A program made the translations under genes and the position numbers. DNA of 55,283 bases, counting the filler, from Platydemus manokwari (taxonomy: Eukaryota), in NCBI GenBank assembly GCA_037951405.1. It is 5 parts of 5 records of this genome, joined end to end, with 100 filler letters (N's around TTAATTAATTAA, not from the genome) between each part and the next. Parts side by side here need not be neighbours in the genome. Positions count along the whole stretch, not along the records: positions 1 to 11,500 come from JBBMOY010642209.1; 4 more parts are not named here. One strand, written 5' to 3'. Every line of letters begins with the position of its first letter. Positions within the stretch are counted from its first letter, which is position 1. Of the stretch, positions 1 to 55,283 are shown one piece after another. Under the pieces are notes generated by a model that saw only the letters and a program-made list of their open reading frames with translations, was not told where the DNA came from and ran no database searches.

Positions 1-2571
1 ATAAAAATATGAATTTATTTATTATATATATTTACATTGATATCCAGCACATTTACATACATACATACATATATACTTCTATCAGATTGTACAACCATTT
101 CACATTTAAATTTATTTAAGTTAAAGAAGCAGTGTCAATATCTTAATTTATTTATGTTACTGATTTCAATTTCTTTGCTTTAATTCTTCTGACAGAAATT
201 GGAATGCAAAATTCGAAACTTAATATATACTTAAATCGATCTGAGTGAGCAAGTAAAACTGTGAGTAGCTATGTAAACTTTGAGTTCATTAAACTCGGAT
301 ACAAACACATGTGAAATGTGTAGAAAATGTATGATTTGTTTCATATTTAAAACTCCTACAGAGGATTTTCAATAATTATCGGAAAAAATTATTAACATTT
401 ATTATTTGATGAGGATAATTCTATATAAGAACCAACGAGAAGTTAAATTCTAATCTTAATTGGAATTGATTGTTAATATCGAATTCGAATGATTTATTAT
501 TTGAAATATAAGTTAACTAGACCTCAACATTTGAATTAGATTTGTATCTTATAATATGAATTTATTGTTACATTATGTTTGTTATTATAACTTATCAATA
601 CAAAATAAAACTATTTCAGAAATTTATCAATATAGAAGACAATTGAAGTTGATAATTGCAAATGACATCAGATAAATAGGTATCAAATTCAAATTCTTCC
701 AATAAAGTTAAATGCCCGATGGTATCATATATAGCTTATATTCTGGAAAGTTTTGATGTGTTTGGTTTAACATTTCAGAGCAATTTAATCAAAAGAAGAC
801 AATGTTCCATGTTTCCAAAAGTAAATTATTATGAAGTGAACATCAAGTCTTGTTATTCAGATAATGAAGATGTGCTGAAAATATTTTTCATGATCGTGAT
901 CTATAATCTCAATAAAATGAACAAATTACGTCGAAAGAATGTGTTAACGAACAAAGAAAATTGAATTCATCATTCAACAATGTCATTATATATATATATA
1001 TATTTCGTTTGGGATTTTAGGCTAGTACCAGTGGAATTCTATATTTTTACTAAGACGAAGTTTAGTAATAAGTATAACTTTATTTTATTCAGTGATATCA
1101 ATTAAAACGTAATTGTAACAAACTTGTTCAGTAAATTTTGCTAATTATAATTACCCTGTGTGATGGCACAACTTCTGGTTTGCAAACAAAACTAAATGAT
1201 TACAATTGCTGACTTCCAAACAATAACTATATAATGAGAACAATGATAATATTGCGGTATCAACGTGTGATTTGTCGTTACAATTATTTCGAGTAGTTTC
1301 AACGAAAAAGTACAACAAAAAATTCGATTTACCAGTGTGCAAGATAGAAGAATCGATTATATTGGTGTTTGAAGATACAAGATATTTACATAATACGGAA
1401 ATATTTTGACTTCAGGAACAAATGATAATTTACTGAATAATTCGAACCGAATTTATATTTCTATAAATGCCACCAATTAAAACCTTTAACAGTCAACGAA
1501 CGCCGATCACATTCCTTTTCAATTTCGATATTCAATGTCACTTATAAAGGCTACAATATCATGTACTGAGAATTAATTATTTACAAATTTAGAACTTGGT
1601 TTGTTATCGAATGATTTTCTAGTCTAGTTATCAATAATCAAATATATAGGCTGCGTCTTAGTCAGCAACGTAACTCTGTTTATCCGATTACTATTTTTAG
1701 TCAACTTTTATTTTCGATTCGAGATTATTTTATTATATTTGATTTATTATTTATTAACCGCTTCATTGTCGTTAACTTATATTCGTCTTTTTATATTTAT
1801 CTTATTATAATTATTCGAATTTATTATTGTATTGAATGGACGATTCTAACAAGTTTATTCAAAATAAAATATAATTTTAGACTACATATTCATATCGGAC
1901 TGGGATAAAATAAAATTATAACATGAATGAAACATGGAATAGAATATAACAATAGTGAAAGAAAACAAAAACATGAAAGTTTATTACTAAGAATAATGAA
2001 CATTAATATTATCATACAAAACCTAGAGTGGCAAATGATATTATCAAATGGTATATATTTATTAAAAGATATCACGTGTTTTGAAAGTCCACAGATGATA
2101 TGTGTTGTATTATTGATTCAGATAAACAAATGGGATATTATTTAGATGAATAACAAATGAGACTCATTGGCCTTGAATCTTGGTTTTATAGGACGTTATT
2201 GTATTGATTAATTAAACCAATATTTATAGAATAAATTGGCATACTGTATTTCTTCTGGAATTTTTTGAAATCTTCTGACAGACATAAGATTCTGGCTGGT
2301 TCCACTGAAAACAATGTTTGAAAAATTGAAATACTCATTAATGAATATGTTCATGAAAAAATTATTCAATACTCATTTTAAATTTCGTTTTTAAACAGAT
2401 AAGAATAATTTAATTCTGCTTGGCGTTGTCGACCTTTTCGTATAGTTTGAGATTTGCACCAATTTAATCATACTTTCTCTTGTCTTATCTCTTTCTTCTT
2501 TTTATATTCAGGTAGGGCATCTTTACAGTGAACTTAATTTTTATATACTTATTTGCCTTTTTTAGTTCGAG

Positions 2572-2670
2572 ATAATAATAATAATAATAATACAAATGAT
2601 AATAATAATGTTATAAGAATGTAATAATAATATAATATAATAATGATAATAATATAATATAATAATATTG
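2572..2670. repeat. (AAT)n / (AATAT)n low-complexity microsatellite
   Basis: Direct reading: ataataataataat...aatataatataataat. Confidence 0.8.
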
Positions 2671-3504
2671 ACAATACCCTTCATCAAAAAGATTTATAAA
2701 CACTTAATCTCAAAAATGTTAAGTCATTGTCTAAACAAACATTCTGAATTTTTGTTTATTTAAACGTGCAATCAAACAGTCTGAAGAATTCAGACTCTAA
2801 ATTGATGAATTTCTCTCTAAGATTAATCAATAAAATCGCATAGATTGTCTTAAATATTGTTAATTATGTTAATAAATAATTTACAGTTTCAAAATGAATT
2901 TGATAATCTATTCAATGTGACTTTTATTGCTAAATCTAAAGTCAGACACTGAATAACTATCTATGACAACAATCTATCTGCAATTGTTTTATTTGATCAA
3001 TGTTTGAAGGCTGTATTGATCTGAAAATCACGGTGACATTAGTAATGATAAATCTCAAATAAATAATACATCTGCTTATGCAGAGCATGTATCACACACA
3101 CTGTCGCATACGAACGGTCGCATTTCAATGCGCTAGTTTTTGGAATTAATGAACAATGACAAAAAGCGATCGATAAATGTGTTTGTGTGTGCGATGTACG
3201 ACAATAGCAAGAACTCATTGAGTAGGTTCAGATGAGTAAGTTGCTAGATTGATACACAAATATAATGAAATTTACTTTGCACACCGGATCTCATAAAAGT
3301 CAATTCCATTGTGCATTTGTGCATTCTTTCAAAATCTGTTTCATTAATCTATTTTCAAAACTTTTCGCTTTTGATTTAATAAGAAAAATAAGAATTTTCT
3401 AAGGTTAGTTATTGATTGTTTTGACTAAATATCGATTAAAATACGTAAAACCCACCGTTGAACATTTATCCTTTTTTCTTTTGAATCTAGTTTGATTTTC
3501 GAAT

Positions 3505-6500
3505 ATGGCTCTCGAAGATCCAGATCAAACGAGATTGAAATACATTCAAGTATGAAAGATAGATTTTGTAATGGGATTGATAAAATTAATGGTTTTATTT
3601 TCATCTTAGTCTTCGATACAAACGGTATCGTTTTCCTGCTCCCATACAGCGCTATTATTGGAAAATGATCATCAAGCTGCACTGAAGGCCGAGATAGAAG
3701 ATATCGAAAATCTAATAAAATCATATGTAAATGGATTATGAAATATATTCACATATAACGTATATATTTTTTTGTTAAAGGATAATTCGGAATCACAGAA
3801 AGATCTAAGTGATATTGAATCAATAAAAGTAATATATAAACTTGGTTTATTTTCTGTAAATTAGCTACTTTCAATTTTCAGGAGAAAATATCATATAATC
3901 AAGAAGATCTTGAATTTTTCGATTCAATTTCGTCATTGGAAGAATTATTTTCGGTAAATTCTTTGCGTTCTTTCATGGTTTCAATGGTTTATTCAATAAT
4001 ATTTTTGTTTCGTTCAGCAACTAACAACTCAAATAGCTGATAGGGCTTTAAAAGATTCCATGGTTTCTACGACGACAAATTTCGAGTCTGATGTAATTTT
4101 ATTATATAATATAATATAATCGAATTTTTAAACAATCTTATTATTCAGCGCGCACCATTACCCAAAGTGAAACAATGTTGGAATCAAATTGTCCTTTATT
4201 CCGAATTAGCTTCTATCCATACAAAAGATGCAGCCGATTATCATAAGGTGATTGCATTTATTGATTTTTAGCATTGTTTCAGAAACTTTTAATATTTTAA
4301 ATCAACCTACAGGATAAAAATAAAAAGTAATAATTTTAATTTATTTCAGTTCTACCACGAATGTTCCGAAATCAGGCGTCTTATCGAAAGAAGATGGCAA
4401 TTCACTTCAAAGTCATTAAATAACCTACACATCAAAGGAATAATGAAAGATGCGAAAGAAATAATAAAGATAACCAAGGTAAATTATTAATCAGTTTTTT
4501 TAAAGTGAGTACTTTAATAAAAGGAATCAACAATTGATTTACAAAATCTGGCTGACCAAATCAATAATCTCAAACGTAGATGTTCGTCAATTGTTCCAAT
4601 TTATCTTCGAACGAATCCCATTGCCGATCAAGGAAAGAAAGCCTTATTATTAGCTGATATAAAGATCGGTGATTTACAACTGAAAAAAGGAGACCATGTA
4701 ACAATATTGGATAATTGGGGCAAAGATGGAGCAACAAATAGAATTTCAAATGCTTCCGATATAACAACAAATCGAATTAATTGGTTAGTAGAAACGAAAT
4801 CTGGAGATAAAGTACTCCTTCCATCTGTGACGCTCTGGATTCCAGGTCCTGATTCTGAGACGGCTTTGGTTTTAAATGAGTTAGTTTGCGTCTGGTTTTG
4901 ATTATTAATGTTACCATTATTTATTTAATTACGGTTTTCTTTTACTAAGCTGAATCCATAGTAACACAAACAGGATTTTTCAACTACTGAAAAATATAGC
5001 GATATTAAATAATTATCAATATGTTAAATGCGTAGGAGCAATTTTTATTTGCAACACAAGTAACAAAGTAAATCAATGATTGAAACTTTCTAGTTCTAAA
5101 TTCTGAAATTTCATTTCAAATAATTTATTCACATTTAAACAAACAAATCTTTAAAATTTTGATAAAAAAATTTCGTTTGATTGCAAATATGTACATCATA
5201 TAACGATTTATACATTATCAATCCAAAAGGTTACACTNNNNNNNNNNCTGCACAAGGAATAGAGAATGTACATATTCATCAAGAAAGAATACGATTCTAT
5301 ACTTAGATGAATATGAATAAATTCGTGATTAATATTTAACCAACAATTTCAAATTATCACGCACTGATTGGCTAAAGTTTAGAGGTTTTTAAATTTGTTG
5401 AATGTATTGCAAAAACCTATATAGTTTACTTAATTATAAAAACATTTTTGAATTTTTTATTTAAGTATTTAATAAGAATTTTAGTTATTTGAAATAATAA
5501 ATTAAATAGATTAGAGCTTCAAAATTTGATTATTCGAAAAATGGATCAAATTAAGTTGAATAGCAATTTATTGAAAATTAACGAGGACCCATTTTTTTAA
5601 TATTGGAAACAAATTGACAAATATTCTCAATTTTTAAAATTAATTTATAAAAATAAGCAAGAATATTACAAAGCACGTCTGTAGTTAACTAACTCGATTT
5701 ATAATTAAAAAATTAAATTTAAAAACTCAAATAATCGTATAGAAGTGTTTTGATTAGAATAGGAACTTGGTTTGAAAATTATGTTTTGTTCCTATTTGAT
5801 CTCATAAAAAGTGAGATATTAAATAAGCCATTAAATTAAATTATAAAATAATTTCATGCACGAAAATTCGTAACGAAAGTATGTCAAAGGACCCTTTTTC
5901 TTAACTTAATCCTACTGATGTTTAGAGGCATAACAAATTTTTAAAATACTTCATTTCAAATATGGGGAATATTCAAGCCATTCTCACAGCTTTTTTTTTA
6001 CTGTACTTTGTTATTTTTCTAGATTACACAATCAACTCAGTACTGCATGGATGGAGTTGAACGAATTATTGAGAGAAACAATATTACAATACTATCAAAG
6101 CCTATTCAAACAGATCATATCGAAAAAACAATATTCATCTAATAACAAAGAATTATTATTGAAATTGACAGAAAGTGTTTCGCAATTGATATCGATGGGA
6201 GGATCCGAATCTATTAACGTTGAGGAGTTCCAACGTGATATGAAAACTATCGAGAAAATGGAAATTCGAAAAGATGGTATACATTAATATTTATAATCAG
6301 TTTATAATTCTAAATTCACGTAATACATTTTTGTAGTTTTGAATAAATTATTGAACAAATAGCCGAAAAACAATCACATTGGCACTACGAGCCAGAACAT
6401 TTTTGCTGGAATAATAATTGTTAAAATAATATGATTATTTTCGTTCTAAATCCATTGTAATAAAAGTGTTCAATTTGATCACAGTTCAAGGTTGAAAGAA

Positions 6501-9500
6501 ACCTAATTGTTGAAGTCATTTCATTGAGGAATGTTTTTCATTGTTAGAAATATAAAAATCGTCTCGATTCTCGAAATACTGATGGTATTCGGTATTCATA
6601 TATAATTGGCTCCCGGAGTATGTGCGAAAGTTAATGTGTTAATGAATTTTAATTTATGGTAATAAATAAATTAAAATTCATTAACATATTAACGGTGTTT
6701 TATTTGTTAAATTTCTCGAGAGATAGTTAAATCGTATTTATTATATGGAAATATGCACGGTTTTTGGATAAATATCGATAAAAATCCAACTAACAAATTC
6801 AGTATGAACAATTGAATTGAACGACATTTTGTAAATAAATAACTTGTAATACGGAATCATTTAATTTATATAAACACCATAAAAATTAAAAAAAAATTAT
6901 TTTCATTTAGCACCAGCACTATCCGAAGGTTTTTATTTGAGGAGACAAGATCTGGTAATATTAAATGAAATCATGACAAAATTTTCAGTAATTTGATTAT
7001 TTTTTAAAACCAAATATATAACTTTAAACCGCTTGTAACAGGTAATGATTCAACATCGTAAATATCTTACAACGACAACCTTAACTGTTTTGGATGAAGA
7101 ATGGAAATCGTCGATAGAAACCAATTTAAGAGTGGTGAATGCTTTGGGGAATTTACAGTAAAATTAAAATGAAACGATTTGATATTTTAATATTTATTTT
7201 CAGAGAAATGCAGCACAGAAACAAAAATGAATTGAAACTCATATTGCAACAAATCGAGATGTGGAAACAAGGTACTTTAAGTGCTTCAATTCTAAAGGAA
7301 TATACCAGATCACATTCTCCTGAATCAATGAGTTCAAGTGATGGTGATAGTGAATATCAGCCTTCAAGTCTGCCACGTGAAAGTCGATTACCGGTACAAC
7401 AAAATCAACTCACTGAAATCAATGTTTATTGCAATAACGAATTGAGTGCAAAATCTTCATTTGATAGAATGTTTAACGAAATGTTCGTGTCTAGTGCGAA
7501 TATAGATAAAGATATGGAGCTAGAATCGCAAATTGTGAGTTATGATTCAGGCCAATTATTTAAGTCGAGAAAGAAGTTACAATTGAAACCATATTGGGAT
7601 GGAAACAATTTGAAAATAACATACTTCGAGGTAGCTCCAGTTGTAGATGGATATTCCTCTTCGGATGAAGAAATATTGGAAAAGACAGAAATAATTTCAA
7701 CTCAACAGGCAATAGACTCAGGTGTTGAAAAAATTGACAGCCAAGTTCAGATAGATATAAAATATGAACAGGATGAGGAAGAAAAATATCTTACGGGAGA
7801 TAAATTAAGAGAAGTTCAGGATATCGAAAATTTTATAGAAAGAAATATTTCGTTGGGGAATTTACAAATACTAATGAAAAAAATAAATTCCCATTTATCG
7901 AAATCAACAACATCTACTCCATGTCAAACTGATAGAATTAAAAAGATTGAAACGACTTCAATTAGAGATATTATTACTGAAACCATCAAAAGAGATGAAC
8001 TGGCAATTCTGATGAAAGAAATAAATTCTCGATTATCCAAATCCACTACTTCAAGTCAAACTGATAGAATTAAAAAGATTGAAACCGTCTCGATTAAGGA
8101 TCTAATTTCAGAAACAATCGATAGAGATGAACTAGCAATTCTGATGAAAGAAATAAATTCTCGATTATCAAGATGTACTACTTCAAGCCAGACTGATAGA
8201 ATTACAAAGATTGAAACGACTTCAATTAAGGATTTAATTTCGGAAACACTCAATAGTGATGAACTGGCAATTCTGATGAAAGAAATAAATTCTCGATTAT
8301 CCAAATCTAGCACTTCATGCCAAACTGACCGAATTAAAAGAATAGAAACCACATCAATCAAGGACTTTGTATTGGAAACAATCGATAGAGATGAACTGGC
8401 AGTATTAATGAAAGAAATAAATTCTCGATTATCCAAATCCACTACTTCATGCCAAACTGATAGAATTAAAAAGATTGAAACCGTCTCAATTAAGGATCTA
8501 ATTTCAGAAACAATTGATAGAGATGAACTAGCAATATTAATGAAAGAAATAAATTATCGATTATCCAAAACAACTACTTCATGCCAGACTGATAGAATTA
8601 AAAAGATTGAAACATCTTCCATAAGAGACCTCATTGCAGAAATCACTGAAAGAGATGAACTTCCAATATTAATGAAAGAAATTAATTCTCGATTATCAAA
8701 ATCAACAACTTCAACTCAAGTCGATGAATTAATCGTAAGTTCAAAATCCAGTTTAAGTAGAAGTGAAAAACCAAAAATTTATGAAGACGCTTGTTTTGAA
8801 TTTTCACCCATTAAAGCCGCAATGAAAGAATTTGGAACTGCAAGTACTGATAAAATAAAGCACAAGTATTTCCAAAAATCAACTGAATGTAAAACACAAG
8901 ATGAATTTATCAGAGATCTCGAAATAAAGAGTATTTATCAAGAAGATAGAATAAATTATAATTCAAAATTATTGACTTTTGCTGGCCCAAAATTCGTAGA
9001 CAAATATTCTGAATATAAGACTAGATTGATTGATTGTTACAATGAATACACGATTAGAAGTGAAGATTATATGGTTGACGAATCGATAACATTATACGAA
9101 TCAAGTATGGATGTTTCAGGAATTGAAACGAAAGAAATATCATCAAGTTATGAAATAAGTTATTGCTCCACTGAATGTGAAATTACCGATAACGTTGAAG
9201 AAATTATACAAAAATCTCAAGAAAAAGAAGAAAGTTCAATTGTAATGATGGAAGATGAAAGGGTATTCAATGAATTATCAATGAATGATATCAGTACAAC
9301 AATGGAAGTGAAAATGATTGATACTTATGATTCAATGTCAATCGAATATATGGAATATAACGATGATCACAGTAAACGAGAAATACACGAAGATAAATCA
9401 TTTGAGACAGAACCGAGAAAATTGAAAATGATGGTTGTAACATCGGAGATAATAAAATGTAGTGTGGACATTCAATTTGATGGACTGAAGAAAGATACAT

Positions 9501-11500
9501 TCGAGACAGGATGGGAAACAGAAATGGAAACAAGAGAAACCGAAAATCAATATGAAGTACTTTTATTTATATTTAAAATACATTACATATATGAATTGAT
9601 TTCTTATTATAACCGTTATTTCTAGCATGAAATCTGTATAACCGTATGACTTTGATTATGGAGTACTATATACTACATACTATTATGTTCACTTTTTAAA
9701 ACTTATGTCCTCGCTGATAAAAATGGTATAATGTACATTTTTAGTATCTTCTACATCAATGGATATGAAATATATGGAATCTCATTGATTATATATTACT
9801 TATTGTCTGTGAACTTGCTTATACAATAATCTTTTGTGAAAAAGATTGGTTATATAATCCAGTAATTTACAATCATAAAATATTTCTCAATACCTATCTT
9901 CAGAAATTTTTTTCCCATTAAGATAAAAAGTTAACTGGCACGATTTCGATCGATAACGTAATGTCAACCATTATTACCCATCGTTTATTTATTTTTAAAA
10001 TTATTTTTATCAGTTCCTAATGTTAATGGCAATTTAAAAATTCAAAGTTGTTTATCAAAACATTTTCTATTTTAAAAATGATGTTTAAAGGAAAACAGAC
10101 ATGGATTTAATAAAGAAATGTTTGTCAAATAATGGATTGATGTATATCCCATAAATATGTCTTTCTTACACGTTAACGGGTGCATTAATATTGACTTTAT
10201 AATAAATAATATGAAGCCATATCTAACGAAAATATATATGAATGGAAAATGTAATATCATAAAATTCTGAAATTATATTTATATTATTAAAAATGTCCTA
10301 TAGTACGAGTTGTAAATACGTGATATTTTTGAAGATTTGTAAATGTCAAATATAAAATCACAAGTAAAATGAAATCAAAGGATCTACATTAAGGTTTGGG
10401 TTTATTAATACCATACAAGTCAGTTCTAATGTTTAATATATTTAAATAATTTTATTGGTTGATTTTGATGTTCTTATATAAGTCTTTTAAAAAATAATCA
10501 CAAGAAATATTATTTATTAAACAATTGTAATCCTATAAAACGAGCACTACCAATTAAAAATAAATATATAAATAATAATATAATATTCTTATATCAAATT
10601 TATTTTATAACTAAAGATAAATTCTGTCGATAATTCTTTTGATTTAAATGAAGTTATTGCATAATATTATTAAAATTTATTTCATTTGAAGGTGATATCA
10701 GAAGATATAATGACAGAAACTGATGCCATCATTCTAGCAGATACAGTTCATGAAACGAATATTAAATTCTCCGATATTTGTAGTGAATTCAAATTAGAAA
10801 TTGTCGATGTAAACAATTTACATTCAATCGAAAGTTCACAAATCTCAATAATCCATGATGAGAAAGAAGATGAAACTGATGCGACTCAATCAATTGAAAA
10901 GATTACAATAGATGTAAGTACAGATGTTTTTGGATTGAGAGAAATGAATTGTAAAGAAACAATGACATCGATTGATTTGAGTAAAACGTTAAGAAACGAA
11001 GGTGGAGAATTCGTTTGTGAAGTCATCAATATTGATACTCAAGTGGAAATAAATTTCGAAGAGAAATCATTGGTTCATGATGTTGTGAAATTCCATGAGA
11101 AATATTCTGAATACAATAGTAAATTGATAGATTGTTCAAATGAATACACGATTAGAAATGAAGAATTTTTGATGGATAAATCGATGAGATTGTGTGACTC
11201 AGGTATGGAGGTATCAGGAATCGAAATAAAAGATGTATCAACGAGTTACGAAATAATTTATTGTACAACTGAATGTGACATTGGAGAAATGGTAGAAGAG
11301 ATGAAACTAGAAGTAAGTGAAAAAGAGGAACGATCGGTTGTGATGATGGAAGATGAAAAGGTGTTCAATGAATTATCAATGAATGATATCAGTACAACAA
11401 TGGAAGCGGAAATGATTGATATATATGATTCAATGTCAATCGAATATATGGAATATAACGATGATCACAGTAAACGAGAAATACACGAAGATAAATCATT
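3505..11500 (+). CDS. Multi-exon gene: truncated plakin-domain (spectrin repeat + SH3) protein with long acidic, repeat-rich tail; 3' end lost in assembly gap
   Basis: Hand-spliced GT-AG exons keep one open frame: 3505-3549, 3610-3726, 3781-3828, 3882-3953, 4018-4092, 4149-4247, 4350-4478, 4524-4879, 6023-6276, 6911-6954, 7042-7157, 7204-9556, optional 9626-9643, 10692->11500. An in-frame TGA at 3493 precedes ATG 3505; probable 5'UTR intron 3404-3490. The peptides KQCWNQIVLYSELASIHTKDAADYHKFYHE and LKRRCSSIVPIYLRTNPI..KALLLADIKIGDLQLKKGDHVTILDN..WLVETKSGDKVLLPSVTLWIPGPD match the plakin spectrin-repeat/SH3 pattern of desmoplakin, plectin and dystonin (W..L....E.HL...A.Y.QF; IV.LKPR..ALCDYK...KGD...L.DN..W.V....G....PSV...IPPP). 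Confidence 0.85.
4524..4879 (+). CDS. Exon 8 of the plakin-like gene: plakin-type SH3 domain
   Basis: Open frame from AG acceptor at 4523 to GT donor at 4880; contains ALLLAD..KKGD.V..LDN..W.VE...G....PSV..WIPGP. Overlaps track ORF 4707-4901. Confidence 0.85.
5390..5911 (+). mobile_element. Dispersed non-coding repeat, copy A (probable non-autonomous DNA transposon), in intron 8
   Basis: Aligns by eye with the reverse complement of 19536-20102 and with 42952-43172; all three share the end GTCAAAGGACC(C)TTTT.TT.ACTT. Confidence 0.7.
6630..6693. repeat. Near-perfect 28-bp inverted repeat with 8-nt loop in intron 9
   Basis: Left arm GTTAATGTGTTAATGAATTTTAATTTAT (6630-6657); right arm ATAAATTAAAATTCATTAACATATTAAC (6666-6693); one G.T pair. 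Confidence 0.85.
7204..9556 (+). CDS. Giant exon 12 of the plakin-like gene (S/T/E/D-rich tail with 44-aa repeats)
   Basis: Lies inside the 828-aa track ORF. Acceptor tttattttcag (7203) and donor gtactt (9557) are phase-compatible with the flanking exons; the ORF's first ~22 and last ~22 residues are not part of this exon (other frame or intron). Confidence 0.85.
7838..8725 (+). repeat. Coding tandem repeat, 132-bp / 44-aa unit, about 6.7 copies
   Basis: Unit ETIDRDELAILMKEINSRLSKSTTSCQTDRIKKIETTSIKDLIS; the GATGAACT anchor recurs at 7994, 8126 and 8258 (period 132). Confidence 0.95.
10692..11500 (+). CDS. Exon 13 of the plakin-like gene, truncated by gap
   Basis: Acceptor ttcatttgaag at 10691, phase 0; ORF open to the N-run; its last ~137 aa duplicate a block of exon 12. 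Confidence 0.8.
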
Positions 11501-11600
11501 NNNNNNNNNNNNNNNNNNNNNNNNNNNNNNNNNNNNNNNNNNNNTTAATTAATTAANNNNNNNNNNNNNNNNNNNNNNNNNNNNNNNNNNNNNNNNNNNN
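11501..11600. other. Artificial scaffold spacer (44N + TTAATTAATTAA + 44N)
   Basis: Identical 100-bp construct at four places; the 12-mer gives stop codons in all six frames. Confidence 0.95.
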
Positions 11601-26043: not shown

Positions 26044-26895
26044 TCACTAATTGTTTCGATTTGTGAAATTACTTTGATGATATCAAACTAAATGGTAAAA
26101 TCATTGACCTTTTCATGTTGCTAAGTAGAGACGGAGTATTGCAAAAGAAAAACAATTTTGAACCTTTGAATCCATATTTTAGAACTTTAGGCATTCCCAT
26201 ACCTACGCAACCACACAGACATACTAATCAGCCAATCATAGTTGAGTTAGATGGAAAACTATAATTATGAAAAGTGACGTAGCTACACAGAAGGACATAG
26301 ACATACCTACCAATTCCACACATACAAGAACCAAGTTTTCAATAGAAACATGTAAAAGTAAAGATCAAATCAAAATGTGATACAATCATAACACAGACAA
26401 TTATACATAGATTTCAAGTATGAATACCGAGGCAAACGAGCCAAGTGACAGTTGGAATATCATTTTTTGTTGTTTTTTATGAGACATTGTATTGAATTTG
26501 AACTGTGCTGAGTAGTACGGGTAACAGTTATAATCCAAGTTTGATTAGCATCGTTGTGTCATTTTAGTATGTTGGAAATAAAGCTTACAACCATCTTCTT
26601 GTTTCGATTCAAATTTTGGCTTTATTTTTCCAGTTTTTAAGTCTGTTTTCCTAGCTCGTTTTGGTTGATTTCGTGTGGTTGCAACTCCTTCAGCAACTCC
26701 TGTTACCACAATTAAACCTACTATAATTTGATAAGAAAATCATCGAATAAATTTAAATGATTCTCTCCATGGTGTTTGGAATCTTTACTCCATTATATAC
26801 TCGATCTCCCAAGTTTGATAGAATATTTTAGCCTCTACCTTTACCATGTCTTCCAAAAAATGATTCTGAATCTATAGCAAAAATTTCTGCTTATT

Positions 26896-27440
26896 TCAGC
26901 AGGTGTTGCATTTATTGGGATTTTCAAATTCTGTACTATTACAATTATTATAGATTTCTCTGGTGTAGTAAGCAGACACTATTTCCTGGTTTTGCTTTGT
27001 AACACAATCATCAAAAATTATCAAATTATTTTTAGCTTTACTTAAATCTGATGGGTTTATAATTGCATTAAATTTAGTAGTCATGGTTATTGTTATATTA
27101 TTTTTTCTGGGATTAACAATATTGTTTCATAGAGTTCACAAATTTCTCTAATAGATAAATCTTCATGAAATCTATCCAGATCTTTAAATATTTTTATAAT
27201 ACTTTCTTTTGATAAACCATTTGTAAATCCATGATATAAAATTTGATATTCTTCTTGATAAACAGTTTTTGAAAAAATTATTAAATTATCATGATCTAAG
27301 AATCGTGGTGTTAATAACATTTTAAAAAGTAATTGAGTTTTATCACATTCTGAAAACCCAACAATTGACTTTCTAGATGATGAAGAAATATTTAGATGAT
27401 TATTACATTTTATTTTATTTCTTTTTCAAACAAAAGCCAT
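26896..27440 (-). pseudogene. Polinton/Maverick (adintovirus-type) A32-like packaging ATPase remnant
   Basis: ATG at 27440; degenerate Walker A IVGFSECDKTQLL (consensus G.SGCGKT); MLLTPRFLDHDNLIIFSKTVYQEEY; Walker B region NPSDLSKAKNNLIIFDD..AYYTR (consensus YY.RGRH); disrupted by stops. Confidence 0.8.
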
Positions 27441-27899
27441 TTTTAGATTTCTAAATTCCCAATTAACTTTATTTTGAAATTCCCTAATAATAATTTTTGA
27501 ATTACTTTGATCTACAAAATATAATCGAAGGATTATATTTAAATATTTAAAAATGAGTAAATTCGCTGAAGCTGGAAATGGAAAACGATATTTTTGTCTG
27601 ATGTTTTAAATTTGTTGTAGGACAATTTAAATAAATTTAGTACTGATTGTCATCCATTCAATCCTGTTCATAATTATATGGGTTAAAATGGGATCGAGTG
27701 TTGATTCAAACTCAATGCTGTAGCACCTTTAAATTGGGGTTTGAAATTGGTGTTGAGAGTTCCAACCCGATTGGTGAAATTATTTATTGGACCTTATTTT
27801 CGGAAAAACGAAAGTGTGTAACGTTAACTACTGTTTAAAAAATTGAAATTTTGAAGTACAATTAGTCTTATCTTGTATATTCAGATAATAGTGTAGTGG

Positions 27900-28475
27900 A
27901 GATTTTCTCAGGTAAATTTAAAAATTAACTCGCAAGAAGAACAATCAATGATAGCAGAAGAAACAAGGATTTTTTTTTTCAAAATGCTGATCTAGTACAC
28001 AAAAATGGTCCACGAATTGCCGTTTTAAAGTTTAGTTTTTTAGACAAAGAATTGTCCGCATGTGTTGATAGACTTGAATAAAGAGGTGATATCATTCAGT
28101 ATAAGATATTAAACGAAAAGGCAGTTCAAATAGTTGATTAAAATTGAATACAAAATTTTAAATCCTCAAAAGAGTGATTAAGGAGTTATAAGGAAAGAAA
28201 TTGATGGAGGCTAATAAATCTGCAAGATTTATCATATACTATGTCAACCATACAGACTGATGATTTTTTAATGAACTTAAATCTAAAATTGAAAAATATG
28301 GACCTAAAAATGTTTACAAATCTATTCAGTATAAATCAATGTGTAATAATGTTAGGAATGGTTCTGAAATATTGTAAGAAATAATATCAGTTTTATTTTG
28401 TGTAAAAGTAACAGAAAGTCATAAATTAAAAACTGTTGTTATAGGTAAGTTTTCTAAACCAAATTGTTTTAAATA
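27900..28475 (+). mobile_element. pogo/Tigger transposase fragment
   Basis: CENP-B-type HTH remnant LDKELSA.VD..EKA.QI..NFKSSK.*LRSYKER, then IEKYGPKNVY and ISVLFCV..ESHKLKTVVIGKFSKPNCFK (Tigger consensus TVLLC.NA.G.HKLKPL.IGK..PRCFK). Confidence 0.75.
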
Positions 28476-28519
28476 ATTGCTTTAAAGAATGTTTAAATAA
28501 TCATTTATGTAGATTTGTG

Positions 28520-30270
28520 AATGTTCATGAAGAGAAATGCATTCTTGTTCCAAAATAGGCTCATTGGAAATTGAACATTGCACATAGTTCTGATCTTGGA
28601 TATACAATGTTTGATTTGACAATTCCATTTATTAGGTGTTTAACTTTGTATTTGACATCTATTATTTGGTCATTGCTTCAATCGTACCAGAGCATATCCG
28701 TTATTTGCTTTAAACAATGAATAGGCTGTTATAAAATCTCTCTTTTCTATGTTTTGCATATCAGCTTAAAATACCCCATAAAACTATCCACTTTTCAGTC
28801 AACACGATCTCCCAACAGCACATAAATAGCTAATATTACTCATTTATTATTATGGATTCTCCATTCTACTTCCGTCATATCGCGACCCTTGAACCTGACA
28901 TCAAACAATTTAAATATTCTATCTAGGTTAAAAAAAGATATTTCAATGCCCTTTATATGCCTTTCAATGCATTCCTTACTCGGTAAGACCAAAATTCCAT
29001 TCTTCTTCATATAACTCATTCCAATAAATCATTCTAGGAACAGTTCCGGCACTACATCAAAATATTAAAATAATTCTTCTGCGCCAATTACAACTCTTAA
29101 ATAAACCTGTCAGGACGATTTTATTAATGATCCATTTTCATATCTTAGCCTGTTAGGAGACCTCCTCATTTTGATTGAATCATCATTTTTCATTAATCTA
29201 TTAACTAAATATTCGCTTATTACATTAAGCACAGCTCTCATATCAAACAGGATCATAACTCTTTCATGTTCAACTTTACAATTGACTATTAGATTATCTT
29301 TTGCATTTTTGGTCTTCGGTTCATTATAACCTAACCTACTTTTGTCAACATTCCAGTCAACCATATCGTACATGTTGCAATCTTTCTCCGAAAGTGAATT
29401 TATTTTCGAAATATTGTCCTCTTCTAATTGTTATGCATCTTTTCTAGGTATTTAAATATTTGATATCCCTGACATCTATACGACAAAATATTTGCAGATG
29501 GGAACCACCAAATCGAAAATATTCAAGTATCTTACAAAAACGAGCATAACGTACTTTCTGTTAAAACTTGACACAAACTACGTTCTACCTTTAGCTCTCT
29601 TGTAATTTGATTGTCGAAGAGTTTCGGAGCTATTTCAATTGCTTCTGCTCAAATAATTAGCTCTTATTATCAAGCCCTTTAATGAATTTCTTCTTTGTAA
29701 ACACTTCCTTAATCTCCATATTAACTCAAACCATGGAAATTTTAAAATTTTTTAAAAAATTTTTGAAGTTTTTGATAGACTCTGACGGCCGTTGATAAAG
29801 TGCCCCACCCTATAACTTATGTGGTGGGATTTGTGGACTTCTTTTTCTTTATGTATATATCGATAAGAATTAACTTCGTCGTAATTAACTTCTCGAAATT
29901 GAACGCCAGTTCTAGTCTATTGTCGGACATTCGAGGATCGAGAGTAAAACACTTTTTCAGTTTCTTTCTATTTAGACCCTGCAGAATAAACAGTCTTAAA
30001 ATTCATTTTAGACTATTTTTCTTGTCAAACAAATAGGAAACAAGCTTCTTTACCCGAAATTCAAAACTGCGGTATTTTTATCTATTATTTGCTGTATTGC
30101 TGCCAAATCCTGAACCTTGTTGTACACTGTTTTTGCATGTAAACAACTTTCCAAAAACCATTTCTCAATTTCTTTGGCTCTAGTTAGAGATATAGTTTTG
30201 GCCTGGTCGCATTGAAAACATCAGTTGTTCCCATCAATATTTATTAATTTAAAAATCATACGGGCTTCTT
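28520..30270 (-). mobile_element. Second degenerate Gypsy fragment (gag, protease, possible start of RT), related to the 22269 element
   Basis: Protease remnant VMILFDMRAVLNVIS (LFDTGA-like) in ORF 29110-29373; reverse complement of 30040-30130 is clearly similar to the first element's gag DNA at ~22635-22725; no LTR found. Confidence 0.7.
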
Positions 30271-30299
30271 TCAATATTAAAACAAATACAATTTTTTAA

Positions 30300-30961
30300 T
30301 CCAACTGAAACAGTCAAAGATTTTCCTCAGAAATTATTTCAAGGAGAAAATTGTATAAAAGAATTTTTTTTGATGTACAGTAGACAATGACAACAGATTC
30401 AAATTAAATCCAAAATCAAAATTTGGAATTGATATGACAGGATAACATGAAAATAACTTTAATAATTCAACGAACTGTATATACTGTACAAGGGATTTCA
30501 TTGAACAAACAATAAAAGTTAGAGATCATGCTAATTATCCTAGCAGCTACATGTAAAAAATGTAATTTATTAGCGAGGAACCCAAAATATTTTCCATTAT
30601 GTTTTCATATTGGTTTTAAATATGATTTGCACCTAATAATAAAGGAACTTGCAAGGAAAGCATAGAAAATCTGAAAATATTTCCGTTAAATGAGAAATGC
30701 GTATCTCTTTTAATTTTGATTGTTTAAGATTTACAGATTCATTAAGATTATTTCAAAACTCTGGATAAGATAAGTAAATCAATGAAAAATGAAGAATTTC
30801 TTTATTTAAGAAAGGACTCTTCTGAACGTTATTAAATCATAAAAGAACAAAGTATCCTTATGAATATATAACATCATTTGAAACATTAAATCAAATCAGA
30901 TTATCAACAATAAAATGTTTATTAAAAATTAAATTTAAGTGTAATAACAGAAAAAGAGTAT
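30300..30961 (+). pseudogene. Polinton protein-primed DNA polymerase B remnant
   Basis: FQGENCIKEF; CIYC..KVRDH..ATCKKCNL; FHIGFKYDLHLIIKEL (consensus HNL.GYD.HLIIKEL); LRFTDSLRLFQNS; YPYEYITSFETLN; frameshifted; runs into the gap. Confidence 0.8.
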
Positions 30962-31061
30962 NNNNNNNNNNNNNNNNNNNNNNNNNNNNNNNNNNNNNNN
31001 NNNNNTTAATTAATTAANNNNNNNNNNNNNNNNNNNNNNNNNNNNNNNNNNNNNNNNNNNN
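30962..31061. other. Artificial scaffold spacer
   Basis: 44N + TTAATTAATTAA + 44N. Confidence 0.95.
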
Positions 31062-34000
31062 ATGATCCATCATTGACGATTAAAGGCCCTAAGAGATTGG
31101 CGAGCGATGTAAGTAATTACCAGTATAAAAAATTAGTCATTGGCTAAAAATAAAGCAATTAAATAATTTAAATCCCAAAATAATATCCCAGGAAATATAA
31201 AATTAATAATTAGTTTTCCCAGAATAATTTAAAAAGTATAAATAAGAATGGAAACTTAACACTACTTCCATTTTGGAAAGTACTAAGAAACCCCAATAGT
31301 TGCAATCACTGTAGCCAATTATTGAAACGTGAAAAAAGAAGTCCATTACTTCTAAGCCGGAAGCTAAGCCTACGAAGCTATCAAATCAATAAGAGCACTA
31401 TATCCAACAGTACTATTGTAAGAGTTGTTTTGCAATCTCCAAACTGCAATAAGAAGATTTATTGAGTGTAAACTAGTAATATAAACATCATAAAAATAAT
31501 AATAATAAATAAATAAAACAAACATCACGAAAATAAATAAATAATAATCAATAGGTTTCGAAAGCATCTTACACGGTTATCGTGGTAACCTTTGAAAAAT
31601 GATTAAAAAACTAAAAGGGAAAACACTAACATACATATAAGAGCGGTTAGGAAAACGTGAAAAAGTATAAAGACTAGCACTGAATTATAAGAAATCGAAC
31701 TAAAGTTTTACAAGACAAATCTCAACCAAAAGGCAGCATTTTAATCAGAATATATTATTCTTAAACTACGATCATAGCCATTAGTAATTTTCTTTCTATA
31801 ATTAATACTGTAATAAATTCCGTAAAGGAATTATTATCTCAAGTAACGTTTGACTTATTTCTCCTTCTTTAACATTCTTTACCTCCATTGTTGAGTGGCA
31901 TTAGTTACCAACACTGGTTGTTTTACATCTTCAAGGCATAACAATTTCACACAAAAAATTTGATCACATCACACATTTGTAATTAATATTATTGTATTAT
32001 AAATTCATTTTATTGAAGTTATCATTATGTCTTATTCAAATTTATTTAATTAATACAACAGACTATACAGGTAGAATCATCATAAAATTCCAATGGTGTT
32101 GTTCTTATAAAATATAATTGACAATTTAGAGTTGTCTTTTATTCTGTATCTACAAAATTAAGCTCAAACAAATTGTGTCGATTTTACATCAATTGTAAGA
32201 AAAACTAATTAACTTACGTTGTTCTAATATCTGAGAGATCATCCTAATTGTTAAATTATTCATTTTGTCTTTATTTTATAATTCAAGTGCATTTGTCCCA
32301 TAAATTAAATTTTACCAAACAAAATATGCTGTTCTCAGTCAACATATGGAACATCATCTCATTGTACTAAAAAGTCATCGTCTTTTAAGTGAAGGAAGCT
32401 TGTTCAAGGATAAATAATAAAAATAAGATTGATTAAGTATAGTATTAAATACAGAACCTTATTTAAATACGGCGTTCGTAAATAAATACTTTAAATATAC
32501 AAGCATCTCAAGTGACACTGGTTAAGATTCAATATTTTAAATTAAATTACCTTTAATATATAATCAAACAGTTTTTCCAAAATATCAAATTTACATATTT
32601 ACATTGTATGATCAACGCAAGGTAAAACCTGAATTATTAAGGAAATTTTGAAATTAATGAAAATTTCAGTATTGCAGTAAACAAATAATAAATACTTAGC
32701 AAAATCAATTAAAGGCGAAATGCTTAAACAACTACTTTAGCAAATAAAATAGTAAGTCAAATCAAACGAACATATCCTACCATCAATAACAATAGTTGAT
32801 TATTCTTGAAACTGTTCAGTGAGCCAGTAATAATAAACAGCAATTTAACCTAACGAAAACTGAAGCAATTGTTAATTGATACCATACTTCCCGCACAGAA
32901 GAAATTTTTAATGCAATTCAAAACCAGGTTTATTCTTAAACAGGAAAAATAAAAACAAATCAACCACGTAAATGCCTGGTATATAACTAAGTTTAACTCA
33001 CTATCTTGACCATTTTTCATAACACACTCGGGAGCCATTATTCTCCGTTTGCAACATTACAAAGATTATTCTTTAGTACAAAACTATTATAACCATAAGT
33101 ACCGTATTACACATTTGTTATTTTCATTTATTTATCGCTTTATATTTTGAGGTTATTTCAAAGTTTTAGAATTGATAATAAATTTTTTTGTATCACAACA
33201 ATATTAAACATAATTATAAATATATTATGGAAAATTTATTTGAATGAATTTTGTTGGAATAAATTACATTCCAAAATAGATTACTAGTGTTAATATGTCA
33301 ACGCTTAAATATTCTTAGCAATATCAATAATAATTTGTGGATATTCATAGTGTCAATGGATGGTCAATTAAAAATCAAACTCAAACGCACTTGACCTCAA
33401 AACACTTCATTACCCCAGACATCAATCAAGCAAAATAAGTCCCAAACATAATTCAAGATAAACTTTATAAAAGAATTACATTTTATCCTATACGTGATTT
33501 TATTTCTCATATATGGAATCAAACAATTTCAACACGCCTAAATCAAAGGAAATCAAACAGCATCATCTCAAAGTGATTTATTAAATTTTGAATTCGCCAA
33601 TGAGATTCCATTTGATTATTGAATAAAATTTTTGAGCAATTTTCTTAAAGAAGTTATAATAGTTTGGAAAGATCATATTTTACATTTATTATAAATAATG
33701 CCAAAGATCACCTAATTATATTAATTAGGTAATATGACACAGAATATGACAAATCAATTAAATATTTTAAAAGTTTTGTGAAAATAAAGTATTTTATTTG
33801 ATTTAAGGACCACGTCATTCCAATAAACTATCTATTAAATACACAGGGTTATTCATGGATACATATCAAGTCAGCAAAAATCGATCCAAAACATGTTATA
33901 AATTTGTTGAAGCGCAGTCCAACCAAAATCTCATAAAACAAATCCTTAAACAAATATATAAATCTTGTAAACAGATCAATCATCTCAAAACTTAGTTTTC

Positions 34001-37000
34001 AACTCAGAAACTCGTTAATTAAACTACAAATTCGATCTACAATTCCTTCAATACAATTTCAATCTCAAAACCATATACAAACGTGTCGTGCCAGACCAAT
34101 ATTGAGATTTACTCTACAACCAATTTTAACATTTTATTCAATATTTGATTGCTAACGTTATCAAACCTGCTCTATTTTATGATCAATTTTAACATTAAAT
34201 TTATACTTGATGATCAATTTTAATATTTTAAAGTATTTTTGTACTTATTTAAAAGAAACTATATAAAAATTGTTATTGAATAGCTTATTATATCTTATGA
34301 ATTTATTTTTAAGAAAGTAAGTTGGTTGAATTATGATGGCATAGAAATCAATTAAATAATAATTAACAGAAAAAATATTAATTTAAAATGACATTAAATA
34401 ATAATTAATAATATAAGGCAATAAATATGCAAAAAATTAACAATAATATGACAGTAAGAAAAGAATATTTACATAATTAAAGATCGACAAAACGGCCAAT
34501 TATATGACCCATGCATCGAAAGGACTATAAATATCAGAACCAAATCTCGATGATCACCTCACTGATCACTAAGCCAGCAAGCTTAATAATAAGAATAATA
34601 ATCAGAAATATTTCATTTATTTTACTGTTAGAATAAGAATTTTTTAATTAACCAAATCATAGGAATTTTGTGAATTTATTTTGCAAATCAATTGAGCGGA
34701 GAATAGTTAGGTTAATTTGTTATTTTTGTAAATATTTTTCGTAAATCATTTAACCACCATTAAATATTAATCTATAATCTAAAGTTAAATTCAACCTCAT
34801 CATAATCTAAATAATAATTTCCTTGTCTTTTCCGTCCGCATGGACTCCCAATAATTCACTTACGTGAGATATCGGATATTGAATGTTCATTTCTGTGTTC
34901 TATTTTAGTGTTTATGTATCTTCATTTTTAACGAATAAAATTCTAAAAATAGTTATTTTCTTGTTTACGGTTTTAGTAATTATAATACAGTACAATAAAC
35001 TATTACAGTAAATCGACCTTCACTAATACAATTTTATTTAGATAAATCAAAACTTGCCACATTCAATCTTTGATTATTACTATAAGCTTTAAATAAAGCC
35101 TATAGATATTTGTTCTGATATTATAGTCTTCAATACTTTCTATCGAAAACCTCAGTCATCTTTCAATGAATCTAATTTATTAAATATCAAATGATTCTCA
35201 TCTTTTGAAATATAGAATAAATCAACAATTTATAGATAAAACTATCAAGTTAGAAATTCCAAACTCAATATTAGAAAAAAATCAAAGCACCAAATAGATA
35301 AATCAACCAATTGCCTATATTCACTCAAATATTATATTTCAATTAGTTTTTTTTTATCATTTTATCTTGAATAACTAACACGTGTATTTCAATTATACTA
35401 CAATATTCACAAGAATTCTAGAAAAATCTTTTTCGTTTTCTAATGTTACTGGACACACACTTATTAATAAATTTTCATCTTAGGTGATTTAATTATTTTA
35501 TTTGTACTTGCTAATCTTAACACTATTGCTTTAAAACAGTAATTAAACTATTTGGTAAATTAAGAAACAGTAAAGAATAATATTGATAAATCCTTGACCT
35601 CTCAAAATATCATGGTTATGTACATCCAAAAAATATGGATCAATTAGATCTAGCTACAAATTTGAAGAAAATATAATAAAAAATTATTCATATACAAAAT
35701 GATTTTGGATTAGAAAATCTTTATTATAATTAAAAATAAAGTTATTGAAAAACTTAAATTTCGAGTTACTTAAGAGTAGGTCAAAATCTGCTTATTTAAT
35801 AATAACCCAAAAAAATTCATTTAACATATTTGAAACAAAATAAAACCATATAATTAACATAAGCACACACATACAACATAAGAATAAATCATTAAAAAGA
35901 TTTGAATAGTACAAAATTATGAAAAATATGAAAATTATTATTTAACATTAATGAAGACATTAATTATTAAATGACTCACGTGATCAAACCATAATCTAAT
36001 CACAACCTAAAAATTGTCACTATCAGTACAATATAAATTAAATTAAATTCCCAAGCAGCAGTTAAATCTAATTGAAATGTGAAATTTTGATAGGCCAATA
36101 ATAAGATAACGACAGATCGGGCGAGTGTGCGCGAACAAAAATTTAGTATAAATAACCTAACAAGGCCCTGATAAGAAATATTTAATTTGTCAGTAAAATA
36201 TCAAAATGAATGCATTTAAAAATAGTACGCTTTTTGGTGATAGGCGGACAATAAGAACGAAATATAATTCATTCATGATTATGACATTATTCTTAAATAT
36301 ATTAAATATAAAAGTAATAGATTGTTAAGCGGAATGAAATGTAAAAGTAAAAATAACGTGCTTATTTCAATAAATAATCTTGAACTTTGATATAAATTTG
36401 ATATAACAAAATGTTTATCTGAACAAATTGGTGTATTTAATAAAATAAACTAATTAATATGGCTCGAAAACATGATTAATATATTAAATAAAAATCAATA
36501 AAAGGACAAAGAATGATATAGAGCCGCATAAAAAACAAGTTTATGATAACAAGGTTAAATGATCAAGGTAAGAAATAACTAACAGAACTGTACCATACGT
36601 ATAAACCTCAACAATACCAATCGGTGTTTTACCAGACCCATATTTAGTACAAACCAAAATTACCAGACCAAATTACTACGAAAGATCTCCACAGTAGACT
36701 AGGATCAAAGCACAAAAACAGAACTGACTCCAATAATATAACACTATAATTAAATTGCATTTTCTAGTTATGGTCGACTGAATCACAATACTATAGAATC
36801 CAATCACAAGCATTTCCTATTTACAAATAATAAATAATATTACATTTGTTGTGCTTTTGCTTTATAGAAAGTGCCTTAGTTTCAAGATCATACTTTGGCA
36901 CCACGATAATCATTATAAACTATGGTAGAGTCATTAAACCAATGAATTCCCTAACACAATCGAGGAAGAAATGTAGACGCCAACCACAAGAGTTTAGTAG

Positions 37001-37317
37001 CTCAAAATCATTATTATACTCTAAATTGAAAAGTTACGACAAACACGGTAAATATATGATCATTTTCATATTTTTATTTATAACACGCAACCTATTTACT
37101 GCTAAGAGTCAGATTTTTGGTTAATAAATCTCAATAAATTTCTAATTATCGACAAAAAATGCAGATAAATTTTCTATGTTTGATATATCAGAGCACTATC
37201 AATCCATAGGAACCGGCAAAAGAAATCTTATTCAAATATAATAAAAACGATTTAAAACATTTATTTGTGAAAATGGCATGCGCAATTATACTAAAAGCGT
37301 TGGCAAACCATAACAGT

Positions 37318-37740
37318 CAAAACATAATCTCAATCAGCTTCAATGACAGTATGGGGGTGACGTGTAAAATTTTGAAACTAGCTTGTGAGCATAGCCTCCG
37401 ATGTCGACTCCAGATATTGGTGAAAATCGTTACTCACCTCTCCTGAAGTACTGAAGTTTTTTCCACGTCGGTAGCACTCGTAGTTCCTGAAAATAAAGCG
37501 ATCCATGAGGTTTGTGTCGAATGAGTAGGCCGGCTACTTTAATAGAGACACGCGATCTTCTTCAAGCCAAAGTCGAATTAACTGTGCTACGTGAGATCTG
37601 GCATTGTCATTCTAAATGACTACTTCCCAAACAGGTAGTCTTGTTAAAGTTTAAAATCATATTCTGCAGGCATGCCTCAACGTTGATGGATCCAACACCG
37701 TGAAGAATTTTGAAATACGTGAGTGATTTTGCATAGTTGC
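37318..37740 (-). mobile_element. mariner (DD34D) transposase C-terminal remnant
   Basis: Minus strand reads NDNARSHVAQLIRLWLEEDRVSLLK*PAYSFDTNLMDRFIFRNYECYRRGKNF; exactly 34 residues between the D of DNA and the last D; YSPDL-like motif. Confidence 0.8.
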
Positions 37741-38715
37741 TGGATATCAGATATTAGTTTTAATTGAAATTTAACCTATCATCGAACAGACATTGTGATC
37801 ATACAATATTTTTATTGTGATTGTAATTGGTTATAGCGGAATTTAGAACGTAATTGAACTTATTTACTTTAAAATATAAGAACTCATTTGTTGAGTTAGT
37901 GATATCACACATTACATTGTTAAAATTAGCCAAAACTTGACTGATTTTACAATAACAATTATTTATTCAATTTTGTTACTATTGAATTCAATCTTAGAAT
38001 CAGCAAAAGAAAATCCAGTATCTGAATAAAAAACTCACTGTGTACAAGCAATTTTTTCCCTTTGGATATATTACAATTGGATTAGAACTAATTAGAAAAA
38101 ACTTCAGTAACAGATATAGCACTCCCAATCTAATTTGGTTTCCATTAACAATAAATTTTCTAACTAATTTATTTAAATTAATCACACGCAACCTATGTTC
38201 TGAGAAGTATCAGATTCGTGATGCAATTTATTAAAATTAAATTTTATCATTAGCCTATCGTATCAATATAAATAAAAATAGATATTATCGATAATTTATT
38301 ATAGATAAATAACCAAAGTATCAACAAAAACATCTGACAAACACCATAAATATGTTTAGGCAGTTAACCACGATCAAAAAAGCAACCTTATAGAGAATAT
38401 TAAACTCAACTAAAGTAATGTGCGCAAACTGACCGAGTTTTATTGAGATCAATATTCATTAAAGCGTGGTGACACTTCATTCAAAATTCGTTGGCAATAT
38501 TAAATAAAGACTGCTCAAATATTATTCATCCACCCCGGGTTAAAACGAAATTTTGAAGATCAAACACTATGGATTAACAATCAAAACAACAATTGAAAGT
38601 CTAAGTAAAAAGAGAAACTGTAATATACTACAAATAAACCCAAGCATTCTACATTGAACGCCGTGAAAAATCCTAATGTACTTTTCAATAAAATTTTTAA
38701 TCAATAAAAATTTCG

Positions 38716-38838
38716 AATGATTGTTTTTATTCACACAAAAACGGATACAAAATGTGTCTTGAAGGGGTCCCTATAGAAAAGGGTCCATTTGATGATATTC
38801 TCGAGTGGCCTTTCAAAAATTATATCGAGTTTTCTTAA
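38716..38838 (+). pseudogene. TRAF MATH/TRAF-C domain pseudogene fragment
   Basis: NDCFYSHKNGYKMCLEGVPIEKGPFDDILEWPFKNYIEFS* matches the TRAF motifs FYT...GYKMCL and KG.(F/Y)D.LL.WPF; the intervening strand segment is missing and a stop follows. Confidence 0.75.
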
Positions 38839-40179
38839 ATAAAAAAAACAAATTGGACTATTCTATGTAACATCAGAAAAAATTCCAATAGTCTCAATAG
38901 AAAATATGGATTAAACTAGCAAATGCAATAATAAATGGAATTAGTTATTATTTTATTAAATGAGTAATAGCTTGAATTATTAGATATCGTTAACGATAAA
39001 GTGAGATTTCTTAGTCTTGCTTACAAAATAAATAAAATTCGTTTTGTATTTTCAAGTAACCTACCTTAACAAATGTCTCTAATGCATTCTTTTACTTTGT
39101 TATTGTTGACAAATTTTACATTAATCATAAGTGCGTTACTGTGTCAAAAATTTCAATAATTGACAGTTAAAATCTACATCAACTATTAATGCTTATTAAG
39201 TTTCAAAGTTTCAAGTTATCCACAAGAAATCAGAAATGTATATCAGCAATATTTCAATTTTTAACAAAGCAGAAGCGAGTGAAATCGTAACCTAAATAAT
39301 GAAATTTAAAAAGTAAAAATTTTAACAATCAATATTATTATCAATAGCTACTTTAAAATTTATTTTAATAATAATTAAAAGAATTTCAAAAAAATATTTA
39401 TTTATATTCAAAATTAATCAATTAAAATTGCAATAAATTTGATTCTAAAAGTCAATGAAATTCCGGAAAAAGTATTATAAATATCAAAAAGTTAGTAAAA
39501 ATTTATTATTAAGAAAAATCAATATTCGTGTGTATGAAAATAAGGTAAGTGAAAAACTGAAAACGAAAAAAATGTTAAACCAATAAATTTAAGGACAAAA
39601 TGAGAAAACAAATTTAAATTAAAAAAAACAAGACAATCATAAAATTAAATATTAATAATAATTTTAAAATAGTGCGAGACTCTTCAATATTCACCTAAAT
39701 GATATCTTGTATAGTCTTGTATCAGAATTTCAATGAGTAAAGCTGGACTTCTTAATTAAAACAAAAATGCTAAAATTCAGGCCGCCCAGTAATCCTGGTT
39801 AATCTAATTGATTTTTCTCATCGTAATCAATTGTTAGATATCCATTAACGCTAAATATTCAAAATTGTAATTATAATCACAAGGTTAGACAGATAAGTCA
39901 AATTGTCAATATTCCTACTCTAAATCACGCTCAAAGAACATAGTCAATTAACAATGGGATCAGCACCCAAAAGATAAAACAATGACAGAAATAACGATTA
40001 TAAAAGATTGGTCATCACCATAATCACACAAAAGAATAAGATAGATATAAAGTTACCGACCATAAAAGACTAGCAGATGTTCACGAGAATTAGCTCCTTT
40101 AATAGGATTTTCGTAGGGGTTCACCTATCATCTTGTAGTTTTAGCTTTTTATTCGATAAAACCGTTTACACACTAATAT

Positions 40180-40500
40180 ATTAATAGATTTTCTTTAAAC
40201 TCTTGATGTTTGTTATCCCCGGCTAATGTGAGTCAATTTATGATCGAATTCAATTTATGGGTTTGTTATTTTGAAGTATCTGATCAGGTAATAGCACGTG
40301 CGTTCATCTGGTTTGTGTGTATTGAACCCCTTAGAAGGTTATTTCAAGAACTTAGGTATCTTGTTTGTTTTTGTTAGACACTCAGCACAATATTAATCCT
40401 ATTAGTGACCTTGAATAAATTAGAATGGGGACTATTTAAAATTACAATTTCTAATATACCAAAGTATCTGATATTCTGAAGAACTTCAAATGATATATTT
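40180..40500 (-). mobile_element. Possible degenerate non-LTR RT C-terminal fragment
   Basis: NIRYFGILE resembles the YKYLGILE motif; downstream NARAI..IRYF resembles R4/Dong-type thumb; heavily decayed. Confidence 0.3.
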
Positions 40501-40911
40501 AATTTACTTTGTGGGATCTTGGAGAAATTATAATATTGCGAATAAATTTTGATTTTTGAATAAGTAGACATTAGAGTTCATGACGAAAATATGTTTTCTA
40601 GCAGCTTCTCAATATTAAAATTAAAACCTTAAATTGATAATAAAAACTCATAATACATAGTAAAATTGCAAAAAGACAATTCGACATCAATAAACAAATA
40701 ACTAATAAAAAATTCGACAAAGCAAAAAAATTTTATTCCAATATCTTATATTCACACAAAAAATGCCTAATATAATTGTGCTAAAAATATAACCATCAAT
40801 TAAAAACTATTAAACAGTAATCACTAGAATCATTAAAAAAATTATTTGAATTTTGGAGATCAAATGAAAGCCCATAAAATTTTCGCTTTGGATAGAGTGT
40901 ATATAGTTAGC

Positions 40912-41985
40912 CATGCAATAATGTACCAGAGTAGTGCCAAAGCTTGCCAATAATTTCGACATTTCAATCATGCACCACCACTTAGGACAACAGTGCAATA
41001 CTGGAAACAGAAATTTGAAGAAACTGGAAACTTAACCATTAGGTTGTGTTCAGGAAGACCTGATGAAATCATGAAGGAAACGGTTGTAAATTTTGTAAAG
41101 GAGAATGATGGCACAAATCAACGAGAAACTCGCTCGAGTGTGAATGACTTCACAAAATTCTGTTTACAGATATCTCAAAGAAAAAATAGAACCTTTCAAA
41201 TATTCTTTTAACCAAGCATTGGGAGAAGATTATCCCGATAGGATGGTTGAATTTTGTTCTTGGATAGTCAACAATGTCAATTTCCATAGAAAGATGTTCT
41301 CAGATGAAGCTTAATTTTATCAAAATGGTCTTCACGAAAAAACAATCTCTTTTATTACGCTAAAGAGGATGACCATCGTGTTATCTGTACCGCTTAAATC
41401 ACCTAGACTGACCGTTTCGGCGGCTATGTCATACTTTTTTGGTGTAACAATGAACAAAGAGCGGTATGTCACTGTTTTAAATCAAAGCTGTTGTGCTTCA
41501 TTGGAAATGACAATCAACATTGGTATCAACGCGATGCTGCCACGCATCACGACAATGGCTTGATAAACATTCTCTACGGGAGTGGATTGGTCGTACAAGA
41601 CTAAAAGAATGGCCACCAAGATATCCAGACCTCACGATATTGGATTTTTGGTTATGAAGATATATCAAAGATCGAGTTTATTCAATCCATAACAATTATA
41701 CAATGCTCAACGAACTTGAAGAAGCAATTTCAAATGAATTAATAAACATCAATCAAGAAGTCGTTTGTAAATGTTATTCAAGCTTCAGGAAACTATGCAA
41801 TCTCTATTTGGAGCAAGATAGTGAAGATTTTTGAACAGTTGCTATGAAATTGCTTATTATTTACCATTATTTGTTCTTACTGTTATTGTATTTAGCTGTG
41901 CATTCAAGTAACTCAATACTTTTAGTTTGTTCTTATTGTTGTTTTATTTTTGTTTTAGAGACAGAGACTTAAGAATCGCACGGTA
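40912..41985 (+). mobile_element. Tc1/mariner-superfamily element (rosa/DD41D-like), degenerate transposase
   Basis: W.QKFEETGNL...SGRP; FSDEA; QRDAATHH (QQDGAPxH); WIGR..EWPPRYPDLTILDFWL*RYIKDRVY; C-terminal FEQLL* (41847); right end ..CTTAAGAATCGCACGG followed by TA. Left TIR not found. Confidence 0.85.
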
Positions 41986-42084
41986 TATCGTAAGTATACA
42001 TAAGAAAATATTAATGAAATCATAATAAGGTGAATATCAAAAATATTATCTTGGATTTTATGAATGTCATTGGATAGAACTTAC

Positions 42085-42315
42085 AAGAACGATATGTGAT
42101 ATACATGTCTGTTGGATATCATCTTTGATTCTGGCTCCGGCCAATTTAAGTAGGCACTTTAAACGTTCAATTTCCGACAATTGAGTAACGGTGTAATTAA
42201 ATTGTGGTATGATGTAAAAATGAATATCACAGCCATTGAGAAAAATAAAATCTAGATCGTCGATTATAATATCATCAAGAAAAATTGATTTTTCATCAGA
42301 AGAAATAGCCGGTAC
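42085..42315 (-). CDS. Internal coding exon of a BRCT-domain gene (TopBP1-like)
   Basis: 231-bp phase 0/0 exon, acceptor ttttaatttag, donor gtaagt, no stops: VPAISSDEKSIFLDDIIIDDLDFIFLNGCDIHFYIIPQFNYTVTQLSEIERLKCLLKLAGARIKDDIQQTCISHIVL. Pattern FL.GC.I.F..L..LL..AGA.I..ISHIV fits BRCT beta1-alpha1-beta2-beta3. Not in the ORF track. Confidence 0.65.
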
Positions 42316-42621
42316 CTAAATTAAAACATAAAATGAACGTTTGTGGTTTTATTGACAATATTGACAATAAGTTAAGCGTTATTTGTATATCATTAGATAA
42401 TCAATAGTGAAGGTTATTTAATAAATTTGATAAGAAAAAGAAACCCATGTATATATTTGTGTGTGTGCCCTTGATTATGAAAGTGGCATAAGTCATATAT
42501 TTCTTGTTTGGAGATATTAAGAGATTTGCATGTTAAAGAATTAAAAAATATTTGTGTATTATGAAAAGATAATATTTTGACAATTAATTAGTGCCAGTAA
42601 ATCAGCATTTAATATGATTGT

Positions 42622-42721
42622 NNNNNNNNNNNNNNNNNNNNNNNNNNNNNNNNNNNNNNNNNNNNTTAATTAATTAANNNNNNNNNNNNNNNNNNNNNNN
42701 NNNNNNNNNNNNNNNNNNNNN
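42622..42721. other. Artificial scaffold spacer
   Basis: 44N + TTAATTAATTAA + 44N. Confidence 0.95.
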
Positions 42722-42844
42722 ACCTTCAGACCTTGATAACAAAGTAATTTCTGATTGAATTGCAGAAAATGTAATTGTCTGAAATAAAATTTTATTCATA
42801 AAAAATCTTAATAAAATCTTAATTTTTAACAGAAAAATTTGAAA

Positions 42845-42953
42845 ACTTAGGGGAGCGTTATACTTGGGTATGTCAAAAAAGACCAGTTTTTTAATTTGAA
42901 AACATAGGGGAGCATTATACTTGGGTAGGCATTATACTTGGATGATTACGGTA
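42845..42953 (+). mobile_element. Right end of a Tc2/pogo-like DNA transposon
   Basis: Three subterminal TTATACTTGG motifs ending ..GATTACGG followed by TA, resembling the CCGTA.. TIR class. Confidence 0.55.
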
Positions 42954-43172
42954 ATTATAAAATTTAAATTTAAAAACTCAAATAATCATATAAAATTGTT
43001 GTGATTAGAATGAGAACTTGGTTTTAAAACTATGTTTTGTCACTATTAGACACCTTAAAAGATGTGATATTAACTGAATTATACAAATAAATTAAAAGTA
43101 GTATTTATCTCATGCAAAAAAATTCATTACAACGAACGTAGGTCAAAGGACCTTTTTATTTAACTTAAGCCG
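42952..43172 (+). mobile_element. Dispersed non-coding repeat, copy C (5'-truncated)
   Basis: Matches ~5700-5911. Confidence 0.7.
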
Positions 43173-44399
43173 AAAATGTTTAAATTTGTAAGCCAAAATT
43201 AAGACGCAACACTTCAATTCAAAGTAAAGTCTTTAAAACGTCAGTGAAAACTAATATATGCACACTGTTTCGAAAATCGAAGATAAATTAACAATAGATA
43301 GAACTATCTTAAATATCTAACACACTTAAATAACCAATACAGGAACGGTATGATTTTCTAACTCGATAACGGTAACAATCACCAGTATGATTTTGGAATT
43401 GAATTGAATTTGTTTGTATCGCATTGTTTTATCGATGTCATTCTATTTCTAATTTGAAATTCCAATCTCAATTGTTACAAGCGAAAAGATCAAAATCAAA
43501 CTAAATTCCACAGAAATACAATTGTTTAACAGATTTAATACAATAAGATTTGTTGAGAAACTTATACATTCTGAATTGGTAAGCTGCAAGCTGTAAGCAA
43601 TAGATAAGAAATATTTTGGAGATTCATGTGTGAAGCAAATGAATGAAAGACAAATAAAGGATTTTATAACCAAGTTTATAGTAAAAAAAAGGACAAATAA
43701 ATAAAAATTATCTGAATTTATCAGTTTTTATGAAAAATCTTATTAGAATATTTTATTTAGAATGAAAGTCGTTAATGAATTTTTGAGAGGAGAAAGAAAT
43801 CAATTTAAACTCTCAGAGTGAGAGTAGAATTGTTATTAAGTATCGCATTTAATTTGTTACTTTCTACTGATTGATTTAATATCAACTTCCATCTATTGAA
43901 TTAATTATATGAATGTAGTGATTGATTTGATTATCCACCAAAATGGCTAATATGGTCAAGATTCTCATGATGTAAAAATATTGAATTCGACAACAAAACT
44001 TAGTGGCTAAAATATACCTAAATCATATTTAACTTACTATTCAAAGGGAGTAACACAAATCTAGTATAATAGTATAAATGGTTATAAAATCTATATATGA
44101 TGAGTAGAAAATTATGATAATCAATAAAAATAAATATAATTTGTTGTGTATTCCAATTTCAAATCCAAAATGTGATAACAAATGCTATTTATTTATTAAA
44201 AATTTCATAAGGAAAACCGAAATGAATTCCAGGATCATGTGTAGATCAGACAATCATTTGATTTGATGAATCAGAAAAACGGATGATTTATATTATTCAG
44301 CATCAATTAAGATCAAATCCTTATATAAATATTGCATCAAGCAATGATACAAGCAATGAAAACTACAAGTGAATTAGAATGATAAATGTAAATTTGGAA

Positions 44400-45240
44400 A
44401 CTGAAATTCTGTGTTGGGGCTATTAATCAGTTGACAAATCTGGTTTGATCCGTTGCAGCGATTGCCGTTGTAGCGATTGCCGTTGTAGCGGATGTAAGCA
44501 TTTGTGTGAGATCGGCTACTTCGGTTTCATTTAGTTTGATAGCTTCGATAAGTATTTGGTTCTTTTGAGGAAAATTGGTTGATTGTGATGATATTTTTCG
44601 GAGCAGAATGAGGTTCGAAATTGTTTAATTGGTGTCATTTCTGAGTTGAGGTATCACTGGAGCGAAGAAAACTGGTGAGTTGTTTGCGTAATCCAGTATG
44701 CGCTGAATGACAAATAGTCCGCAGTATGGTGAGTTCAGTTGCATTGGTAAGTCTTGTAGAGTTGATTGTGTCAAATTGATGGGCTCCTTGACGGCTATTA
44801 GATTATAGAGGATGGAGTCCAGCTTGTTCCACATCGATTTTTGAGCAGGAGGTGCGTCGTTGACGGGTCGATAAAGAATGTATTTTATTTGTTGCGATCC
44901 GCGATGTAAAGATTCCAATGGGAGTTATTCCAGTAAATTAACCAAAAGGCACATCTCCAAGCTTCTAGTTTTTGGAAAGGAAATGGCTTGTAAAATGAAT
45001 CATAATCTTTGTTCTGAATCACCGTGGCAGGTTGTGGTTTGATGAAAACGTTGGAGTTTGTTGGTCAGGTAGGCTTCTATTGCGGCACTCGATAGTCATT
45101 GTGATGTCAGGTCCTCGGTGGTCAAATGGAGTGCATCGATGTCAGTGGAGTGCGCTGAGCTGGTTGGAAGTGGTTTGTGACATTGATGGTTCACAATTAT
45201 CAGCTCGGCACATTGGAAATTGTAATTTATAGCTTAACCT
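44400..45240 (-). mobile_element. Ulp1/SENP-like (C48) cysteine protease remnant, probably from a NeSL-group retroelement
   Basis: Across frameshifts: Q*LSSAAIEAYLT (WL...I..YL), IYWNNSHWNLYIAD..FFIDPS (catalytic H, D), LPMQLNSPYCGLFV (Q..C). Intronless, C/A-rich coding strand; 15-bp tandem repeat at ~44450-44490. Confidence 0.7.
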
Positions 45241-46174
45241 CTCGAAAATTGGACAATCTGATCATTGAAAGTCGATAGCAAAACAAATAGGACACAAAAA
45301 TTGGCAAGTACATCAAAAATGGAGAAGTTTTTATATGTACTCGAAAAAGCATATAAAGTTCTAATCAACAGAAAACAAAATAATTGCTTACCAGAACTCG
45401 TTGCGTGAGCTTGAGAGTGTTAATTATTTAAAAAAAAATAACATGGAATCACCTAATATGCTGGTGAATGCTTCTTAATAAATCTGAAAGTTAGCTCCGA
45501 AAAATAATATGAATACCTAAGCAATACCATGGTCTTTGCAGTACCAAAAATAAAACCGGATCGAGTACAAAAACTTTGTTAAAAGTAACGGTTTTGTTTT
45601 GATATAAAAGGTAAATAAACAGCACATCAGTATTATCGTTGTTATAGTAATAATATTACTATCCCACTTAATTATTATTGCATCGCATACAAATGTATGA
45701 CCTAAGGGTCCGGGTCTTCTCGTTGTATAGAAATGCATACGGTTGCAGTTCTCAATAAGAGATGCAATTAATATCCTAATCAACGAATCAATGATTCAGA
45801 AATGATTTCTAACACTCGAATGATAAGATGATTTAAATTTTTTGAAAGTGATTACGGTGGAATAAAATTTTAAAAAATCTCTATTTTCCAATAGAATACT
45901 TGGAAAAAATGTATATTATTTCTCCCAATTCTCTGGAGATATTAATTTTTCCATACAGAAAATAAGAAAAATGACAGAACTACTAAATTACCAACGTATT
46001 GAAATCTATTTTTCCATTTGTTGAAGCGAATTAATTCCATTGATTTCTATAACAAAGTGATAATCTAATCCATAAATCAAACTTAGATTGTCTATTTTTA
46101 TCTATGGATTTGACTTCTTCGAAGAATATGTCCCATTATTGCCCTATTATAATCCAACAGTAAAATATTGTCGC

Positions 46175-46715
46175 TGTTAGAATATTAAATTGAATCAAAT
46201 TTGAAAAAGATTTAATTTTATATAAAATTATATTAATTTGTTTTTATAATTGTGTTTAAGTACAAATTTCGGTGTTGTTGCCTTTCAGTATGTTTTCGAT
46301 GCGTGTTTTATAAAATAGTAGCGGTTTATATGGTGACCATGCATCTGGATTCGACTCTGATAAGATCAACGACTGAAAACTATGGAAAAGAAGGAGGCAG
46401 GCACTGAGACCATGTACAGAATATATAAAGAAGATGCTGAGAAGATATAAATAAGATTTAGAGAAAATATGAAAAAAAATAGAAGAATTAGAGATGTAGA
46501 GAATTCGATACAATGTCAATTAATAATACAAAGAAAATTAAAGATTTTAAAGAGATTGAGATGTGAGAATTTTAAATTGAATGAAAATTTTAAAGAATTA
46601 ATTTTACATAAAATTATACTAATTTGTTTATATAATGGTATTTGAATACATAATTTGGTGTCGTGTCTTTCAGTTAGTTTTCGATGCGTGTTTTATACAA
46701 TAGTAACGACTTATA
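46175..46715 (+). mobile_element. TRIM-like miniature LTR element (541 bp)
   Basis: Direct repeats 46175-46330 and 46562-46715, both starting TGT; PBS TGGTGACCATG at 46331; purine-rich tract before the second repeat; TSD GTCGC/GTCAC; no recognisable coding content. Confidence 0.85.
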
Positions 46716-48162
46716 GTCACAGTCACATTAGAACCTCATATTGATTTACTTTCGCGAATTCATGAAAATTTTACTGAAATAGTGCAAGTCATTGAAATCA
46801 TATCAACTATTAATTTGTAATCAAAAATTATCAAATTAAAGTTTTAAATTTTCAAAATAATTGGTCTTATAAATTTTTAAATAATCATGCTTTTCGCGGT
46901 CTTTTCTTTTTTCTCATAACATCCACCGAGGAAAAAGATTGAATAAACAAGTTCCGTTCATGCTGCATAGTTTTTGATTAATTTAAATATGTGAAGTTAT
47001 TTTGCTCTTTTATAATGTAAATCAAAATATAATATACAATAAGATTTTTCTGTTCATGTCAATAATATCTATGTATCGGTATTTAAAATCCCATAATGTC
47101 ATATTTGGTATGTAATATTCAAGATCAAAAGTAAATAATCTAATGAAACGTACAGTGCGGAAATTTGGAAATAGATAAAATCGTTTGATAATCACTTGAA
47201 TTAAGGAGTAATTTTATGATGAAATGTAGAAACCGTGAAATGTGCTCATGCAGATGACCTATGTCTGGAATGAATAAGGTTAATGAAGGGTGAAATAGAT
47301 AAATAAAAGACCCGATATAATACAAGCCAGGTTTAATAAAAGAGATATAATTTTGAACAATAAAACAACTAGTTTCGTTGTTAGACAAAGTACGATAAAT
47401 AAGTGCTTGTCTCAACCAAATATTTATACTCGCTATTAATAATAATAGATGTATTTTATAATTTTTCTTTTTAAATATAGATTTCTATATTGTTTTACGC
47501 TTGTTTGGTTTTAACTTTGCTAAATGATTACACTTATTTTCAACTTTTAATTTGGAGATAAAATGATAACACAAATATCACTTTTAATCTGGTTTCCGAA
47601 TTTTAATGTTTTATTTACCGATTTTAGTTTAAACTCTAAGGGAGTTAATGTATATCAGATTGTTCAATGATTCGTTGAAAAACATATTTCACAACTTTCG
47701 ATAAATTGCTTTGTGTCAATATTAGTTCTTGTTCATTTTATTACTGTAGGTCAAAATTTGTATTTCACTTCTTCTAAACATTCGTCTAATAAGAAAATGT
47801 GTGTATATATAGTCATAAGAGGAGTGAGTATGAAAAAAACCACAGGAGACTTTAAAACCACTCTTTAAACTTTAACACAATCAAGACCATACACACATGC
47901 ACTTCAACTAATCAGAAGCCAGGTGAACTGCAATTATTCTTGATGAATACACATACTTACATGAAGTGACATACAACCCAATAAACTTTTCCAATATAAA
48001 ACACCAACGGAAGTCTAAAACGCTTTACACTCTTGCAACTGGAAGTTGAAATTCTAAAATATATTAGGCTAAAAATTAATCTAAATATATCATACAAAAG
48101 ATATCGCAATGGAATAATTAGCGAATATAAGATACAATGAGAAAAGCACATTTTAATATCAC

Positions 48163-48260
48163 AATTCAATTTTAAATCAAATTCAATATAAAATTAAATT
48201 CAATATAAAACTCAATTCAATATAAATTAAATTCTATACTAATTTAAATTGAATTTAATT
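48163..48260. repeat. ~17-bp AT-rich minisatellite (AAATTCAATATAAAATT-like, about 5 copies)
   Basis: Direct reading. Confidence 0.7.
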
Positions 48261-49297
48261 TGATATTCTCACACTCATAAAAATTGAAAATAAGCCAGCG
48301 GCTACAATAAGCACCGTCTGTTAACTTATCAACTCCCTCATCGAAACATTACCTCTATTATGAGACACTCATGGCTTGCTGACAATGATGGTCACCTATT
48401 ATTTAAATTGTTTTCAAAAACACAATGAAAATATCCAAGAAAAATTTTCAAACCAAGTTATAAGATCAGAAAAATCCAAAATTCAATAATCAAACGCTAT
48501 TCATCTCCCAGCAATTACCATAGAAATAACGCCAATAGAATATGGAAATACAATTTTTATTTATTTTCAGTTGATTTCTTTAGTGGTTCGACAACCGAAA
48601 ATGAGAGTCATGGTCGAAATTGATTTATTGTTGGTACTATTAATTGGAATTAATCAATTTCTTTCAAGTCAGAATTTTCACTTTGTATTCGTCTATATAT
48701 TTTATATTTCTCTAAATATTTGCAGCGGTATATTTTTGCATAAAATATCTCTGAATTATAAGATTGGAATTCTTAGAAATGTTTTTAATATTAATTCGAA
48801 AGGAATTAAATGGACAACACTAGGAAATTGATGAAATTAGAAAACCACAATGGATGCAATATTGGAAAAGAGTATTTATGTAACAGAAGATTTTTAAAAA
48901 AAATGCTTTAAAGCATTTATTAAGAAATGAATAAATGAATCGTTTGTCTTATAAAAAATATTGTTTATCAGCAATAATTGGTAATATGCATTTTATTTTT
49001 ATTGTCTAGGGCTGTAGATTCCACGTGTGATCGTTAATATTTGCCTACAGTCATCCTTAACTCATCGAATAATCAATTCTGCTAGATTTTTTCAACCGAA
49101 TCATTTGACTAGTAAAATTGCTTCTCTTTTAAATATGAAGGTTAAAATCGTATTGTGTGCAAATAGATTTTGCTGTTCTGGTGCTTGCTTATTTTGATTG
49201 AAATTATTTGAATGGATTATAGATTTGGTGATGAGTATGAAAAAATCAACATTGAATTATTGTAGTCGATGATTCCACCCAAGATCTGACACTGTTA

Positions 49298-52251
49298 AAT
49301 ACTGTTAAATTGTCAATCGTTGAAATGTTATCCAAACTTCTATCTCAATTTCTAAACAATACCAAATCAAACAAACTACCAAATTTCGACTTCATTTGGC
49401 AAACAAACCACCAGAGTTCCAAAATTTGCTCAAAATTCACCACTCAGTCCAAGATGTCACCGATTCAATGAACTCTAATTCTGTACATTCTCATTCCGGA
49501 TACTTGGAATCTATGCAACTCAGCCAAGAAGAGAAAAAGTGACCCTAACCTCAGCAACTTCTCATTACTCATCAACTATCTAGATGCTCTCTCTTGTGCT
49601 TGCCCTGATTGGTAGCAATATGCCAAGACACTTAATCACCTCTTTTAACCTGATCAAGTTTATGTCAAGCAGTTCAAATGTACCAAAAAATAACCCAAAA
49701 TAAACAAGCACCGAAAACTGAACAAACTCCATTCTCTTTTGGACTGGAAATCTTATCAATATATAAAAAATCACATGAAAACCTTTTCTAGCCTACCGAT
49801 TTTTACTGCTCAAAATCCATACCGTTCTCTAAGAAAGCCTGTTCGGCTATCTCTAGCAACTCGTCGAGGAAAAAAGTGGGTTTTAAATGGAAGAACTTCA
49901 ACATCCAGTTTGCAATAAATTTAATTACCCAAAATCAATATAACACGCACTCTGAATCGCCCTCACTAGACACAGCTCAATCGATTAGAAAATTAGCTAA
50001 CTGAGTTTCACCGGGTATCAATAATCAATCAATCAAAATCTGCTCAAGATACAATACTCGTAGAAAACTTATGCCATACCACTTTCCTCTCCAACCGACT
50101 TCGAACAAGCTTCCAATCATACTCCAACTCCATACAAAGTTGCCTCTTTGTACTATATCGACATCGATGATGTGACTCTCACTTAAGCCACAATTGATAC
50201 TTCCTACAATGAAGAAGAATCAGATGATGAACTTCAACGAAACAGATCAACCTACAGTATCCAAACCGATCACATTTCTCTCAACCAATTTGTATCAAAA
50301 CTATATGACGAGTCTCCAACAACCTCGTCATTCATGTCTCTAATCGATGATAGTAATGCTCAATGCAACTAATGTTCAAAGAATTGAGAATTGTCGCTTT
50401 TCGTTTGCCAACACATCAATTGTACCGAAACGCTTCTTACAAAACCACGATGTCAATTTGCCATTTGAATTTTCTGTCCAATGTCACTGTAGTTTCATCG
50501 GTGCAGTAAAACCCTTTAAGTTGCATCTGGACCAACACAAACCTGAAAACCTACAAATGAACAAAAACTAGTTAATTACCCGCATTCCTTTAACCAAAGA
50601 AAATCTTCAGACAATTTTCCACTTTAACATACGAAGATGATGCCCTCATCATAGCTAACTCCGGTGAAAATCTTGCACAGACTCAATCACGTGATTCAAA
50701 ATTACCAAGACACTGACATTCACCTTGTCACCAATATTCCAAATTTTAGTTCTTATTGCAAAAATCAAATGAGTCATATTGACCTCACAATATTCTAAGA
50801 AACGGTTCATGTTATTGACAACACAAACCTCTACAAGTACTGGGAGTTCCATTTGGCCTTCCAAAGCAAACACCGGTGACCAACATACTTCAAACGATCA
50901 TATCAGACTTCGAAGCCATTGTAAAGTCTCGACTGCATTCCTCTCAGAAGTTTCAAGCATACAGTGCCTGCACTCAAGGCTCCCGTTCTACTTCAGAATT
51001 CAACTGGTTGCTAAGTACTAAACTTGATTATCGCACTCTGATTACTAATTAAGACAACAAAAGCGGCTGAATCCTTCGACAAAAAGATGCGATGAATTTC
51101 TCGTAAAATGTTGAATTTGTAAGGCTCAAAATTCATTAACAAATGCTGGAACAAATTCAGATTTCTAAAAAGTTCGAACCATTAAATCAGATCATTCATC
51201 ATAAAACGCTTAACCAACCTGACCAAGTACAGACTTAACGATGCCACCGATTTATCAAGTACACCGCTGTGGATATCGAACAAAATTGCATCTGTTGAAA
51301 ATATCAACTTCCACAACCTGGTGAACCAAAACAGGATCTGTTGCCAGAAAATTCAGGAAACTTCAAATTGATTGTAAATTCAATTATCACAATGATCAAA
51401 TCGAACAAAAAGTCACTGTCTTCAAAGATATACTTTATCTCAGAAGATAGCCGTGTCAAAGTCTCAGATATTCCATGTCATTCTTCACCATTGGTGCACA
51501 ATGAAAAAACAAAGAAAGTTAATCCATTGTTTTTCCGCTTCTCGTCTATCCCAAAACTCATTAAAAACTTCTATTCATCACCGGAAGCTGAAACATTCGC
51601 CCACCGCACGCGCAATAACATCTTATTGCTCAATTACATACCGTATTTAATCAAGGCAAACAAAGAACAAGAAACTGATTCTCATATTTTTTATCCACTT
51701 CCACGCTGTTCCAAGACTAGCTTTATACGATAATTTCTGATCATTTAGGAAATTACTCGGAACCTACTAGCAAACTTCAACCGGGATTGGTGATTCGAAA
51801 CCAACACAAACGTCAAGTCCACATCGATGACTTCCAAATTCCTTTCGAGAAGTGCCACAACTTCGACCATCATCAATTCCTCAGTCACAAAAATTACAGA
51901 ACCATGATCTAGAAGATCTGCAGGAAAACCAGATTTGAAAGTCACTTTGATGTTATTTGCATCGCTATACTTTGGTCTTGGGGTTCTAGCGAACATCGGA
52001 CTCGAAAAGAAGAAAATTAAGTTTACCCTCAGGTGGCTAATAACGGCATTGCTCAGACATTCCAAAGCGACTTAAAAGACTGAAGTGGACCAGCGGAAAC
52101 CAAAAAATGTCTGTTGGGATCGAGTACTAACAGAGTTATTCAGCACTGTTGCAAAGCAATTGAGAATACTTCAAATTGAGAGATCTCGAACCAGAATTTA
52201 GATACATTGGTCTTAAAAATTCAATTTAAAATTCGTATTACCCTGTCGTGA
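49298..52251 (+). mobile_element. Degenerate RLE-type non-LTR retrotransposon (NeSL/R5/R2-like)
   Basis: C/A-rich strand; zinc-finger-like remnants ~50390-50540; RT end YKY(L)GVPFG ~50830; thumb LHSSQKFQAY..LHSRLPFYFR; FAHRTRNNIL..EQETDSHIF (R2-type knuckle region); KPDL endonuclease motif ~51925. Most of the RT core appears deleted. Boundaries rest on a candidate TSD ACACTGTTA (49289, 52252). Confidence 0.75.
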
Positions 52252-55200
52252 ACACTGTTATGATTTGGTATAATAAATTTTAGTTGTTGTAATTCATCCT
52301 TGTCAACCTCTGACTATTGGCGATAGCGTGGCAGATTTGTGAAGTCAAAGTTACTTGTTATCCAATCAAATTGATAATGTTTGTTGAGCACCCAATTACA
52401 TTAATAATATCTTGTCTGGTCTGTAATGTCGTACTTGCGCGTAAGAAGTCATATTTCATAATACTGCGAATATCCACCGAATTTCAACAAAATTTATTTT
52501 TAAAAAAGTTTTTGATTTTTTTCACTTATAATGTTTACTTAACCAAGCGAGAAAGGAAATTTTCATACAAAAAATCAAAACGATAAAATATTAAGCCGTT
52601 GATGATAATTTGTTAAAGTCGATAATATTATTACATAAAATTTTGATCTCGGCAACTTAATATTTACAAAATCACTGATAAATCAATTGCTAATAGTTAT
52701 TGATTTAAATATTGATAGTTATTGTAGTAATAGTTCACAAATTGACTGCATTTGTCGGGCTTCTTATTTGTTATTGTTTATATTCGTCATTGTCGAGACA
52801 GATCCCCAACATTTTATAACAGAGTTGTTTCTTATAATCTCCTCTATTTATTCGAAAGGATTCAATCATAATCCAAAGAATCATTGACTAGTATTTAACG
52901 ATTGAATTTGAGGTTGCTCTTCACCGAAGATTAATCTAAACATATACTACATATAGAATTTAGATAAAATGCAAGCAATTAATAATTGGATAGATAAAAA
53001 AATGCAAGATAAAAGACAAAAATTTTAATCAAATTTATTAACCTTTTAAAATAATTCAAATTTTTAATTAAAATAGACAAATGTTGGTGTTTTAAGCAAA
53101 ACCAAGCTGTTCAGTTTATAAAGAAGCAAGGGCGAATATTTAAAATTATCTGATTAACCTGCTACTTGAAAGGAAGTGAAATATTGGCGAATATTTTCTT
53201 TCGTTTATGAAAATTAATGATTTATTTAATTGATGTTTCTTTTTAATGAGTTTGCAATTATTTATTTATTAATAATATGATTGAAATTAATAAACCCTTA
53301 AATCCTTTTCCACTTGTATACCAATTAAATAAAAAAATGACATCATGCCTGGCAACCGGTATACCGGTGAGCAGATACACATCTTAGTTAAACATATGAA
53401 TATCATGTTCTTATCTTTTCTTGTTAATGTTTTATAGTTAATGTTTTTATTGATGTCAGTTATTTGCTCATTCTGACTCAGGAGCTCAGACAGGAAGATA
53501 AAAATAGATCAGAAACTCAGACCTCAAAAGGTTAATAGTCGAAAAACTCATTTAATTTAATTTTTCATTACTTTCTAAAAACTATATTGAAAATTATCAA
53601 TGTCTTTTTTTTGTTCGAAACGAAATGTTGAAAAAATATTTATTTATTTTGAATTTATTTGTAATTCAAAATTGACGAGTTCCTTTTTTAACTGAATAAC
53701 ACCAATATTGCAGCGGAAATTTAAAAGAATAATTACACTGATAAAATACGAAAATTTATTTATTTATTTATTTTATTTCCGATGGCCTGAGTTCTAATAT
53801 GTTTACTTCTTCAAATTTGGATAACATTGATTTCGTTCAATAAATCTGTAGATAAACAAAAAATATTAATTAGTTATGTCAAGTTTAGAAAAATTATATT
53901 TATCAGTTCATTGAATTATAATTTACTCTTATATGTTGAGATCAATGTTTCGCATAACCCAAACAAATTTTTAACAATCAGCTTTATTTTGTCGAACATA
54001 TTCGTTTGTAACTCTGATGGAAATTTATTTACTAAATTTTTGTTCTGCGATTTTACAATTCTAAATCAATTCTAACAAATAAAATTTAATAAAATACAAG
54101 TATTCGTAATACAGCTTCTCCAGGCTTTTCTTTAAAATTAACTTCTATTGTAATTTTCAAAAACCGCAAAAAATGCAGGAACGCTATTTATCGGCTTTAC
54201 TTGCGTTATTCTGTCATAAGACCTGTTTAAAGCAATGTTGAATTAAATTATATCAATGAATATTTATAGATTCCTTGTATAAATCAATAAGAATAAAAAC
54301 AATTTAGCTTTACTTCATAATACAACGGTTATTAAATAGATGTATTAATAGATCAATAATAAGATAACAGAAATTTTATTTAAACGTAACGTCATTGATT
54401 TTTATCTTCAAGTTGTCTTGACCTAAACGGTAGCCGTAAGAAAAATAGTAATGCCTGGGGTAACTGGAATTAAAAATAAATAGGAGATCCTTAAAATAAA
54501 AATTATAAAAAAATTAAAATTACTAGTTCTGAAAATCTTAAATTTGGTTTGGTTTCCTTTTCCTTTTTCTATCTCTTTTCTGGCTTCATCCGCCATATTT
54601 ATATTGGTTGACTACATGTTGAATGCCAAATTCACACTGCTGATCCAGATTTTTAAGTGACTTTTAAATGTCAACTTCTCGACAACTGCCTCTGTTACCA
54701 TTTTGAATGCAATTTGAAAATTTTTCCTCATAAAAGAATTTGACAACTAATTTCATTTTACTAATATTAACATTATTTATTAATTTGATGTATTAAAAGT
54801 ACTAATATTATTTTTGATTAAACTTGGATTCTCAGACTATTTTTATTTCGAAAATAATTTGTTTTTATAAATGATACATATATGATCCACTAAACTAAAC
54901 ACATCACATCTACATGAATCCACCTTACTGATTTGGTTTACCAATAAAAATAATAAATTCGTGATGCATTATTGTTATGTTCGGTCCTTATATTGTTTAA
55001 TGTACATTTTAAATCTGTATTTGTTACCACTGTTGTCTTAATAAGTCTCAATGAGTTCTTGTTAAGATCTCAGGCGTAATCTACCTTATTTTGTTCATTC
55101 TTCGCTTCGCACAACTTTAATTGAAGAAGACTATAGATGTGGTAACAGTGAAATAAATTATAATTCGATTTTAAATTAATCTCAATAAATTCTATTATCC

Positions 55201-55283
55201 TTGCCACTTACCAGGTTGAGTCAAAAGTTATTCATGTTTTTATGCAGGTATTTTATTAACACAAATTGTTATAACGCTGAACA

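Follow-up and report, generated by a model that had tools for sequence, protein, structure and literature searches.

Structure of the locus

The window analyzed here, a stretch of 55,283 nucleotides (filler included) joined from five records of the Platydemus manokwari genome, begins with 11,500 positions from JBBMOY010642209.1. On the plus strand of this contig, positions 3505-11500 carry a predicted gene of 13 exons, all bounded by GT..AG sites and consistent in phase. This region probably represents the 5' part of a real protein-coding gene, which continues past the contig end. Exons 1 to 11 are predicted to encode ~452 aa and exons 12 and 13 at least 1,053 aa, for a total of ~1,505 codons, in line with an earlier note on this sequence which had described a head of about 450 aa followed by more than 1000 aa of acidic, Ser/Thr-rich repeats. 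Splicing was inferred from sequence signals and cross-species comparison, the sole public run containing the stretch (X1) being DNA, as its contigs read through introns.

The ATG (3505-3507) is preceded, four codons upstream, by the first in-frame stop (TGA at 3493), and no AG is present between the two, so that the start after an in-frame stop proposed in the earlier note holds. Exon 1 (3505..3549), which contains this start codon, is 80% identical to L003, a contig from a related species, without indels and with the ATG kept, while identity drops to 45% in the 100 nt directly upstream of it. Further upstream, a conserved non-coding block on the same strand (3150..3400, 69% identity to L003) is a candidate promoter or 5'UTR, its conservation taking the form of short motif-like blocks separated by indels which are not multiples of three.

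Exons 2-4 (3610-3726, 3781-3828 and 3882-3953) and exons 5-7 (4018-4092, 4149-4247 and 4350-4478), with GT..AG sites in phase 0, encode the N-terminal helical part of a plakin head. Exon 8 (4524..4879) completes a spectrin-repeat helix, continues through a plakin-type SH3 and enters the following helix. It is followed by intron 8 (4880..6022, with GT at 4880 and AG at 6021-6022), which contains an N gap at 5238-5247, and by exons 9-11 (6023-6276, 6911-6954 and 7042-7157; canonical sites, phases 2/1/0), corresponding to the plakin head after the SH3. Exon 12 (7204..9556) is an open frame of 2,353 nt (784 aa) whose acceptor at 7203 closes an intron of 46 nt. After a predicted intron 12 (9557..10691, GT at 9557, AG at 10690-10691, phase 0 on both sides), exon 13 (10692..11500) encodes a second super-repeat unit and ends with the contig. 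An Rfam scan of the window returned no match.

Conservation of the exons and assembly of the locus

Comparison with two related-species contigs, L003 and L004, supports this exon layout. Exons are conserved and introns diverged (50-67% identical, with indels), and intron 7 is precisely absent in L003, its loss sitting exactly at the predicted exon 7/exon 8 junction; all other junctions rest on sequence signals and comparison. Exons 2-7 show 68-95% identity to L003/L004 and no indels, except for exon 3 (50%) and for two gap columns in exon 7, which stem from an ambiguous AG at the missing intron of L003 and are not real exon indels. Substitutions relative to L003 amount to 0.19, 0.08 and 0.40 at codon positions 1, 2 and 3, respectively. 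Orthologous reading frames of exon 8 are 74-86% identical, and an orthologous protein of 836 aa (P0004) is 50% identical to exon 12 over its first 530 aa. Related-species contigs spanning the exon 11/exon 12 junction were sought by a word search, using the 165 aa at the start of exon 12 as query, and none was found.

Word depth was examined over 5248-11247. The N gap in intron 8 adjoins a high-copy dispersed repeat, for which at least 3,462 candidate genomic copies with 77-86% identity were found; depth reaches 6,600-77,000 over 5248-6047, the last bin extending 25 nt into exon 9, versus ~14 elsewhere. On the profile built from relatives, exon 8 ends at position 362 and exon 9 starts at position 370. 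The two exons are thus consecutive, and the gap does not appear to have removed any coding sequence. One X1 DNA contig spans 5883-7952 without any difference. At the other end of the gene model, depth over exon 13 is ~34 against the baseline of ~14 and a contig links position 11247 back to 9221, which indicates that near-identical super-repeat units have been collapsed and that the sequence breaks off within such a collapsed repeat.

A plakin head devoid of CH domains

The head (~450 aa) is a plakin domain, in which spectrin-repeat helices surround a plakin-type SH3. Exon 8 passes the Pfam SH3_10 model (34.3 bits versus a cut-off of 22.8 bits) with a match in two stretches, the SH3 domain being interrupted by an insertion of ~20 aa. 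Searched exon by exon against Pfam, the protein has its plakin SH3 match confined to the head, as the earlier note had expected, with SH3_10 in exon 8; no single exon reaches a Pfam spectrin model. The AF2 model of exon 8 (mean pLDDT 61) contains the SH3 strands, and Foldseek ranked desmoplakin 3r6n (E 1.9e-4) and plectin 3pe0 as its best PDB matches, above generic SH3 domains. Direct searches of PDB sequences with exon 8, by phmmer and by a four-sequence profile, returned plectin and desmoplakin only marginally (E ~0.3), amid DARPin noise, which made the fold search and a profile of the trematode relatives necessary. The latter matches plectin 3pe0 with E 1.5e-12 and desmoplakin 3r6n with E 8.4e-6, over the helices, the SH3 and the following helix.

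Exons 2, 4, 5 and 6 are colinear on the trematode head profile, exon 2 from position 23 and exon 6 with E 8.5e-10, while exon 8 occupies positions 200-271 and 326-362 (E 4.4e-18). Exons 9-11 match the family profile weakly, exon 9 at 370-445 (E 0.003) and exon 10 at 456-467 both scoring below exons 6 and 8. By colinearity with 3pe0 and 3r6n, the head would span roughly three repeats. The PDB-alignable plakin part of the profile begins at position ~119-120, which corresponds to exon 6 and to about aa 120 of the protein; a start only ~120 aa before the spectrin-repeat/SH3 region had likewise been claimed from the sequence.

The N-terminal tandem CH domains of spectraplakins are lacking from the gene model. 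No CH domain was found in the gene model or within 3.5 kb upstream and, among 104 CH matches genome-wide, none lies on this contig, in agreement with the absence of CH actin-binding domains noted earlier, and none on the contig of the paralogue described below. More broadly, the visible ~1,505 aa contain no cytoskeleton-binding module (CH, plakin-repeat or GAR/GAS2).

A repetitive tail and its paralogous counterpart

The tail is rich in acidic (D+E 19-25%) and hydroxylated (S+T 17-21%) residues. Exon 12 consists of a conserved block of ~100 aa, seven 44-aa repeats (7835-8758; TRF counts 6.4 copies of the 132-nt tandem unit, and inspection by eye 7) and a first super-repeat of ~300 aa (about 8720-9556). 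The super-repeat unit of exon 13 shares 71% amino acid identity with 8993-9400, and the same arrangement of one super-repeat unit per exon, then an intron, is found on contig C1842779. Pfam gives no spectrin, Plectin, GAS2 or CH match and no credible domain in the tail, so that no rod, spectrin array, plakin repeat or GAS2 domain is recognizable by Pfam in the visible part, as had been reported. Matches of exon 12 to COS (38.7 bits, with no single stretch passing) and PGAP1 were rejected as score pile-ups of the seven 44-aa repeats. Searches of the ESM Atlas with the whole tail exon and with its conserved block gave no usable match. As the super-repeat unit folds with no confidence in AF2 (pLDDT 29), to describe the tail as an extended, largely disordered spacer or scaffold is a guess.

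On contig C1949160, a paralogue with the same head exons continues into an open frame of 1,925 aa or more, in which no known domain was found; a GvpH match there was rejected as a score pile-up, like the COS and PGAP1 matches of exon 12. The tails of the two genes are unrelated in sequence. A canonical plakin with plectin repeats is present at a separate locus (C1378091). Several tiny contigs in the genome also carry plectin repeats which are not attributable to any gene.

Flatworm relatives

To our knowledge, plakins have been little studied outside vertebrates, flies and nematodes, and a literature search found no paper on flatworm plakins. A search of 1.84 billion representative sequences gave only 16 matches. 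Two of them, the TPR/STAND proteins P0005 and P0007, are spurious and one is a mixed E. caproni model named SLD5 in UniRef; every other named match is a flatworm protein of the same family, from the genera Schistosoma, Clonorchis, Dicrocoelium, Paragonimus, Opisthorchis, Echinostoma, Fasciola and Cichlidogyrus (Trematoda and Monogenea). The lineage specificity suggested earlier is consistent with this range, and it is likely that the gene belongs to an uncharacterized, flatworm-only branch of the plakin family. P0010, searched against the P. manokwari genome, has exon 8 of this gene as its best match.

The named relatives are hypothetical proteins without CH domains which have their N-terminal offset in common. 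As judged by tblastn, most trematode gene models start within a few residues of the same offset, the Clonorchis sinensis model being ~30 aa longer, and SH3_10 is their sole Pfam match above or near cut-off. Several trematode and monogenean members have been automatically named 'Desmoplakin SH3 domain-containing protein' (S. japonicum KAH8859897, C. sinensis GAA54713, D. dendriticum CAH8547376 and Cichlidogyrus KAL3313496). Like the protein studied here, they have a colinear head with nearly the same offset, no CH domain, an SH3_10 split by an insertion and, after the head, a long Ser/Thr-rich region without known domain. In C. sinensis, small head exons are likewise followed by a 4-kb exon (aa 581-1923) and then by the last exon. 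The shared offset, split SH3 and giant domain-free exon of this CH-less 'SH3_10-only' flatworm group are thus all present in P. manokwari. In contrast, identity in the head is only ~20-30%, the tails are unrelated in sequence and the SH3 insertion is ~20 aa here versus ~75 aa in the relatives.

Three long trematode members (1,577-2,400 aa) end in a conserved domain of ~310-380 aa (34-36% identity) with plakin-repeat-like motifs. Pfam Plectin scores on this C-terminus (19.5 and 16.1 bits) fall below the 20.5-bit cut-off, and neither profile nor single-sequence searches of PDB gave a match; the domain aligns in register with a plectin-repeat reading frame of the P. manokwari genome (E 1e-6). Using the C. 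sinensis last exon or whole trematode proteins as queries, no counterpart of the domain was found in this genome, the searches being single distant queries of low sensitivity against a fragmented assembly of 2 million contigs. Given the conserved C-terminal domain of the long trematode members, what had been called a non-plakin tail is probably the hypervariable middle region of a desmoplakin/BPAG1e-like layout, and past the contig end the gene may still encode a C-terminus of plakin type.

Comparison with known plakins

Plakins with an N-terminal plakin domain and no CH domains are well known, namely desmoplakin, envoplakin, periplakin and BPAG1e. The present protein resembles them in having an SH3 inside a spectrin repeat, an N-terminal plakin domain, no actin-binding domain and a long middle after the head, with a possible plakin-repeat end in the trematode relatives. 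It differs by a head well below the ~1,000 aa reached by the plakin domains of plectin and related proteins, by a middle region made of acidic, Ser/Thr-rich tandem and exon-sized repeats, without recognizable coiled-coil rod, and by a sequence similarity which is marginal beyond the SH3 region. With plectin and the spectraplakins (MACF1, dystonin, Shot and VAB-10), it shares the plakin SH3/spectrin core; however, no CH1-CH2, spectrin-repeat rod, EF-hand or GAS2 is recognizable in the visible part. The earlier note had proposed an unusual architecture. The plakin SH3/spectrin head, the lack of CH domains and the domain-free visible tail stand, but the whole is probably less unusual than claimed, since CH-less plakins are known and trematode members end in a plakin-repeat-like domain.

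Possible explanations of the architecture

Taken as a whole, the gene is best explained, with fair likelihood, as a CH-less plakin of a flatworm branch, with a short head, a long repetitive region and a probable plakin-repeat-like end. It is rather unlikely that the head is joined to a wholly non-plakin tail of lineage-specific repeats devoid of a cytoskeleton-binding C-terminus. Such a tail would fit the 1,053 aa that are visible and the longer frame of the paralogue, neither of which has a known domain, as well as the failure of the C. sinensis C-terminal exon and of whole trematode proteins to find a counterpart in the genome; in addition, the unrelated tails of the relatives and the paralogue imply that tail content can turn over freely. 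These negatives, however, come from distant queries of a fragmented assembly, the contig ends in a collapsed repeat before the real end of the gene, and unattributed plectin repeats exist on tiny contigs of the genome, while the three long trematode members retain a plakin-repeat-like C-terminal domain.

Only 3.5 kb of the contig precede the ATG, and distant alternative promoters are known from the plakin genes of other animals, which would be compatible with an internal part or short isoform of a conventional spectraplakin, whose CH exons, located upstream of the contig, splice past exon 1. We consider this improbable: no acceptor lies between the in-frame stop and the ATG, exon 1 shows the conservation of a coding sequence and has a conserved non-coding block just upstream, trematode models mostly share this start offset and lack CH domains, neither this contig nor that of the paralogue has a CH match, and the canonical plakin has its own locus. 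Very improbable, finally, is that the fusion of head and tail is an artefact, arising either from two neighboring genes or from a scaffold mis-join at the N gap. The short distance between exons 11 and 12 (46 nt), with canonical sites and matching phase, argues against two genes, even though the second codon of the tail exon encodes Met, at which the record of the orthologue P0004 begins, and the exon 11/exon 12 junction has no independent support. The X1 contig covering 5883-7952 shows zero differences. Although the scaffold gap adjoins a high-copy repeat, exon 9 follows directly on exon 8 along the family profile, the two encoding successive stretches of one helix, as in plectin. A head joined to a giant exon is moreover seen again in the paralogue and in C. 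sinensis.

Putative function

Plakins connect adhesion complexes to the cytoskeleton. For the flatworm CH-less plakin favored here, a junction-anchoring function is inferred by analogy. As in plectin, BPAG1e and desmoplakin, the plakin domain would attach the protein to adhesion complexes at the membrane, the repeats could serve in place of the rod, as a spacer or scaffold that is extended and probably largely disordered, and a small plakin-repeat-like C-terminal domain, probable by homology with trematode members, would engage cytoskeletal filaments. More tentatively, it is possible that this flatworm branch combines a head of ~three repeats and an SH3 with species-specific, hypervariable repeats which, generated by tandem duplication of whole exons (~300-aa units) and of 44-aa repeats and unrelated between paralogues, replace the coiled-coil rod, and that its members could be lineage-specific structural components of epidermal or tegumental attachment sites in flatworms.

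The gene, its paralogue of the same layout and their trematode and monogenean relatives would form an uncharacterized subgroup restricted to flatworms, in which a minimal plakin domain is combined with repeats that evolve very fast. Giant repeat exons break short-read assemblies, and annotated versions of such genes are therefore likely truncated. Should these proteins be located at epidermal or tegumental attachment sites, they would bear on how flatworm surface epithelia, including the tegument of parasites, are anchored.

Gene Structure and Conservation of Its Exons

The whole of contig C642209 (JBBMOY010642209.1) amounts to 11,500 bases of AT-rich DNA (22–33% GC), within an assembly of 911 Mb split into about 2 million contigs. 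Reading of the sequence, followed by a script check, delineated a plus-strand gene of 13 exons, in which every intron is bounded by GT..AG and the phases are consistent throughout. Exons 1–11 (3505–3549, 3610–3726, 3781–3828, 3882–3953, 4018–4092, 4149–4247, 4350–4478, 4524–4879, 6023–6276, 6911–6954 and 7042–7157) encode a predicted head of ~452 amino acids, while exons 12 (7204–9556) and 13 (10692–11500, open at the contig end) encode a visible tail of at least 1,053 amino acids. Most introns span 45–102 nt, the three longer ones measuring 634, 1,135 and 1,143 nt, the last being the size of intron 8 as assembled with an N gap inside. All searches and fold predictions were run on single exons, each by itself.

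A word search with exon 8 retrieved three ORF fragments from related organisms (74–86% identity), and for two of these three, genomic contigs were obtained, L003 from a Logan assembly and L004 from an ENA assembly, which both align with 3161–4899. Exon identity to these contigs is 68–95% for most exons, with the exception of the 48-nt exon 3 (50%), and there are no real indels, the sole gap columns being two at the end of exon 7 which are due to an ambiguous AG at the site of the intron 7 missing from L003. The introns show 50–67% identity and contain indels. Substitutions between the window and L003 at codon positions 1, 2 and 3 are 0.19, 0.08 and 0.40, respectively. In L003 (~1740–1790), intron 7 is lost exactly at the predicted exon 7–exon 8 junction (4478|4524) and the two exons form one open frame, which fixes this junction without RNA.

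The Head Is a Plakin Domain

In exon 8, the Pfam SH3_10 domain is matched with 34.3 bits against a cut-off of 22.8, in two stretches, which indicates at the sequence level that the domain is split by an insertion of ~20 amino acids. The AlphaFold model of this exon (mean pLDDT 61, and 79–84 in the best-modelled SH3 blocks) shows SH3 strands preceded by a helix. In direct sequence searches of the PDB, exon 8 gave marginal matches only; Foldseek placed the desmoplakin structure 3r6n first (E 1.9e-4) together with plectin 3pe0, above generic SH3 domains. A profile built from seven relatives matched the same two structures (plectin 3pe0, E 1.5e-12; desmoplakin 3r6n, E 8.4e-6). The head is thus a plakin domain, and the plakin SH3 announced by the earlier note is confirmed.

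Seven of the window exons fall in order along this profile: exon 2 at positions 23–51 (E 0.049), exon 4 at 69–91 (E 0.075), exon 5 at 98–108 (E 0.52), exon 6 at 120–148 (E 8.5e-10), exon 8 at 200–271 and 326–362 (E 4.4e-18), exon 9 at 370–445 (E 0.003) and exon 10 at 456–467 (E 0.038). Based on this colinear mapping, and also on tblastn offsets, the N-terminus lies at the same place as in most trematode models, the Clonorchis sinensis model being ~30 amino acids longer at this end. Translation is preceded by an in-frame stop, as the same note had read: a TGA at 3493 is followed by the ATG at 3505 with no AG in between, so that no acceptor can link an upstream frame into exon 1 before the ATG. 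The head was also held to lack CH domains, and this stands, since none of the 104 CH-domain matches of the genome lies on C642209.

Continuity Across Intron 8 and Between Head and Tail

The N gap (5238–5247) falls within intron 8 (4880–6022). In the public DNA run X1, whose word depth was checked over 5248–11247, beside the gap, the segment 5248–6047 that adjoins it has a depth of ~6,600–77,000 versus ~14 over the rest. Across the genome, a 401-nt probe of this dispersed repeat has at least 3,462 candidate copies, with 77–86% identity, and terminal inverted repeats could not be clearly made out. The presence of such a high-copy element next to the gap accounts for the assembly break. On the profile of the trematode relatives, exon 8 ends at position 362 and exon 9 starts at position 370, and in the alignment of this profile with plectin the end of the SH3 domain passes directly into the next helix, conserved Trp included. 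As judged by homology, the coding sequence across the gap appears complete, with none missing.

The joining of head and tail in one gene receives indirect support from several lines of sequence evidence. The intron between exons 11 and 12 is 46 nt long, with canonical sites and matching phase, and a single X1 contig covers 5883–7952 with zero differences; X1 is a DNA run, since its contigs run through the introns of the gene. A search for related-species contigs spanning exons 11 and 12 found none. The C. sinensis gene of protein GAA54713 (on DF143916.1) extends over ~59 kb and leads from small head exons to a 4-kb exon (amino acids 581–1923) and then to a last exon which carries a conserved C-terminal domain; its SH3 exon contains an insertion of ~75 amino acids. 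In the Platydemus genome itself, a paralogue on contig C1949160 (minus strand, ~9425–2) has the same small head exons (SH3_10, 48.4–48.9 bits), after which one uninterrupted frame of at least 1,925 amino acids runs off the contig. The tail of this paralogue has no Pfam domain, and a short Thr-Gln-Ile/Leu-Gly-type motif recurs in it.

A Repetitive Tail That Continues Beyond the Contig

The lengths of head and tail agree with the ~450 and over 1000 amino acids read earlier, as does the acidic, S/T-rich composition of the tail (D+E 19–25%, S+T 17–21%). The opening block of exon 12 is well conserved in its 836-aa orthologue P0004 (50% identity over 530 amino acids) and is followed by seven 44-aa repeats (7835–8758) and then by units of ~300 amino acids, one per exon (8720–9556 and exon 13), which are 71% identical over 136 overlapping amino acids. 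Further units of this type, 33–34% identical to those of the window, occur on the short contigs C1960780 and C1842779. C1842779 opens and closes with the same 77 nt, at a period of 1,193 nt, and is therefore a tandem array, made up of an exon with its intron, that the assembly has collapsed. X1 depth rises to ~35 at 9266–9543 and 10708–11247 versus ~14, and one X1 contig joins 11247 back to 9221; the end of C642209 thus falls among near-identical units, with more of the gene to follow.

No credible Pfam match was obtained for the visible tail, in line with the absence of recognisable domains noted before, nor was any look-alike found in the ESM Atlas. Its fold was predicted with no confidence (pLDDT 29), and its sequence is unrelated to the trematode tails and to that of the paralogue.

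A Flatworm Family of CH-Less Plakins

Among 1.84 billion representative proteins, only 16 matches were found at E ≤ 0.001. Two are TPR proteins and spurious, and one is an Echinostoma caproni protein named SLD5 by UniRef, probably a mixed gene model. The remaining named matches are flatworm members of this CH-less plakin family, from the trematodes Schistosoma japonicum, S. mekongi, C. sinensis, Dicrocoelium dendriticum, Paragonimus species, Opisthorchis viverrini, E. caproni and Fasciola gigantica, and from one monogenean, Cichlidogyrus casuarinus. Most bear the automatic name "Desmoplakin SH3 domain-containing protein", and SH3_10 is their sole Pfam match above or near cut-off, at about amino acids 220–260 in full-length models. 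When the D. dendriticum protein (P0010) was searched in the Platydemus genome, the best match was exon 8 of the window gene. A literature search on flatworm plakins retrieved no publication about them.

The long trematode members (P0021, 2,400 amino acids; P0013, 2,344; P0010, 1,577) have in common a C-terminal region of ~310–380 amino acids with 34–36% identity, located at about residues 1980–2287 in P0021, 1860–2228 in P0013 and 1162–1469 in P0010. Pfam Plectin scores there 19.5 and 16.1 bits, just under the 20.5-bit cut-off, and its motifs line up one by one, and in register, with those of a plectin-repeat ORF (Plectin, 156.8 bits) on Platydemus contig C1378091 (pairwise E 1e-6); the C-terminal region had no match in the PDB. 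Since the long members share this plakin-repeat-like region, the family layout is most likely, judging from these alignments, a plakin domain followed by a variable middle and a small plakin-repeat-like end. It can be likened to the plan of desmoplakin and BPAG1e, with the difference that in the flatworm family repeats replace the rod. The architecture proposed by the earlier note thus holds for its CH-less head and its lineage-specific character, all named family members being flatworms, but probably not as a wholly non-plakin design beyond the head. As for the junction-to-cytoskeleton role put forward there, the plakin domain might, by analogy, dock at junctions, the tail repeats could serve as spacer or scaffold, and a possible C-terminal domain would bind filaments.

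Contig C1378091 carries an SH3_10 exon (3114–3278), spectrin-like exons and, from 6227, the long open frame with plectin repeats. This is a canonical plakin locus, and the genome therefore also encodes a conventional plakin. Neither the last C. sinensis exon nor whole trematode proteins found a counterpart to the C-terminal region among the ~2 million contigs. Six tiny contigs (C1435223, C22079, C1407733, C209153, C1868837 and C1146356; 260–466 nt) each contain typical plectin repeats, which are not assignable to a gene, and illustrate how severely the assembly has broken up plakin genes rich in repeats.

Sequences Upstream of the Gene

Exon 1 and its ATG are kept in L003. Conservation is low over the 100 nt that lead up to the ATG (45% identity to L003). 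Further upstream, a non-coding block at 3150–3400 shows 69% identity to L003, in short motif-like stretches, and its indels do not keep to lengths divisible by three. This pattern suits a promoter or 5'UTR rather than an exon, and the block is a candidate for either of the two. The upstream intergenic DNA also contains an AT-rich microsatellite of ATA type at 2572–2667, with periods of 3, 11 and 22.

Follow-up and report, generated by a model that had tools for sequence, protein, structure and literature searches.

Layout of the locus

The window, that is, the whole stretch of 55,283 nucleotides analysed, consists of five parts from five records of the Platydemus manokwari assembly GCA_037951405.1, joined end to end with filler letters, and the locus described here lies in the first part (JBBMOY010642209.1), in which the contig ends at position 11500. 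The assembly is strongly fragmented (~2 million contigs), and the DNA is AT-rich. A large coding exon was placed at 7204–9625 on the + strand from a splice acceptor (ttattttcag) running up to 7203, the list of open reading frames (ORFs) and the alignment with an orthologue. The surrounding frame, also on the + strand, is open for 828 codons (7139–9625 in the ORF list, the stop being at 9625), and a conserved Met is encoded at 7208, where the orthologue alignment begins. The conserved N-terminal region of the exon (7208–7700, + strand), with its EMWKQGTLSAS and LQLKPYWDGNNLKITYFEV...VVDGYSSS blocks, was delimited by BLASTP against the orthologue and by invariant columns, and is without a Pfam family. 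Seven 44-residue units, encoded by a 132-nt repeat, follow at 7847–8770 (+ strand), as defined by Tandem Repeats Finder (TRF), a unit table, column conservation and dN/dS; TRF gave a 132-nt period with 6.4 copies and 83% matches at 7867–8713. No credible Pfam family was found in the open frames 7139–9622 and 10686–11498. The ORF list also contains a long antisense frame at 8056–8442, which arises from the repeat.

A plakin-type SH3 exon (Pfam SH3_10; 4521–4898, + strand; E 2.7e-8, 34.2 bits against a cut-off of 22.8) lies 2.3 kb upstream of the repeat exon on the same strand. Fragments 71–85% identical to it occur in three other assemblies, and it gave weak PDB profile matches to plectin (3PE0) and desmoplakin (3R6N). 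Exons were searched singly, without a joined spliced model, and Pfam gave no Spectrin matches in those adjoining the SH3_10 exon. Plectin repeats, spectrin repeats, CH and GAR domains and a heptad rod were not detected in the window, and the repeat exon had no similarity to any plakin.

The only sequencing run containing the locus is of DNA and is collinear with the introns. Independent contigs of this run cover most of the stretch, and their breaks fall within the tandem array.

Conservation of the repeat

The first part of each unit is an amphipathic helix (R-D/N-E-L/M-x-I-L-M/L-K-E-I-N-S-x-L), the middle is a Ser/Thr-rich segment of 9–10 residues with low helix propensity, closing in x-Q-T-D/E, and the last part is a helix-prone stretch (R-I-K-K-I-E-T-x-S-I-K-D-F/L-I/V). 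The units are old. They are under purifying selection, with a mean dS of 0.75 and a dN/dS of 0.14, so that silent sites have diverged between units while the protein has been constrained; the codon for the motif Gln alternates between CAA and CAG. Inner units of the window are homogenised (73–93% identical).

When the whole exon was the query, a word search across 5.8 billion proteins returned P0001 (UPI000605DADE) as sole relative, as did a HMMER profile search across 1.84 billion representatives; the word search with the array alone as query returned no relative, and no further orthologue was found in two metagenome scans. By BLASTP, P0001 is 50% identical and likewise has seven units. Its protein model begins at the conserved Met of the repeat exon, and the alignment stops just past the last motif, the tail further on being unconserved. 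PDB sequence searches, ESM Atlas and Rfam yielded nothing informative, and no repeat family matching the array was found in Pfam, PDB or ESM Atlas. Two Pfam matches on the array were discarded as artefacts of summing over repeats: PGAP1, and the TRIM COS box (PF18568), which scored 47 bits on the whole array and 18 on two units and gave no match on a single unit or on the orthologue array.

The array could in principle be non-coding satellite DNA, a pseudogene or an assembly artefact, in keeping with an assembly of about 2 million contigs, a locus contained in a DNA run only and a repeat that also yields the antisense frame. This is very improbable given a frame open for 828 codons, a dN/dS of 0.14 at a dS of 0.75, a 50%-identical orthologue with the identical count of seven units, and independent contigs of the DNA run that span most of the stretch, though broken inside the array. 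Because tandem duplication by itself makes motifs periodic within an array, their regular spacing is not independent evidence; what takes the array beyond chance is purifying selection, together with the fact that every one of the seven orthologue units has kept Q-T-D/E. The array is a genuine protein repeat that selection has maintained, in a lineage-restricted gene.

The Q-T-D/E segments

The Gln codons of the seven Q[TV]D motifs lie at 7925, 8057, 8189, 8321, 8453, 8585 and 8717, a spacing of exactly 44 residues. Together with the TRF result, this bears out the claim of an earlier note on this DNA that each 44-residue repeat carries one candidate site for the dynein light chain LC8, and the strings listed there (PCQTD, SSQTD twice, SCQTD three times and STQVD) were correct. 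From positions −5 to +2 around the Gln (position 0), the motifs, all on the + strand, read TSTPCQTD (motif 1, 7910–7933; degenerate, with Pro at −2), STTSSQTD (motif 2, 8042–8065), CTTSSQTD (motif 3, 8174–8197), SSTSCQTD (motif 4, 8306–8329), STTSCQTD (motif 5, 8438–8461), TTTSCQTD (motif 6, 8570–8593) and STTSTQVD (motif 7, 8702–8725). Motif 7 equals the validated Drosophila Ana2 site STTGTQCD at six of eight positions (Table S4, PMC6607443). The pattern [TIVSCMN]Q[TV][DE] matched seven times in the 828-residue frame, always at an array motif, where ~0.15 matches would be expected by chance (rough estimate from residue frequencies). It matched once more downstream, at an isolated LC8-like motif in the next exon (INIDTQVE; 11025–11048, + strand; pattern scan). 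This sequence was among four look-alikes that had been proposed in the tail and is the one that obeys the motif rules; of the other three, KIDSQVQ has Lys at −4 and is not kept in the orthologue, DIMTETD has Glu at the Gln position and KETMTS is similar only to TMT, a rare anchor.

Conservation of the QT in orthologues had been set beforehand as a check, and across the two species Gln at 0, Thr or Val at +1 (13 and 1 units, respectively) and Asp or Glu at +2 were kept in 14/14 units, seven from the window and seven from P0001, which are not independent observations because there is one orthologue and the inner units are homogenised. Position −4 was Ser or Thr in all 14 units, position −3 was Thr in 10, Lys in two and Gln in two, and position −2 was Ser or Gly in 11, the Pro of unit 1 being the sole exception to the rules for −2, −4, +2 and absence of Pro. 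Position −1 varied more than any other column in the unit (entropy 2.61) and was limited to Cys, Ser, Thr, Asn, Ile, Val and Met: the window has Cys four times, Ser twice and Thr once, the orthologue has Ser, Asn, Ile, Val, Met, Ile and Thr, and charged, aromatic, Gly or Pro residues occur there in none of the 14 units.

The motif is no isolated conserved island within a disordered region, since the remainder of the unit is conserved to the same degree in the column analysis; Leu at −16 and Ile at −12 are invariant once unit 1 has been shifted for its 2-residue insertion.

Each motif has 4–6 Ser/Thr within the seven positions preceding the Gln, a composition that would also suit a site for another partner, namely phosphorylation by PIKK kinases at an SQ/TQ cluster or by CK2 at its own sites, O-glycosylation, or use of the Gln as a transglutaminase donor. 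The CK2 pattern is S-x-x-D, which SSQTD fits, and vertebrate plakins, including those of the cornified envelope, are transglutaminase substrates. The details fit poorly. The Ser or Thr that PIKK kinases require at −1 is present in just 5/14 units, and on this ground an SQ/TQ cluster domain was also rejected; units with CQT, IQT, VQT or MQT have lost S-x-x-D/E; the transglutaminase preference for Q-x-P does not suit; and what stays invariant is Q-T-D/E rather than a given Ser or Thr. We consider such a site quite unlikely.

Comparison with validated LC8 sites

The reference set comprised the 79 strong binders and 32 tested non-binders of Table S4 of PMC6607443, and positions were tallied by hand. 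For the TQT-type 8-mer (−5 to +2; Jespersen et al. 2019), the published rule calls for Gln at 0, flanked at −1 and +1 by mid-sized residues that are hydrogen-bonding or hydrophobic, with Asp, Glu or Pro at +2 (PMC6607443). It also asks for a large side chain at −3 (the size of Val or above, often Lys or Arg) and a polar, non-hydrophobic residue at −4, and disfavours bulky aromatics at −2 and Pro inside the motif. In the 79 binders, Gln stands at 0 in 74 and Thr or Val at +1 in 75; position −1 is Thr in 62, Ile in seven, Val in six and Ser in four; Ser (20) and Gly (19) are most frequent at −2; and Asp (31), Ser (20) and Thr (eight) lead at −4, where hydrophobic residues are absent (Table S4, PMC6607443). 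At −3, Lys (21) and Thr (11) are most frequent, Lys/Arg being the preferred class (PMC6607443). In the repeat units, this class is represented at −3 by Lys in two of 14, and the prevailing Thr, second commonest at −3 among binders, falls into the same volume bin as Val.

The window anchors are mostly CQT or SQT, with Cys at −1 in four and Ser in two, and the Pro at −2 of motif 1 is unfavourable for an LC8 motif. By inspection, the strict ELM-style pattern for LC8, [^P].[KR].TQT, matches none of the seven window motifs and one of the seven in the orthologue (FTKKTQT). That pattern misses many validated sites, such as GIQVD. In the reference set, SQT occurs in 4/79 binders and in 4/32 tested non-binders, and CQT in none of the 79 (Table S4, PMC6607443). 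In the LC8Pred scan of the human proteome, CQT-anchored sites are among the predicted binders; RDRECQTE, from the axonemal dynein intermediate chain DNAI1, is one of them. Residue −1 lies inside the validated Thr/Ile/Val/Ser set in 8/14 units, and CQT appears only among LC8Pred predictions.

The orthologue has anchors of validated kinds (GIQT, GVQT, NIQT and KKTQT; compared with Table S4, PMC6607443). Its SSTGIQTE is similar to KDTGIQVD of nNOS, ATTGVQTE to ISTGVQVN of ATMIN, STKNIQTD to KSIQIQTE and QERAIQTD, and FTKKTQTE to LDKKTQTP and FTRSTQTS. The earlier reading of the motifs as LC8 sites is supported in part, by their conservation, by the anchors of the orthologue and by the presence of LC8 in the genome, and weakened by the mostly CQT/SQT anchors of the window and by its long spacers.

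The genome encodes a canonical LC8 (L004:531–782), which matches Drosophila LC8 (PDB 1rhw) with an E-value of 2e-49, is nearly identical to it across 84 residues and has a conserved C-terminal groove strand. With at least 49 Dynein_light matches, the dynein-light-chain family is expanded here, as had been stated for flatworms.

Predicted structure of the units

AlphaFold2 models of three and of seven units were mostly helix and had no compact fold, the units being unpacked (pTM 0.20 and 0.14, respectively; mean pLDDT 38–59). A compact domain burying the QT, named beforehand as a result that would speak against LC8 binding, appeared in neither model, with confidence so low that this lends LC8 binding no positive weight. 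Within the unit, helix propensity is poorest in the motif segment (−7 to +2); this segment was coil in the seven-unit model (mean pLDDT 38), and in the three-unit model a low-confidence helix ran straight across it (pLDDT about 55). The second half of the unit has no clean heptad pattern, and the AlphaFold2 helix breaks there. The only PDB profile match of the array was to a designed antiparallel coiled coil (E 0.007).

This predominance of helix, the coiled-coil match and the equal conservation of helices and motif would also be expected of a purely structural 44-residue repeat (coiled coil, helical hairpin or solenoid) in which Q-T-D/E forms a turn or helix N-cap and LC8 is uninvolved. Immediately ahead of a helix, Thr and Asp/Glu are well-known N-capping residues, and 44 residues falls among the period lengths of ARM and HEAT repeats. 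The unpacked units of both models and the lack of a matching repeat family in Pfam, PDB and ESM Atlas argue against it. Helix capping, moreover, leaves the invariant Gln and the restricted, mid-sized, uncharged residue at −1 unexplained, and it would have to be coincidence that four motifs of the orthologue resemble validated LC8 sites over 5–8 positions. We consider a purely structural repeat possible but rather doubtful.

Discussion

Judged from its sequence, the array is plausibly a new multivalent client of LC8, a reading to which we give a probability of about one half. The x-Q-T-D/E segment would then most likely be a TQT-type short linear motif that inserts as a β-strand into one groove of a dimer of LC8/DYNLL or of an LC8 paralogue. 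Since each LC8 dimer binds two strands, the seven evenly spaced sites would clamp together two chains of the protein, parallel and in register, and the 36-residue helical spacers may pair between clamps, giving an elongated, stiffened dimer. Standard rises per residue put such a rod at ~8 nm per unit and ~55 nm in total. The repeat, its selection, the pattern of motif conservation, the similarity to validated LC8 sites and the LC8 gene were established here; LC8 binding, its stoichiometry, the pairing of spacers, the rod geometry and a place of the array in the plakin gene are inferred. Should the sites not bind LC8, the array would be an orphan helical repeat from a poorly sampled animal lineage.

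The single same-strand SH3_10 exon 2.3 kb upstream suggests that the array may be part of a plakin gene. Plectin, desmoplakin and dystonin/MACF1 share the plakin-type SH3 with that exon; the plectin repeats, spectrin repeats, CH and GAR domains and heptad rod of the plakin family were not detected in the window, in which the contig runs to 11500. The earlier note proposed an LC8-stiffened dimeric rod in place of the plakin coiled-coil rod. In a fuller version of this idea, the array would be the rod of a lineage-specific plakin cytolinker, ~55 nm long, in which seven dimers of LC8 or a paralogue alternate with paired helical spacers in place of the heptad rod, the Cys/Ser at −1 having co-evolved with the groove of a paralogue. 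This fuller version seems unlikely to us. Human desmoplakin has an LC8Pred-predicted site, SHRETQTE (Table S2, PMC6607443), and the only text found in a search for literature mentioning both plakin and LC8 was a review of HSV-1 transport. If the sites do bind LC8, the puzzling expansion of dynein light chains in this genome would gain its first candidate client, and the array might also link LC8 to a plakin-type cytolinker.

Among known LC8 clients, myosin Va (DDKNTMTD), Swallow (SAKATQTD), Ana2 (STTGTQCD, ICAGTQTD) and the dynein intermediate chain have, like the array, an LC8 motif beside helical segments, which in these proteins serve dimerisation; they have one or two sites, whereas the array has a periodic seven. 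In Swallow, Ana2 and the dynein intermediate chain, LC8 is thought to stabilise the adjoining coiled coil. The same is thought of myosin Va (PMC6607443). The spacers of the array may likewise form a coiled coil.

Multivalent clients are ASCIZ/ATMIN with 7–11 sites, Nup159 with 5–6, KANK1 L2 with at least 15 weak sites, and Chlamydomonas RSP3 (PMC6607443; PMC5963919; bioRxiv 10.1101/2025.07.16.665182). Like the array, ASCIZ, Nup159, KANK1 and RSP3 carry several TQT-type motifs in series on one chain, and the array has no sequence homology to them. Weak or non-canonical anchors are tolerated in such ladders through cooperativity, and the expected result is a pair of chains that stacked LC8 dimers keep in register. 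Linkers between sites are short in ASCIZ. They measure 4–5 residues in Nup159 and 3–4 in KANK1, in which cooperative LC8 rods form from individually weak, non-canonical sites (bioRxiv 10.1101/2025.07.16.665182). The ladder motifs lie in long disordered regions with short, variable and unconserved linkers, whereas the array has a strict 44-residue period, conserved, helix-prone spacers of 36 residues and mostly CQT/SQT anchors. If LC8 does bind, the array would be a naturally periodic scaffold with fixed spacing and structured spacers, unlike the disordered, short-linker ladders of ASCIZ, Nup159 and KANK1, and would provide a useful test of how the length and structure of linkers relate to cooperativity and rod stiffness.

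Repeat array and its conservation

The locus lies on one entire 11.5-kb contig of a 911-Mb assembly of approximately 2 million contigs, with a G+C content of 24–33% across the window; the sequence has the appearance of animal DNA from a fragmented assembly. An open frame of 828 codons was found on the plus strand at 7139–9625, with a good splice acceptor (ttattttcag) ending at 7203, four bases 5′ of a Met codon at 7208. Within this frame, a 132-nt period was detected at 7867–8713 (Tandem Repeats Finder; 6.4 copies, 83% matches). Translation gave seven units with Gln codons at 7925, 8057, 8189, 8321, 8453, 8585 and 8717, which bear out the even spacing of one motif per 44-residue repeat described in the earlier note; the Q-[TV]-D motifs are exactly 44 residues apart, and the seven strings listed there (PCQTD, SSQTD twice, SCQTD three times and STQVD) were all correct. 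Since periodicity is automatic in a tandem array, even spacing alone was given no evidential weight. A scan for [TIVSCMN]Q[TV][DE] returned no match elsewhere in the 828 residues. A 128-residue minus-strand open frame at 8056–8442, also repetitive, was rejected as a gene, being a by-product of the coding repeat. An ATA-type microsatellite of about 34 copies is present at 2572–2667.

When 5.8 billion proteins were searched by word matching, a single relative was returned (P0001, 836 aa, 50% identical), and none beyond it emerged from exhaustive HMMER profile searching across 1.84 billion representatives; the array itself occurs once in the genome. P0001 starts at the Met equivalent to 7208, shares a conserved N-terminal region and likewise carries exactly seven 44-residue units, the alignment ending immediately past the last motif. 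Across the 14 units of both proteins, Gln was kept in all, +1 was Thr in 13 and Val in one, and +2 was Asp or Glu throughout, so the Gln-Thr pair, whose loss from orthologues the earlier note had named as counting against LC8 binding, is conserved in the seven units of P0001. Position −1 was the most variable column of the entire unit, yet limited to C/S/T/N/I/V/M. Among the five complete inner window units, mean dS was 0.75 and mean dN 0.096, with dN/dS of 0.08–0.20, and the seven Gln codons were CAA in five and CAG in two. High dS with low dN and the mixed codon usage indicate old copies under purifying selection; that the array is non-functional sequence is highly improbable.

Upstream of the array, 7208–7700 encodes an orphan conserved region (strongly conserved blocks EMWKQGTLSAS and LQLKPYWDGNNLKITYFEV.PVVDGYSSS) for which no Pfam family was found. 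Past the array, the acidic tail (KYSEY...NEYTIR...MMEDE.VFNELSMNDISTTME...) is considered a second duplicated module, given 83% DNA identity between 8990–9402 and 11088–11500. This module is much larger than the 44-residue unit and spans two exons, its second copy being cut by the contig end.

Comparison with LC8 binding rules

The LC8 motif was defined according to Jespersen et al. (PMC6607443) as eight residues, −5 to +2. In these rules Gln occupies 0, both −1 and +1 take mid-sized side chains that are hydrophobic or form hydrogen bonds, +2 is D, E or P, bulky aromatics are disallowed at −2, −3 carries a larger side chain and −4 is polar. Units were compared with the 79 validated binders of Table S4 of that paper, counted by hand. 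Position −4 was S or T in 14/14 units (binders: D 31, S 20, T 8, hydrophobic 0), −3 was T in 10, K in two and Q in two (K 21, T 11, I 10), −2 was S or G in 11/14 (S 20, G 19, E 13, Q 9, A 7), and +2 was acidic in every unit (D 20, E 17, P 12). Several motifs resemble validated sites: in P0001, SSTGIQTE (KDTGIQVD), ATTGVQTE (ISTGVQVN and SDKGVQTP), STKNIQTD (KSIQIQTE and QERAIQTD) and FTKKTQTE (LDKKTQTP and FTRSTQTS); in the window, motif 7, STTSTQVD (the Ana2 site STTGTQCD). An isolated INIDTQVE in the next exon (11025–11048), the one further match to the scan pattern, also satisfies the rules (TQV anchor, Glu at +2, Ile at −3, Asn at −4).

Position −1 was C in four units, S in three, T and I in two each and V, M and N in one each, against T 62, I 7, V 6 and S 4 in the binders. 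The interpretation of the earlier note, an array of candidate LC8 sites, is partly supported. Its weak point is −1 in the window, where this residue is Cys in 4/7 units and Ser in 2/7, and CQT is absent from the 79 validated binders. CQT sites are predicted binders in the LC8Pred human proteome scan, including axonemal dynein intermediate chain DNAI1, and SQT is represented by four binders and four tested non-binders (PMC6607443). Unit 1 of the window has Pro at −2. That the segment is instead a different modification or docking site appears quite unlikely.

Potential partners are encoded in the genome. At least 49 Dynein_light (PF01221) matches were found (L004:531–782, L005, L006 and L007, for example), a strong expansion that agrees with the mention of an expanded flatworm family in the earlier note. 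Four of these each encode a near-canonical LC8 over its full length within one open frame, and L004:531–782 encodes a canonical LC8 (match to Drosophila LC8, PDB 1rhw, E 2e-49).

Unit architecture and structure prediction

Three segments make up each unit: an amphipathic helix that is conserved (R-D/N-E-L/M-x-I-L-M/L-K-E-I-N-S-x-L), the motif segment, rich in Ser and Thr, where helix propensity is poorest, and a conserved helix-prone segment (R-I-K-K-I-E-T-x-S-I-K-D-F/L-I/V) whose hydrophobic spacing forms no clean heptad. Pfam, PDB, ESM Atlas and Rfam returned no informative match for the array; a Pfam COS-box score was rejected as a repeat-summation artefact. A three-unit AlphaFold2 model, built from a 10-row alignment of unit triplets, was nearly all helix, motif included (mean pLDDT 58.8, pTM 0.20), and the whole-array model had coil at −5 to −1 in each unit with helices between (mean pLDDT 38, pTM 0.14). 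A purely structural helical repeat, the motif being a conserved turn, is a less likely alternative to LC8 binding. Compact packing of units was absent from both models, so burial of QT in a compact domain, which the earlier note had set against its proposal, is not indicated, but confidence is too low for the models to support disorder.

Plakin neighbourhood

A plakin-type SH3 exon (Pfam SH3_10, E 2.7e-8) lies 2.3 kb upstream at 4521–4898 on the plus strand, that of the array; three other assemblies carry fragments 71–85% identical to it. At least three further SH3_10 loci are present in the genome (L020, L021 and L022, on contigs C1949160, C1378091 and C1612743), making this exon one of several plakin-domain paralogues, and the array, being unique, is near none of these three. 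The repeat exon may belong to the plakin gene of this SH3 exon; bearing on this are the acceptor 5′ of the conserved Met, the P0001 model, which begins there, and the sole sequencing run with the locus, which is of genomic DNA. Between the SH3 exon and the one that follows, an intron-like gap contains an AT-rich interspersed repeat (5342–5938) with a summed contig depth of about 1.3e5 versus about 14 for its flanks in DNA run X1; no Rfam family matched it. A literature search found plakin and LC8 mentioned together in one paper, a review of HSV-1 transport. The LC8Pred predictions do, however, include a human desmoplakin site (Table S2, PMC6607443). That the array substitutes for the plakin coiled-coil rod is hypothetical and rather unlikely.

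Comparison with described LC8 assemblies

The best-supported reading, to which we assign a probability of about 0.5, is of seven candidate LC8 sites. Each 44-residue unit would offer a single strand motif of the LC8 type. Dimers of LC8, or LC8 paralogues, would be recruited to the seven sites and would clamp two chains, parallel and in register, with 36-residue helical spacers between clamps. If so, the array would be a multivalent LC8 client, a known kind in new form. KANK1 provides a precedent for cooperative assembly from individually weak, non-canonical LC8 sites (bioRxiv 10.1101/2025.07.16.665182). The array differs from all described LC8 ladders in its strict period of 44 residues and in its long, conserved, helix-prone spacers.
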